Assembly: GCA_965216325.1 (NCBI GenBank)
Contig: OZ244160.1
Location: 2,944,001-3,008,000 of the forward strand
Reading direction: 5' to 3'
Length of the DNA stretch: 64,000 bases
Source: Coraliomargarita sp.
GTDB lineage: Bacteria > Verrucomicrobiota > Verrucomicrobiia > Opitutales > Coraliomargaritaceae
Shown: positions 1-64,000 of the stretch, in pieces
How positions within the stretch are numbered: the first letter of the stretch is position 1
Layout of the letters: each line of letters starts with the position of its first letter
Translations under genes and position numbers: made by a program
Notes under the pieces: generated by a model
Told to the model about the DNA's origin: nothing
Database searches by the model: none
Seen by the model: the letters and a program-made list of their open reading frames with translations, nothing else

Positions 1-1493
1 CCAGCTTCCTTGGCGGTCTTCATCAGATCGTAGTCGAGCTTGCCGAGGCTGGTGGCTTTAAGCTCCAGTTCGATCTCAACGATCTGGCGGAGTTGTTCAA
101 GGAACCAGCGGTCGATCTTGGACAGGTCAAAGATGTCGTCGACAGTCAGGCCATTGAGGAAGCCCTGGCGGAGCCAGAACACACGCTCGCAGGTGGAAAT
201 CGCGATGCCTTCGCGAACTTTTTGCAGGTCTTCGATCTTCTCTTGGAACTTGGCTGGGCCGTAGAAGCCCATGGCGCCGATTTCGAGAGAGCGGAGTGCT
301 TTCTGGAAAGACTCCTTAAAGGTGCGGCCGATTGCCATGGCTTCACCCACCGACTTCATCGCGGAAGTCAGGGTGTCGTCGGCGCCAGGGAACTTTTCGA
401 AAGTGAAACGCGGGATCTTGGTGACCACGTAGTCGATCGTCGGCTCGAAGCTGGCTGGTGTTTCGCGAGTAATGTCGTTTTGCAGTTCGTCGAGGCTGTA
501 GCCGACTGCGAGCTTGGCAGCAATCTTTGCGATTGGGAAACCAGTTGCCTTGGATGCGAGTGCGGAGGAACGAGACACACGTGGGTTCATTTCGATCACC
601 ACCATGCGGCCGTTCTTCGGGTTCACGGAGAACTGGATGTTGGAGCCGCCGGTTTCAACGCCGACTTCACGGATACATGCGAAGGACGCGTCACGCATGA
701 GCTGATACTCCTTGTCGGTCAGCGTCATCGCAGGTGCGATGGTGATCGAGTCACCAGTGTGGACGCCCATTGGGTCAAAGTTTTCAATTGAGCAGATGAC
801 CACGCACTGATCCTTGTGGTCACGCATGACTTCCATCTCGTATTCCTTCCAACCGAGGAGACACTCCTCGACGAGAACTTCAGTCGTTGGTGAGAGTTCG
901 AGGCCGTGCTGCACCATCTTCTCATACTCTTCGCGGTTGTAGGCGATACCACCACCGGAGCCACCGAGTGTGAAGGACGGACGGATAATAATTGGGAAAT
1001 CACCGATTTTCTCGTCCGCAGCCTTAAGCGCGTCGGCGAGATTGTTGACGGTTTCGGACTTCGCTACATCGAGACCGATCTTGAGCATCGCTTGCTTGAA
1101 GACGTCGCGAGCCTCACCTTTTTCAATCGCTTCCGGCTTTGCCCCGATCATTTCGACGCCGTATTTCTCCAAAATGCCGGCTTCGTGGAGATCCATGGAC
1201 AGGTTCAGACCGGTCTGGCCACCCAGCGTTGGAAGGAGCGCATTGGGCTTTTCTGCGGCGATGATCTTCTCCAGTGCATCGACAGTAAGTGGCTCGATGT
1301 AAGTGACATCGGCGAACTCCGGGTCGGTCATGATGGTCGCCGGGTTGCTGTTGACCAGCACCACGCGGTAACCTTCTTCGCGCAGCGCCTTACAGGCCTG
1401 GGTGCCGGAGTAGTCAAACTCGCAAGCTTGGCCGATAACGATCGGTCCGGAACCAATAATGAGGATAGTCTGAATGTCGGTGCGTTTTGGCAT
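1..1493 (-). CDS. carB: Carbamoyl-phosphate synthase large subunit (5' part; runs off window start)
   Basis: Manual minus-strand translation from ATG at 1493 gives [34 protein letters not shown], the canonical CarB N-terminus. It is absent from the ORF track because there is no stop in the window. Confidence 0.97.
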
Positions 1494-1599
1494 AAATTGC
1501 GGAAAGCGTGGAATTTTTACTCTGCCATGCAAGCACGAAGACGCAAATGCGGCAGCTGGACGAAAATTATCCGACTGAGCTATTTTCAGCTCAGTCGGG

Positions 1600-1804
1600 A
1601 AGTCGGAGGCCAGAGGTCAGAGGTCAGTCGAATTTGATACGGGGGTGCGGTTCGCAAGATGGTTTCGGTCTCCTCATCAGAGCTTAAAAAGACTTTTTCG
1701 CGTGGCAATTCGATGGCACATAGGTAACGTTTTCTAATGATAGATGTCAGTTACGATTACGTCAGATCGGTTCTGACTACTCATCTCTGACTACTGACCT
1801 CTGA
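1600..1804. repeat. Inverted heptamer-periodic arms (AGAGGTC-like at 1600-1627; CTGACCT/CTGACTA-like at 1773-1804)
   Basis: agtcggaggccagaggtcagaggtcag and ctgactactcatctctgactactgacctctga are mutually complementary, degenerate 7-mer arrays. Confidence 0.6.
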
Positions 1805-1809
1805 AATTT

Positions 1810-3411
1810 ATGAGCCGAAACAAAAAGCCCGCTGTCATTGTAGCCGTTGCACTCTGTGCGTTGATGACCCTCCCGATCCTGATTATGATGATCTCCCGAA
1901 CCAGGGGCGGTGGCAGTGGTGGCGCTAGTCCGAGTGAGGCACCAGAGGTGATCGGCAGTGCATCGGTGGCAAATTATGATCTACGTCAGCTCGCCGAGCG
2001 TGCGGAGTCATTGCTCAACAACGAACTCGCCGCAGCGGTGCGCAAGGGCGACGTCTCGTTGGATTTTGTGATGCGCCTAAAAAAAGATTTCGACAAGGCA
2101 GAGAGTGCGCTGGCCTCGGGGAAGGACGAAAAGGCGCAAAAGCTCTACGCTGGGGTGGTTCAAGCTGCGGAAACGGAACTCTCGGCGCTTGTATTGGCCG
2201 ACCAGGCGCGTGCGCTTAAAGATAGCACCTATGTGACGCTCCAGCGACTCGAATACCTGAACGCGGTATTTGAGAAGACGTATGCTGAGGCGGTCAGCAC
2301 CTACAACGAGGCGCTCGCTGCGCTGAATGCAAGTCAGTATGAGGAGAGTCTGAAAGGCTTTGAAATGTCGGCTGCCATTCTTGGCGATCTAGAGGCCCGA
2401 TCAGTGCAGCAAATCGGCAGTATGCTCGAAGCGGCTCAGGCGGCACTGGATGCTTATGAGTTGGATGCCGCACGTGCGAAATTTCAGAGTGTGCTCGAAA
2501 TCGATCCAAATAATGCCGTCGCCCGTGCTGGGCTCGAAACTGTCGAAGCGCTGGCTGAGATTGCTGACGAGGTGAAATCCATCGAGAAACTCGAAGCGGC
2601 AGGGTACTTCGAGAAAGCCCTCGCCGAACTCGAAGCCGTTGTCGCTCAGTATCCGCACAACAGCTTCCTCAAGTCGAAGCGTGAAGACCTGCAGCAGCAG
2701 ATCATTGACCGCGATTACGCTGAATTCATCGCCAAGGCAGGTATTGCGGAAGGAGAGGGCAACTATGCTGCGGCGATCGAAGCACTGGAGGCAGCACTCA
2801 AACTGAAATTCGATCCCGAACAGCAGGCCCGCCTCGAAGACCTGAAGGCAAAATACAAAGCTGCGCGTCTGGAATCGCTCCTGCAGCGCGGCTACGACTC
2901 CCTCAAAGCTGGACGCTACACGGAAGCCCGCGATATCTACAAAGAGGCGGTCGATTTAGCGCCGGAGTCTCAGGAGGCGCGCAACGGTTATCAGAAAGCC
3001 TCTAGTTTGCATCTGGCTTCGATCCGCTACACGCAAGGCATCGAGGATGCAGCCAAATACATTCAGGAGGGCCGCTATCCGGTTGCGGCGAAGTTCTTCA
3101 ACACCGCGATGGGCGCCAAGCCGAGCAACATTACCATGACTCAGCAGAAAGAAGAAACCCGCATCCGCAATATCCTGCAGCAGCAAAGTCAAGAGGCCTC
3201 GATATCGATCAAGTCGGACAAGAAAACCTATGTGAGCATCATTGGCGTCTTTCCGCCGGAAAAACTCAAAAGTAAGGAGCTAAAACTCTATCCGGATGTC
3301 TATAAGATAAGAGGCACTCGTCGTGGCTACCAAGCAGTTGAAATCGAACTTCGCGTGGATGCCACCAAGTCAAATCAAAGCATCGAAGTCATTTGCACCG
3401 AAAAACAATGA
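1810..3411 (+). CDS. Membrane-anchored TPR-repeat protein with a C-terminal beta (PEGA-like) domain
   Basis: N-terminal TM helix, TPR-like repeats (ARAKFQSVLEIDPNNAVA; EARDIYKEAVDLAPESQEA) and a beta-rich C-terminus (YKIRGTRRGYQAV). Confidence 0.75.
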   Translation: MSRNKKPAVIVAVALCALMTLPILIMMISRTRGGGSGGASPSEAPEVIGSASVANYDLRQLAERAESLLNNELAAAVRKGDVSLDFVMRLKKDFDKAESALASGKDEKAQKLYAGVVQAAETELSALVLADQARALKDSTYVTLQRLEYLNAVFEKTYAEAVSTYNEALAALNASQYEESLKGFEMSAAILGDLEARSVQQIGSMLEAAQAALDAYELDAARAKFQSVLEIDPNNAVARAGLETVEALAEIADEVKSIEKLEAAGYFEKALAELEAVVAQYPHNSFLKSKREDLQQQIIDRDYAEFIAKAGIAEGEGNYAAAIEALEAALKLKFDPEQQARLEDLKAKYKAARLESLLQRGYDSLKAGRYTEARDIYKEAVDLAPESQEARNGYQKASSLHLASIRYTQGIEDAAKYIQEGRYPVAAKFFNTAMGAKPSNITMTQQKEETRIRNILQQQSQEASISIKSDKKTYVSIIGVFPPEKLKSKELKLYPDVYKIRGTRRGYQAVEIELRVDATKSNQSIEVICTEKQ

Positions 3412-4166
3412 GGATTTTTAACGTAGGGGCGTGCCTTGGCGCGCCCGCCACAGAGCAAAAGCCTCCCCGCTGTGGGCGCGCCAAGGCACGCCCCTACGTT
3501 TTATTCCTAGCTATTTTAGCCGGATGTGCTCCTACACTCTCGGCTACGCCCGATCCCGATATCTTCGATGGGCGAATCACACAGCAGCCGCCCGAATCTG
3601 AAGGCTCTGCAGCTAGCGGTGCCGAAGGTAGTCAGGGCAGTGAAGCTGCCGCGAGTGGCGGTACTCAGGGTGGTGCGCAACAATCCGAGCGGGACCTTGA
3701 ATCTACCGGATCGACCGGCAGGGGCGAAACCGTTCAATCCGGAACGTCCAAGTCGGGCTCTACGCCATCGGGCTCTTGGGGTAGCACTGCCGGTAGTGGT
3801 AGCGAGGCGGGCAATCCGAGCGGTCAAGCAGGTGGTTCCGAAACAGAAAGCTCAAGCACTGGTGGCGGAGCAGGTAGCGCTGGTCAAACGGGGTCCGGGC
3901 AAGAAGCCGGTGGTTCCGGAGGCGGGGGTGAGCCGACGGCTGAGCGCAGTTTTGAAGACTTCGGCTTCGGTGGCAGCGAAGCGACGAACTCCACGGTTTC
4001 TGAAAAAACATCTAAGTCTGGCTCGGGTTCAAAATCTTCGGGTAGTAGTTCGTCCGGCTCTACTGACTCTAGCCAAGGCACTGGAGGCACTGGTGGAAGT
4101 GGTTCAGAGTCCCATCAGGGCAACGGCACTGGGGATTACGGTTCAAACATTCCGAGCGGCATATAA
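3408..4166 (+). CDS. Secreted Gly/Ser-rich low-complexity protein (signal peptide interrupted by an in-frame REPIN)
   Basis: ATG at 3408 overlaps the upstream stop (ATGA). Hydrophobic signal core VLFLAILAGCAPTLSA, followed by a G/S/T/E-rich body. Confidence 0.7.
   Translation: MRIFNVGACLGAPATEQKPPRCGRAKARPYVLFLAILAGCAPTLSATPDPDIFDGRITQQPPESEGSAASGAEGSQGSEAAASGGTQGGAQQSERDLESTGSTGRGETVQSGTSKSGSTPSGSWGSTAGSGSEAGNPSGQAGGSETESSSTGGGAGSAGQTGSGQEAGGSGGGGEPTAERSFEDFGFGGSEATNSTVSEKTSKSGSGSKSSGSSSSGSTDSSQGTGGTGGSGSESHQGNGTGDYGSNIPSGI
3420..3500. repeat. GTAG-type REPIN (inverted REP pair) inside a CDS
   Basis: AACGTAGGGGCGTGCCTTGGCGCGCCC ... GGGCGCGCCAAGGCACGCCCCTACGTT is a perfect 27-bp inverted repeat. 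Confidence 0.9.
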
Positions 4167-4753
4167 TGAGAACTCGAGATTATTTAAATGGAGGGACGTC
4201 GTCCTCGACGTCCGCTAACCACATGCTCGGACCGCGAGGACGTGGTCCCTCCACGCATGCACTATGGCTTGCGATTCCTCTGTTCCTGCTTTCCTCATTG
4301 ATCACTCACGCTCAGCTACGCGTGATCGAGGAAGAGGCGATTCCGTTTACGGGTTTTCTTTCCAAGGCTAAATTCGATGAGCGCTATCCCGGTAAGCAAG
4401 TGCCGGACGTGTCACAGCTGGATTCAGGCTGGTATGTGGTCTATCAGCACGAATCACTGAGTTATTACTTTGGGCCAATCTTACTCGAGTCTACTGCTGA
4501 GGATTATTTGGCGCAACTCGAAGCAATTGTCGGCGATGCCGTGGCCCAGCGTCCGGACATTCAGAACTATCGGCTCGAGTTGAGCTTTGAACCGAGTGAG
4601 ATTAGCCAGTCTGGAGGACAATCCGGCCAGGACGCCAGCCAGCAACCGTCTGAGCAGAATCCACAACAGGATCCCGGCGCAAGCGGATCACCACCTCCAC
4701 CGCCGCAGGAGTTTAGCTTGTTTGGACTGATCAAGCGCATCTTCGGACTGTAG
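4166..4753 (+). CDS. Secreted hypothetical protein with a Gln/Pro-rich tail (signal peptide interrupted by an in-frame REPIN)
   Basis: TAATG overlap with the upstream stop, and signal core ALWLAIPLFLLSSLITHA. Confidence 0.75.
   Translation: MRTRDYLNGGTSSSTSANHMLGPRGRGPSTHALWLAIPLFLLSSLITHAQLRVIEEEAIPFTGFLSKAKFDERYPGKQVPDVSQLDSGWYVVYQHESLSYYFGPILLESTAEDYLAQLEAIVGDAVAQRPDIQNYRLELSFEPSEISQSGGQSGQDASQQPSEQNPQQDPGASGSPPPPPQEFSLFGLIKRIFGL
4189..4253. repeat. GGAG-type REPIN inside a CDS
   Basis: TGGAGGGACGTCGTCCTCGACGTCCG ... CGGACCGCGAGGACGTGGTCCCTCCA; each arm is itself a hairpin. Confidence 0.8.
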
Positions 4754-4774
4754 CTGAGTGTGGCTTTGAGCCTC

Positions 4775-4846
4775 GCCCACGAATTTCACGAATTATCACG
4801 AAGGCATACGTAAGGTCGTTCGTGTTGATTCGTGTAATTCGTGGGC
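4775..4846. repeat. Inverted nonamer-periodic hairpin element (CACGAATTT)n...(ATTCGTG)n
   Basis: gcccacgaatttcacgaattatcacgaa / ttcgtgttgattcgtgtaattcgtgggc. Confidence 0.75.
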
Positions 4847-4884
4847 TCTTTCGTCGTCAGATTCTCATTAATGAGAATGAGCAT

Positions 4885-4917
4885 AAAAAAGCCGGAACCC
4901 ACGAATGGATTCCGGCT
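4885..4917 (-). terminator. Rho-independent terminator of pfp
   Basis: agccggaa...ttccggct stem with an A-tract on + (U-tract on -). Confidence 0.75.
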
Positions 4918-4942
4918 GTGCAAAGTTTGAGCTTAACAACGC

Positions 4943-6181
<1,239 letters not shown>

Positions 6182-6426
6182 AATAAATATATAGGTGTGA
6201 GTGAGAATGTTCCGAGGAGCGGAGCGAGGACAAAACCATACGCAAAGCGAACCGGATCATGAGCCGTAGCTTTGTGGGAGATTTTGTCTGCAAAGCAAAC
6301 ATGAAGTCGTGTTGAGATTTTACGCAAATATGGTGCGCCCTTGTTATAATCAGAATTATTAACGATGATTAGTGAATTTGAGGAGCGGTTCTTGCAGTTG
6401 CTCGGATGTGGTGCCAACTTGCGCGC

Positions 6427-7425
6427 ATGATCGTTACGATGTTCAGCACAAAATCCTATGATGAACGCTACTTTGCCGCAGCGAATGAGGCGGGCGCAAA
6501 GCATGACTTGATTTTTCAGGAGGCAAAATTGACCGCGCAATCGGCGCCACTCGCGATAGGCTCGCGCTGTGTCTGTGCCTTTGTCAATGACCACCTAGAC
6601 CGCGAGGTCTTGGAGCAGTTGAGCGCCGGAGGCACTGAGTATCTCGCACTACGCTGTGCGGGCTTCAATAATGTCGATTTGGAGGCCGCCAATGAACTGG
6701 GAATCAAAGTGGTGCGGGTTCCGGCGTATTCGCCGCATGCGGTTGCGGAGCACACTCTTGCTCTGTTGCTGACACTGAATCGTCGTATTCACCGTGCTTA
6801 CAACCGTGTGCGCGAGGGTAATTTTGCGCTGAATGGTTTGGTGGGCTTTGATTTGCATGGGCTGACAGTTGGTATTATCGGCACCGGTAAGATTGGTACG
6901 ATCACCGCCGGCCTCTTCAAGGGCTTTGGCTGTAACTTGGTTTGTTACGATGTATTCGAAAACCCAGAGATGAAGGCGATGGGGGCAACCTACATGCCGC
7001 TCGACGATCTCTTTGCCCAGTCCGATATCATTTCGCTACACTGTCCTTTGTTGGAATCGACGCACCACCTGATCAACGAGGGGGCGATCCAGAAGATGAA
7101 GCCTGGCGTGACTTTGCTGAATACCAGCCGCGGTGCCTTGATTGATACCGCCGCAGTGATTGCCGGCCTCAAGTCCGGGCACATTGGCAACCTCGCAATC
7201 GATGTGTATGAGGAAGAGGACAATTTGTTCTTCGAGGACAAATCGGGGCAGGTGATGCAAGACGATATCTTCGCACGCTTGCTGACGTTCCCGAATGTGC
7301 TAATTACAGGCCACCAGGCGTTCTTTACTGATACAGCCCTTTCCCAGATTGCGCAGGTGACGCTGAAGAATATTACAGATTTAGAGCAAACAGGTCGTAG
7401 CGACAACGAAGTCGTGTTTAGTTAA
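6427..7425 (+). CDS. ldhA: D-lactate dehydrogenase (D-2-hydroxyacid dehydrogenase family)
   Basis: [34 protein letters not shown] and TGHQAFFT motifs. Confidence 0.9.
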
Positions 7426-7428
7426 GAC

Positions 7429-8766
7429 ATGCCGACTGACCTCGAGGTTATCGCGCAGCGCAATGTGCGCGCCTTTACGCTGTTCCGAATGTTTTTTTCG
7501 GCGCGGTTCTATTATCCGGTCTATGCGCTGATCTTTCTCGATTATGGCCTGACACTAGAGCAGTTCGGTATCCTGAACGGTATCTGGGCAGTTACCATCG
7601 TGCTCTCTGAAGTGCCATCCGGTGCTTTGGCGGATACAGTTGGGCGGCGGAATTTGCTCATATTCTCCGGGGTTTTCATGTTGCTGGAGATGGCTGTGCT
7701 GCTGATCGCACCGATCAATGGTGGCGCGCTCTTGTTCATGATGTTCCTGTTCAATCGCATCATTAGCGGTTTGGCCGAAGCGGCTGCGAGTGGGGCAGAT
7801 GAGGCGCTGGCGTATGACTCTTTAAAAGCTGTCGGGCAGGAAGATCGTTGGGGACACATCTTAGAACGTGTGCAGCGCGATACCTCGATTGTCGTGTTCT
7901 TTGTCGTGCTGATCGGTGCTGCGATCTATGACCCGAATATGGTGAATGCCTTGTTCGCTTTTCTTGGGCTTGATTGGCGCGTTGTTCAGGAGGACTTGGT
8001 CAAAGTTCCGCTGCTCTTAACCTTTTGCTCTGGTATCGTGGTGCTTACGATGGCTCTGCGTATGCGCGAGTGTACAGAGCGCGTACACGATTCAGTGGTT
8101 GAGACTCTGAAGTCGAGTTGGCGACAGTCGGTGACCGCTGCCAGGTGGATTTGGACGGCTGCGCTACCGTTTGGTATTTTAATGGCAGTCATGTCGCTGG
8201 ATAGTCTCATTCGCCAGTTCCTGACCCTCGCCAGTGAATATTGGAATGTCATCGATATGCCGATCGCGAGTTATGGATTGATTGGCTCGGGGATGGCAGT
8301 TGTTGGTATGTTTGTGCCGCGTTGGGCGCGGTTGTTGGCTGAGCGCTATACTCCGGTGCAGAACTACATGTTCACCGCAACGATGGTCTTTGTCGGTCTG
8401 TTGGGACTCGGCTTTGCCATTCCGTATTGGGGCATTGCGCCAGCGGTGTTTTTATACTCGGCGATGCACTTCATGGCGTTCTTCGCGAGTCGCTATCTGA
8501 ATGAATCGGCGCCTTCCGATCAACGTGCAACGGTGCTTAGTTTTAAAGGCTTAACATCGAATTTTGCTTATGGCGCGGTATCTTTGATGTATTCTGGTCT
8601 GATCGTTGCAATCAAAGCAGGCGATGATACGGACGCGCTGATTGTCGAGGCAGACTATCAGAAGTCTGTATTCATCGATTCACTACAAGTTTTTCCATGG
8701 TATTTCCTCGTGACCGTTGTGCTGGTCTTCGCGGTGCATCGTTTGAAGTTTGGGAAAGGAAGTTGA
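7429..8766 (+). CDS. MFS transporter
   Basis: EVPSGALADTVGRR motif A, and about 12 hydrophobic segments. Confidence 0.85.
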   Translation: MPTDLEVIAQRNVRAFTLFRMFFSARFYYPVYALIFLDYGLTLEQFGILNGIWAVTIVLSEVPSGALADTVGRRNLLIFSGVFMLLEMAVLLIAPINGGALLFMMFLFNRIISGLAEAAASGADEALAYDSLKAVGQEDRWGHILERVQRDTSIVVFFVVLIGAAIYDPNMVNALFAFLGLDWRVVQEDLVKVPLLLTFCSGIVVLTMALRMRECTERVHDSVVETLKSSWRQSVTAARWIWTAALPFGILMAVMSLDSLIRQFLTLASEYWNVIDMPIASYGLIGSGMAVVGMFVPRWARLLAERYTPVQNYMFTATMVFVGLLGLGFAIPYWGIAPAVFLYSAMHFMAFFASRYLNESAPSDQRATVLSFKGLTSNFAYGAVSLMYSGLIVAIKAGDDTDALIVEADYQKSVFIDSLQVFPWYFLVTVVLVFAVHRLKFGKGS

Positions 8767-8771
8767 TTGAG

Positions 8772-8797
8772 TGGAGGGCAACGCTCCGTCGTTGCCA
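8772..8797 (+). repeat. GGAG-type REP, single copy
   Basis: TGGAGGGCAACGCTCCGTCGTTGCCA is identical to the reverse complement of 59618-59643. Confidence 0.85.
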
Positions 8798-8832
8798 CCG
8801 CAGGGTAAAAGCTTACAACGCTGATTTCGGGG

Positions 8833-9348
8833 TTACCAAAGCTCAGGCTTCTGTAGTGCTTCCACGCAGATGAGCTTGCCGCTTGTGGGGTGGTGCTCGT
8901 TGAGCTTTAGAATTTGCCAACCGAATGGATAGCGGAGCGGGTAGGGTGCTTCGATTGTGCTTGTGGGGGCCTCAATGAAACCGAAGCGAGCGTAGTAATT
9001 GGGATCTCCGTAGACGTAGAGTTCATGGGCGTCGGATGCTTTGTATTCGGCGATGCCTTGTTGGACTAGACGGCCACCGATTCCTTGCTTCTGGAGCTTG
9101 GGTGTGACTGCTAGAGGTGCCAGCAGCACTGCACGATAGTCCGTGTGCTCGGGGATGGATAACGGACTAAATGCGATGTGTCCTTCCAGCTGGCCTCCAT
9201 TCTCTGCCACAAGGCTGTTAGCATGTGCAGACTTCAATAAGTCGAGTGCGAGCTGTGCGACTAGCTTCGATTCGTCTGGCGGAAAGGCGTCGCGATAGAG
9301 CTCACTCATTTGAGCCTGATCGCTGAGCCTTGCCGGACGGATTTTCAT
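8833..9348 (-). CDS. GNAT family N-acetyltransferase (YhbS-like)
   Basis: LAPLAVTPKLQKQGIGGRLV and VYGDPNYYARFGF motifs. Confidence 0.88.
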   Translation of the reverse strand: MKIRPARLSDQAQMSELYRDAFPPDESKLVAQLALDLLKSAHANSLVAENGGQLEGHIAFSPLSIPEHTDYRAVLLAPLAVTPKLQKQGIGGRLVQQGIAEYKASDAHELYVYGDPNYYARFGFIEAPTSTIEAPYPLRYPFGWQILKLNEHHPTSGKLICVEALQKPELW

Positions 9349-9364
9349 CGCAGTGTGATGCGCT

Positions 9365-9452
9365 GGTAGGGACGACTGCCCTCAGTCGTCCGCATTTTCT
9401 CTCTGGCGGACGCTTGCACCCAAGGGCATAATAAAGGGCAAGCGTCCCTACC
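9365..9452. repeat. GTAG-type REPIN
   Basis: GGTAGGGACGACTGCCCTCAGTCGTCCGC ... GGGCAAGCGTCCCTACC; same family as 44597-44673. Confidence 0.8.
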
Positions 9453-9456
9453 ATCT

Positions 9457-9843
9457 TTATTGATGTTCTAGGATCTCGACTTCGTAGCCGTCTGGGTCGG
9501 TGATGAAGGCCATCTTCTTGCCGTCGACAAACTTCTCGCGCCAGTTGCTCGGCCACAGATCGGTTTCGATTTCTAGGCCTTCGAGCATTTCGCAGTATTC
9601 AATGATGTCATCGACGCGAATGCAGGTGTGGACCAAGTCTTCAGGCACCTTCACTTCGTAGTCAGGTGAGTGGGTGAGTTCCAGCTGGTGGTCACTGGCC
9701 GGAAGCTTGAGGTGCGCAAGCTGGTTGCCGGAGGGCGACTTGTCGGTGCGGCGCATGACTTCAAAGCCGCAGGTCTGGCAATACCAGTCGATGGATTTTT
9801 CGAGGTTGGAGACGCGGATACGGGTGTGGTCGAAGGTGATCAT
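9457..9843 (-). CDS. VOC/glyoxalase I (lactoylglutathione lyase-like) protein
   Basis: HTRIRVSNLEKSIDWY, LELT and FITDPDGYEVEI motifs. Confidence 0.85.
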   Translation of the reverse strand: MITFDHTRIRVSNLEKSIDWYCQTCGFEVMRRTDKSPSGNQLAHLKLPASDHQLELTHSPDYEVKVPEDLVHTCIRVDDIIEYCEMLEGLEIETDLWPSNWREKFVDGKKMAFITDPDGYEVEILEHQ

Positions 9844-9917
9844 GTTTTTCTTGGAATGAATGTGCGAAAGTTTGAAAGTGTAAACTTAGCGGCTATGCGA
9901 CAACGTGCAACTAACAA

Positions 9918-12362
9918 CTATCGCCGCCGCTGCTCGCGTGTGAGTGGCGGCAAGTTCTCGAAGGGATAGCTGACGTGTTGCTTCGCCAAGGATTCTTGGC
10001 AGGCGGCTTTCAATTTCATCCAACGGTCCCAGTCAAAATCGGGTGCTGTTGCGATGTGTGCTCTGATACTGCGCCATTCGACACGGGCACGCTCCATGTC
10101 GCCGTAGCTGAGTTCGTCGTCGAGGTAGTTGTCCAAGTGGCTGCTTTTGTTTTCCAGATTATACAGCACTTCGCTGGCGCCTTCGCCATAGTCTTCGGGA
10201 AGCCCGCGGCGTAAGTAGCCGGGGATGCTGCGTAAGCCGTAGCTGTTCTGGCAGAGGGAAGTCAGCGGGCGACCTGCGAGTGCGAGCGCATTGAAGCGGT
10301 GGCCCGCACGGATGTTGGCGAGATCGTAAAGGAGTTCCTCGATCGGGTAGGTCGCGTCCTCCAGTCCGGCGGCGACGGCAAGACCTTCGCCCTGATTGAA
10401 AAAGGAGAAGAGGATGCCGCGACGGGTTGGTTTCGCTTCGCGATCGATGAGCCCAAGCGAGAACCAGTGTTCAGCGACGCTGCGTGGTTTGCCAATCGTT
10501 TGATTCAACTGACTGCTTGGCGCTTCGGATCCAACGATCACTCGCTTGCGTAGCTTGGGATTGAGCAGGCCTTTACCTTCCAGATCTTTATAAGCGTGGA
10601 TCTCGGCTTTGCTATAATCAAGACGCGCGATCAGTGAATCATCTCGCTCGGTTAGCTCAACACAATGGCCACCACGGGTCAGCATCGGTAGTTGTGGCAG
10701 GAGCTGTTTTTCAATGCGCTCCAGCGTCCATAGTTTGGCAATGTTCGGCTTGCGTCCATCGGCACGTTGCTGTTCGCGTAGGGCTTTGCGCAGCCATGCA
10801 CTGAGTTGTAAGCGGTCATCGTCGCTGTCTTTGGGGAAGCGTGCGAGCGGGGCGTTGATTCCGTAGCGGCGCTCTTTGCCACTGCCGAATTTGCAGATTG
10901 TGCCGATCCGAATGCTGGCCACTAGCTTCGGACTACTGAGGCCGGGGCGCCAGGTGTCGCCGTCGAGATACCAGGTGTCTTTCAGTTTAAACAGTAGCGG
11001 CGCGCGTCGGCGTTCCCAGATGCCGGCACTGTTTTGAAATTCGATCACTTCGCCGCCTGCGAGCTGTTGTTCGGAGAGGCCTTCCTGCTTACTAGTTGGC
11101 TTGCTGCGGCGTTGGTGGAGAAAGTCGTCGAGTCCGAGGCGGATGGGTTCGCGGGTAAACAGGTTGGCGGTTAGCTGGCGCGTTGCGTGAAGAGGGCTTT
11201 CGCCGTTTTCCACTGCGGTCTGAATGACGGTAATGAGCGAAGGCCAGTCGACGACATTGCCGCGTTGGAGTTGCACGGGCTTGGCTTCTGCAAGGCGCGG
11301 TTTATCTTCGAGATAGAGCACGCTGCCACGTTCATCCATCCCTCGGCGGCCGGCGCGGCCAAACATCTGCAGCAACTCGTCCGGGCGAAGCTGGCGGTGC
11401 CCATCGGCGATGCGATATTCACGATCCAGGACCAGCACGGAGCGCATGGAAAAGTTGATACCTGCAGCGAGTCCGGTGGTGGCGACGATGACTTTGAGCT
11501 GGTTGTGCTTGGCCAGCGGTTCGACCAAACCTGCGCGCTGGGCATAGCTCATGCCGCTGTGGTGAAAGGCGATGCGGTTCTTCAGGCAACGAACGAGTTC
11601 AGGTCCGGCAACGGTCTGTTGCTCTGGGCTGAGCACAATCGGATTGGGCTCCGGTAAGGCACTGGCGAGCGTGCGGGCAAGTGCTTCGGCAGACTTGCGG
11701 CGTGGAGCAAAAATCAAGATCGGCCCCAGTTCGGCGGCTAAAGCGCGTGCGATGGTGCGCGGCCAACGACCGCGAATGGTCTTCGGCACGCGATCCGGTA
11801 ATCCATCGAGGTGGACTTCATCAAGAGGCACGGGACGCTCGTCATGACGCACGGAAACCACATTGCGGTCACAGCGTTGTAGCCATTTTTCGACTGACTG
11901 CGGGTTTCCGACGCTGCCACTGAATAGGAGCAATTGAGTGCCGGGAGGGGCGGTTGCCAGCGCTAGCTCGTAGGTCACGCCCCGTGCGCTGTCGGCGAGC
12001 ATTTGGTATTCGTCGATAACGAGGATGCGAGGCCCTCGGCCCATCATCAGCGCGCGCTTTTGCGTTTCGAGCGTTGCGACGATAATTGGTGCGTCCGTGT
12101 TGTAACTGACGTCGCCCGTCTCAATCCCGACGTTCCAACCTTTGGCCTGCCATTCCAGCAGTTTGTCATTCGCAAGCGCGCGTGTTGGGACGGTGTAGAC
12201 AGCTTTACCGGGGAAATCATGCTCGACCAGCAATTCGAATACAAAGGTCTTTCCTGCTCCAGTAGGCGCATGGACGATTACATCGTGGCCTGCGCGTAGC
12301 AGATTGACCGCCTTCTGCTGCCAGAGGTCTGGAACGGTCAAGACTGTCGAAAGATCATCCAC
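9918..12362 (-). CDS. Ski2/HelY-like DEAD/DEAH-box helicase
   Basis: APTGAGKT, PTRALANDK, DEYQ and QMFGRAGRRG motifs. Confidence 0.88.
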   Translation of the reverse strand: MDDLSTVLTVPDLWQQKAVNLLRAGHDVIVHAPTGAGKTFVFELLVEHDFPGKAVYTVPTRALANDKLLEWQAKGWNVGIETGDVSYNTDAPIIVATLETQKRALMMGRGPRILVIDEYQMLADSARGVTYELALATAPPGTQLLLFSGSVGNPQSVEKWLQRCDRNVVSVRHDERPVPLDEVHLDGLPDRVPKTIRGRWPRTIARALAAELGPILIFAPRRKSAEALARTLASALPEPNPIVLSPEQQTVAGPELVRCLKNRIAFHHSGMSYAQRAGLVEPLAKHNQLKVIVATTGLAAGINFSMRSVLVLDREYRIADGHRQLRPDELLQMFGRAGRRGMDERGSVLYLEDKPRLAEAKPVQLQRGNVVDWPSLITVIQTAVENGESPLHATRQLTANLFTREPIRLGLDDFLHQRRSKPTSKQEGLSEQQLAGGEVIEFQNSAGIWERRRAPLLFKLKDTWYLDGDTWRPGLSSPKLVASIRIGTICKFGSGKERRYGINAPLARFPKDSDDDRLQLSAWLRKALREQQRADGRKPNIAKLWTLERIEKQLLPQLPMLTRGGHCVELTERDDSLIARLDYSKAEIHAYKDLEGKGLLNPKLRKRVIVGSEAPSSQLNQTIGKPRSVAEHWFSLGLIDREAKPTRRGILFSFFNQGEGLAVAAGLEDATYPIEELLYDLANIRAGHRFNALALAGRPLTSLCQNSYGLRSIPGYLRRGLPEDYGEGASEVLYNLENKSSHLDNYLDDELSYGDMERARVEWRSIRAHIATAPDFDWDRWMKLKAACQESLAKQHVSYPFENLPPLTREQRRR

Positions 12363-12454
12363 GGAGGGTTCAATGTGGGCGTATCTGCAGAGATGAAAAG
12401 CCGGAATGGAGGAAAACTGCTAGCTATCGGTTGGACTTTGTTTAGAACTAGAGA

Positions 12455-13393
12455 ATGCAGCAGGCAGCGAAAGTAGTGACGGTAACCCTAAATCCAGCGA
12501 TCGATCAGTCGGTGGTGGTCGACGAACTGAAGCCGGGCGAGGTGCATCGCGTGCGCGCGAGTCGTCGTCAAGCGGGAGGCAAGGGCGTCAATGTTGCGAC
12601 GATGTTATCTTTAGGCGGTCATGCGAGTACCGTGTCGGGCTTTCTTGGTGCCGAGAATACTGCAATCTTTGAAACGCATTTTAATAGGCATGACTTGGAG
12701 GACGCGTTTGTTCGAGTGCCTGGAGAAACGCGTGTCGGTATCAAAATTCTGGATGATAAAGCGGGCACAACAGATCTGAATTTCCCAGGGGCCAAAATAG
12801 ATGCAGCTGCGCGTACCCAGCTTCGTAGTTGCTTGCTCGAACGCGCTGAGTCGGGTGTGTGGTTTGTCTTTGGCGGAAGCTTGCCAATTGGTTTCTCGGT
12901 TGAGGAGTTTGTTGATCTCTTGGCGAGTTTACAAGAGACGGGTGCCAAGCTAGCTGTGGATACCAGTGGTCCTGCTTTGGCTGCTGCGATCGAGCTTGGT
13001 GTCGATCTCATTAAGCCCAATGAGCATGAGTTAGCAGGTGCCTTAGGGCTTGCAGATGCGAGGCCAAAGACAGTGATGGCTGCGGTGGATGCCTTGTCGC
13101 TTGAAACTATTATCCTCTCGATGGGAAGTCAGGGCGCGTTGTTTGTTTCGGGCGCCGAAAAGGTTTTGGCGAAGCCCCCCGCACTTGACGTGATTAGCAC
13201 GGTCGGTGCAGGGGACTCTTTACTGGCAGGTTATCTTGCCGGCGTATTGCAGGGGCTCAGCCTCGAAGATTGCGCGCGCTCTGCGACGGCTTATGCGTGG
13301 AGCCGGTTGGTATCAGTGGAGCCCAGCATTCCTGAGTCAGACGAACTGCAAGCGCGTATGGCTGTCGTTGAGCTTACGTCGCAAGAGGATTAG
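12455..13393 (+). CDS. 1-phosphofructokinase family hexose kinase (PfkB family)
   Basis: [21 protein letters not shown] and STVGAGDS motifs. Confidence 0.88.
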
Positions 13394-15219
13394 TAAGGAA
13401 ACATCAGTGGTGTGACGAGTAGAGTGACTATCCAAGTCACCAGTAGAAGTGGGACGCCAACCTTTACAAAATCGAAGAACTTGTATTCACCCGGCTCCAT
13501 CACGAGTGTGACCACTGGAGTGGATACTGGTGTGCTATACGCTGCAGACGCTGCGATCATCACGGCGATCGCGTAAGGATAGGGGGAGACATCTTGAAAC
13601 TCCGCTGCGGCAATTGCAATCGGTGCGAGCAATACTGCGGTTGCCGTGTTGGATAAAAACATACCCACAATCGCGGTGATGAAAAACAATGCGGTGAACA
13701 TCACGCTGTGCGGTGCCTGCCCCAAGGCGTCCATTAGGTTATTGACGATTAAATCGGTGCCTCCGGTTTTATTTAGAGCATCAGCCATTGGCAGTAGACC
13801 AGCGATGAGGACAATACTATTCCAATGAATGGAGCGATAGGCATCCTCCATGGTCATGCATCGAGTCAGCACTGCTCCCAAGGCGGCACACAGCACTATA
13901 ATCGTGAGTGGCATAAGCTCCAGAACGCTGGTCGCGATGAGCATGGCTAAAATACCCAGTGCGAGGGGGGCCTTCTTATACGCTGGAGCGCGCTCGTCTG
14001 TATCGCTTGGCTCCTCGAGCACAATGAAGTCGTGGTGTTGCTTCGAGAGTTGATTGATTCGATCTCGATGCCCCGCCACAAAGAGGCTGTCCGAAGCTTT
14101 GAGCTTTGCGCTGCCAAAATCCGAGAGGGGCGCCTGTGCTCTACGAATGCCGAGAACTTGCAAGCCGAATTGTGTTTGAAACTCCGCTTCTGCAATCGTC
14201 TTGTTGATGAGTTGGGATTCTGGGTGAATTAGGACGGTGCTCGCACCAGCTTCCCAGAGGAGTCGTTGGCGCTGGATTTTTGTGAGCTCATGTCCGGAGA
14301 TTCCTTGCAGTTTTACGAATGCGTCATGTGCTTCTGGGCGGCCAACGATATGAACCAGATCGCCGGGGCGAAACTGCAGCGAACTGTCACCCGAGAAGAC
14401 GGAATATTCGTTACGCTTGCGCTCGCGGATAATGCTTAAGACACGTAGCCCATATTGGCTGGGTAAATGGGCTTCTCCTACGGTTGTGTCCGCGTAGATG
14501 AAATCTTCATTAATATGGTAAGTCCTCGCTTCGTCATCTTCATTAAAGGCACGGAAAAGCTCAGCAATAGAGCGCCCCTTACTGCTTCCATCGTTTTCAG
14601 ATGAGGTATTGTCTGGCAGTAATTTGCGTCCGATCACTACAAAGTAGAGCACGGCGGCTACAAGGACGGCTAGGCCGAGTGGCGTGAAACTGAAGAAATT
14701 GAATCCGTCGTAGCCGGAATCCATGAGCTCCCCATGCACGACAAGATTGGTCGGAGTGGCAATTAGGGTGAGCATGCCACTGATCAATGCCGCATAGGAC
14801 ATCGGGATCAGTAGTTTCGATTTGCTGACGCCTGTTTCGTGGGCAATCCGAACAATGATTGGGATGAAGATGGCAACAATTGCCGTTGAGCTCATGGCAC
14901 CACCCAGTAAGCCTGCAGACATCATTAGAACCGCCAACAGGCGTGTCTCACCTTTGCCGCCTTTTTGCGAGATGATGTCTCCGACTTTTCGGGCAATGCC
15001 TGTGCGATCGAGCATTTCTCCGACCACGAGTAGGGCTGCTACGAGAATAACCACACTGTTACCAAATCCTGCGAGCGCTTCGTTTACGCTGAGGATCCCG
15101 CTGAGGCTCAGCGCGATAATAACCAGCAAGGCGATGATGTCGAAGCGAACACGGTTACTCGCCATTGCGACGGCAACGACGGCAAGCAAGCCAAAGACGA
15201 AAAGCATATCAGAGTTCAT
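13390..15219 (-). CDS. SLC13 family permease with TrkA-C domains
   Basis: TLIATPTNL and [13 protein letters not shown] motifs plus a central soluble RCK_C region. Start set at MNSDML because the longer ORF runs into a repeat. Confidence 0.88.
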
Positions 15220-15289
15220 CAAAACAGCGGGGGATTGAGTCGGCGGCAGCGGGTGTAATACCAATGCAATAAATGTCTGGCTTGGAAGG

Positions 15290-15395
15290 CCCCTCCCATC
15301 TGGCAAGCAGATGACCTACCCTTGGCAGGGGAGGAGCTTTTGTGGCTCCCCTCCTTGACGAGGAAGGGTGGATCGCGAAGTGAGACGGGGTGGTG
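15290..15395. repeat. CCCCTCC/GGAGGGG-type palindromic intergenic element
   Basis: Two degenerate inverted halves meeting at gaggagc-tttt-gtggctcccctc. Confidence 0.55.
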
Positions 15396-15484
15396 CTCAT
15401 AAAGACCAAACCTTACTCAAGATGGTGTAATCAAACGGACCACGCTTGCACGTGACCCGTTTGAAGAGAAATCAAATCGTTGGA

Positions 15485-16222
15485 TTAATTACCGAACAAG
15501 CCCTTGATGCTTTCGATGGCTCCTTCGCCGATGTCCTGTGCGCCTGAACCGCCTTGCTTGGCAGCTTCGGTGACCGCAGGGATGAGTTCTTCAAGAACTT
15601 TTGACAGAATGATGTTCATCGCATCAGCGATACTGGTGTTGCTCCCATCTTCGCCAATGTCATGCATCGTAATATTGGGTAAGGTGACTTGAAGGCCGGC
15701 TCCCATTATACCGGCGTAGACTTTGGCATCATCAATAATGAGCTCCTTAATGACGACTTGCTTGGAGGCACCCGTTTCTTCTGCTTCAGGTTGTTTTTCA
15801 GCGGTCTCATCTGAGGTGCCGGTAAATTCTTCGACGTTTTTGAGCAGTTTCTTTACGTTGGAACTTGTGAGGGTTTTCTCGTAACTAATTTCTGCTGCAG
15901 AGATGTGTATTTTGTTGATGATGATTTTGTCGCTGAGCAGAGAGCCGCGCTCAAGGTCGATGTCGATCTTGCCCAGAGCGAAGATGTGTTCACTCTTAAA
16001 ACCTTCGGGGTTGCCGATGTAGAGCCCTTCAAGGCTAGCGTTTGCGGCAAGAATTGAGATGTCCACATTGTCGAGTTGGACCGAAGTTTGTGTGACCTGA
16101 GGTCCAAACTTTTCGACGCCTACCTTGATTTGCTTACTAATAAAGCTTGAGCCAAATAGGTAGATAAGCGCGATGCCAGCGACGATGAGGACGAGTAAAA
16201 AAGCGAGTAGTTTTTTGATCAT
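15485..16222 (-). CDS. AsmA-like membrane-anchored protein
   Basis: N-terminal TM helix and an IGNPEGF beta-rich region. Confidence 0.6.
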   Translation of the reverse strand: MIKKLLAFLLVLIVAGIALIYLFGSSFISKQIKVGVEKFGPQVTQTSVQLDNVDISILAANASLEGLYIGNPEGFKSEHIFALGKIDIDLERGSLLSDKIIINKIHISAAEISYEKTLTSSNVKKLLKNVEEFTGTSDETAEKQPEAEETGASKQVVIKELIIDDAKVYAGIMGAGLQVTLPNITMHDIGEDGSNTSIADAMNIILSKVLEELIPAVTEAAKQGGSGAQDIGEGAIESIKGLFGN

Positions 16223-16292
16223 AATATGCTAGGTGAGAAACTCTTGTTGTCAGAGTCGCTGAATACGTTAGAACTTTTTGCCTAGTTTTCAA

Positions 16293-17231
16293 ATGGAATT
16301 AGAGGAGAATGAAACGCGACTGCCAGAGCCGGAGATCCCTGCGGAGCTTCGAGCGGTGGGGCTGTTTGCGGAAATTTCGGAGGCGAATGAGGCTGCTCTG
16401 GCGGTGTTGGCGATGGGGCAGGCTTACTGGATGTATCCGTTTGAAGATGGCTACGCGCTCTGTGTCGAACTTGCTGTTGCACAGAGTGTTGAGTTGGAGC
16501 TTGATGAGTGGCGTCGGCTACATCAAAGAAAGCATCCGCAGGGCGAGATTCTGTGGCGGGGCCGTTCGGTAGGAATGGGGTCGTTTGTGCTTTTTGTGTT
16601 CGTTCTTTGCGGAATCTTTGCTGTCCAGCAACTGTATCCGCTGGTGGAGTGGGGCGGTTCGGATGCGACTGCGCTTTTTGATGACAGGGAGTGGTGGCGT
16701 GTCGTGACTGCGCTGACACTTCATGGTGATGTCGTCCACCTAGTCTCGAATCTGGTTGCCGGTATCGGGTTTACGGCATTGGTCGCTCGGGTGTTTGGTG
16801 TGAGTTTGGGTTGGTTTTTGGTTTTTTTCGCCGGAAGCTTGGGAAACTTACTGACTGCATGGCTGCATTATCCTCAGGCGCACCTGTCGATCGGTGCCTC
16901 GACTGCGGTATTCGGAGCGCTGGGACTCTTGACGGGAGCGAGTGTGTGGCTGGCGTTATTTGACCCACGACGGAGTTTGTCACTGCCGCAATGGTTGTTG
17001 CCGATGCTTGGGGGGCTGACTTTGTTGGGCTTATTGGGAATGGGCGAAGGGCCAGTTGATATCTTGGCGCATGTATGTGGCTGTGGATTCGGACTGTCCT
17101 TGGGCTTGGCGGGCGCTGGGCTGAAATTGCCGGAAGCAGCGAAACAGTCAGTATTCCAAAGTAAGCTGGGCTGGCTAGTGCCCTGTGTCTTGGCGTTGTG
17201 CTGGGGCTGCGCTGTTTTTTCGGGGGTGTAA
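16293..17231 (+). CDS. Rhomboid family intramembrane serine protease
   Basis: EWWRVVTALTLH, HLVSN, GASTAVFG and DILAH motifs. Confidence 0.9.
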   Translation: MELEENETRLPEPEIPAELRAVGLFAEISEANEAALAVLAMGQAYWMYPFEDGYALCVELAVAQSVELELDEWRRLHQRKHPQGEILWRGRSVGMGSFVLFVFVLCGIFAVQQLYPLVEWGGSDATALFDDREWWRVVTALTLHGDVVHLVSNLVAGIGFTALVARVFGVSLGWFLVFFAGSLGNLLTAWLHYPQAHLSIGASTAVFGALGLLTGASVWLALFDPRRSLSLPQWLLPMLGGLTLLGLLGMGEGPVDILAHVCGCGFGLSLGLAGAGLKLPEAAKQSVFQSKLGWLVPCVLALCWGCAVFSGV

Positions 17232-17274
17232 ATCACGCTTTACCTCGTGCTACGAGCAAAGTAGCTCTTGAGAT

Positions 17275-18261
17275 ATGACGGATTCAGGTTCTCCACGACT
17301 GACGACTGGGCAACAAGCTATGCGGGACGAGGCGGCTGCGATTTTGCAGGCAGCGGATCGGCTGGACTCCAATTTCGAAGCTGCAGTTGAGCTTATTCTT
17401 AAGGCAAAGAGCAAGCTGGTGATTTGTGGCATCGGTAAGTCCGGTCACATCGGTTGTAAGCTAGCGGCGACGTTTTCGAGTTGCGGCGTGCCTTCGGTTT
17501 TCTTGCATGCCGCTGAGGCGATTCATGGTGACTTGGGTGTGTATCAGCCTGGGGACCCAACGATAGTTCTTTCGAAGAGTGGTAGCACGGCGGAAGTGCT
17601 GCGTCTGATGCCAATGCTACGTAAGTTTGAGTCGCCGGTGATTGCAATTGTGGGGAATTTGGAGTCACCCATCGCAAAGGCTGCGGATGTGGTGCTTGAT
17701 GGCAGTGTCGATGCGGAAGCGGATCCGTTGAATTTGATGCCAACTTCAAGTTCGACTGTCAGTTTGGCGCTTGGTGATGCCCTGGCGGCCGCGTTGGTCA
17801 AGGCGAGAGATTTCACACCTGCAGAATTTGCAACATTTCATCCGGGGGGGCAACTCGGGCGTAATTTGCTGCTGACGGTTGGCGAGGTGATGCATGCCGC
17901 GGATTCGGTCGCAACAGCATCGGTCGATGAGACACTGCGCGAAGTGGTGATTCGAATGAACGAGCACCCTTTGGGGGCTGCTTGTGTGGTTGATTCTGAG
18001 CAGAAGCTATTGGGTATACTTACCGATGGAGACGTGCGCCGCTTACTTTCATCGGAAGGTGATATTTTGCAGATGAAAGTGGGCGACTGTATGACGCAAA
18101 AACCGATTTATACCCAGCCGGATGTTTCGCTGGGTGATGCGGTCAAAATCATGGAAGAGCGCAGTTCACAGATTTCGGTTTTGCCTGTCTTGTCGGGAGA
18201 TCATGCTACATTTGTTGGTCTGTTACGTCTCCACGATGCCTATCAGCCAAACTTGGCATAA
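17275..18261 (+). CDS. kdsD: KpsF/GutQ family arabinose-5-phosphate isomerase
   Basis: GIGKSGHIG, EAIHGDLG and FHPGGQLG motifs, plus a CBS pair. Confidence 0.88.
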   Translation: MTDSGSPRLTTGQQAMRDEAAAILQAADRLDSNFEAAVELILKAKSKLVICGIGKSGHIGCKLAATFSSCGVPSVFLHAAEAIHGDLGVYQPGDPTIVLSKSGSTAEVLRLMPMLRKFESPVIAIVGNLESPIAKAADVVLDGSVDAEADPLNLMPTSSSTVSLALGDALAAALVKARDFTPAEFATFHPGGQLGRNLLLTVGEVMHAADSVATASVDETLREVVIRMNEHPLGAACVVDSEQKLLGILTDGDVRRLLSSEGDILQMKVGDCMTQKPIYTQPDVSLGDAVKIMEERSSQISVLPVLSGDHATFVGLLRLHDAYQPNLA

Positions 18262-18267
18262 TTAAGC

Positions 18268-19731
18268 ATGGCAGGGCCTTCTATAGCGCCACGTGAGTGG
18301 GCAGTTGTTGCAGTGGGGGGAGCGACTCTCGGCTGGACTGCGTGGGCATTTGCGGGAGTTCAGCAATGGACTTTGCACTCGATGTTGTTCGGTGCCTTGT
18401 TGACTTTTTTACTGTCAATTATCCCGCTACCCGAATGTTTCAATGGGACGGATGGTGAGCACGGTAACATCAAGAATCTCAAGCGCCTGCTGAAGTTTCC
18501 GTTCTTTTGGTTCAGTGCTGCGCTGTTAGTTTATATTGCCATTCAAGGGGTGAACCCATCGTGGCAGGCGTTGGCGAGAAACCCTCTTTGGCTGGCTGAA
18601 GAGCTGACGCCACGGGTTAGCTGGCTGCCGACCGGGGTGCAGGCTAGCTATGAGCCAATGAATGCCTTTCGCGTCTTGGCGAGCTTTTCTGCTGCCTTCA
18701 TGCTTTGTTGGGGTTTATGGGTTGGTGTCCGTCGTCGGCAAAGTGCTGTAATCGTTTTGTGGATACTCGCCATTAGTGGCACACTGCTGGGAATGGTTGC
18801 GATCTTGCAGAAGCTCTCGGATGCCCCTGCGGTTTTGTGGCTGGTGAAATCTTCGAATCAACAATTCTGGGGCAGCTTCTTTTATCGGAATCAAGGGGCG
18901 GCCTACCTGATTCAGGGTATGGTCGCTTGTGCAGTGCTATTCTTTTATCATTACAACCAATCAGAGCGCAGGGCGCAGGCGGGTGGACCGTATATGTTGT
19001 TGGGTATCTTCATTGCATTACTCGCGGCCTCAATCGGTCTGGCGCTCTCTAGGGGTGGGGTTCTTTTTGGTTCCTTGTTTCTTGCAGTGTTTGTGGTCGC
19101 TGCAATTGGACGCTTCTTGTTGTCGTTTTCGCTTCAGCGTTCGCTTATTATATCAGTGCTTGTCGCCAGTATTATTGCGGGAGGAGGGTATGCGGCATCA
19201 CGTATGATCAATGTGGAGGACATCCAGAAGCGCTTTGGTGATATTGGAAAAACCATTGAAACTGCGGATCAGGACTCTCGTGCAATTTGCACCAAAATCA
19301 CCTGGAAGATGGCCCAAGAAGAACTGGCCTTTGGTTGGGGCGCCGGCTCTTGGCGCTATATCTTCCCCATGTATCAAAAAAGTTATCCAGAGATTTACTA
19401 TCAGTATTATCATCCGAGAAAGGGCTGGGTCGGGCGTAAGGAGTATCGCTATGCGCACAATGACATTGTTCAGTTCTTTTTCGAGCTAGGCATTGTTGGC
19501 TGTAGCTTACTTTTACTTAGTTGGGGCTACTGGCTTTTTAGCCTCTGTTTTCGAGCTTCTGGGAATGCACTCGCTGCTTTAATGCTACTTTGTGGTATGG
19601 CTGTTGCCTGTGGGCATGCCTTTGTTGACTTTATTTTTAACAGTCCAGCCTACTGGGTTGCGTTCAATGGTTTACTCTGCATCGCAGTCAAGTTGCTGGC
19701 ATTACACAGTGAACGTGTGCGGCATCGTTAA
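18268..19731 (+). CDS. O-antigen ligase family protein
   Basis: Multi-TM protein with LSRGG, FGWGAGSW and AHNDIVQFFFELG motifs. Confidence 0.85.
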   Translation: MAGPSIAPREWAVVAVGGATLGWTAWAFAGVQQWTLHSMLFGALLTFLLSIIPLPECFNGTDGEHGNIKNLKRLLKFPFFWFSAALLVYIAIQGVNPSWQALARNPLWLAEELTPRVSWLPTGVQASYEPMNAFRVLASFSAAFMLCWGLWVGVRRRQSAVIVLWILAISGTLLGMVAILQKLSDAPAVLWLVKSSNQQFWGSFFYRNQGAAYLIQGMVACAVLFFYHYNQSERRAQAGGPYMLLGIFIALLAASIGLALSRGGVLFGSLFLAVFVVAAIGRFLLSFSLQRSLIISVLVASIIAGGGYAASRMINVEDIQKRFGDIGKTIETADQDSRAICTKITWKMAQEELAFGWGAGSWRYIFPMYQKSYPEIYYQYYHPRKGWVGRKEYRYAHNDIVQFFFELGIVGCSLLLLSWGYWLFSLCFRASGNALAALMLLCGMAVACGHAFVDFIFNSPAYWVAFNGLLCIAVKLLALHSERVRHR

Positions 19732-19794
19732 CAGTATGTGTGATTACGTTTTACATCAGCAAACCTACCCCATTAAGAACCGATTAATACGCCG

Positions 19795-21072
19795 ATGAAT
19801 TCTAGACCCCGACTGATTCCTCAAGGGATGTGGATCCCTTACATCTTAGTTGCCAGCTGTTTTGCTTGGTGGGGATTTGCAAATTGTATTACGGATCCGC
19901 TGGTTAAAGTTTTTAAGGATATCTACGATAACCTCAGCCACACGGAGTCAGCACTCATTCAGTTTGCGTTCTATGCCGCGTATTTCTGTCTCGCGATTCC
20001 CGGCGGTATTATCAATCGACGCTATTCCTACAAGCATGGCATCCTTTCGGGCTTGGGTATCTCGATGCTTGGATGCTTTCTGTTTTATCCAGCGAGTCTG
20101 TCGAATAACTTCTATACCTTCCTCATTGCCTTTTATGTGTTAGCGAGTGGCCTTGCGGTCTTGGAAACTGCCGCGTCGCCATACATTTTAAGTATGGGGG
20201 CCGCGGAAACTGCGACCCAACGTCTCAATTTAGCCGGTGCTTTTGTGCCCACCGGTTCGATAGCCGGTGTCTTGATCAGTAAGTATTTCGTCCTCGAGAA
20301 ACTTGAGCTGCTTTCTGGCGAGAGTTCTGCAATGAGTCCTGAGCAAGTGCAGGCGGGGCAGCTTTCGATTGTGATCACACCTTACATCCTTGCTGGCTTT
20401 GTGCTGATCTTTGTTTGGCTGTTGATGCTATCGGTAAGGATACAAAAGCCTTCAGATATTGAGGCATCCAGGGAGCATCAGCTGGACTTGATTCCTTCGG
20501 TCAAACGACTTTGCGGCAATTCCAATTACCTCTTTGCGGTCGTCGCTCAATTTTTCTACGTCGGTCTACAGATTAGTGTGTGGACTTTTACGATTCACTA
20601 TGTGACTGAGCAACTCGGCATTAAAGGGAGCGAGGCGCTCAATTACCAAACTGCAGCATTGGTGGCCTTTATGGTCGCGCGCTTTATTTGCACAGGGCTG
20701 ATGTCTTATTTGCGCCCCAGCACACTGCTCTTGATTATGGCTTTGTTGGGGGCAGTCTGCTGTTTGATTGTGATGTTTGTGGGCGGCGCAATCGGTGTCT
20801 ATGCACTGGTTAGTATCTCTGCGTGTATGTCTCTGATGTTTCCGACCATCTTTGGCTTGGGCACCAAAGGCTTGGGTGAAGACATTAAATTCGGCAGTTC
20901 GGGGCTGATCATGGCCATTCTTGGTGGTGCGCTGATCCCACTGGCACAAGCCAGCTTGGTCGACGCCCTGAATGTGAACTATTCCTACGCAGTGCCGATG
21001 ATTTGCTGTTTGGTCATCGCGATCTTTGCGGTGTTTTCACACCGCATTCCCGCATCCGACGAAGCGGTTTGA
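19795..21072 (+). CDS. FucP-like sugar:H+ symporter (MFS)
   Basis: LIQFAFYAAYF, LETAASPY and SLMFPTIF motifs. Confidence 0.85.
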   Translation: MNSRPRLIPQGMWIPYILVASCFAWWGFANCITDPLVKVFKDIYDNLSHTESALIQFAFYAAYFCLAIPGGIINRRYSYKHGILSGLGISMLGCFLFYPASLSNNFYTFLIAFYVLASGLAVLETAASPYILSMGAAETATQRLNLAGAFVPTGSIAGVLISKYFVLEKLELLSGESSAMSPEQVQAGQLSIVITPYILAGFVLIFVWLLMLSVRIQKPSDIEASREHQLDLIPSVKRLCGNSNYLFAVVAQFFYVGLQISVWTFTIHYVTEQLGIKGSEALNYQTAALVAFMVARFICTGLMSYLRPSTLLLIMALLGAVCCLIVMFVGGAIGVYALVSISACMSLMFPTIFGLGTKGLGEDIKFGSSGLIMAILGGALIPLAQASLVDALNVNYSYAVPMICCLVIAIFAVFSHRIPASDEAV

Positions 21073-21109
21073 GCCAGAAGACCTAGGTCTTCTGGCTCAA
21101 CGGATGAGC

Positions 21110-21955
21110 TTACTTCAAGAAGCGTTCGGTGAGCTGCTCAATGACGTAATCGCGGGCCTCTTCGACGCTGTCGATGATCTTCACAAGCTCCAAGTCTTCG
21201 GGAGAGATGGTGCCCCATTTGGCAAGGGCTTCGAGGTTGAGGATGTCGTTCCAGAAATCGCTGCCAAACAATACGATGGGGGGCACTGCTGGTGTCTTAT
21301 TCGTTTGAATTAAGGTGAGTGTCTCAAACAGTTCGTCCATTGTGCCGAAACCTCCGGGGAAGGCGATCAGGGCTTTGGCCATGGTGACGAACCAGTATTT
21401 GCGCACAAAGAAGTAGTGGAACTCGAACTGGAGCTCATCGGGCACGTACTCGTTGACACCTTGCTCAAAGGGCAGACTGATGCCGAGGCCGACCGAGCGT
21501 CCGCCGGCTTGGTGTGCGCCGCGGTTGGCCGCTTCCATGATGCCAGGGCCTCCGCCGGAACAGACGACGAAACGGCGATGATCTTCGTGAAGGCTCATGG
21601 ACCACTTGGTGAGCTCTTCGGCCAGTTCGACGGCAGCAGTATAGTAGGGAGCTGCGCGAACGTTACAGTTGGCAAAGTGGAGGCGGCGAGCTTCTTCTGG
21701 CGTTGGGTTATCGAGGTCTTTGATTTCGGATTTTATCCGTACCAAATCAGCGGCAGCGACTTCGGGTGGGCGCGTGCGGGCTGAACCGAACATGACGATG
21801 GTGTCCTCGATATTCTCGGTTTCAAAGCGGGGGCCCGGCTCGATCATTTCGCAGAGCACTCGGATTGAGCGGGCGGGGTCGCTGGTCAGGAAATCGAGAT
21901 TCTTATATGCTTTGAGCGGCCAGTCGTCCTGAGGGTAATCTTGGGGTGTTGTCAT
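21110..21955 (-). CDS. LOG family protein (TIGR00730-like)
   Basis: SGGGPGIMEAANRGA and PGGFGTMDE motifs. Confidence 0.9.
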   Translation of the reverse strand: MTTPQDYPQDDWPLKAYKNLDFLTSDPARSIRVLCEMIEPGPRFETENIEDTIVMFGSARTRPPEVAAADLVRIKSEIKDLDNPTPEEARRLHFANCNVRAAPYYTAAVELAEELTKWSMSLHEDHRRFVVCSGGGPGIMEAANRGAHQAGGRSVGLGISLPFEQGVNEYVPDELQFEFHYFFVRKYWFVTMAKALIAFPGGFGTMDELFETLTLIQTNKTPAVPPIVLFGSDFWNDILNLEALAKWGTISPEDLELVKIIDSVEEARDYVIEQLTERFLK

Positions 21956-22110
21956 AATAATATTCGTGTATGGTATGGAAAACTAGAGCCTGTAACGGAT
22001 CGTTCGATTTAGCAACCTCATGTCGGTAAGTTTTAGGATTGCGAGCGGCGGATTCCGCGCATGTTCTTGACCACTTATTGACCCTCAAACGCACGAATAA
22101 TTCCTAGCTC

Positions 22111-25100
22111 ATGTATCTCAAAGAGATCGTCATCAGTGGCTTCAAAAGTTTCGCCGACAGAACCAAACTCGATTTGCGCCGTGGCGTGACTGCCGTTGTA
22201 GGGCCGAATGGCTGTGGTAAGAGTAATATTGTCGATGCGATCCGCTGGGTGCTCGGTGAGCAGAGCGCGAAAGCGCTGCGTGGTGCGTCGATGCAGGACG
22301 TTATTTTTGAAGGCACCGACAAGCGCAAGGGCCTGCCATTTTGTGAGGTAGCGCTCACTTTTACCGACTGTGAAGAAGAGCTCGGGACTGCCTTTAACGA
22401 GGTGGAAATTTCTCGCCGTGTGACGCGTGAGGGGGGCTCGGATTACTACATCAACGGCAAGGTTTCTCGTCTGAAGGACATTCAGCGCCTGTTCGCCAAC
22501 ACAGGTGTGGGGCGTGTGTCTTATTCCTTCATGCTACAGGGGCAAATCGACCAGATTTTGTCTACCAATCCGGCTGAACGCCGCACGATTTTCGAAGAGG
22601 CTGCGGGTATTACGCTCTACAAGGCGCAGCGCAAGGAAGCACTCAACAAGTTGGGCCTTGTCGATGCAAACTTGGCGCGTGTGACTGATGTGATCGAAGA
22701 AGTCAGCCGTCAAATCGGATCGCTTAAGCGTCAGGCGAGCAAAGCGCTTCGTTATCAACGGATTAAGCATCGCCTGTCGCACTTGGACTTGGCCTTTAAT
22801 GCCTACCGTCACGCCAACTTGAGCGAGTCGATCGATGCGGTTGCTAGCCGCGCGGAAGAAGTGCGCTCAAAGCTCGAAGCACACACGAACGCTTTAGACG
22901 CCGACGAAGAGGCACTCGCAGTCAAGAAGGCCGCACGTGGTGAACTGTTCGAAAAGATGCAGGAGCTGCAGCAGCGAGTTTATAATTTACGCTCCGAAAA
23001 GGAGAACGCGGACAATCAGTCTGAGTTTGCTGAGATTCGCGCCAAGGATTTGGAAGGTCGTATTTTTGAGTATCAAAACGAGATCGAAGGCCTTGAAGAA
23101 CAAAAGGAAGCGCTGGCAGAGCGTGCGGAGAACGAGGCTGAGAACAAGCAGATGCAGCTCGACGTGGTCGACGACTCCGACCGTATTTTTCAAGATCGCA
23201 GTAGTGAACTGGTTCGTGCGCAGGAACAACTTGGCGAAATGGAGGCGGAACTGCAGCGCCGTCGTCAGGAAGTCTTGCACGCCGAGAATCGTATCAGTCG
23301 TGCCCGTTCGAATTGCACGACTTTGGAGGTGGACCTGAAGACCTACCAGGTCAAGCATGCCTCACTGTCGGAGACGGTTCTGCAACTGAACGAGGAGGTC
23401 GAAGTGCTGGAGCGTGATCTTGGTGAGATCCAACGCACATTGACCAAGCGTCGCCAGGAGCAGGAAGCCAGTGAGTCGGCAGTTGAGGCGGCCCGTGAAG
23501 AATCTAAAGCGATCTTGAACCAGTTTCGCTCGCTGCAGGAGCGCATTCAGGAACAAGATCGTGGTGTCGCGCGCAAGACGGCTCAGCTCAATGTGCTTGA
23601 AGGCCTACAGGCAAAGTTCGAAGGCTTCGGCGAAGGCGCGAAAGCAATCCTTGGCGACAAGCTTGGTGAGGTGGTGTCCAAGGACAGCGTATCCATTATT
23701 TCGAAAGAACTAAAAGTGCAGCCTGCCTACACCAAGGCGATTGAGACTTTGCTCGGTCCTGCAATGGAAGCGCTCTTTATTGGCAAATCCGACAAAGCAC
23801 TCAGCGTCATTGGCAAACTTGACGCAGACCAACTCGGACGCGCCTGTTTGCAAATCGACATCGAGGCTGCGGTCGGCACACCAAAGGTTAAGCTTCCGGA
23901 AGACATTGTTCCCGCCGCATCGGTTGTGAATGTCCGTGACAAGGCACTCTTCAACCCAGCTCAGCGCCTGCTTTCAGGCTGCTACTTTGCTGAAGACCTC
24001 AACAGCTTTATCGATTTCTGGAAGTCGAACCTGGAGTTCAACTTCTTGCTGGTTGCCACCAAGAATGGTGAGATCGTTGATTGTCGTGGCCTGATTCATG
24101 GTGGTCGCACCTCTGGCAAGAAGTCTGCCAGTGTGCTTGAGCGCGAGGCAGAGATCCGTACCTTGCGTGGCGAAATCAAAGCCGAGCGTGAGGAACTGAA
24201 CGAGCTGCGGCAGGAAGCTGAAGCGTTGGATGAACGCCGAAATACCGCTGAAGCGACTGTTGAAGAACAACGTCAGCGCCAAGGCGAACTCGCCAGTGAA
24301 GTGTCGGCACTGGTGGCTGAAGAACGCGGTCAGAATCAGAAGATCGAGCAAAATGCCCGCTCACGGAACGCTGCAGAAGACGAAATTGCGAAGCTCGATG
24401 CACGCCATGGGGATTCGGTCGAAGCTCTCGAAAAGGCCAAGGAAGAATTGGAGGCGGCAGAGCAGGGGCTCGCTGATGAACGCCAGACAGGCAACGACCT
24501 TGAAGACGCGATTGCCCGCGCCCGAGAAACGCGCGATCAAAAGCGCGAGGCGCTTGCGGATGTTCGCTTGGAGCTGGCCGAAAAAAAGCAGCGTCTCGAA
24601 TCGCTGGATCGTGCGCTTGGCGAAGTGCAGCGCGAGACTGCTAGCTTGCAGGAGCGCATACTGCGCCGCAATCAGGAGATCGACACGATCAACGAGCAGA
24701 TCACTAAACTCAAGCAAAGTGGCACGGTTGAAGCCTCCAAATCTGCCGAATTGGAACGCACACTGTCGGTTGCCACCGAGGAGCTTGACCGCGATCGTGT
24801 TGCGCTCAAGGAGATGGATGCGCAGATTTCAGAGGTCGACAGCACGCTGACGGGCCGCCGCAACGAGAGTCGTGTGCTCGATCAGGAAATGACCAAGCTG
24901 GAAATACGCCTCGCCGAAGAGCGCTCGCAGCTTGGTTTCATTCAGAGCAACGCGCAGGATGACTACCAGAAGGATCTCGATCAGGTGGATTGGAAGATGC
25001 AGCTGTGGGAGGCCAACGTCGAATTTGAGAAGCGTGTCAACCTCGACGAAATGGACGACCCGGATAAGATCGCCGCGCAGCCGAAGCGGGAACGTCGCGA

Positions 25101-25836
25101 TCCGACTCAAGAGGAATTTGAGGAGATGGAGCGCACCGATTGGGCCGAGGTCGAACGTGAAGTGCACGAATTGAAGGGCCGCATTGCCAATATGGGGCCG
25201 GTAAATCTAGAGGCGATCAGCGAATACACGGACCTTAAGGAGCGCCACGACTTCCTGAAGGGGCAGAGCGAAGACCTCTGGAACTCTAAGAACGCGCTGA
25301 TTAAGACCATCGATGAGATTAACGAAACCTCACAGTCTCTCTTCCGTGAAACCTTCGAGCAGGTCAAAAAGAACTTTGCGTTCACCTACGAGAAGATTTC
25401 GGGTGGTGGCGATTCCGACCTTAAGTTGATCGACTCCGAGGATCCACTCGAATCCGGCATCGAAATTATTGCCCGTCCTCCGGGCACGCGCCTGAAAAGC
25501 GTGACGCTGCTATCCGGTGGTCAGCGCACCATGGCTGCGGTTGCTTTGCTCTTCGCGATTTACATGGTTAAGCCGAGTCCGTTCTGCGTGCTCGACGAAA
25601 TTGACGCGGCGCTCGACGACGCCAATATCGGCCGTTTCTGCGATACTTTGCACGGTTTCACCGATAAGTCGCAGTTCCTGATTATCACGCACAATAAGCG
25701 CACCATTTCCAATGCGGACACGGTTTTCGGTGTCACCATGCCGGAGAAGGGGGTCTCGACACTGATCTCTATGCGTTTCAACAAGGACACCAACCGTCCG
25801 GAGATGTCCACCGCCGACAGCCAGCAGCCGTTTTAA
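22111..25836 (+). CDS. smc: Chromosome segregation protein SMC
   Basis: [16 protein letters not shown], coiled coils and hinge, LSGGQ and LDEIDAALD. Confidence 0.97.
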
Positions 25837-25841
25837 ATTGT

Positions 25842-25862
25842 TGGGGTCCCGGCTTTAGCCGG
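25842..25862 (+). repeat. Single REP-like hairpin
   Basis: TGGGGTCCCGGCTTTAGCCGG immediately after the smc stop. Confidence 0.4.
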
Positions 25863-25913
25863 ATTCAGGCCTGAATTGAAGCGGTTGGAAGCGCGCTTCT
25901 ACTTTTTCCACAC

Positions 25914-26147
25914 GTGATTTCACTCAACATAGACGTTTTCTTTCTCCTCTACATGGGGGGCGGTTTCCTGCTGATCTTCAGTCTGTGGTTCTATAACGAC
26001 CACAAAGATCGGCAGCGCAATGAAGCGCGCGCGGCAAAAGTAATCTATCACTGCATCAAATGTAGCCAAATTTACACGGGGCCGCAGGGCAGTGAAGAAT
26101 GCGATTGCCCTCAATGCGGCTTTACGAATGGTCGACTCAGATTTTAA
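25914..26147 (+). CDS. Small membrane protein with a C-terminal Zn-ribbon
   Basis: TM helix followed by CIKC...CPQC. Confidence 0.65.
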   Translation: MISLNIDVFFLLYMGGGFLLIFSLWFYNDHKDRQRNEARAAKVIYHCIKCSQIYTGPQGSEECDCPQCGFTNGRLRF

Positions 26148-26203
26148 CACTTGATCCGGTCCTCGGAACCCTCTCACTCTAACTTTTACTCATCACTTCC
26201 AGT

Positions 26204-27751
<1,548 letters not shown>

Positions 27752-27819
27752 GGAACCTAATGGAGACTTTTTGGTCTTCGAGATGTCCTAGTATCGCTTG
27801 GAAGCACTGTTTTAGTTGA

Positions 27820-28554
27820 ATGAAGTCAGTATTTACATTCGTCCTGCTCTCGGTCGTGACCGCATTGTCGGCATCTGCGACGACGCCCCCAACTGCAAAG
27901 GATGTGATCAATCGAGCGCGTGCCACAACCGCGACCGAGAAAGCGCTGAAGGATTTGGTGACGGTTCAATTCGTAGGGCAGATCATCGCGAAGGACGAAA
28001 GCATGCCTTCGGCTACCGTCTATATCGCAGCCCGCAAGCCGCTCTCGCAGCGGATGGTTGTGCGTTCCGGCGAGGTCGAGGAAACGACGATTCTAAACTG
28101 TCAGCGTGCGATCATTGTGCGTTCGCAGGTAGGGGGAAAGCAGGGGCAAATGCGTGAATTATCCGGTGCCGAGTTACAGCGCATCAAAAGTTCGACCCGT
28201 GATATCTTCAGCTACTATCGCCCGGACTATAAGCACGGTGAGAAAGTTCGATATGCGGGAATTGTCCAACATCGGGGCCAGCGCTGCCACAAGCTGGTGT
28301 ATAAATATCCTGAAGATGGACCGAAGACAGTTCGTTACTTTGCGGTGAATGATGATACGCTTGTTTCAATTGTAACCAATAACGGTATTGAAAGTGTGGA
28401 GATTGGTGAGCAGATTGTCGGTGGAATTAAGTTTCCTCAGAAAATCGAATTCTACCTGAAAAACCAAATGCTGCACACCCTCGTGATCAAAGAAGTCAAA
28501 GTAAATAAGCCGTTGCCAGCGGATGTCTTTGATATGCCGAAGCGGAAGCAGTAG
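27820..28554 (+). CDS. Secreted hypothetical protein (LolA-like/lipoprotein-sorting fold suspected)
   Basis: Signal peptide and C-terminal VGGIKFP...VKVNKPLPADVF pattern. Confidence 0.6.
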   Translation: MKSVFTFVLLSVVTALSASATTPPTAKDVINRARATTATEKALKDLVTVQFVGQIIAKDESMPSATVYIAARKPLSQRMVVRSGEVEETTILNCQRAIIVRSQVGGKQGQMRELSGAELQRIKSSTRDIFSYYRPDYKHGEKVRYAGIVQHRGQRCHKLVYKYPEDGPKTVRYFAVNDDTLVSIVTNNGIESVEIGEQIVGGIKFPQKIEFYLKNQMLHTLVIKEVKVNKPLPADVFDMPKRKQ

Positions 28555-28562
28555 CGCTCCGA

Positions 28563-28973
28563 ATGGATGTTTACCAAGTAGGCGTTTGCCCAGTCACGGA
28601 AGATGGAAAGCTGGTGTTGATTACCAGTCGTGGTTCGGGCTATTGGATCTTTCCGAAAGGAAAGGTGGAGAAAGGCCGTGAAGACTTTGATGTCGCTGAA
28701 GATGAAGCCTATGAGGAGGCGGGTATTCTGGGTGATGTTGGAAAAGAATATCAGTCGTTCCCCGTGTGTTCGAGTAAGTCGCTAAAGCTGCACTTGTATC
28801 CCATGCGCGTGAAGATGCTGCTGAGTCGTTGGCCTGAGGTAGATGAGCGCGAGCGCCGTGTGGTATCTTACCACAAAGCAAGAGATCTACTGAGTGGTGA
28901 CTTGAGCGAAGCGCTCAAAGCGATGTGGAAGGAATGGCTGAAGCATGACGCCAGTCGTTGGCTGGAGGAGTAG
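28563..28973 (+). CDS. NUDIX hydrolase
   Basis: WIFPKG...AEDEAYEEAG Nudix box. Confidence 0.88.
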   Translation: MDVYQVGVCPVTEDGKLVLITSRGSGYWIFPKGKVEKGREDFDVAEDEAYEEAGILGDVGKEYQSFPVCSSKSLKLHLYPMRVKMLLSRWPEVDERERRVVSYHKARDLLSGDLSEALKAMWKEWLKHDASRWLEE

Positions 28974-28974
28974 T

Positions 28975-29067
28975 GTAGGGCTTCTGCTTGCAGAATGCCG
29001 ATTTGCGGAAGGAGGCGTCGTGCCCTCAGGGCCTTGAGCCTGTCGAAACGGCAAGCACGAGCCCTAC
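28975..29067. repeat. GTAG-type REPIN, likely cognate to the RAYT at the window end
   Basis: GTAGGGCTTCTGCTTGCAGAATGCC (24/25 match to the reverse complement of 63675-63699) ... GCAAGCACGAGCCCTAC. Confidence 0.85.
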
Positions 29068-30032
29068 AGCATACTTTGGACAAATTCGACGCTGCGTGAC
29101 TCCGACCAGTATTCGTTGTTGTCATTGAACTGCAGAAATCCGCAGTGACCGCCGTCATTGGGTGTTTCCAAATGAAAGTTCGGATTCTTGTCAGCTGATG
29201 AATAGGGAAAACAGCTCGGAGTCAGGAAGGGATCGTCGAGTGCATTGATCAGCAAGGTTGGAATCTGAATGTTCTCTAGGCGTGTTTGGCAGCTGCTTTG
29301 CTGCCAGTATTCTTCGGCATTCTTGAAGCCGTGAATCGGCGCGGTGTAGGCATCATCGAACTGAGCGAAGGTCTTCATGTCGTCGAGTCCATGGTCCTTG
29401 ATCAGTTCAGGGAATCGCGCAATCTTCTCACGCACTTTGGGGCGGAGGAAATTCATAAAGCGACGCATGTAGATGTGATTGCTCCAGTGCTCGAGGCGTT
29501 TCGCGCTACTGGCCAAGTCGCAGGGGACAGAGAGCGCGACTGCTGCTCGGATGCGCGCATCCACTTCTGACCCGCCGTCTCCGAGTAGCTTGAGCATCAA
29601 GTTTCCCCCTAGGCTGAAACCGATGAGTGCGATTTTCTCGTAGTTAGTAGTCGCGAAAACATGCTGTAAGATCAGCTCGAGTTCGTCGCTGGAGCCACTG
29701 TGGTAACTGCGCAGTTGCGTATTCGGTTCGCCGCTACAGCTCCTGAAATTCCAAGCCAGCACGTTCCATTCGGCGCGGTCGAAGGCTCCTGCCATTCCTT
29801 GAATGTAGTGCGCGCGTGAGTGTCCTTCAAGGCCGTGGGTAATAATCGCGAGACGCTTGTTTGAGTGGTTCGTCGACCAATCTAAATCGAGAAAATCCTT
29901 ATCCGGTGTGTGGATGCGCTGACGCTTGCTGGTCAGTAGTGGGACTTTGCGGTAAAGTGAGGGATAGATCGTCTGCAAGTGACCGCTTCGCGCCCAAAAT
30001 GGTGCCTTGTAGTTGGATTCGATGTGCGGCAT
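29064..30032 (-). CDS. YheT family alpha/beta hydrolase
   Basis: HGLEG, GFSLGGN, DDPF and GGHCGF motifs. Confidence 0.9.
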   Translation of the reverse strand: MPHIESNYKAPFWARSGHLQTIYPSLYRKVPLLTSKRQRIHTPDKDFLDLDWSTNHSNKRLAIITHGLEGHSRAHYIQGMAGAFDRAEWNVLAWNFRSCSGEPNTQLRSYHSGSSDELELILQHVFATTNYEKIALIGFSLGGNLMLKLLGDGGSEVDARIRAAVALSVPCDLASSAKRLEHWSNHIYMRRFMNFLRPKVREKIARFPELIKDHGLDDMKTFAQFDDAYTAPIHGFKNAEEYWQQSSCQTRLENIQIPTLLINALDDPFLTPSCFPYSSADKNPNFHLETPNDGGHCGFLQFNDNNEYWSESRSVEFVQSML

Positions 30033-30043
30033 TACTCTTTATA

Positions 30044-30070
30044 GGTAGGGCAGTCTCGCCGAGACTGCCG
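30044..30070 (+). repeat. GTAG-type REP, single copy
   Basis: GGTAGGGCAGTCTCGCCGAGACTGCCG has one mismatch to 62323-62349. Confidence 0.85.
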
Positions 30071-30086
30071 CAGCTTGGTCGATGTG

Positions 30087-30719
30087 TTAATCATCGAGCT
30101 TGCGGTAGAGGTTGATCTCTTTGTCGCCGAGGTAGGCGACTAGGATCGCACCTTCACCCGCAAGTGCATCGAAGAGCTTCAGCGCCATCTCTTGCTCGCC
30201 CGGCCAGGGATACATGAAGAAGAGATCTACTTCTTCGATATCGATGTCCATCCCCTCGTAGCGCGGAGGGGCATCATAGCTGCTGCCGTAGTCGTCTCTG
30301 GCTAAATCGGTCGTGCCGAGGGTTTCGTATTCGGTGAATCCCTCCGGGACATAACTGCAGGCGATGAACTCGGCGTCGACCTTTTGCTGTTCCAATAGCT
30401 CGCGGGCTTTGTCGACGAGGTCTTCCTGTAGTTCGATGCCGGTTGCTTCGTAGCCAAGCAGAGCGGCTAGACCGGTCGCGACACCAAAGCCGCTGCCCCA
30501 TTCGATGAAGGTCTCGCCCAGCGGCAGGTCTTGGTCGGTCACATACTTGAGCGCTGAATAGACCTGCGCGGGTTCGCTTGGCACGTATTTGGGATAGCGC
30601 TTGTGCAAGCCAGCATCCTGATAGTCGTCGTAGCGTCGATCCGCTTCGTCAATGAAAGCGGCGACCTCAAGAGGCAGATCGACTTCTTCCACCTCATAAT
30701 CGAGTTTTTCGTAGGCCAT
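30087..30719 (-). CDS. Class I SAM-dependent methyltransferase-like protein
   Basis: FIEWGSGFG motif I, GIE motif II and YPWP. Confidence 0.7.
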   Translation of the reverse strand: MAYEKLDYEVEEVDLPLEVAAFIDEADRRYDDYQDAGLHKRYPKYVPSEPAQVYSALKYVTDQDLPLGETFIEWGSGFGVATGLAALLGYEATGIELQEDLVDKARELLEQQKVDAEFIACSYVPEGFTEYETLGTTDLARDDYGSSYDAPPRYEGMDIDIEEVDLFFMYPWPGEQEMALKLFDALAGEGAILVAYLGDKEINLYRKLDD

Positions 30720-30722
30720 GGT

Positions 30723-31997
30723 TTAAGCTTCGCGGATTAAGCGGAAGGCACCGGCACCATCGTGTCCGGTTTTCCATGGATAGCTACATTCGCTGGCGTC
30801 TAGTTTGAAGTGCTTACCTCTATCGGAGTTCAGGAAGTGCTTTACCACGTCGGCATTCTCAGCCTGTTCGATACTACAGGTGCTGTAGATGATGCGTCCG
30901 CCAGGCTTGACGAATTTTGCAGCGGCGCAGAGGAGTTGCTTCTGCAGCTTTGCACAGTTGGCGATATCCTTCGCTTGCAGACGCCATTTCACATCCGTGC
31001 GGCGCTGGATGACACCGGTGTTGGAGCAGGGGGCGTCGAGCATGACCGCGTCGAACTCTGTGGGGCAAGCCGCACTGCGCAGTTGAGCTGCGTCCAGTTG
31101 CAGGATATCACTTTCAATGATGCTTGCTTTGACTTTGAGGCGCTGGAGGTTTTCGCGTAGGCGTTCGATGCGTGGGCCGGGTAGATCGACGGCGACGATT
31201 TCGCCAGTGCCGCTCATACCCTGAGCCATGTCGTAGGCCTTGCCGCCAGGAGCTGCGCACAGGTCGAGGATCGCTTCACCTGCTTGAGCATTGAGTAGCC
31301 CAGGGGCAATCCGAGTCGAGGGGTCTTTGATGTAAGCGCTGCCAGAGACGAGCAGGGCGCGAACAATATCGTTGCCGAGTTGTCCGCTGCTGAGTTTGTA
31401 GAAGTTCGGCCAGTCGGTGGCTTCAAGATCTGCGGGGGCGGGACCCGAGGTCTTTAGATAGTTCGTTGGAATCTGTTGATTCCAATCAAGTAACTGAGTG
31501 GTGTCCTCTGTGCCGAATTCTTTGTTCCAGTGCTCGACCAGCCAATCGGGATGGCTGTAAAAGGCGGAAGTCTCCTCGGCGGAGATGTCGTGCAGGGCTT
31601 TTTGCAGCTTGCGTAGGACGGCATTGATCAGGCCGAGTTCGGCTTTTTTGAAGAGTTTCTTGGCGCGCTCGACCGCGTGATGGACGACCTTTGGGTGCTT
31701 CTCAAGCGGTTCGCTGAGTAGTTCGTAGCCAGCCACCAGGAAGACGGCTTCGACCATGGGACGAGGGGATTTGCGCAGCATTGGCTTCAGTGCGTTGAGT
31801 GTGCGGTGTCCGTGGCGCAAGGCCCCGAGGAACAGTGACTGGCAGCTGGCGCGTCGTTGACCCGAAATCGAGTCTGGAAGACGGTCGAGTAATTCGTCTG
31901 CTTTGCAGCCTTCTCGGAGGTAGGCTTCGGTCAGCGCCACGGCCAGATCCCACGCGCTTGCGCTGGGATTAGAGATTTCAAACTTAATGCTTCTCAT
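30723..31997 (-). CDS. rsmB: RsmB/NOP family RNA m5C methyltransferase with a NusB-like N-terminus
   Basis: LDLCAAPGGK, LDAPCSNTG and YSTCS motifs. Confidence 0.88.
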   Translation of the reverse strand: MRSIKFEISNPSASAWDLAVALTEAYLREGCKADELLDRLPDSISGQRRASCQSLFLGALRHGHRTLNALKPMLRKSPRPMVEAVFLVAGYELLSEPLEKHPKVVHHAVERAKKLFKKAELGLINAVLRKLQKALHDISAEETSAFYSHPDWLVEHWNKEFGTEDTTQLLDWNQQIPTNYLKTSGPAPADLEATDWPNFYKLSSGQLGNDIVRALLVSGSAYIKDPSTRIAPGLLNAQAGEAILDLCAAPGGKAYDMAQGMSGTGEIVAVDLPGPRIERLRENLQRLKVKASIIESDILQLDAAQLRSAACPTEFDAVMLDAPCSNTGVIQRRTDVKWRLQAKDIANCAKLQKQLLCAAAKFVKPGGRIIYSTCSIEQAENADVVKHFLNSDRGKHFKLDASECSYPWKTGHDGAGAFRLIREA

Positions 31998-32057
31998 TGG
32001 TCTAGAAAGTGTCCACTATTACTCGTTTACGACTCAGACAAGCATTCGCAATCTATT

Positions 32058-33917
32058 ATGAACAAAGAGGCAATCGATACGCTTATTGCTAACAATCCGA
32101 AGCTCGCCGGCGCGCGGGCAAAGCTCGAAGCTATGGCTCCGGGCAACTACTGCCTGCACCGTAGCTGGGGCTTTGGCAAGATCGTTGATTTCGACGAAGC
32201 AAGTGCAAAGATCATCATCGACTTTGAAGAAGGTAAACAAGGCCACGCGATGGCCGTCGCATTCTGCGTCGACAAGCTTGATGTGCTCAAGCCAAACGAC
32301 GTGCTGGTGCGCTCCCGCACTGAGCCGGATGTAATTGAAGAGCTCATCAAGAAGCAGCCAGCGGATCTTATCTGCGATATTCTCGCGACTGACGAAGAGC
32401 AAGCTATGATGGCTTCTGAGATCGAGCGTGTGCTCGCTCGCGTGATCGGTCCGATTAAGTATAAGAAGTGGTGGACTGCTACTAAGAAGCTTTTGGTGAA
32501 GGATCCACGTGTTGGTGTGCCCAACAAGAAGACTGAGCCTTACATCCTCCGTGATGAGCCAGTGAAACCAGAAGAAGAAATTCTGGAGCAATTCCATGGC
32601 ACCAAGAATTCTAAGGAAAAGATCCTCCTGGGTGAAAAACTCTTTGCTCTATCTGAAAACATTTCTGTCATCCGTGAGGAGCTTCCTGAGATCCTCAACG
32701 AGCTGACTGACGCGATTGCGAATGCAAAGAGCCTGAGCCAAGCAGACCGTCTCCACGGTGTTTGGGTGCGCAACAACCTTGCGCGTGACCTTCACGAAGA
32801 TGTTGAGGCACTTGAGCCGTCTTCCGCTTCGATCCTCGACGCTACCGACGACTACTCAGAACTCGCATCCGAGCTGCCTGCGCAATACTACAAGCGTTAC
32901 GTCGACCTGATTCGCCGCACTTATCCGGACAAGTGGCAGTCCATGCTCGAAGACTTGTTCCGCAACTCCAGCGGTAAGTTCACTAGCGAGTGCATCAACT
33001 TCATGCTTGAGCACGAGCTCAACGAGCGCGTCAGCTTCTGCTTGAATCGCTGGCTCAACGACCAAACCATCAAGGGCCCGCTGCTCTTCTGGGTCGTTAA
33101 GAACCGTAACTCCAAGAAGTATGGTAAGATCATTCAGCCGCTCGTGTCGCCACGCCTGCTTTCTGCGATGTTCTACGCGATCGACTACGAGTCTCTTCAA
33201 AATGCAAGCACTCGCCGCATCCCGCTGGCTGACTTGCTCAGTGACGACGATGAGCTGATCCCGGATCTGTTGGCGGATGCAAGTGTGGAAACTGCACGTG
33301 ACCTTGCGCAGACACTCCTGCTAAATCAGGGCTTCGAAGACCTGACCAAGAAGTCGCTCATCGCACGCTTCATTAAGAAGTTCCCTACGGTTCAGAGCCT
33401 GATCGCTGGTGATGGCGCTGAGAAGTCTGAGGATGAAGGCCTGGTGGTTTCCCAAGCGAGCTTCGATGCTGCGAAGGCGGAATACGAAGACCTCATCGCC
33501 AACAAGATTCCTGAGAATAAGGAAGCGATCCAGACTGCGAAGGAGCACGGTGACTTGAAGGAAAATTCCGAATACAAGATGGCTCGTCAGGATCAGGACA
33601 TCTTGCTCGCTCGTAAGAACGAGCTTGAGGTCGATCTCACGCGTGCTCGTGTGTCCGACTTTACTGAAGCTACCAACGAGAATGTTGGCATCGGCTCTGT
33701 GGTTGAACTCAAGGAAGGTTCCACTGGTAAGACTACCATCTACTCAATTCTGGGTGCTTGGGATTCGGACCCAGAGAACGACATTCTTTCCTACAAGACT
33801 CCGCTTGCACAGCAGCTCCTTGGTAAGGAAAAGGGTGACACCGTAACCACCAAGATCGGTGGTAGCGAAGAGCAGTGGACGCTCCTTAGTATTGCCCGTT
33901 GGGTCGACAAGAAGTAA
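32058..33917 (+). CDS. greA: Long-form transcription elongation factor GreA (large N-terminal extension)
   Basis: C-terminal AKEHGDLKENSEYKMAR and LSYKTPLAQQLLG motifs. Confidence 0.88.
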   Translation: MNKEAIDTLIANNPKLAGARAKLEAMAPGNYCLHRSWGFGKIVDFDEASAKIIIDFEEGKQGHAMAVAFCVDKLDVLKPNDVLVRSRTEPDVIEELIKKQPADLICDILATDEEQAMMASEIERVLARVIGPIKYKKWWTATKKLLVKDPRVGVPNKKTEPYILRDEPVKPEEEILEQFHGTKNSKEKILLGEKLFALSENISVIREELPEILNELTDAIANAKSLSQADRLHGVWVRNNLARDLHEDVEALEPSSASILDATDDYSELASELPAQYYKRYVDLIRRTYPDKWQSMLEDLFRNSSGKFTSECINFMLEHELNERVSFCLNRWLNDQTIKGPLLFWVVKNRNSKKYGKIIQPLVSPRLLSAMFYAIDYESLQNASTRRIPLADLLSDDDELIPDLLADASVETARDLAQTLLLNQGFEDLTKKSLIARFIKKFPTVQSLIAGDGAEKSEDEGLVVSQASFDAAKAEYEDLIANKIPENKEAIQTAKEHGDLKENSEYKMARQDQDILLARKNELEVDLTRARVSDFTEATNENVGIGSVVELKEGSTGKTTIYSILGAWDSDPENDILSYKTPLAQQLLGKEKGDTVTTKIGGSEEQWTLLSIARWVDKK

Positions 33918-33941
33918 TTCAGCTTCAGTTAGTTATCTTTC

Positions 33942-33973
33942 AAAGCGCCTCTCTATTAGGGAGGCGCTTTTTT
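33942..33973 (+). terminator. Rho-independent terminator of greA (group IIC intron target)
   Basis: aaagcgcctc-tctattagg-gaggcgctttttt. Confidence 0.88.
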
Positions 33974-33975
33974 GT

Positions 33976-35130
33976 GTGCGCCCGGCAGGGCGCACTTACT
34001 CGACAGTGATTATTAATGGAAATTGATGAAAGTCTGTTACTCGCCCGGCAAGGGGAAGAGTTAGCCGAAGGGCAACTGCGGCATCGCGAGGTGTTCGTGG
34101 GAAGGAAGCCTATGGCAAAGCACTGGCCTGACGAACAGGAATCGCATAAGAGGCGTTTGCGTTGGATGAGGAGGCACAGAACTTCAAAGTCCGAAACTTG
34201 CCCGGAAAGCGCAGGCGTATATGCGGCAGGCATAAGTGTGACGGTAAGTGCGCATTACCCGGGGAGGTCTCTGAACATGCTACTGGCTACCAGTGTCGCG
34301 AGGCACTGGGATGTGTTTAGAGAAGTCAGCCGAGATCATAGTAGCCTGCACAGGTCGCGGGCGAAGGATCGAACCGAAGAACGACAACAAGGACTGAGAC
34401 CATGAGCGAGAGCAGGGAAGCAGAAGCTGGCGGCACCACCCGTCAGACCCGCGTGGAAGGAACCGGACGGCATCTGGGGCGAGTCCATGCGGGCGCATCA
34501 AGCGCGCCATCGGCCTTGGAGACCAAACTGAAGCTGAAGGTCAACCACCTCAAAAGCGCGGTGGATCGTCCGAGCCGCCGGATCTTCCTCGGCTACAGCT
34601 TCACTGGGGGCAAGCATAGCCGCATTCGCGTGCCCAAACAGACGACTCAAAAGATGAAGTCCAAGCTGCGGAAACTCTGCCGCAAAGGGCGCGGGCGCAA
34701 CCTGCGCCGCTTCATCGCTGAGACGCTCAATCCAGTGCTACGCGGCTGGACGAACTACTTCCGCCTGAGTCAGACGAAAACCTTCGCCGGGGAACTGGAC
34801 GAATGGTTGCGACATCGCTTGCGGTGCATCCTCTGGCGACAGTGGAAACGTCCCCACACCCGCTACAGGAAGCTGGTGCAGCTTGGGCTCAGCCCCGAAT
34901 GTGCCCGCAAAAGCAGCTACAACGGACGCGGGGCGTGGTTTAACAGCGGAGCCTCTCACATGAACCAAGCCCTCCCACGCAAAGCCTTCACGCAAATGAA
35001 GCTCCTATCTGTCTATGATTTGCTCGAATTGATGAGAGCCGAAATCCTTCTTCGGAACCGCCGTGATACGTGAACCGTACGTCCGGTGGTGTGAGAGCTT
35101 GGAGCGGGCAACCGCTCCCGGCTACTCGAT
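33976..35130 (+). mobile_element. Group IIC intron, internally deleted
   Basis: 5' GTGCGCCCGGC end right after a terminator. Conserved ATTACCCGGGGAGGTCT, GAGAAGTCAGCCGAG..ATAGTAG and GAAGGATCGAAC segments. D5/D6 GAACCGCCGTGATACG...CGGTGGTGTGAGAG...CTACTCGAT at the 3' end. Confidence 0.92.
34402..35073 (+). pseudogene. Intron-encoded protein lacking RT0-RT6; retains RT7 and domain X (maturase/thumb)
   Basis: N-terminal leader fused in frame to LKLKVN..KSAVDRP..FLGYSF and LNPVLRGWTNYF..LDEWLRHRLR. No YADD motif. Confidence 0.85.
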
Positions 35131-35200
35131 ATAGCTGACTAGTCCAAAAGGACTAATCCAAACCGTTGCGTGCGTGTCACAATTTTCCTATCAAAAATAT

Positions 35201-35362
35201 ATGAAAAATTGCGAACGTTGCGGTAATCTAATGAAGGCAACCGAAGAGTGCTGGAAATGCCGTCATGAGGCAGAGGACCTTAGGCATCGCCTGTTTCTTG
35301 GTCTGATCGGCTTTACAGTTGTCTGCTCGATGTCCTTGCTCTGGGTAAGTCTCGCCGCCTGA
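35201..35362 (+). CDS. Small CxxC/CxxC protein with a C-terminal TM helix
   Basis: MKNCERC...CWKC followed by a hydrophobic helix, then a terminator. Confidence 0.5.
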   Translation: MKNCERCGNLMKATEECWKCRHEAEDLRHRLFLGLIGFTVVCSMSLLWVSLAA

Positions 35363-35421
35363 TTCTAGTTTCAGGCTGTTCTGCCTTTTCTGCTCGCTGG
35401 TTGAGTGATCGGAGGAGATGC

Positions 35422-35457
35422 AAAAAAGGCCCGCATGTTTAAAACATGCGGGCCTTT
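35422..35457. terminator. Bidirectional terminator
   Basis: aaaggcccgcatgttt/aaacatgcgggccttt between convergent genes. Confidence 0.85.
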
Positions 35458-35482
35458 GTGCATCAATAGAGTGCTCTGAGGC

Positions 35483-37480
35483 TTACCAGAAGACTGCGTA
35501 GAGCGCGATGGTTGCGATCACGACACCGATGCCGACGATCTTGGCTCCATTTGAGGTTTCCAGTTCGATCTGATCGTTGACTGGCATTTCGACCGGCTTC
35601 TCCATTGGCTTCACAAGGGTAAGGATCGCACCGACGAGCAGAACGATGAAGAAGCAGATTGCCATACGGTCAAGGAAGGCGATCTGATCTGCATACCACC
35701 AGCCGTTTGCTACGATGATTGGGCCTAGCACCCACTTGAAGGCACCGTAAGCGACGACATTGGTGAGGATACCAACGGCACCGAAGTAGCGTGGTGTGCG
35801 CGGTGAGAAGAAACCGAAGATGAACACCGCCAGAATACCTGGTGAGATGAAGCCTTGGAACTCCTGAATGTAAGCAAAGATACTTTCGAAGTTGTTGAGC
35901 TTCGGTGCGACGAAACCGGCAAGGATGACGAACACGACAACGAAGAAGCGTCCAACCTTAACCAATTTCTCCGGGTTCGTCTCGCCACTGAATTTAGAAT
36001 ACAAATCCATGGTTGCGATTGTGGATGCGGAATTGAGCATCGATGCGAGCGAGCTGATAACCGCACCACACAGCGCCGCCAGAACGAACCAAGAGATCAG
36101 CGGCATTGGTTTGATCAGGTTGCGAACCAGAACTGGGAAGGCGGAGTCGTAGTCGTAACCAACCAGTGTGGCGCCGACAGTGGTCGTTGCGTTCTTGCCT
36201 TTGGCTTCAGCATCCTTGGCAACTGCAGTATCTGCGAGAGCATTGATCGCAGCTGCAGTGTCTGCAGGCGTTGCTCCAGAAGGGAAGGCGTCGGTGCTGC
36301 CTGCGAGCTTCGCGTTGCGGTTGTAGAGCTCGGTTACAAACTCCGGCTGTAGTTCTACAAATGCTGCATCCACTTTAATCACCTGTGCTTCGGTCGCTCG
36401 GTTCAGCGCATTTTGGTTACGGACTTCAGCAGAGTCATGAAGATCCCCTGAGAAGAGGTTGAAGGCCAGGATGCCGGGAATTACCACGACGAACGGGATG
36501 ACCAGTTTCAGCAAAGCTGCGAAAACAATACCTTTTTGACCTTCGGCGAGTGATTTGGAACCGAGTGTGCGTTGCACGATATACTGGTTGAGGCCCCAGT
36601 AGAAGAAGTTAGGAATCCACAGGCCGATGAGTAGAGCAGTCCAAGGGATGTCGGAGTCTTCCTTCGGGCGAACCATGTGCATCTTACCACCGGATCCGTT
36701 TGGTCCATTAGCTGCAACGGCTTCGCCATCGACACCGTCGTTGAGTAAGATCAGTCGCTCGTAGGCACCGGCAGCCTCAAGGTCGGCTACAGTCGCCTCG
36801 GAGTTTGCCACCTTAGTGAGGATTAGTTCTTCAGCTGGAGCATCGGCAAGGTGTTGGAAGGCGAGAACCATCACAATGGCACCACCTACGACCAGTGCAG
36901 CACCCCAGATGAGGTCAGTCCATGCACAGGCCTTCAGGCCGCCAATAAAGACATAAACCGCTGCGAAAATCGCGATTAGCCAACAAACTGCTGTCAGATT
37001 GTTTAAGACCGGAACCTCATTGTAGTATTCGGAAACGAACTTACCACCTGAGAAAATAACCGAGGAGGTGGTCACGAAGACCAGCGTCACAATTGCTGGG
37101 ATCGCCATTGCCAGACGAGCCACACCATCGAAGCGATATTGCAGGAACTCAGGAATCGTGTACAGGCCTGCTTTCAGGAAGCGTGGCAAGAACCAGAACG
37201 CAACGAAGATCAGAGTTACGGCGGCCATCCATTCGTAGGAGGCAATCGCCATACCGAGCCAATTGGCCGCAGAGCCGGACATGCCCACGAATTGCTCAGT
37301 GGAGATGTTAGCCGCAATCAGCGAGAAGCCCACGAGCCACCAGGTGAGGCCACGACCAGCGAGGAAGTAGTCTGAGGCACCTTTGTCGCCATGGAGATCT
37401 TCGTCTCGGCTTTTCCAAATGCCGAGGCCGATCACGCCGACCACGGCAACAATGAAGAGAACAACTTCTAGTATATTCAT
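35483..37480 (-). CDS. Sodium:solute symporter (SSS) family sugar transporter
   Basis: YFLAGR, AANISTEQFVGMSG, NQYIVQRTL and SSLASMLNS motifs. Confidence 0.92.
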   Translation of the reverse strand: MNILEVVLFIVAVVGVIGLGIWKSRDEDLHGDKGASDYFLAGRGLTWWLVGFSLIAANISTEQFVGMSGSAANWLGMAIASYEWMAAVTLIFVAFWFLPRFLKAGLYTIPEFLQYRFDGVARLAMAIPAIVTLVFVTTSSVIFSGGKFVSEYYNEVPVLNNLTAVCWLIAIFAAVYVFIGGLKACAWTDLIWGAALVVGGAIVMVLAFQHLADAPAEELILTKVANSEATVADLEAAGAYERLILLNDGVDGEAVAANGPNGSGGKMHMVRPKEDSDIPWTALLIGLWIPNFFYWGLNQYIVQRTLGSKSLAEGQKGIVFAALLKLVIPFVVVIPGILAFNLFSGDLHDSAEVRNQNALNRATEAQVIKVDAAFVELQPEFVTELYNRNAKLAGSTDAFPSGATPADTAAAINALADTAVAKDAEAKGKNATTTVGATLVGYDYDSAFPVLVRNLIKPMPLISWFVLAALCGAVISSLASMLNSASTIATMDLYSKFSGETNPEKLVKVGRFFVVVFVILAGFVAPKLNNFESIFAYIQEFQGFISPGILAVFIFGFFSPRTPRYFGAVGILTNVVAYGAFKWVLGPIIVANGWWYADQIAFLDRMAICFFIVLLVGAILTLVKPMEKPVEMPVNDQIELETSNGAKIVGIGVVIATIALYAVFW

Positions 37481-37630
37481 AAGTGTGCTTAATGCCCTTA
37501 AAATATAGGTTTATAGCTTAGGGCTTGTTTGTGTTGTTGGGTTAGAGCAGAAAGGGCTAACCATGTATAAGCGTGACGCTATTTCAACTGCCAATATTCA
37601 CATATTTATAGAGTATTTGCAGGACTGATT

Positions 37631-39769
37631 TTACAAAAAAGCATACAGGCAGAACCAGCCGCCGACTGAGGCAACGATGGTAAGCCCGAGGGCGATCCAG
37701 ATGATTTTTCTGACTCGGTGGCTCTCATCGAAGCTGCACTGGGCACTGACGGGGAGGGTGGCTCGCTTGGTGAGGACGCGTCCAAGTGCCGCTGAGATGA
37801 GTGTGCGCCCGTTCACTGCCCAGCCGGATGCATCCAATAGGGGAGCAAGGGTGCGCTTACGAAGTTTGAGCCAGGCGATGATCATCGACGGTAGGGAGAT
37901 CATTAAGACCATACTGATTAGAATCAGTGGTAGCTGCCAGAGGGGGAGTGCTTTCATTGTCTCAAATAGAGACGCGAGACCGGCTCCAAGTGCACCGAGT
38001 GCAATGCCACCGGCAGCCAGCATGCCTGCGAGTCCTCCGGCTCCGCTGAGTGTTGTTGGTTTTGCCGCTGCGTTCTCGCTGCCGACGTTTTTGACGCCGC
38101 TTTCAAGTTGCTTCTGAATCGCTTTGTCTCGGGTGACTGCCCATTTCTCGAGCTGATCGCCAATGAATCTGCCGACCCGGACGTAGGGCATGAGGAAGGC
38201 CTCGCCGATGCAGATCGGGTTTTGAATGATTCGGACTACTGTAGTGTCCCAAAGCTTACCCTTTTTATCGAGAAAGATACCGTTGCGACCGACGATGAGA
38301 TTGGCGGAGTCACCAGCGGTAAACACCGAAGCAATGTAGAATTTCCCTGGGGAGTCTTTGCGGTGACACTGGCAATAGACTACAAAGGCGCGGGAGAGGG
38401 CAGCGAGTGCAGCATGCTTGCCGGGATCGGCGACTTTGAGGGTCAACTGGCACTCACGACCATCGAGGTAGAGTGTGCCCGCTTGAAAGATCGCGCTCCG
38501 TTCCTTTGCGTAGAAGTCGTTGAAGTTGACGAAGTTATTGAGGATTTGAACGAGGTCGCGGTGGAAACGGGCAAGCTGCTCGACGGCATCGACCGATTTC
38601 ATCCGTGGCGCGAGCGCGAGGTCTTCGGCTAGCATTGCTGCGAGCTGGTCCTGTAGATCCGATTGCAACAAGGCTCGTGCGCGGGTGATTCCGAGCTTTT
38701 CAACTCCTGTTTCCGGCTTGGACTGGCGCCATTTACGATAGCTGCTGAAGCGCAGCTTCACTTCTTGCCACTCTGCTCGTGAGAGTGATTCTGGAGTCCC
38801 AAACTTCAGTGGTTCGATAATCTGACTGAAGAGCGCGTCGAAGCGACTTTGCCACTCTGGGTTGATTCCGCCTCTGAGTGGCAATTCTGCTTCCGGTCCA
38901 ACCGTTGCCAAGGGGAGGCCTTCGATTTCCTGATTGCTGCTCGAGAGGTCGGTATCGGCGATCTGTTTGTAAAGTGCGACATCACGATTCAGCGGCTCAA
39001 TCGCACGTGAGTCGAAGGCCGCAAGCTGGCAGCGGGCGTAGAAATCGTCTAGCTTTGCCTCGATGGCTTTTAAGCTTTTGAAGGCTTTTGGGGTGGATTC
39101 CGCGAGTGGAAATACTTCGTTGTTTGCTTCGGTTTCACCCTGTGTCCACCAGTCATTATAGGCATTCAGCTCTTTGAAAAAGCTATCCAGTTTCTGTTGT
39201 CCAATGCCAGGTGTGCCGCCGCGGTCGGTGTCTGCGCCGACGGTATCCATAATCTCCTGAATTAACTGCTGGAGCTCTTCGCTATCGACGGAATCCTTGG
39301 AAATGACACCGTCGCCGTTGTAGCGGGATTGGCCGAAAATCTTGGCGGTGTTGGCGGATTGTGCGACCGAGATGTGCGTTGCATCGGCACTACCTGTATT
39401 CGCCAGTATCTGCTTCGCGGAGGCGAGTAGGGCGCCACCCTCGTCATCATCTGCGCGAATTGCATCCAGTGGTAAGTCACCTCCATCAAATAGAGATTCC
39501 GGCTTTGATAGGCGAGCGAGCGTCCATTGCACCGCCGTTAGCATCTCTTCGATACGCACGCGGCCATCTGCATCATGATCGATTAAAGCGAGTGTTTTGC
39601 TGTCAATCTCCAAGCCATTGACGGGGCAACTGAGTGCGACCCATAACTTTGGATCGAGTGTCTCGAGGGCGCGTAGGTCCTCGACGCTGTTGAGCTGAAC
39701 TTGAAAAATGCCCCCGCTGTGGCGCAGTTGCCAGGGGTGCTTGGATTTGAGGGCGTTGAGCTTAAGCAT
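37631..39769 (-). CDS. Large hypothetical membrane protein with EF-hand-like loops
   Basis: 712-aa ORF with DHDADGRVRIEE and NGDGVI loops and C-terminal TM helices. Confidence 0.7.
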   Translation of the reverse strand: MLKLNALKSKHPWQLRHSGGIFQVQLNSVEDLRALETLDPKLWVALSCPVNGLEIDSKTLALIDHDADGRVRIEEMLTAVQWTLARLSKPESLFDGGDLPLDAIRADDDEGGALLASAKQILANTGSADATHISVAQSANTAKIFGQSRYNGDGVISKDSVDSEELQQLIQEIMDTVGADTDRGGTPGIGQQKLDSFFKELNAYNDWWTQGETEANNEVFPLAESTPKAFKSLKAIEAKLDDFYARCQLAAFDSRAIEPLNRDVALYKQIADTDLSSSNQEIEGLPLATVGPEAELPLRGGINPEWQSRFDALFSQIIEPLKFGTPESLSRAEWQEVKLRFSSYRKWRQSKPETGVEKLGITRARALLQSDLQDQLAAMLAEDLALAPRMKSVDAVEQLARFHRDLVQILNNFVNFNDFYAKERSAIFQAGTLYLDGRECQLTLKVADPGKHAALAALSRAFVVYCQCHRKDSPGKFYIASVFTAGDSANLIVGRNGIFLDKKGKLWDTTVVRIIQNPICIGEAFLMPYVRVGRFIGDQLEKWAVTRDKAIQKQLESGVKNVGSENAAAKPTTLSGAGGLAGMLAAGGIALGALGAGLASLFETMKALPLWQLPLILISMVLMISLPSMIIAWLKLRKRTLAPLLDASGWAVNGRTLISAALGRVLTKRATLPVSAQCSFDESHRVRKIIWIALGLTIVASVGGWFCLYAFL

Positions 39770-39820
39770 TTAACGTTTTTGTATAGTAGTAATTCGTTCG
39801 ATGTTAAGATAATTCATAAG

Positions 39821-39897
39821 CTAGGGGCGCTGCTTGCGGCGCCCGTCCTATGGAACAGAATACCCACACGATGACGGGCTTCGCGAGCAAAGCCCCT
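39821..39897. repeat. REPIN interrupted at its right CT|AC end by the IS110
   Basis: CTAGGGGCGCTGCTTGCGGCGCCC ... GGGCTTCGCGAGCAAAGCCCCT; the missing AC follows the element at 41374-41375. Confidence 0.75.
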
Positions 39898-39959
39898 GCT
39901 ATGTTCGTTTCTGTCAAGAGTGTAGAAGCGTGTGAGTGTTTTTACATAAGATAAGTGGT

Positions 39960-40175
39960 TTGTTTTGATTGCAATCGTCTTTGAGCGTCCACCGCGCATG
40001 GCCTCGGAGTTTCGATGATCCGGGATAACCTGCTATCCGTGTTTCTGAGTGTTTCTCAGAAGAGCACACTATGACCTATCCATTGGGTCATTCAAAAGCT
40101 TGGTGGCGAAGTGGCCTATTCTACAAAATCGTTGTGTTGGCAACAGGGGCTTGGTCAGACTCACTCCGCACAAAG
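39960..40175 (-). ncRNA. Putative bridge/seek RNA of the IS110 element (boundaries approximate)
   Basis: Stem-loops whose internal loops contain target-matching CAAGCCCCT and GTAG, and donor-matching ATAGCAG. Confidence 0.55.
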
Positions 40176-40233
40176 GAAAACTGCAAAAGAACGTTAAAAT
40201 CAGAGGGTGAAGGCCTTTAGCGTTGGTTCGGAC

Positions 40234-41322
40234 TTATGGGTTTTGTCTGCTTATCAGTCCGAAGTCTTCGAGACTGCATTGGCCAGTGCGTATGCGCCAC
40301 CAGTCCACGGCGAACTGCCGGGCGATGGCCACGGCAATTTTCTTGCGGGTCGCCTTACTGGTGGTCTCGTCGCTGAGCTTGGCCTGCCATTTACGCACCC
40401 CACTGTAGCCGGGATTCCACCGGATCAATAACCAGGCGCACTCTTGTAGCATATGCCGCAGGCGGGGACTGCCGTGTTTGTTGATCGAGCCCTGGAAACG
40501 CCGATTTGCACTAGTGTCTTCGCTTGGGCACAGTCCGGTAAAGGAACTGACCGCCTTGCGGTTGTTGAATCGCTTCCAGTTGCAGACCTCACGTTCGATC
40601 TGTTCATAGAGGACCACCCCCATGCCTTTAGGCAGCACCCGTTCCGGCTCGAGCGCTTCGATACGTTCTTCGATGTTGCTGATTAGCTCGCTAAAGTGCA
40701 GGCAGTTTAACCGCAGTGGCTCCAGCAGGCTGATCAAAAAATCGTCGAGCTGTTCGAGTAGCTGCATCCATTTGCGCGGCTTCCACCAGCCGCTGGGTAA
40801 GGGTTGATCGTAATACAGTCCCAGACTCTTACCACGCTTGGCCGCACGGCCACGTTCTTTGACGAAGCTTTCACGCTGCCGGGTTAGGCTGCGGTGACGC
40901 TCTTCTTGCTCGCTGGGCACACGCACGACACTGAAGCTGCGGTCATTGCCCCGCAGATAGCCGTCCAGACTCAAGACCATTTGCAACGCATCACGCGCGT
41001 CGGTCTTTACCTTCTTACCATGAGTGTCCCAGTTGATCGGGCGGATTACGTGGTTGTTCACGCCCATCGCCTTGAGCTTGCGGTGCAGGCTGTAACCAAA
41101 AGGACCGGCCTCGTAGCAACTTTGCAACTGCTCGCACTGAGTGCTCAGCTGCTTAATCCATCGAAGGAAGATATCAGGCTTCATGCGCTTCGCGCGTGAA
41201 GGGGCGCTGCTATCGATCTTCATGACCACCACGTAGGTGCTCGCATGCACGTCAATGCCAAGCTTGATTACTGTGCCCAGTGCGTTCTTAGTTGTCCGTG
41301 TAGATGATGTGGGGTTTTGCAT
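40234..41322 (-). CDS. IS110 family DEDD transposase/recombinase
   Basis: GIDVH, CYEAGPFG, KTDARDA, GLCPSEDTSA and GSINKHG motifs. Confidence 0.93.
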   Translation of the reverse strand: MQNPTSSTRTTKNALGTVIKLGIDVHASTYVVVMKIDSSAPSRAKRMKPDIFLRWIKQLSTQCEQLQSCYEAGPFGYSLHRKLKAMGVNNHVIRPINWDTHGKKVKTDARDALQMVLSLDGYLRGNDRSFSVVRVPSEQEERHRSLTRQRESFVKERGRAAKRGKSLGLYYDQPLPSGWWKPRKWMQLLEQLDDFLISLLEPLRLNCLHFSELISNIEERIEALEPERVLPKGMGVVLYEQIEREVCNWKRFNNRKAVSSFTGLCPSEDTSANRRFQGSINKHGSPRLRHMLQECAWLLIRWNPGYSGVRKWQAKLSDETTSKATRKKIAVAIARQFAVDWWRIRTGQCSLEDFGLISRQNP

Positions 41323-41432
41323 AAGTTTATCATCATAGCACTTCCGTGCTCCTGATAAACGCCCATGTCATCTACGCGATCTTTCTTCGCCTTGTCGCTT
41401 GCTCCAATCTGCGAGCCCGCTTTTCTAAGGTC

Positions 41433-43508
41433 GTGGATTTTAAACTCAGTAGTGACTACGCTCCTCAGGGAGATCAGCCGGAGGCGATCAAAGCATTGGT
41501 CGATTCGCTGCGTTCGGGGACGAAGTATCAGACGCTGCTGGGGGTGACTGGGTCGGGTAAAACCTTCTCGATGGCGAACGTGATTCAGGAACTGCAGCGT
41601 CCGGCGCTGATCATTTCGCACAATAAGACCTTGGCGGCTCAGCTTTACTCCGAGTTTAAGGCTTTCTTTCCTGAGAATGCGGTCGAGTATTTTGTTAGTT
41701 ATTACGATTACTATCAGCCTGAAGCCTATATTCCACAGACGGATACCTATATCGAAAAAGACTCCTCGATTAACGACGAGATCGAGCGTCTGCGGATTGC
41801 GGCTTCGTCATCACTGATCAGTCGTCGAGATGTGATCGTGATTGCTTCAGTGTCGTGTATCTACGGCCTAGGCTCTCCGGAAGACTTCAAGGAGATGATG
41901 CTTCCGCTTGAAGTTGGGATGGAACTCTCGCGTGATACTTTTTTGGAGCGACTGGTTGAGATTCTCTACGAGCGCAATGACGTCGATTTTAAGCGAGGCA
42001 GCTTCCGGGTGCGTGGCGATGTGGTGGATATATATCCTGCTTACATGGAAAGTGCCATCCGTGTAGAGTTCTGGGGCGATGAACTCGAGGCGATTTTTGA
42101 ATTGGATCCTTTAACGGGGGAGACCGCTGGGCGGTTGGAGATGTTCCATCTGTATCCAGCGACTCAATACGTTACGCCAAAGGATAAAATTGAAAACGCG
42201 GTAAAGGGTATTCGGGCCGAACTGGATGAGCGAATCGCATGGTTTGAGTCGCAGAATTTGTTGCTGGAAGCGCAGCGGATTAAAATGCGCACTGAGTATG
42301 ATATTGAGTTGCTACAGGAAATGGGCTTCTGCACTGGGATTGAGAACTACTCTCGTTACCTGTCTGGGCGAAAGCCAGGTGAGCGTCCGTTCTGCCTGAT
42401 TGATTTCTTTCCGAAGGATTTTCTGCTCTTTGTTGACGAAAGTCACGTAACACTGCCGCAAGTTCGTGCCATGTATAATGGCGATAAAGCACGCAAAGAA
42501 CGCTTGGTTCAATACGGCTTCCGTTTGCCCTCTGCTTTGGATAATCGGCCGCAAAAGCTGGAAGAGTTCGAGTCCATCACAGGGCAGACTGTGTATGTAT
42601 CGGCGACTCCTGCGCAGCATGAGTTTGATGTGTCTAAAACGATTGCCGAGCAGGTGATTCGCCCGACCGGCCTGCTGGATCCTGTGATGGAACTACGCCC
42701 GATCAAAGGACAGGTTGAAGATGTGATGGGAGAAGTCCGCAATGCTGCGGATGAGGGCGAACGCACCTTAATCACCACGCTGACCAAGCGCATGTCCGAG
42801 GATCTCACCGATTACCTGCGTGAGGCCGGCCTGAGTGTCGAGTATCTACACTCAGATATCGATGCGATTGAGCGTGTTGAGATTCTACGTCGATTGCGTA
42901 AGGGCGACTTCGATGTTTTGATTGGGGTGAATTTGTTGCGTGAAGGTTTGGATCTTCCAGAGGTTGCCTTGGTTGGTATTCTCGATGCCGATAAGGAAGG
43001 CTTCCTACGCAGTTCGACGAGTTTGATCCAGACGGCCGGTCGTGCCGCACGTCACGAGAAGGGACGAGTAATCCTGTATGCCGATAATATTACGGATTCG
43101 ATCAAGCACACGCTTGAGACCACCGATTACCGCCGTGAGAAACAAATCGCCTACAATGAAGCGCATGGCATCACTCCGAAGTCCGTTCAACGCGGGCTTG
43201 ATGAGAGCCTGCATGCACCTGGCAGTAAGCGCTACTCGCAAGAGGATGACGAGCCATTGCTGGTTGCTGAATCCGATGATCGTGATGTCGCTGAGGTGAT
43301 CGCCGAAATGGAAGAAGAGATGTTGGAGGCGGCACGAAAGCTCGAGTTCGAAAAAGCCGCACTGATTCGAGACCAAATTGAGATTTTGCAATCCGGTAAA
43401 ATGGACACCGCAACCGGCGCAGCCAAAGCCAAGTCCTCCGGAGGCAAGCGGCGTAAAGGAAAAGCCGTCTACAATGCCAAAGGCCTGCCGAAGAAGCGCA
43501 GGAAATAA
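41433..43508 (+). CDS. uvrB: Excinuclease ABC subunit B
   Basis: GDQPEAI, GVTGSGKT, YYDYYQPEAY and DESH motifs. GTG start inferred at 41433, because the longer ORF starts inside the IS. Confidence 0.96.
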   Translation: MDFKLSSDYAPQGDQPEAIKALVDSLRSGTKYQTLLGVTGSGKTFSMANVIQELQRPALIISHNKTLAAQLYSEFKAFFPENAVEYFVSYYDYYQPEAYIPQTDTYIEKDSSINDEIERLRIAASSSLISRRDVIVIASVSCIYGLGSPEDFKEMMLPLEVGMELSRDTFLERLVEILYERNDVDFKRGSFRVRGDVVDIYPAYMESAIRVEFWGDELEAIFELDPLTGETAGRLEMFHLYPATQYVTPKDKIENAVKGIRAELDERIAWFESQNLLLEAQRIKMRTEYDIELLQEMGFCTGIENYSRYLSGRKPGERPFCLIDFFPKDFLLFVDESHVTLPQVRAMYNGDKARKERLVQYGFRLPSALDNRPQKLEEFESITGQTVYVSATPAQHEFDVSKTIAEQVIRPTGLLDPVMELRPIKGQVEDVMGEVRNAADEGERTLITTLTKRMSEDLTDYLREAGLSVEYLHSDIDAIERVEILRRLRKGDFDVLIGVNLLREGLDLPEVALVGILDADKEGFLRSSTSLIQTAGRAARHEKGRVILYADNITDSIKHTLETTDYRREKQIAYNEAHGITPKSVQRGLDESLHAPGSKRYSQEDDEPLLVAESDDRDVAEVIAEMEEEMLEAARKLEFEKAALIRDQIEILQSGKMDTATGAAKAKSSGGKRRKGKAVYNAKGLPKKRRK

Positions 43509-43513
43509 TCAGA

Positions 43514-44587
43514 CTAGTCGAGCAAGACCAGATTGTCACGGTGCACGAGGACTCCTGCGCATTCACCGCTAAGTGCAGCTTCAACTGCTTCGGCGTTCAG
43601 CTGCACTTGACCTTGTGCGATGATCGTTCCGTCTTCGGTCGTGATTGCCACGACGTCACCTTCTTCGAAATGGCCTTCACTCTGGCGCACCCCAGCCGTG
43701 AGTAGGCTCTTGCCTGATTGTTGGATCGCATCTGCAGCGCCTGCATCAATCGCGAGTGTGCCGTGCATGTTGTCCTGAATGGCGATCCAGCGCTTGTGTG
43801 ATTTGACGGGTTCGGTACTGGGCACGAAGTAGGTGCCAACGCTTTGGCCGTCTAAAAGTTTTTCGAACAGTTCGGCATCGGTGCCACTGCCAATGATGAC
43901 ACCACAGCCTGCACGATGCGCAATCTTAGCAGCTGAGAGCTTGCTGATCATGCCACCCACGGAGGTGGTGTGTTTGGTGCCCTGGGCCATCGCTTCAATC
44001 TCTGCGGTCATCTTTTCGACGCGTTGCACAACTTCACCAGTGCCTTGCATGTCGATGAGTCCTGGTATGTTGGACAGGATAAACAGCTGATCTGCGTTGA
44101 TGATGCTCGCAACCAAGGCGGATAGGGTGTCGTTGTCGCCAAACTTGATTTCGGCTGCGCTGACAGTGTCATTCTCGTTGACTATGGGCACCGCTCCGTG
44201 AGCGAGCAGGCGCTCGACGGTATTGAAGATTGCGTTATGGCGATGCTTTGCGCGTAAGTCTTCGCGTGTGAGCAGGATCTGTGCGACGGTAATGTCGTGC
44301 GGGTTAAAGCTCTTCTGCCAAGTATTGATGAGTACGCTTTGGCCAACCGACGCGCAGGCTTGTAAGGTGGCGAGGTCCTTCGGGCGCTTCTCCAGCTTGA
44401 GTTTGCCCATGCCGAGGCCGACTGCGCCGGAGCTGACGATTACCACTTCGATGCCACGCTCACGCAGTGCAACGACTTGCTTGCAGAGTGTGTCAATGCG
44501 CTGTGTATCCAAATCACCAATGCCAGTGGTGAGAACACCTGTGCCAAGTTTAATGACGACGCGCTTCGCTTGTGCGAGAGGAACCAT
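43514..44587 (-). CDS. proB: Glutamate 5-kinase
   Basis: KLGT, SSGAVG, NENDTV, FGDND and GGMISKL motifs, plus a PUA domain. Confidence 0.95.
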   Translation of the reverse strand: MVPLAQAKRVVIKLGTGVLTTGIGDLDTQRIDTLCKQVVALRERGIEVVIVSSGAVGLGMGKLKLEKRPKDLATLQACASVGQSVLINTWQKSFNPHDITVAQILLTREDLRAKHRHNAIFNTVERLLAHGAVPIVNENDTVSAAEIKFGDNDTLSALVASIINADQLFILSNIPGLIDMQGTGEVVQRVEKMTAEIEAMAQGTKHTTSVGGMISKLSAAKIAHRAGCGVIIGSGTDAELFEKLLDGQSVGTYFVPSTEPVKSHKRWIAIQDNMHGTLAIDAGAADAIQQSGKSLLTAGVRQSEGHFEEGDVVAITTEDGTIIAQGQVQLNAEAVEAALSGECAGVLVHRDNLVLLD

Positions 44588-44596
44588 TTATAAAAA

Positions 44597-44673
44597 GGAT
44601 AGGGACGTTTGCCCTTAAGTGTCCGCAGTCATTTAGATCAACCTGCGGACGTCTGAGGGCAGACGTCCCTACC
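44597..44673. repeat. GTAG-type REPIN
   Basis: The right arm reverse complement is GGTAGGGACGTCTGCCCTCAGACGTCCGC, the same family as 9365. Confidence 0.8.
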
Positions 44674-44681
44674 AATCAAAA

Positions 44682-45239
44682 TTAAACTTTCTTCAGGTCA
44701 GCTTCCTTCTTGGAGAGCTGCTCGTTGATTTGAGTGATGAACTTGTCGTGCTCAGTTTGGATCTCTTTTTCGTGACGCTTGACGTCGTCTTCGGAGAGGC
44801 CGTCGTCCTTAGCCGACTTCAGTAGATCCAGTGCATCGCGGCGTGCTTGGCGGATGCGAACACGACCGTCTTCTGCCATGCTGCCTGCTTGCTTCGCGAG
44901 CTCTGCCCGGCGCTCACCAGTCAATTCTGGGACCGGCACGCGGAGGATACCGCCGTCAACGAGTGGGTTGAAGCCGAGGTTGGCGTCGATGATGCCCTTT
45001 TCGACATCCTTGATGATGCTCTTGTCCCAAGGTTGCACAACGATGGTGCGCGCGTCGGGAGTCGTCACCGCAGCGACCTCCTGAAGTGAGGAGCTAGCTC
45101 CATAAGCTTCCACCTTGACGCTATCCAGCATGGCAGGGCTGGCCTTGCCGGTGTGGAGGCTGTTGAACTGGCTGAGTGTGTAGTCGACTGCCTTCTTAAG
45201 GTCGGCAGCGAGAGATGACATGATTTCGTTGGGTTCCAT
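44682..45239 (-). CDS. frr: Ribosome recycling factor
   Basis: TGKASPAMLD, QPWD and PELTGERR motifs; downstream of pyrH. Confidence 0.96.
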   Translation of the reverse strand: MEPNEIMSSLAADLKKAVDYTLSQFNSLHTGKASPAMLDSVKVEAYGASSSLQEVAAVTTPDARTIVVQPWDKSIIKDVEKGIIDANLGFNPLVDGGILRVPVPELTGERRAELAKQAGSMAEDGRVRIRQARRDALDLLKSAKDDGLSEDDVKRHEKEIQTEHDKFITQINEQLSKKEADLKKV

Positions 45240-45263
45240 AACTTAATGTTGTGTTCGAAGTGA

Positions 45264-46007
45264 CTACTCGTTGACGAGGGTGCCGATGGTTTCACCCATG
45301 ACGGCACGGAGGATTGAGCCAGGCTCGGTCATGCTGAAGACAAGGATTGGCATCTTGTTTTCCATGCAGAGAGAGAATGCGGTCGAATCCATCACGTTGA
45401 GGCGTTGCTGGAGCGCATCAATGTAGTGGAGGTTGTCGTATTTGACCGCGTCGTTGTTCTTCGCCGGGTCCTTATCGTAAATGCCGTCGACCTTAGTTGC
45501 TTTCATGAGCATGTCGGCACCGATTTCGCTGGCGCGCAGGGCCGCACAGGTGTCAGTCGAGAAATAGGGGTTGCCGGTGCCACCGGCGAAGATCACCACG
45601 CGACCACGCTCCAAGTGGCGGGTTGCGCGGCGCAGGATGAATGGCTCCGCGAGCTTATCCATCGGGATCGCGCTCTGGAGACGCACGGTGACGTCCATCT
45701 TTTCAAGGCAGTCCATGAATGCCAGGCCGTTGATGACCGTGGACAGCATGCCCATATAGTCACCAGTTGTGCGATCCACTCCACGCACTTCCGCACCGCT
45801 GAGGCCGCGGAAAATGTTTCCACCGCCGATAACGAGGCCGACTTCGACCCCGACATCTGCGACTTTTTTAACCTCCTTGCAGATCTGCTGGAGGATTTGT
45901 GGGTCGATGGGGTCCCCATCTTTTGTGTTTCGAAGCACCTCACCGCTCAATTTAAGAACGATGCGCTTGTATTTAGGTTGTGGGCTCGTATGCTCTTCTG
46001 CGTCCAT
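45264..46007 (-). CDS. pyrH: UMP kinase
   Basis: [14 protein letters not shown] and GNPYFSTD motifs. Confidence 0.97.
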
Positions 46008-46083
46008 TAAAGCAGGGTTTAAACCGCTTTTTTACGAACTCGTCAACCTATGGATTTATTCAAAAAAATATTTAATACAGGGC

Positions 46084-46111
46084 TTGACGAGTACGGCTCG
46101 AGTTCTACTCT
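46084..46111 (+). promoter_or_regulatory. Probable sigma70 promoter of tRNA-Gln
   Basis: TTGACG-16 nt-TACTCT just upstream of the tRNA. Confidence 0.5.
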
Positions 46112-46124
46112 TCGCCACTTCTTT

Positions 46125-46204
<80 letters not shown>

Positions 46205-46234
46205 AAAACCTCTTGAGTAATTAAGGGGTTTTTT
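46205..46234 (+). terminator. Terminator after tRNA-Gln
   Basis: aaaacctcttga...ttaaggggtttttt. Confidence 0.6.
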
Positions 46235-46283
46235 AGTGCCTGAATACTAAGGGCTTCGGGGGCAATTTGGAGCTGTTGATACT

Positions 46284-46313
46284 AAAAAAGCCTGTGCGAG
46301 ATGCACAGGCTTT
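46284..46313 (-). terminator. Terminator of the substrate-binding protein gene
   Basis: aaaaaagcctgtgc-gagat-gcacaggcttt. Confidence 0.75.
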
Positions 46314-46337
46314 AGAACGGTCGATTGCGATGATCGC

Positions 46338-47348
46338 TTAGAAGGTGCGCTTGAAGAGGCGCATGCCTTGTGGATCGACGTATTCGTATTGAATCGCCTC
46401 GAGTTCCTCATCTGGCACGTTGTCCCAATCTTCATAGAGCTTGCCGTTAATCCAATAGCGCTTGCGATTTTCAACCTTATCCATGGTGCGGTCGGTGTAG
46501 CTGTAATCGTAAGCAGTGACTGACGCCTGAGGACCGACTTTTTCTCCGCCCAGAACCAGTTCGGTGATCCCGTCGCCATCAACGTCGGCACGAATCGAGC
46601 TTAGGCGTAGGATTCGGTTGTAACTGCCGTCTGCGAGCATGATTCGGATTTGCTTGTTGAAGCTGGTAATGATTGCTTGTGCACCAGGGATATCCTTGCG
46701 AATTGCAAGATAGAGGGGGTTGACCGCGAGAGGTTTGCTGCCGACCGCGACTTTCTCTTCGGGCTTGGTGTTGTGCTCTTTGGCGAGGTGGGAAAGCAGT
46801 AGCTCGTCGACGAGTGCGTAGTCTGCGTGGCCATTGAGAACTGCGACAATGTTGTCGATGTCATTGGCGCCATAGCCGATGAGCACGCCCTGGGCCGAGT
46901 CTAGGATGTTGCCGTATGCATAGCCCTTTACCAGAATCAGCTTTTTGCCAGCTAGTTCGGAGAGGCTGTCGACATCTACTTTGCTACCTTTCTGGCCGAT
47001 CAGAATTAGGCGGTTTTCCAAGTAAGGTTCTGAGAATAGCAAGAATTCCGCGCGTTCGTCGCTATACCACATCGCGCCGCAGCCATCATATTTGCCAGCC
47101 TTGAGGTCGGCTGGAACAGTCCAGCTCTCAAGAATCTCGGTTTTAGGTTTAATGCCTGCGCGCCCGAGTGCGCTGTGCACTAAGTCGATGGCAAAGCGTG
47201 TCTTTTGAAATTCGTCGGTGAAGGGTTGCCACACATCTGAGGCCATCGTGAGTGAGGTGGCTTGTGCTTCGTCAGCAGCATGTACGTAGATGGAAGTGGT
47301 GAGGGTCAGGCCGAACGTGGCCAAGGCGCACAGTAGTTTCGCTTTCAT
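46338..47348 (-). CDS. Periplasmic substrate-binding protein (family 3-like) with a C-terminal extension
   Basis: Signal peptide, and WQPF, ERAEFLLFSEPY and GSYNRIL motifs. Confidence 0.75.
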   Translation of the reverse strand: MKAKLLCALATFGLTLTTSIYVHAADEAQATSLTMASDVWQPFTDEFQKTRFAIDLVHSALGRAGIKPKTEILESWTVPADLKAGKYDGCGAMWYSDERAEFLLFSEPYLENRLILIGQKGSKVDVDSLSELAGKKLILVKGYAYGNILDSAQGVLIGYGANDIDNIVAVLNGHADYALVDELLLSHLAKEHNTKPEEKVAVGSKPLAVNPLYLAIRKDIPGAQAIITSFNKQIRIMLADGSYNRILRLSSIRADVDGDGITELVLGGEKVGPQASVTAYDYSYTDRTMDKVENRKRYWINGKLYEDWDNVPDEELEAIQYEYVDPQGMRLFKRTF

Positions 47349-47495
47349 TTATGTTGGAGTCGGTGGTGGTTTGTTCGCACCCTGACTGTTAGCGGGTTTG
47401 AGCTGTGATTCAAGGTTTATGCATGCTTTGTGACGATTCGGGCGGAGATGAGCTTCGCACTTGTCTAACGCAGGATCTGCTGGTCCTTTGGAGGG

Positions 47496-48260
47496 ATGCG
47501 ACGACCTCTGTTTTATTCTCTATTACTGTTGAGCTACTTCTTTATTGCGAGTGCTGAAGAGGCCCCTGCCGTTGCTCGTGAAACGCTTGGGATTTCTGAA
47601 TCGATCCAGCCGCGTTATGAGGGGGCCTACTGGTTTTACAAGAGTCTCTATTTTGAGGGGGGAAGGGCTGTCTCCAATGGCACGACTAAGGAAGAAGTGG
47701 TTCAGGTGCTTGAGCTGGATGGCATGGCATGCTGGAAGGTTCAGCTGACGATGGACTGGCGCTCCTTGTTTGATCGGCTCGCAGGGGAAAAGCTCATGGA
47801 GCACGATTTCGCCTATTTCTGGGAGTTTTTTGATACCAAGGGCAGTTACCATTTTGCGGATTGGGATGAGGATACCGACCAGATGTTGACGCCGCAGCGC
47901 TTGAAGGATTTTGCGCTGACATTGCAGTATCCGGTAGAGGCTGGACACTCGTATGAGGCGGACGGTGAACGCTGGAAAGTGCTTGAGCTGGAGAAGTTGG
48001 TTAATGTGCCCGCAGGAGAGTTTTCCTGTGTGGTGTATCAATCCTTTTACGAGGACCCCGACGATCCTGAGTATAACATGCGCAGCCGCTTCTATATGGC
48101 TAAGGGAGTTGGGATGGTTCGCTACGAGTCTGACAGCTGGATTGATGGTAGCTGGAAACTCGACATGCAGGACAGTTTGATTAAATACGACCTCAAGCTT
48201 ACATCCACCGAAACCGAAACCGAAACCGAAATTGAAACCGGAAACGCTACGCAGGAGTAG
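47496..48260 (+). CDS. Secreted hypothetical protein
   Basis: Signal peptide, VNVPAGEF..C..V and YMAKGVGMVR pattern, and an (ACCGAA)n-encoded TE tail. Confidence 0.7.
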   Translation: MRRPLFYSLLLLSYFFIASAEEAPAVARETLGISESIQPRYEGAYWFYKSLYFEGGRAVSNGTTKEEVVQVLELDGMACWKVQLTMDWRSLFDRLAGEKLMEHDFAYFWEFFDTKGSYHFADWDEDTDQMLTPQRLKDFALTLQYPVEAGHSYEADGERWKVLELEKLVNVPAGEFSCVVYQSFYEDPDDPEYNMRSRFYMAKGVGMVRYESDSWIDGSWKLDMQDSLIKYDLKLTSTETETETEIETGNATQE

Positions 48261-48269
48261 CCCCCTGAC

Positions 48270-49082
48270 ATGCCGGAGTTACCTGAAGTTGAGACGACGC
48301 GTGCGGGCATTGAGCCGCACGTTAAAGGGCAGCGGATTCGCTCGATTAATGTGCATCAGCGGCAACTACGTTGGCCGGTCCCAGATGCGGTGCAGCACGC
48401 GGAGGGGTGTGAAATTTTGGCTGTCAGAAGGCGTGCGAAGTATCTTCTGCTGGAGACGCCGGTAGGGACGATCGTCATGCATCTGGGGATGTCAGGTAGC
48501 TTGACTGTTCAGGATGTTGAAAAGCCCTTGGAAAAGCATGACCACTTGGATATTGTTTTGGACTCGGGGCGCTGCCTCAGGCTGAACGATCCGCGGCGAT
48601 TTGGTGCCTGCCTGTGGCAAGGAGCTGAGGATCCGGAGCTGAAGCTCTTGCAGGACTTGGGCCCAGAACCATTGACTGATGACTTCGATGGCGAGCGACT
48701 CTTTGTGCGATCACGAAACAGGACGGTCGCCGTTAAGAATTTCATTATGACCAATTCTGTTGTCGTCGGGGTCGGCAATATTTATGCGAACGAGGCTCTG
48801 TTTCTATCTGGCATCGATCCGCGCAAAGCGGCGGGGCGCATTAGTCGTCCTAAATATCTGGCGCTGGCCAACAATATCAAAGTCGTCTTGGCGCGTGCGA
48901 TCGAGATGGGCGGCACCACATTACGTGATTTTTTGGGGGCGGACGGCAAACCGGGCTACTTCCGGATTGAGTTGAATGTTTACGGTAAGGCTGGAGAGCC
49001 ATGCCCAACGTGTGGGACTGCGATTCGCTCCATTATGATTGGTCAGCGTAACAGTTTTTACTGTGCGAAGTGCCAACGCTAG
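48270..49082 (+). CDS. mutM: Formamidopyrimidine-DNA glycosylase
   Basis: [14 protein letters not shown] and GNIYANE motifs, plus a C-terminal Zn finger. Confidence 0.97.
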
Positions 49083-50485
49083 AAATCAATGACGAAGATC
49101 CCGCCCTGAGAGATGTCCTGAGCCTCGTCTTCGGTGATCCAGCGCAGTTCGTATTCGGGGCCCCAAGAGTCACTAACTGCGAGTTCGCCGGTGTCTTCGT
49201 TATATCCGACAATCAGGCAGACATGTCCTGACTCTGCGTCGGTTTTGAGCTTTGGGGACTTTTTGAGCAAGGCGGCGCGCGACTTTTCCCATTCTTTGCG
49301 ATCAGTTGCTTTCATGCGGGCTTTGGTGATCGCGTTCACGATTAGATTGTATTCATGGGTGGAATACATTGCCCAGAGCACCGGTTGGCCGTTGTCGATG
49401 TATTTGCTGACACTGTCTACCGATACGTCGCCGGAGATCTGTTGAAATTGACGGCCGGAACTGCGCACATAGTCCGCGGTGCCCTCGATGATACTACTGA
49501 TATAGGTGCCGCCCCCGATCTCAGTGCTGCCTGCCATGGCTAAGGCATACATATCGGCACGGATGCCCATGTAACGTAAGCAGCGCTCTAGCGTGGCAGG
49601 CACACAATAGCCTTTGGGGCCCTGATCGACCATGGGAATGTTGTCGATGGTGACATCGCCAAAGTCGCTTTCCTGAACATTGGCTGCGGCTGCTTTCTTT
49701 GCTCCTGTATTATTGATTTTTTCAGGGCGACCACGCTGATCGGCTAACTCTGGAGGCATGATGCGTAACGCGAGGTATTCATCTTCAACCGCTGCGAGCA
49801 GTATACTGTTATTGCCGGCATCCCAGCGCAGCGCTCGCTCTTTCATCGCCTTGCCGCCTTTGCTGCTTTGGCGCTTGGGCTTGCCCAGTGCAGCAAGACT
49901 GTTCTCGATTTGCTCGCTGTCCGATTCGATGGCTTCGTTGACTACTTTGAGGGCTTTGCGCTCGTTGTCGATCAGGTCAAGCGTCACGGAGTCACCCTTG
50001 TTGGCGAACATGATGGAGATGTAATCGACCTTGCCGTTCTGGCCATACAAGACCGCGGTATAGGGAATCGCTCCAGCGATTGGACTGCGCTTTTTAAAGT
50101 AAACTCTGAAACTGGATTGGCTTTTCGTTTTCGATTCCTGTGGCCAGTTTAGTCGATAGGCGACCTCTTGCGGTGCGTCGTCCCAAAGGTTTGCGTCGCT
50201 CCATAGTTCGATGCCAAGTAGATCATTCAGTTGTGCGTAATCGAATGCTTCTTTGCTGCTTTCCGAGTTCGTGGGTTGCGCACGCACGAGTTCCTGACTT
50301 GCCGAGTCGAGCCTGGATAAAGGAATGTCGAATTCGACCCCATCCGCGCGTCGAACGGAGACCGAGTCGTTACCCACTTTGAGGATGTCGACTTGTATGC
50401 TGCGACCTTGGGTATCCGTCAGTGTTTCGGCTGACAGTATGCATGAACTCAGGAGTAAGAGTAGGGGTAGAATGCGTTGTTTCAT
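49079..50485 (-). CDS. Secreted protein with an SHD1-like N-domain and a C39-like cysteine peptidase domain
   Basis: [22 protein letters not shown]...GHVCLIVGY...SDSWG. Confidence 0.75.
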
Positions 50486-50491
50486 ATTCGT

Positions 50492-51475
50492 TTAACTTTT
50501 ATCTGGTGGTGTGACCAGAACACGCGTTTGCAAGCCGGCAAGATAGTCCGAGAATGGTTCGCCTGTAGGCGTATTGCGTAGCACGCGTTGCACCATGCCC
50601 ATCTTGGCATCGAGATTGTCGACCATGGAGACGAAGACGGCTTCGGGAGTGGCGGCCATTGCCGCGGCGCCCCATTCCTTTTCCCCTTGGTGACTGAGGA
50701 TGATGTGCTCCAGGCGCTCTGTGAGGTCTGCGTTGAGCTTTGACTGTATCGCTGCTTTGCGGGCGATACGGAAGCCGATGACGACGTGTCCCTGCAGGGT
50801 GCCGATGCGGCTGACCTTGGCTGCGAACTCGCCCTCATATTCCTCGAGTTTGCCCATGTCGTGGAGAATGATACCGGCGATCGCGAGATCGGGGTCTACC
50901 TCGGTGTATAGGGGCAGGAGTGCTCGTGCAGCACGCACCATGTGAGCGGAATGCTCGAGCAGGCCATTGTAATAGGCGTGGTGCATACTAACGGCAGCCG
51001 GGCATTTGCGGAAGTGGTCGCCAAGTTCGTCGAGCACGCGTTGGACCGTTTCTTTGAGCTGTGGGTGTTGTATTGCTTCGACGCCTTCCTGAATGTGGCC
51101 CCAGAGTTCTTCTTCAGACTCTGGCGGCGTCTCGATCAGATTGGCCATGATGCCTTCGGCGCTTGCGTCTTCGGCAGTGAGTGCTTCGGCGGCCTGAAGC
51201 TTGGGCGAGAAGCGGTCTTGCCAATACTCGGTCTTACCTGCAACGCGCAGAATGGAGCCCTCGGCAATCGCATCAATGGCTTTGAAGGTCTCGGAACCAT
51301 CGAAGCAGTTCGCGGTAAAGCTACCGCTGCTATCGCCTAGTTCGACGCTGAGGAAGGGGTTTCCAGTCTTGGATATCTTGGTCGTTTTGCGCCGTAGGAT
51401 AACGACTGAACGAAAAGGTGCAGCGAGTGCTGGATCGATTCCTTTAACTTCCTGAACGGTTTGGTAATCAGACAT
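50492..51475 (-). CDS. yhaM: YhaM family 3'-5' exoribonuclease (OB + HD)
   Basis: OB fold, HHAY..GLLEH, LHDMGK, ILSHQG and DNLDAK motifs. Confidence 0.85.
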   Translation of the reverse strand: MSDYQTVQEVKGIDPALAAPFRSVVILRRKTTKISKTGNPFLSVELGDSSGSFTANCFDGSETFKAIDAIAEGSILRVAGKTEYWQDRFSPKLQAAEALTAEDASAEGIMANLIETPPESEEELWGHIQEGVEAIQHPQLKETVQRVLDELGDHFRKCPAAVSMHHAYYNGLLEHSAHMVRAARALLPLYTEVDPDLAIAGIILHDMGKLEEYEGEFAAKVSRIGTLQGHVVIGFRIARKAAIQSKLNADLTERLEHIILSHQGEKEWGAAAMAATPEAVFVSMVDNLDAKMGMVQRVLRNTPTGEPFSDYLAGLQTRVLVTPPDKS

Positions 51476-51576
51476 GGCATCAGCAAAGCTGATGCCTTAG
51501 AAAGTGTAAAGGTGGGAAGGTGAAAAAGTGTTCTTCGGAGCCTGTGTCAGCAAGGGCTATGTATGCAGATTGTGTG

Positions 51577-51645
51577 TCGGGGCTCTGCTTGCGGAGCCCG
51601 CTTACGTGTTGCTGCTGACTGCGGGCGTCGCAAGTAACACCCCGA
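51577..51645. repeat. REPIN (TCGGGG variant)
   Basis: TCGGGGCTCTGCTTGCGGAGCCCGC ... GCGGGCGTCGCAAGTAACACCCCGA. Confidence 0.7.
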
Positions 51646-51668
51646 TAAGCCACATCTCTGAGGCCTGG

Positions 51669-52150
51669 CTAAAGCGCCCAGTCTTTTAAATATGCATCGC
51701 CGTAGCCAAAGTTCTCGGTGACAAAGTCAAGGTCCTTGTCACCGCGACCACTCAGGTTGACTAGAATCGTGCCGCTGTCGCGCGCCTGTGCTTCACGAAT
51801 TGCACCTGCGACTGCGTGTGAGCTTTCCAGCGCGGGAATGATGCCCTCGGTGCGGCCGAGCAGGAAGAAGGCTTCTAGGCAGTCGTCGTCCATTGCAACA
51901 TCGTAGCGCACGCGCTCAGTATCCTTCAGGTAGCTGTGTTCGGGACCCACGCCCGGGTAGTTGAGTCCACTGGCAATTGAATGCACGGGGCCAGGTTGAC
52001 CATCTTCATCTTGAAGCATATAGCACTTAAACCCATGGATGATGCCCTCGCTGCCGTGTGTCATGGTTGCGGCGTGCTCGCCCAGTTTACTACTGCGGCC
52101 ACCGGGTTCGATGCCGATCAGTTCGGCGTGATCTACGCTACACGAAGGCC
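51669..52150 (-). pseudogene. trpB: Tryptophan synthase beta chain, C-terminal remnant
   Basis: [43 protein letters not shown] and [10 protein letters not shown] are present. The N-terminal part, including the PLP lysine region, is missing. Confidence 0.85.
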
Positions 52151-52441
52151 TGCAAATTGATATTGGCCCTATTCTTGATAAATACTGCGGTGAACTTCAT
52201 TGTCGGCGGAGTCACGATCTCCATGGATCTTGTGGTGCAGCAGTATGTGGAATGGGCGATGATTCCAGTTGTATTTCTGATTGCTTCGGGTGTGTATGCA
52301 AGCTGGTTGAATGATAAGCGTGGGCGCCCGATCGGTTGGCCGAAGGCGCTAATGGTGCAGGGGATCTTTACCGCGATCATGTTTGGAATTGGCTGTGCCT
52401 TTGCGATTCCAATTCTGCTACTTGGTATCAAGTTCGGCTAA
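52150..52441 (+). pseudogene. 3' remnant of a small membrane protein gene
   Basis: Three hydrophobic helices ending at a stop before a terminator, with no convincing start; abuts the trpB remnant. Confidence 0.45.
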
Positions 52442-52460
52442 GTAGAGCTTCTTTGTGTAG

Positions 52461-52501
52461 AACCAAGGCCCCGACAAGTCATGCTTGCCGGGGCCTTGGT
52501 T
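52461..52501. terminator. Bidirectional terminator (katG / membrane remnant)
   Basis: aaccaaggcccc...ggggccttggtt. Confidence 0.75.
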
Positions 52502-52515
52502 GATATGAATTGGTC

Positions 52516-54846
<2,331 letters not shown>

Positions 54847-54911
54847 CTAGCGGAGCATACATTGCCCAGATGTCAAAAATCTGGATTTATTCCGAAGTCG
54901 TGATTGGGCAC

Positions 54912-54938
54912 AAAAAAGCCACACCGTGTGGTGTGGCT
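54912..54938 (-). terminator. Terminator of thrS-yhbY
   Basis: aaaaaagccacacc-gtgt-ggtgtggct. Confidence 0.78.
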
Positions 54939-54962
54939 GCTAAATAGAAGTAGGTAAGCTGT

Positions 54963-55253
54963 TTAGTTCTCTTCCGGCATGTCGCGGAAGAACACGCCGA
55001 CTTTGCCGACGCCGCCGACATATTGGCAGCCTTCGACTTTTTCAGTGATCTCCTGGCAGTATTGCTTGATCCATGTGCGGTCCGCATCAAAGCGAATCTT
55101 GATTAGGCCGTTCTTGGTCAGGGCCATTTCGATTTCGCCGACCACAGTCTCTGTGAGACCGTTTTTGCCGATGTGTACGTGCGGCTTGAGTCGCTGTGCA
55201 ATGCCACGGAGTTCTTTTTTCTCCGCGGTGCTAAGTGGTTTGGGCTCGTCCAT
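54963..55253 (-). CDS. yhbY: YhbY/CRM family RNA-binding protein
   Basis: LRGIAQRLKP.V.IGKNGL and LIKIR motifs. Confidence 0.85.
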   Translation of the reverse strand: MDEPKPLSTAEKKELRGIAQRLKPHVHIGKNGLTETVVGEIEMALTKNGLIKIRFDADRTWIKQYCQEITEKVEGCQYVGGVGKVGVFFRDMPEEN

Positions 55254-57091
55254 TAATCTTCTTTCGGATCGGGGAGGGTCTTGTTGGCGATGTTGGCCAA
55301 GAGCTCTCCGAGGAATTCTTGTGGCGTCTTGAGGCCTTCAAGCGCTTTGTTGGCGCGGGAGTTGACTTTGACCAGACCTTCTTCGGCTTCCTTGCGTCCG
55401 AGAACGAGGAAATTGGGAACCTTGTCGATGTGGCACTTGCGGATCTTGGCGCCCAGCTTGTCGGCGATGGCGTCCACAGTCACACGGATTTTGGCGGCCT
55501 TGAGGAGCTTCTCGATCTCGCGCGCTTGTGGGACGAGGTCGTCATTCATGGGCAGAATGCGCACTTGCTCGGGTGCGAGCCAAGTCGGGAAGTTGCCGGC
55601 GAAGTGTTCGATCAATACGCCGCAGAAGCGCTCCATGGAGCCGAAGGGCGCACGGTGGAGCATGACTGGACGGTGCTTTTCGTTGTCGGCGCCTATGTAG
55701 TTGAGGTCGAAGCGCTCTGGAAGGTTGTAGTCGACTTGAACGGTGCCGAGCTGCCATTCGCGGCCGATGACGTCCTTGACGACGAAGTCGATCTTCGGGC
55801 CGTAGAAAGCGGCTTCACCGGGTTCTTCGGTGTAGTTGACGCCGAGGGTCTTGGCTGCGTTGCGCAGAGCGTCTTCAGCAGCGTCCCACTTGGATGGATC
55901 GCCGACATACTTGGTTGCATCGGGGTCGCGCAGGCCAATGCGGACGCGGTATTCAGTCATGCCAAGTGTGTTGAACACGAGCTTCACCAGATCGAGGCAG
56001 CCGGCGATTTCGGCAGCGATTTGATCTTCGGTGCAGAAGAGGTGAGCGTCATCTTGAGTGAAGCCACGAACACGAGTCATGCCGTTGAGTTCGCCGGATT
56101 GTTCCCAGCGATAGACGGTGCCGAACTCCGCTAGGCGCACCGGCAAGTCGCGGTAGGAGTGCGGCTGGCTGGCGAAAATCTTGATGTGCATCGGGCAGTT
56201 CATTGGCTTGAGCAGGTAGCCGTCGATCTCGCCCGAATCGAGTTTGTTGGAGAGGTCGGCGCAGGAGCAGCCTTGGTGTGCGAGCTCTTCGACGGTGCCC
56301 GGCTCAACGATCGGCGGGAACTGCGATTCCTTATAGTATGGGAAGTGACCGGATGTGCGGTAGAGGCCGAGCTTGCCGATGTGTGGTGTGAAGACCTGCT
56401 CGTAGCCGGTCTTTTGCAGTTCGTCGGCAATGAAATTCTGCAACTCAGTGCGGATCACTGCACCATTCGGGCTCCATAGCACGAGGCCGGAACCGACAGA
56501 GTCGTCGATGTGGAAGAGCTTGAGCTCCTTGCCAAGCTTGCGGTGATCGCGCGCCTTGGCTTGCTCGAGCTTGTCCATGTAGTCGGCGAGCTCGTCCTTG
56601 CTTGGAAAGGCGGTGCCGTAAATACGCTGGAGCTGCTTGTTGTTCTCGTCGCCGCGGTGGTAGGCGCCGGCGATGGAGAGCAGCTTGAACGCTTTGATCT
56701 TCTTGGTGTAAGTGACGTGGGAGCCTGCGCAGAGGTCAAGGAACTCGCCGTTTTGGTAGAAGCTGACTTGTTCGCCTTCAGGGATGTCGTCGAGACGGCC
56801 GAGCTTGTAGCGCTCTTGGCCGAATCCTTTGATCTTCTCAACCGCTTCTTCGCGGGAGCACTCGATGCGGGTGAACTTCTGGTTCTCCTTGATGATTTTT
56901 TTCATCTCGGCCTCGATGGATTCGAGGTCGGCAGCGTCGAGTTTCTTGTCGAGGTCGATGTCGTAGTAGAAGCCGTTGTCCGTTGGAGGACCGATATCAA
57001 GTTGCGTGTCTGGGTAGAGACGCAGAACCGCAGCGGCGAGCACGTGCGAGCATGAGTGTCGGAGTTCCTCGAGTGGAGACATGTCTTTCAT
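55253..57091 (-). CDS. thrS: Threonine--tRNA ligase
   Basis: RHSCSH, RDHRKLG, KPMNCP, RVRGFTQDDAH and AFYGPKID motifs. Confidence 0.98.
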   Translation of the reverse strand: MKDMSPLEELRHSCSHVLAAAVLRLYPDTQLDIGPPTDNGFYYDIDLDKKLDAADLESIEAEMKKIIKENQKFTRIECSREEAVEKIKGFGQERYKLGRLDDIPEGEQVSFYQNGEFLDLCAGSHVTYTKKIKAFKLLSIAGAYHRGDENNKQLQRIYGTAFPSKDELADYMDKLEQAKARDHRKLGKELKLFHIDDSVGSGLVLWSPNGAVIRTELQNFIADELQKTGYEQVFTPHIGKLGLYRTSGHFPYYKESQFPPIVEPGTVEELAHQGCSCADLSNKLDSGEIDGYLLKPMNCPMHIKIFASQPHSYRDLPVRLAEFGTVYRWEQSGELNGMTRVRGFTQDDAHLFCTEDQIAAEIAGCLDLVKLVFNTLGMTEYRVRIGLRDPDATKYVGDPSKWDAAEDALRNAAKTLGVNYTEEPGEAAFYGPKIDFVVKDVIGREWQLGTVQVDYNLPERFDLNYIGADNEKHRPVMLHRAPFGSMERFCGVLIEHFAGNFPTWLAPEQVRILPMNDDLVPQAREIEKLLKAAKIRVTVDAIADKLGAKIRKCHIDKVPNFLVLGRKEAEEGLVKVNSRANKALEGLKTPQEFLGELLANIANKTLPDPKED

Positions 57092-57183
57092 TTTTCTAGA
57101 AGTCAGCAGACAGAAATCCGGAGTCAGAATCTGTTTGAAGGGCTAGCAGTCAGGAGTCTGGAAATTGAGAGTCAATGCTGGAT

Positions 57184-58059
57184 TCATCCTTGATACGCAA
57201 AGGCGGGCACGCCTTTTACGCCGAGGCCGTCGATGACGAAGACTTTGCCAGCATCGGCCTCTTCTTTGGTCTTGTGAATGCCAGTGGTGACAAACAGGCG
57301 ATCGAGATTCGGGCCGCCGAAGGCACAGGCAGTGGTTTCGACGCAGGGCAGGTCGACTTGTTGCAGTTTCTCGCCGCTTTCCGGATCGAAGCGGACTACG
57401 CAGCCGCCGTGGCAGAAGGCGACCCAGAGCTTGTCATCGGCGTCGATGGTCATGCCGTCCGGAGAGCTGTCGTAGCCGTGGGCCTTGGTGTCCACGACGA
57501 TGCGGGCATTGCTGATCTCGCCAGAGTCCTGATCGTAGTCGTAAGCGCGGATTTGCTGCAGTGGAGTGTCGATGTAATACATCGTTTTGGCGTCCGCACT
57601 CCAGCAGAGGCCGTTGGAATTGGTGACTTCTGGGACTTTGACTTGTAGGCCGTTCTCCGGATCGAAGCTGTAGAGCTTGGCGTCGCCGGTTTTTTTGACA
57701 GTGCTGATGGTGCCTGCCCAGAAGCGTCCAGCCGGGTCGCACTTGCCATCGTTGAAGCGGTTGTCGGGGCGTTTCTCGGCTTCTGGGTCGGCCAGGCTGG
57801 TCTTTAGGCCGGTGAGCGGGGCGAATTCGCTGATGCCGAAGTCGCCTGCGTAGAGGTAGCCGCCTTCTGCACGGGGCACAACGGTGCCGATGCGCTCGCC
57901 AATCGCCCAGCTTTGTTCCTCGCCCGTTTCAGGGTTCAGACGAACGAGCTTGTGGCCTTCGATATCGACATAGTGGAGGTGGTCCTCCCACCAGATTGGG
58001 CCTTCGCCCCATTTTGAAATGCGTGTGCCGATAGTTTGGATAGTAAGATTTGCAGACAT
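57184..58059 (-). CDS. SMP-30/gluconolactonase family protein
   Basis: GEGP.W, RFNDGKCDPAGRFW, SNGL.WS and PDGMTID motifs. Confidence 0.92.
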   Translation of the reverse strand: MSANLTIQTIGTRISKWGEGPIWWEDHLHYVDIEGHKLVRLNPETGEEQSWAIGERIGTVVPRAEGGYLYAGDFGISEFAPLTGLKTSLADPEAEKRPDNRFNDGKCDPAGRFWAGTISTVKKTGDAKLYSFDPENGLQVKVPEVTNSNGLCWSADAKTMYYIDTPLQQIRAYDYDQDSGEISNARIVVDTKAHGYDSSPDGMTIDADDKLWVAFCHGGCVVRFDPESGEKLQQVDLPCVETTACAFGGPNLDRLFVTTGIHKTKEEADAGKVFVIDGLGVKGVPAFAYQG

Positions 58060-58112
58060 GAGCATGTTGATGGGGGAGTGGGAAGCATGCGTCAATCAAC
58101 TAGCTGCGGTAA

Positions 58113-58182
58113 CGGAGGGCGGACATTCTTGTCCGCCGTTTCATCTGGATAGAGTTGGCAGGGCAAGAGTGTCCTGCTTCCG
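58113..58182. repeat. GGAG/GGAA-type REPIN
   Basis: CGGAGGGCGGACATTCTTGTCCGCC ... GGCAGGGCAAGAGTGTCCTGCTTCCG. Confidence 0.7.
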
Positions 58183-58188
58183 CTGAAT

Positions 58189-58222
58189 AAAAAACCGCCC
58201 GGCGTGATTGCCGGACGGTTTT
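58189..58222 (-). terminator. Terminator of sodA
   Basis: aaaaaaccgcccggc...gccggacggtttt. Confidence 0.75.
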
Positions 58223-58244
58223 GAAAGTTTCAGTTGAAACAGGC

Positions 58245-58871
<627 letters not shown>

Positions 58872-59073
58872 AATGGGTATCGTTTTATTTTTTAGTTAAT
58901 GAAGAGAACCAAGAAGTTGTGAGCTTGATTTGGCCCTGTCAAACGAGGGATTGGGAATTCTGCCTTAGTATCAGTGTTTTTGTTCATGTGGAGTATCAAT
59001 TCTCTGAAACATCAGCCGCTAAATTAGTTCCTACTGGTTGCGATTCATACAATGTGTCTCATCTATAATCCTT

Positions 59074-59556
59074 ATGAAAAAACATTTCCTCATACCTTTG
59101 GCTTTTGCCGTTGCGCTTCTCGGAACCCTTCGTGCGAAGTCGCATGACAATCTGAAGGCATACGCCCCGGCAGCTGAGGGCATGCAGCGCTATGTGATCG
59201 AACTGCCGAAGCTTGCCGATGAATCCTTGTTAAAAGTTGAGCTGATTATCGGCAAAACGGTGCCAACCGATGGTGCCAATCGTCACTTCTTTGGTGGCAA
59301 GGTCACTCGTGAAGTCGTTCAAGGCTGGGGCTTCAGTTATTATGAACTGAAAGAACTTGGTCCGATGGCCGGCACCCTGATGGCAGTTCCCGAAGGCAGC
59401 GAGAAGGTCGATACCTTTGTGCGAGTGAATCACGATCTCGGTCTGGTTCGCTACAACAGCAAGCTGCCCTTGGTGGTTTATGTGCCCGATGGGGTCGAGG
59501 TGAAGTATCGTCTTTGGTTTGGTGATGTAGAGCCGTCGGTCGCTGAGGTGAATTAG
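59074..59556 (+). CDS. eco: Ecotin family serine protease inhibitor
   Basis: GMQRYVI.LP, KVELIIGK, GWGFSYY and RYNSKLPLVVYVP motifs. Confidence 0.92.
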   Translation: MKKHFLIPLAFAVALLGTLRAKSHDNLKAYAPAAEGMQRYVIELPKLADESLLKVELIIGKTVPTDGANRHFFGGKVTREVVQGWGFSYYELKELGPMAGTLMAVPEGSEKVDTFVRVNHDLGLVRYNSKLPLVVYVPDGVEVKYRLWFGDVEPSVAEVN

Positions 59557-59571
59557 GTTTTAGGCTGCAAC

Positions 59572-59643
59572 TGGAGGGCAATGCTCCGTCATTGCCACAA
59601 CGATTCACCGCGCAGATTGGCAACGACGGAGCGTTGCCCTCCA
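59572..59643. repeat. GGAG-type REPIN
   Basis: TGGAGGGCAATGCTCCGTCATTGCCA ... TGGCAACGACGGAGCGTTGCCCTCCA. Confidence 0.88.
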
Positions 59644-59647
59644 TGGA

Positions 59648-60199
59648 TCACTCCGATTCATTTTCCGCTTCGCGCTTGGCGGCCTTTTTCTCGGCGTTGA
59701 TAAGCCGCTTCTTTTCAAAGAATGCCTTCAAAATGTTGTGATTGAGCTCCTCGAGCACGCCGCCCACCGATTCGAAATGGTGATTGCTGCGGGGGAGGGC
59801 GCCCAAATCGACGGCGCCGCCCACACAGCCCATCTTTTCATCGGGGAGACCGTAGTAAACTTTGCCAATGCGAGCGATTACGAGTGCGCCGGAGCACATG
59901 GGGCAGGGCTCTTTGGTCACATAGAGTGTGCATTCATTGAGGCGCCAGTCCCCGAGCGTGTTGGCCGCCTGTGAGATTGCGAGAATTTCGGCGTGAGCCG
60001 TCGGATCATTGGTGGAACGCGACTGATTGTGCGCTGCCGCGATAATGCGGCCCTCGTGTTCGATGATCGCACCGATCGGAACCTCATCCTTCTTCCACGC
60101 CTCAATTGCCTCGTTGTAAGCATGGGTCATGAAGTAGTCCGCATCGCGGTTCAGCTCAGAGGGGAAGATCTTTTCGAAAGGACAGTCGGGCGATTGCAT
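59648..60199 (-). CDS. tadA: tRNA adenosine deaminase
   Basis: EVPIGA, DPTAHAE and EPCPMC motifs. Confidence 0.9.
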   Translation of the reverse strand: MQSPDCPFEKIFPSELNRDADYFMTHAYNEAIEAWKKDEVPIGAIIEHEGRIIAAAHNQSRSTNDPTAHAEILAISQAANTLGDWRLNECTLYVTKEPCPMCSGALVIARIGKVYYGLPDEKMGCVGGAVDLGALPRSNHHFESVGGVLEELNHNILKAFFEKKRLINAEKKAAKREAENESE

Positions 60200-60216
60200 C
60201 GCGTGTTGTTGAGTGA

Positions 60217-60293
60217 GAAAGTGTAAAGGTATGAATGTGTGAAGGTGACGGTGAAAACAAACTTTCCTACTTTCAAACTTTTTACCTTCCTAC
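60217..60293. repeat. Inverted octamer-periodic arms (GAAAGTGT)n...(ACTTTCCT)n
   Basis: gaaagtgt aaaggtat gaatgtgt gaaggtga / actttcct actttcaa acttttt accttcct. Confidence 0.65.
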
Positions 60294-61905
60294 CCCCGAT
60301 CCTTAGCAGTGTAAAAGTTTTCTCTGTGTAGAGTGTTTTGTTCGTTTCGCGCAAGCTGGCGCATCCGAACGGGTAGTTCGGATCGTGATACGTGCTTCGG
60401 GTTACGGGATTCGGGCGGATTGGTAGTGCGAGCGGCTCAGCGTCCGCGTAGGGGTATCGGGGCAATTTGATCGGCATCAGCCTGGCGAGGGGCGCAACTT
60501 GTAGAGCGCCGAGAGTGCGTCTAGTTCGTGGGCAAACTTGCGCCACCATGGCAGCCAACGGCTGTTCACACAGCACACTGCTTTGAGCTGACGGGCATGG
60601 CGCTTGAAGGTTACAGGGATGAGCATGAGCACATGCAGCAGGGTGCGGATACGTATGGGCTGCTCGTGGTCGGGCAGGTGAATCAGTTTGATCGCTTGGA
60701 GCAGGTTGTGCGCGAGCGCGCCGATTGCATAGAAGACCTGATTGGCTGCCAGACTCTTGCATGGGGGATGGTGCAAATCCATGTCGGTGAGCACTTGTGA
60801 GAACTGGCGCTCCCGGTCGCCTTTGAGCTTGTGCCGCTCCACGGCCATATCGGCGCGCCCCTCACGCCCCGACTCACAGCAGATGAAGGCATAGCGCCAG
60901 AACAGTTCCCCATCGGCCAGTTGGTGACGCGTCACCGCAAAGAGCTGTGGCTGCTCGCAGCCCTCCGGCTGATAGCGCAGCCAAGCGTGCTGGGCACGGT
61001 GTTCTTTGCCATCACGCCAACGCACGATCTGCTCGTCGCTCCACGCCGACTCCGGCAACTCTTTGGCGCAGCGCTCCGGTCCTTCAGTCCACTTGTTGTA
61101 ACTGACGCTGAAACGATCCACTGTTTCGCCCAGTTTGTTGAGATAGACCCCGGCACTGGACCCACTGTCTGCATACAGGTAACTCTTGTAGCTGCCAAGC
61201 AGGGCTTCGCATTGCTCCAACTGTTCGGGCAAAAGTTCGCTGCAATCGCGACTGCCTTTGCCCAGCCAACCGCAGGCCAGAAACGGCCCAACCCACAGCG
61301 TCTGCCAGGACAAAGTCGTATTGCCCTCGTAGTTGATCGCCGCTGATTCGAAGCACTTGCCAGTCACCTCCAATTGCGTGTCGTCGAAAAACCACTCGAG
61401 TTCTCCACCATGCAAGAGCCGCCCGGGCACAATGCGATCCATCGCCCAGACAATGAACTCACGGTTGATCTGCAGCAAGGCTTCCGCCCCGTCCTTGCCA
61501 ATGGCACGCATCCACTGCCCCAGTGTCGTTTCATCAGGGAAACGCTCAATCCCCAGAAAACGCTTCAATCCCGCCTCGTCGTTGAGACGCTCAAAGTCAG
61601 CCATACTCGCCCCGCCGCTGGCAAAACCAAACAGAAACGTCGCCACGTAAACAACCGGATCGTAACCCTTGCTCGTGTCCTTACGCGACTCCAACGCCGC
61701 TTCAGCACGCACACGCTCCCAGAGCCCACACTCCTGCGCAAAAGCCTTGATCGCGAACACACCGCCCTTGGCCGTCGCTTCTTCGCTGCTGCGAAACTCC
61801 ACCTCGATTCGAGGGTTCTTCATACGGTAATGCTTCGACATGCACACTGCATAGCAAGTTTTTCACCATTTGGTGAACGAATCCCTGCCACTCTAAGGAT
61901 TGGGG
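60294..61905 (-). mobile_element. IS1380 family insertion sequence
   Basis: TIRs CCCCGATCCTTAG / CTAAGGATTGGGG, flanked by a TTCCTAC direct repeat (60287-60293 and 61906-61912). Confidence 0.88.
60477..61847 (-). CDS. IS1380 family DDE transposase
   Basis: TAKGG, FPDETTLGQW, FFDDT, YADSG, KGDRERQF and ANQVFY..GALAHNLL motifs. Confidence 0.85.
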   Translation of the reverse strand: MCMSKHYRMKNPRIEVEFRSSEEATAKGGVFAIKAFAQECGLWERVRAEAALESRKDTSKGYDPVVYVATFLFGFASGGASMADFERLNDEAGLKRFLGIERFPDETTLGQWMRAIGKDGAEALLQINREFIVWAMDRIVPGRLLHGGELEWFFDDTQLEVTGKCFESAAINYEGNTTLSWQTLWVGPFLACGWLGKGSRDCSELLPEQLEQCEALLGSYKSYLYADSGSSAGVYLNKLGETVDRFSVSYNKWTEGPERCAKELPESAWSDEQIVRWRDGKEHRAQHAWLRYQPEGCEQPQLFAVTRHQLADGELFWRYAFICCESGREGRADMAVERHKLKGDRERQFSQVLTDMDLHHPPCKSLAANQVFYAIGALAHNLLQAIKLIHLPDHEQPIRIRTLLHVLMLIPVTFKRHARQLKAVCCVNSRWLPWWRKFAHELDALSALYKLRPSPG

Positions 61906-61980
61906 TTCCTACGGACTGTATGAGTCCACCCTTGACATTCTGTGGGCAAACTCTTCTCTCACGCGCTTTGTAACTAACTT

Positions 61981-62262
61981 ATGGCTAAAGGACAAAGCGA
62001 AGAATACGTAGAAGTTGAAGGTAAGATCGTAGCGGTCTTGCCCGGCACCATGTTCCGTGTGGAATTGGCAAACGGTCACCAGGTGCTCGCGCACATCTCC
62101 GGAAAGCTCCGTAAGCACTTCATTAAGATCACTACGGGCGATACCGTGAAGATGGAGATGACTCCACACGATCTCGACAAGGCGCGCATTGTTTACCGTC
62201 TGCGCAACGCCCAGACCAATCGCAACGCACCGCGTCGCAGTTTCGGTCCACGCCGCCGATAA
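61981..62262 (+). CDS. infA: Translation initiation factor IF-1 with an Arg-rich C-terminal tail
   Basis: [22 protein letters not shown] and GDTV.....P.DL.KARIVYR motifs. Confidence 0.95.
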
Positions 62263-62286
62263 TTCCGATCCTAGACTGTTTCGAAG

Positions 62287-62313
62287 AACACTGCAGCAAC
62301 GCGGTGTTTTTTT
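62287..62313 (+). terminator. Terminator of infA
   Basis: aacactgc-agcaac-gcggtgttttttt. Confidence 0.7.
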
Positions 62314-62322
62314 GTGCCTGAG

Positions 62323-62521
62323 GGTAGGGCAGTTTCGCCGAGACTGCCGTTCGTTATCGGACTGCGAATTGCCAAAAGGTTTTGGATGGCTGGTCTGCCG
62401 TGTAGGAGTATCCACAAGGCTTAAGTATTTTGGGTGCCTTGCCGAACGGTCGTCTCGGCGAGACGACCCTACCTTGAGCTTGCAACAGTCTGATGCGCAC
62501 CGAGACGGTGCTGCGCTACCG
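62323..62521. repeat. GTAG-type REPIN with a long spacer, plus an extra REP of another family
   Basis: GGTAGGGCAGTTTCGCCGAGACTGCCG ... CGGTCGTCTCGGCGAGACGACCCTACC (ends 62473), then CGCACCGAGACGGTGCTGCGCTACC. Confidence 0.8.
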
Positions 62522-62630
62522 AATAAATACAGAGTCATTTCAACCGATTTTGAGCGATCAAAGCTTGCCACGGTTTGAGAATTGCAAAGCTTTATGGGCT
62601 TCTACTCTCACCTGAACAATCATTCGAAAC

Positions 62631-63590
62631 ATGAGCAAAGCATACGACTCAATCATCAACACTGTCGGTGGCACCCCACTGGTTAAGATCAATCACCTTA
62701 CCGAAGGCCTCGCAGCTGACATTTATCTCAAATGCGAATTTTTCAATCCACTCGCCAGCGTTAAGGATCGTATCGGCAAGGCGATGATCGAAGCTGCTGA
62801 GCGCGACGGCAAGATCGGTGAGGGCAGCATCATTATTGAACCAACTTCCGGTAACACCGGTATCGCACTGGCATTTGTCTGTGCGGCCAAGGGCTACAAG
62901 CTCATCCTGACCATGCCGGAGACCATGTCGCTGGAGCGCCGCGTGCTCCTTCGCATGCTTGGTGCAGAGATCGTGCTGACTCCTGGTCCGAAGGGCATGC
63001 CAGGTGCGATTGCACGTGCGGGCGAGCTCGTCGAAGAATATGGCGAAAAGGCATTCATGCCTCAACAGTTTGAAAACCCAGCTAACCCGCAGGTTCACCG
63101 TGAAACTACTGCGGAAGAAATCTGGGAAGCGACCGATGGTGGCATCGACGCATTTGTTGCCGGTGTGGGCACCGGTGGCACCATCACGGGTGTTTCTGAA
63201 GTGATTAAGTCCCGCAAGGACATCCTCACTGTCGCGGTAGAGCCTGAAGCCAGCCCAGTCATTTCCGGTGGTCAGCCGGGTCCACACAAGATCCAAGGTA
63301 TCGGCGCGGGTTTCATCCCGAAGAACTGCAACACCGATATCATTGATGACGTGATCAAGGTTTCCAATGAGGACGCTTTTGCAACTGCACAAGCACTCGC
63401 GGAGAAGGACGGTATCCTCGGTGGTATCTCCACTGGCGCGAATGTGTTCGCGGCCATGGAGCTCGCGAAGCGCCCAGAGATGGCCGGCAAGACTATCGTT
63501 ACGGTGGGCTGCAGCTTCGGTGAACGCTACCTCTCGACTCCGCTGGCTGAAAAAGCCCGCGAAGAAATGAGCGCAGCGACTGCTAGCTAA
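62631..63590 (+). CDS. cysK: Cysteine synthase A
   Basis: [24 protein letters not shown] and [10 protein letters not shown] motifs. Confidence 0.96.
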
Positions 63591-63617
63591 ATCGACTTTC
63601 AGTCTTTTAAACGAACC

Positions 63618-63652
63618 AGCCCCGTCGAATCCGACGGGGCTTGTTTTGTTTT
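63618..63652 (+). terminator. Terminator of cysK
   Basis: agccccgtcg-aatc-cgacggggct followed by a T-rich tract. Confidence 0.8.
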
Positions 63653-63674
63653 GGGGTAGGCGTTGTTTAATGGA

Positions 63675-63743
63675 GGCGTTCTGCAAGCAGAAGCCCTACG
63701 GTTACAAGCGATAGAAATGTAGGGCTCGTGCTTGCACGATGCC
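63675..63743. repeat. Two GTAG REPs flanking the RAYT 3' end
   Basis: GGCGTTCTGCAAGCAGAAGCCCTAC (63675-63699) and GTAGGGCTCGTGCTTGCACGATGCC (63719-63743). Confidence 0.85.
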
Positions 63744-63745
63744 AG

Positions 63746-64000
63746 CTAGCAAGAAGGAACTAAGTCTTCCCAACCCAGCTCATCTTGCAGCCATTCAGGT
63801 TGAGGATATTTATTCTCTATTAAACTATCTCCAAAAAGTGGCCTATAATTCCGATTCAGAATCCAGTCAGGCCATTCTTCATTCAACGCTAGTAGTTCTT
63901 TGCGATACGGATTGAGGTAGATGTAGAGTGCAAATTGCTCCATTTCCACATCCGGACGAAGCCGATGCTCAAAGAAATTGGCCTGCCATTTCAGGTCGTG
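63746..64000 (-). CDS. REP-associated tyrosine transposase (RAYT), 3' part
   Basis: The minus strand reads HDLKWQANFFEHRLRPD...FALYIYLNPYR, the WQ..F.EH..R / YI..NP signature, and REPs are adjacent. Confidence 0.82.
   Translation of the reverse strand, partial: HDLKWQANFFEHRLRPDVEMEQFALYIYLNPYRKELLALNEEWPDWILNRNYRPLFGDSLIENKYPQPEWLQDELGWEDLVPSC

Follow-up and report, generated by a model that had tools for sequence, protein, structure and literature searches.

An intact and recently active insertion sequence of the IS110 family, with its transposase on the minus strand, occupies positions 39898-41373 (1476 bp) of a 64-kb stretch of Coraliomargarita sp. DNA (assembly GCA_965216325.1, contig OZ244160.1, positions 2,944,001-3,008,000; hereafter the window). 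It is an RNA-guided mobile element of the IS110/IS1111 kind that carries its own guide RNA gene, and it belongs to a divergent branch, found in Opitutales and in soil metagenomes, of a kind of element described in 2024. Very probably it is an autonomous IS1111-type member of the IS110 family, in which a DEDD/Ser recombinase of 362 aa acts with a bridge (seek) RNA of approximately 200 nt that reads a REP sequence. A first-pass annotation of the same DNA, every coordinate and string of which was located in the sequence, had proposed a REP-targeting, RNA-guided IS110-family recombinase whose RNA lies downstream of its gene. That proposal is sustained by the insertion of all nine genomic copies (9/9) at the same REP position, by a conserved RNA fold and by covariation of the guides with their targets.

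The element interrupts a REP within a REPIN

Removal of positions 39898-41373 restores a REP that reads ...GCAAAGCCCCT+AC, as had been claimed for this site. The interrupted REP, GACGGGCTTCGCGAGCAAAGCCCCT, is present at 39873-39897 (plus strand) and is completed by its last two bases, AC, at 41374-41375 (plus), which in the transposase sense represent the left target GT preceding the core AG. In the same sense, the core and right target read AG-GGGCTTTGC. An inverted partner REP, CTAGGGGCGCTGCTTGCGGCGCCCGTC, can be read from the sequence at 39821-39847 (plus), and therefore the target is a REPIN; the REPIN that the annotation began at 39821 is thus real, comprising this inverted copy and the REP at 39873-39897.

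On the sense strand of the transposase, the components are ordered AG-ATGAC...(tnp)...(guide RNA)...ATAGC. The core dinucleotide, which is AG in the transposase sense and CT on the plus strand, is found at both junctions, such that the boundary of the element can slide by 2 nt, and beyond this shared core there is no target duplication. Site-specific insertion with no target duplication and with a core dinucleotide shared by both junctions is a trait of the IS110 family that this element shows. A search for further copies, which the annotation had recommended, yielded nine in the genome, of which eight are identical and one carries a single mismatch, indicating recent activity. The REP-side flank is AAGCCCCT in 9/9 copies, and the opposite flank is AC in 8/9 and TC in 1/9. 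In DNA contigs from four runs, the depth of the element is approximately 9 times that of its flanks.

Empty AAGCCCCTAC sites number 34 in the genome, compared with 4.5 expected, and their consensus is GCGGGCT.CGCAAGCAAAGCCCCTAC; an inverted partner is often present, and the paired arrangement seen at 39821-39897 recurs at many of these 34 sites. When occupied sites are included, 43 sites with AAGCCCCT(AC) are found. The genome also has 16 matches to PF01797, which are candidates for RAYT-like Y1 transposases, and one of these is located between two REP sites. The target is accordingly a REP within a REPIN: a multi-copy palindrome that occurs in inverted pairs, ends in GTAG and is associated with a candidate Y1 (RAYT-like) transposase.

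A divergent IS110-family recombinase

The transposase (recombinase) gene at 40234-41322 (minus strand) is intact and encodes 362 aa, compared with 377-391 aa in relatives. Its product matches PF01548 (DEDD_Tnp_IS110; 29.2 bits, cut-off 29) and PF02371 (Transposase_20; 52.9 bits, cut-off 21.3), and its score of 137.8 bits (E = 4.7e-40) with NCBIfam NF033542, 'IS110 family RNA-guided transposase', falls just below the cut-off of 140. Four motifs, KLGIDVH, CYEAGPFGY, KVKTDxRDA and GLCPSEDxS, are kept in relatives, and the conserved D, E, D..D and S residues within them are those that we take to be the catalytic DEDD residues and the C-terminal Ser. The C-terminal motif of the element is GLCPSEDTSA, which keeps the Ser and ends in SA rather than in SG or TG. 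A phmmer search of solved structures in the PDB gave no match to the transposase, and a tblastn search of plasmids returned only distant IS110-family matches with at most 32% identity, among them one in Klebsiella. The score below the NCBIfam cut-off, the identity of at most 32% to plasmid-borne IS110-family genes and the absence of a phmmer structure match are traits by which this branch of recombinases would stand apart.

A conserved structured RNA is predicted downstream of the gene

The element has 336 nt of non-coding DNA downstream of the transposase gene versus 51 nt upstream, in the left end, and a non-coding region (NCR) is located downstream of the gene in all aligned relatives. This 3ʹ NCR is kept at the DNA level in 13 of 20 loci retrieved through the protein alone. 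Additional loci were sought by a pattern scan of metagenomes, which matched 119 stretches, and DNA was retrieved for 80 of these, most of them chance matches. Genomes and metagenomes together provide approximately 30 loci that carry the RNA.

We predict a bridge/seek RNA of approximately 199 nt at 39978-40176 (minus strand), bounded by an outer helix in which 40176-40167 pairs with 39987-39978. The consensus fold was built on an alignment of 12 relatives because a mixed 21-sequence alignment (RNAalifold) mis-aligned the outer stem of subfamily 2 and was set aside. Paired cells make up 93.1% of this fold, and in 20 of its 40 pairs both partners have changed, values that none of 500 shuffles reached; slid controls were only 33-50% paired. 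The presence of G-U pairs identifies the folded strand as that of the transposase. By single-sequence fold energy, the 343-nt NCR as a whole does not exceed shuffles in stability (z = +0.68), and the structural support for the predicted RNA comes from covariation, not from energy. A search of Rfam 15 gave no relevant match, the sole hit within 39500-41700 being a chance snoRNA (E = 3.4). A scan of the linear element revealed no sigma-70-like promoter, and no terminator 3ʹ of the predicted RNA. A search for RNA sequencing runs that contain the element listed none.

A target-binding module is predicted at 40106-40169 (minus), with an outer stem (GCGGAGTG.GTCT / AGGC.CACTTCGC), an internal loop and an inner hairpin (40145-40140 with 40135-40130) that has compensatory changes in 3/6 pairs. 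The minimum-free-energy fold contains the stem GGAGTGAGTCT/AGGCCACTTC (40167-40157 / 40117-40108), which encloses the inner hairpin and an internal loop whose two sides carry CCAAGCCCCU and UUUUGUAGAAU; the foldable stem that the annotation placed at 40108-40167 is therefore present, together with its guide-bearing loop. A long-range helix, CCACCA/CGGTGG (40106-40101 paired to 39994-39989), in which 5/6 pairs are changed on both sides, closes a domain at 39989-40106 (minus) that contains the donor region and a further hairpin. A compact predicted RNA of approximately 200 nt, in which a pair of long-range helices surrounds both target loop and donor region, would be another trait of the branch.

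Guide segments change together with the target

The 5ʹ side of the internal loop carries a long guide, ACCAAGCCCCT (40145-40155, minus), that is complementary to the sense (top) strand of the core and right target, AGGGGCTT. On its 3ʹ side is a short guide, TTGTAG (40121-40126, minus), that is identical to the top strand of the left target and core (..GT-AG) and pairs with CTAC of the bottom strand. Thus the segment that pairs with the sense strand, CAAGCCCCT (40153-40145), sits 5ʹ of the segment for the opposite strand, GTAG (40124-40121), and both guides terminate at the core (..CT and ..AG). The long guide has 8 contiguous matches in this element and 10/10 in the related locus L011. Its mismatch to the REP falls at position 9, where the guide expects a G and 7/9 of the element's own targets have a T.

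An 8-mer match in a single sequence could arise by chance. The string AAGCCCCT at 39890-39897 (plus) has only one other copy in the window, at 40145-40152 (minus) within the 3ʹ non-coding region. When both strands are counted, approximately 1.6 occurrences would be expected in the whole window, and so the odds of a chance match on the minus strand of a 336-nt stretch are about 0.004.

In relatives from other genomes and metagenomes, the guide segments co-change with the flanks. On one side the flanks include AGGGGCTT, AGGGGTCA, AGGAGTCA and AGGGGTCG, and on the other, where the short guide co-changes, GT, GA or AA precedes AG. Matched changes of guide and flank include AAGC-GCTT, TGAC-GTCA, CTCCT-AGGAG (L016) and CCGA-TCGG versus CTGA-TCAG. 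At least 8 contiguous matches between long guide and right flank are present in 21 of the 29 loci that have an extracted flank string; the 8 loci with fewer comprise some with 1-nt indels or decayed copies and some whose junctions were probably mis-called by the uncurated parser. In a permutation of guides among 37 insertion events, the observed mean number of matches was 6.19 of 8, compared with 4.74 +/- 0.23 for shuffled guides, and 0 of 10,000 permutations gave a value as high. The parser demanded a guide ending in C[CT]CCT, which led to the loss of L025 and L027, whose loop lacks CT; the transposase matches of these two loci are partial. Among 17 related loci, the short guide (GTAG, GAAG or AAAG) agrees with the corresponding left flank (GT, GA or AA) in 15, the junction is GT|AG in 4/4 cases in genome G014, and 8/9 of the element's own copies match the short guide.

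Both target guides that had been claimed in the loop, one of 9 nt and the other GTAG, therefore covary with the flanks of relatives, and the covariation check of the 3ʹ NCR against target sites that the annotation called for has, on homologues, shown guide segments that track flanks. Within the clade, natural retargeting has occurred from AGGGGTCA-type sites to the REP (AGGGGCTT).

These data bear on the idea that the matches between NCR and target are incidental, for example because the NCR holds a fossil target fragment, and that the protein alone recognizes the REP hairpin. REP hairpins are indeed structured targets, and for ISPpu10 target recognition is reported in a preprint to have a structural component (10.64898/2026.03.19.712850). 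However, the guides change in step with flanks across relatives that have differing targets, the helices around their loop carry compensatory changes, and AAGCCCCT occurs just twice in 64 kb. We thus find recognition by the protein alone extremely unlikely, and favour target reading by the RNA.

A predicted donor region matches the right end and, tentatively, the left end

On its 3ʹ side, the donor region (GATAGCAGGTTATC; 40024-40037, minus) holds ATAGCAG (40030-40036, minus), a 7/7 match to the terminal 5 nt at the right and the core AG that follows. This segment is invariant in the NCR alignment of relatives found through the protein; among the metagenome loci its invariance is by construction, because the pattern used to retrieve them included the 3ʹ donor guide. 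Right ends read CATAGC|AG in 10 of 13 aligned relatives, and the other three (L013, L014 and L015) are one base off. The 5ʹ side (TGGATAGGTCATAG; 40069-40082, minus) tentatively provides the other half, with GTCAT (40071-40075, minus) complementary to the left end ATGAC. In some relatives the segment reads ATGTCAT, the complement of 7 nt at the left end (ATGACAT). The 5ʹ donor segment contains no complement to the core, and in subfamily 2, where the left end is ATAACAT and the RNA has GATAT, just one of the two changes is compensated. ATAGCAG would read the right end and core, and GTCAT probably the left end. The absence of core recognition from the left-end donor guide would be a further trait of the branch.

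The annotation had described a second stem-loop bearing ATAGCAG and a weaker match of GTCAT to the left donor half. The ATAGCAG string is present, but a multi-helix donor region describes its surroundings better than a single stem-loop does; the GTCAT match is likewise present and stays weak, given its missing core complement and the partial compensation in the sister subfamily. No clean outer stem around the donor region was found in the consensus fold of 12 relatives. GGATA/TATCC was considered as an outer stem for a donor loop and was dropped, since it is not kept in L011, L015 or L103.

A conserved 3ʹ structure need not in itself be a guide: it might instead be a regulatory 3ʹ untranslated region, an antisense target or a stabilizer of the transposase mRNA, and ISPpu9 is described as having additional small RNAs that regulate its transposase (PMC12288879). 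A purely regulatory role of this sort leaves unexplained both the two loop segments that track the flanking target and the third segment that equals the element's own end plus core, and we give it next to no credence in comparison with a guide function.

Placement among IS110-family elements

The published rule for IS1111 elements places the NCR 3ʹ of the gene and the match to the top strand 5ʹ of the match to the bottom strand, an order that is reversed relative to IS110-type elements (Siddiquee 2024, PMC11187229; Durrant 2024, PMC11208160). Siddiquee et al. also give IS1111 elements a left terminal extension of 7 (or 6) bp and a right one of 3 bp and, as descriptive ranges, transposases that measure 330-350 aa and bear the motif GL-P----S(t)G (PMC11187229). 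Subterminal inverted repeats, perfect or near-perfect and 11-13 bp long, are a further mark of the group. The element has the downstream NCR, the 7- and 3-nt extensions and the top-then-bottom guide order. Its guides had been noted as reading the strand opposite to the IS621 convention; the arrangement is real, but it is no oddity, being the published IS1111-type layout. The element departs from the soft size and motif criterion, with 362 aa and with A in place of the final G of GL-P----S(t)G. It is on structural features that the probable placement as IS1111 type rests.

The left subterminal inverted repeat, ATGGGCGTTTAT (41355-41366, minus), is preceded by the 7-nt extension AGATGAC (41367-41373), and the right one, ATGTTCGTTTCT (plus strand; 39901-39912), has a 3-nt extension outward of it (39898-39900; AGC). 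The two repeats are identical at 9/12 positions in a comparison made by eye, and a repeat search with a seed of 6 did not report the pair. Among relatives, the clear subterminal repeat is limited to ATGGGG/CCCCAT.

Siddiquee et al. note IS110-type exceptions with a downstream NCR (PMC11187229), and the same mechanism could thus operate in a deep IS110-type branch outside the IS1111 group proper. The transposase lengths (362 aa, and 377-391 aa in relatives) are outside the 330-350 aa of IS1111, and 362 aa is within the 345-385 aa given for the ISEc21 cluster (PMC11187229). Subterminal repeats that match at just 9/12 positions, a C-terminal motif that ends in SA instead of SG or TG, and low identities to IS4321 (22.8%) and ISEc45 (27.3%) could all be accommodated by such a branch, which is nonetheless unlikely. 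The 7-nt and 3-nt extensions and the top-then-bottom guide order fit IS1111, the GL-P----S motif is common to IS4321 and ISEc45, similarity to ISEc45 spans the full length (residues 21-344), and the NCR is downstream in every relative. We therefore retain the IS1111-type assignment.

Several characterized elements can be compared with this one. ISPa11, an IS1111 element of Pseudomonas aeruginosa, likewise targets a REP and has its guide RNA downstream of tnp, and its seekRNA places the top-strand match 5ʹ of the bottom-strand match, as does the RNA of our element (PMC11187229). Compared here by its description, ISPa11 differs in host phylum and REP sequence, and its RNA was co-purified with the transposase (PMC11187229), whereas the RNA of our element is predicted from comparative evidence. 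ISEc11, ISKpn4 and ISPst6, the IS1111 elements whose seekRNA was reprogrammed experimentally, share the downstream NCR with two short target-matching segments (PMC11187229). They are also reported to have a circle intermediate with a junction promoter, a form that our element would share, and natural retargeting between relatives (PMC11187229). However, they target a linear site or attC sites rather than a REP, and their transposases are 330-350 aa in length versus 362 aa.

IS621 of E. coli, an IS110-group element, similarly inserts in REPs at a CT core, and its bridge RNA has target and donor loops that each have a long 5ʹ guide and a short 3ʹ guide overlapping at the core (PMC11208160). If the loop of our element is read on the REP strand, which is the plus strand of the window, it follows the IS621 logic: its 5ʹ guide corresponds to the left target followed by CT, and its 3ʹ guide to the reverse complement of CT and the right target. 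The RNA of IS621 is upstream, in the left end, whereas that of our element is downstream, and the genes have opposite orientations relative to the frame defined by the guides. ISPpu9 and ISPpu10 of Pseudomonas putida are also multi-copy, insert in REPs or BIMEs and recombine at an AG that is invariant at both ends (PMC12288879), but ISPpu9 is of the IS110 group, has its RNA upstream and possesses extra regulatory small RNAs (PMC12288879). Among the named elements found by sequence, the closest is ISEc45 (27.3% identity over residues 21-344, E = 1e-26), which shares the GL.P....S motif, subterminal inverted repeats (ATGACCTTT/AAAGGTCAT) and a TTGACA near the right end; it is very distant nevertheless, and no similarity between NCRs is visible.

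Proposed circle intermediate and mechanism

Junction promoters have been described for elements of the IS110/IS1111 kind (PMC11187229; PMC12288879). In our element, TTGACA at 39912-39917 (minus) is a putative -35 half of such a promoter, and upon circularization it would stand 17 nt from TGACAT (41370-41365). TTGAC is found constantly 14 nt from the right end in the reference element, L012, L015 and L016. The joined ends of the circle would read ...AACATAGC-AG-ATGACATGG.... Contigs of four DNA runs contained neither a circle joint nor an empty-site joint, which is uninformative either way because contigs drop rare forms.

The start of the gene is embedded in a structured leader (41290-41375, minus), in which the left terminus GATGACATGGG pairs with tnp codons 4-8, CCCACATCATC. 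This pairing encloses the ribosome-binding region and the start codon along with two inner helices, and at -30.6 kcal/mol the fold is more stable than shuffles, at -14.5 +/- 3.1 (z = -5.2). The two arms are both kept in relatives, L017 and L018 carrying GGGAGG/CTCCC variants. The conserved leader hairpin, which would be another trait of the branch, links the left terminus with the beginning of the recombinase gene, and translation might then be licensed only from the circle junction.

We infer the following mechanism. The RNA, whose gene lies in the right end, 3ʹ of the recombinase gene and on its strand, would be expressed and processed to act with the recombinase. The 5ʹ side of its target loop (..CAAGCCCCT) would pair with the transposase-sense strand of the core and right target (AG-GGGCTT), and the 3ʹ side ((TT)GTAG) with the opposite strand of the left target and core (CTAC). 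Recombination, by the presumed chemistry of the DEDD/Ser recombinase, is therefore expected at AG/CT in the terminal GTAG of the REP, without duplication. A second region of the RNA would recognize the joined ends of the element itself, ATAGCAG reading the right end plus core and GTCAT probably the left. Characterized relatives suggest, by analogy, that the element excises as a circle and that a promoter (TTGACA, 17 nt, TGACAT) is thereby assembled at its junction, and the circle would then be inserted into another copy of the REP.

Implications

This element, a clear example from a sparsely studied bacterial group, leaves unchanged the current picture of how IS110/IS1111 elements work, and it extends REP-targeting IS1111-type elements to Verrucomicrobiota (Opitutales); among the papers listed by a literature search, none joins IS110 or bridge RNA with this phylum. 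It also offers a clean natural example of RNA-guided target choice, with 9 copies at one REP position and with relatives in which guide loops and insertion sites have changed together. We suggest, tentatively and with considerable doubt, that the element and its relatives from Opitutales genomes and soil/sediment metagenomes form a distinct, uncharacterized branch of RNA-guided recombinases. If the differences that mark this branch are mechanistic, it would represent a new variant that might serve as an orthogonal programmable recombinase. The divergent pairing of recombinase and RNA is a possible additional programmable recombinase to test.

A multicopy insertion sequence at one position of a REP family

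The insertion sequence occupies 1476 bp of the window (39898-41373), and its sole long open reading frame (ORF) encodes a 362-aa transposase (tnp; 40234-41322, minus strand) carrying both IS110-family transposase Pfam domains (PF01548 and PF02371). The NCBIfam model 'IS110 family RNA-guided transposase' matches this ORF with E = 4.7e-40 and 137.8 bits, narrowly missing its curated cut-off of 140. The first-pass annotation had proposed looking for further copies, and nine are present in the genome (one 3.06-Mb contig), of which eight are identical and the ninth has one mismatch, with AAGCCCCT adjoining all nine. In DNA contigs from four public runs, the depth of the element is approximately 9x that of its flanks.

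The ends are precise and fall at a single position of the target. When the nine copies were aligned with their flanks, the junctions read AAGCCCCT, element, AC in eight cases and AAGCCCCT, element, TC in the other. CT precedes the element and CT also forms its end, which indicates a core dinucleotide shared by both junctions without target duplication. As had been claimed, removal of 39898-41373 in silico restores a REP end, yielding GCAAAGCCCCTAC. Empty AAGCCCCTAC sites occur 34 times elsewhere in the genome, compared with 4.5 expected from composition, and their consensus (GCGGGCT.CGCAAGCAAAGCCCCTAC) is an imperfect palindrome whose end is the reverse of GTAG. At many of these sites a second, inverted copy lies a few tens of bases off, and the two make up a REPIN. 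The target belongs to a true REP family, represented in the window by the interrupted REP (39873-39897 plus 41374-41375) and its inverted partner (39821-39847).

The genome also contains 16 matches to PF01797, the Y1 transposase family, some of which are probably IS200/IS605 copies. One match (G000:C1:1680124-1680354) has a copy of the target REP on either side (1679978 and 1680606), as would be expected for a RAYT, and fits a REP/RAYT system. Another begins just inside the far edge of the window, at C1:3007977 (window position ~63977). Next to the element lies a UvrB-like gene, whose mechanically called 720-aa ORF (41346-43508) opens within the insertion sequence at a GTG (41346). The conserved UvrB N-terminus starts near 41435, placing the element about 60 bp upstream in a divergent intergenic region, where it may have displaced the promoter of this gene.

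Relatives of the element

A scan at the protein level, with each species represented by one genome, yielded 20 related loci with 47-72% amino-acid identity, drawn from Opitutales and other Verrucomicrobiota plus one labelled Sulfotelmatobacter; homology of the post-gene region is recognisable at the DNA level in 13 of them. A metagenome pattern scan added a more distant subfamily (subfamily 2). Among 40 related genomes sampled, a full related element was found only in G014, a member of the same family but another genus (73% DNA identity), and G001 and G021 hold only weak partial matches, and thus the distribution among the searched genomes is patchy. Candidatus Synoicihabitans palmerolidicus carries several copies (L014, L019, L020 and L026) that retain the RNA region but have broken transposase frames, with no intact ORF >200 aa or with C-terminal pieces only. 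The element family looks to be decaying in that genome.

A conserved RNA fold downstream of the transposase gene

Read in the transposase sense, the sequence runs through the left target (ending GT), an AG core, ATGAC, tnp, a 336-nt non-coding region ending in ATAGC, a second AG core and the right target GGGCTTTGC. The stem previously claimed for the non-coding region was recovered by a single-sequence fold, in which it encloses an inner hairpin and an internal loop whose 5' side carries CCAAGCCCCU and whose 3' side carries UUUUGUAGAAU. The region as a whole is not more stable than shuffled sequences (z = +0.68), and therefore the structural case rests on relatives.

Among these relatives the fold is conserved. 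An alignment of 12 sequences gives a consensus of 40 pairs in nine helices, with 93.1% of cells paired and changes on both sides in 20 of the 40 pairs. None of 500 column shuffles reached the observed values, and sliding the partners by 1-3 columns lowers pairing to 33-50%. Several pairs alternate between G-C and G-U, which indicates that the folding strand is the transposase strand. The predicted RNA spans roughly 40176-39978 (minus strand), with an outer helix closing it; the predicted donor region lies within a second long-range helix formed by 40106-40101 and 39994-39989 (minus strand). Between the gene and the predicted RNA start, an 11-nt inverted repeat (40227-40263, 91% complementary) spans the tnp stop codon and could be a processing or attenuation signal.

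Guide segments change with their targets

Both loop segments named in the first-pass annotation vary among relatives, whereas the surrounding stems are conserved, and covariation with the target, which it had suggested as a check, is seen for both. For the long guide, the reverse complement of the 5' segment was compared with the DNA after the right end. The window element matches over eight contiguous bases (AGGGGCTT), the related locus L011 over 10 of 10 (AGGGGCTTCA), and Synoicihabitans and other loci over AGGGGTCA(GG). At L016 (AGGAGTCA), the guide has C changed to T and the target has the corresponding G-to-A change, and in subfamily 2 the target is AGGGGTCGG or AGGGGTCAG, following a guide of CCGA or CTGA. 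At least four separate co-changes of guide and target are visible by eye.

Of the 29 loci whose flank was extracted, 21 have eight or more contiguous matches. Some of the eight lower-scoring loci have 1-nt indels or are decayed copies, and others are probably junctions mis-called by the uncurated parser, which required a guide ending in C[CT]CCT and dropped L025 and L027 (loop without CT; partial transposase matches). Right-flank matches are imperfect at L026 and L024. Over positions 3-10, guides match their own targets at a mean of 6.19 of 8 positions versus 4.74 +/- 0.23 after permutation (0 of 10,000 as high), in a test over 37 insertion events that is inflated by kinship, nine of them coming from this genome.

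The two pre-core bases of the 3' segment, the short guide, are GT, GA or AA, and agree with the dinucleotide immediately left of the element at 15 of 17 loci. The short guide also matches the left flank at all four further junctions in G014 and at eight of the nine copies in the window's own genome. One copy outside the window (G000:C1:2070238-2071713) has both the single base difference and the TC flank, and its left target mismatches the short guide beside the core; this copy may have inserted off target, or copies may have rearranged afterwards. At three loci of the metagenome subfamily (L044, L055 and L095), AAGGGGTC(A/G), the motif of the right target, is present in the DNA left of the element too. 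In that subfamily, the target before insertion may be a short direct repeat or belong to a repeat family.

A likely donor region

ATAGCAG (40036-40030, minus strand) is identical over 7 nt to the right end's final five bases together with the core, in agreement with the earlier claim that this segment matches the donor junction. It is invariant in the protein-found relatives (its invariance in metagenome loci is by construction, the segment being in the search pattern), and right ends are CATAGC|AG in 10 of 13 aligned protein-found relatives, the other three being off by one base. The weaker match proposed for the other donor half is present, as GTCAT in the window element and ATGTCAT in some relatives against a left end of ATGACAT, but it lacks a complement to the core and compensation is partial: where subfamily 2 has the left end ATAACAT and the RNA GATAT, the RNA follows one change but fails to compensate for another. 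A well-conserved outer stem, as a simple internal loop would require, was not found for the donor region. The donor region is thus likely, and its left-end guide tentative.

Possible expression from a circle junction

By analogy with characterised relatives, the RNA would be transcribed with or after tnp, processed and bound by the recombinase, and the element would excise as a circle. Joining of the ends would place TTGACA (39917-39912) 17 nt from TGACAT (41370-41365), creating a putative promoter. The distance from TTGAC to the right end is a constant 14 nt in the window element, L012, L015 and L016, which favours a function without proving it; the metagenome subfamily has TAACAT in place of TGACAT. 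The DNA contigs of the four public runs, a form of data that drops rare forms, show no circle junction.

The left end forms a structured leader (41290-41375, minus strand; -30.6 kcal/mol, z = -5.2), in which the terminus GATGACATGGG pairs with tnp codons 4-8 and encloses the ribosome-binding region and start codon. Relatives conserve both arms, and L017 and L018 have a compensating GGGAGG/CTCCC variant. Such a leader could prevent read-through transcripts from being translated yet leave those started at a circle-junction promoter unaffected.

Placement among RNA-guided elements

The downstream RNA and opposite-strand guides had been viewed as departures from the IS621 layout; instead, both are the published signature of the IS1111 type. 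As described in PMC11187229, IS1111-type elements have a long non-coding region downstream of tnp, and their seekRNAs carry the top-strand-complementary segment before the bottom-strand one, the reverse of the IS110-type order. For 93% of IS1111 elements, Durrant et al. (PMC11208160) predicted a right-end bridge RNA. The window element follows the IS1111 order, since it is the 5' guide that is complementary to the sense strand and the 3' guide that is complementary to the opposite one, and terminal extensions of 7 nt (left) and 3 nt (right) beyond the subterminal repeats agree with this type. The imperfect repeats (9/12) fit less neatly, the protein is longer than the 330-350 aa quoted for IS1111, its C-terminal motif is GLCPSEDTSA where that of IS1111 ends SG or TG, and the nearest named elements are very distant (ISEc45, 27.3% identity; IS4321, 22.8%). 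Assignment to the IS1111 type is very probable, with a small chance that the element is instead a deep branch of the IS110 type whose RNA is encoded downstream. Read along the REP strand, this IS1111-type candidate shares the loop logic of IS621: the 5' guide reads as the left target followed by CT, and reverse-complementing the 3' guide gives CT and then the right target. From the sequence comparison, the two would seem to differ in gene orientation relative to the recombination site.

Among the papers listed by a literature search combining Verrucomicrobia with IS110 or bridge RNA, none names Verrucomicrobia. Guide RNA-bearing IS110/IS1111 elements that target REPs are well known from IS621 (PMC11208160), ISPa11 (PMC11187229) and ISPpu9 and ISPpu10 (PMC12288879), and the element is a further example of this kind in a divergent, unstudied branch.
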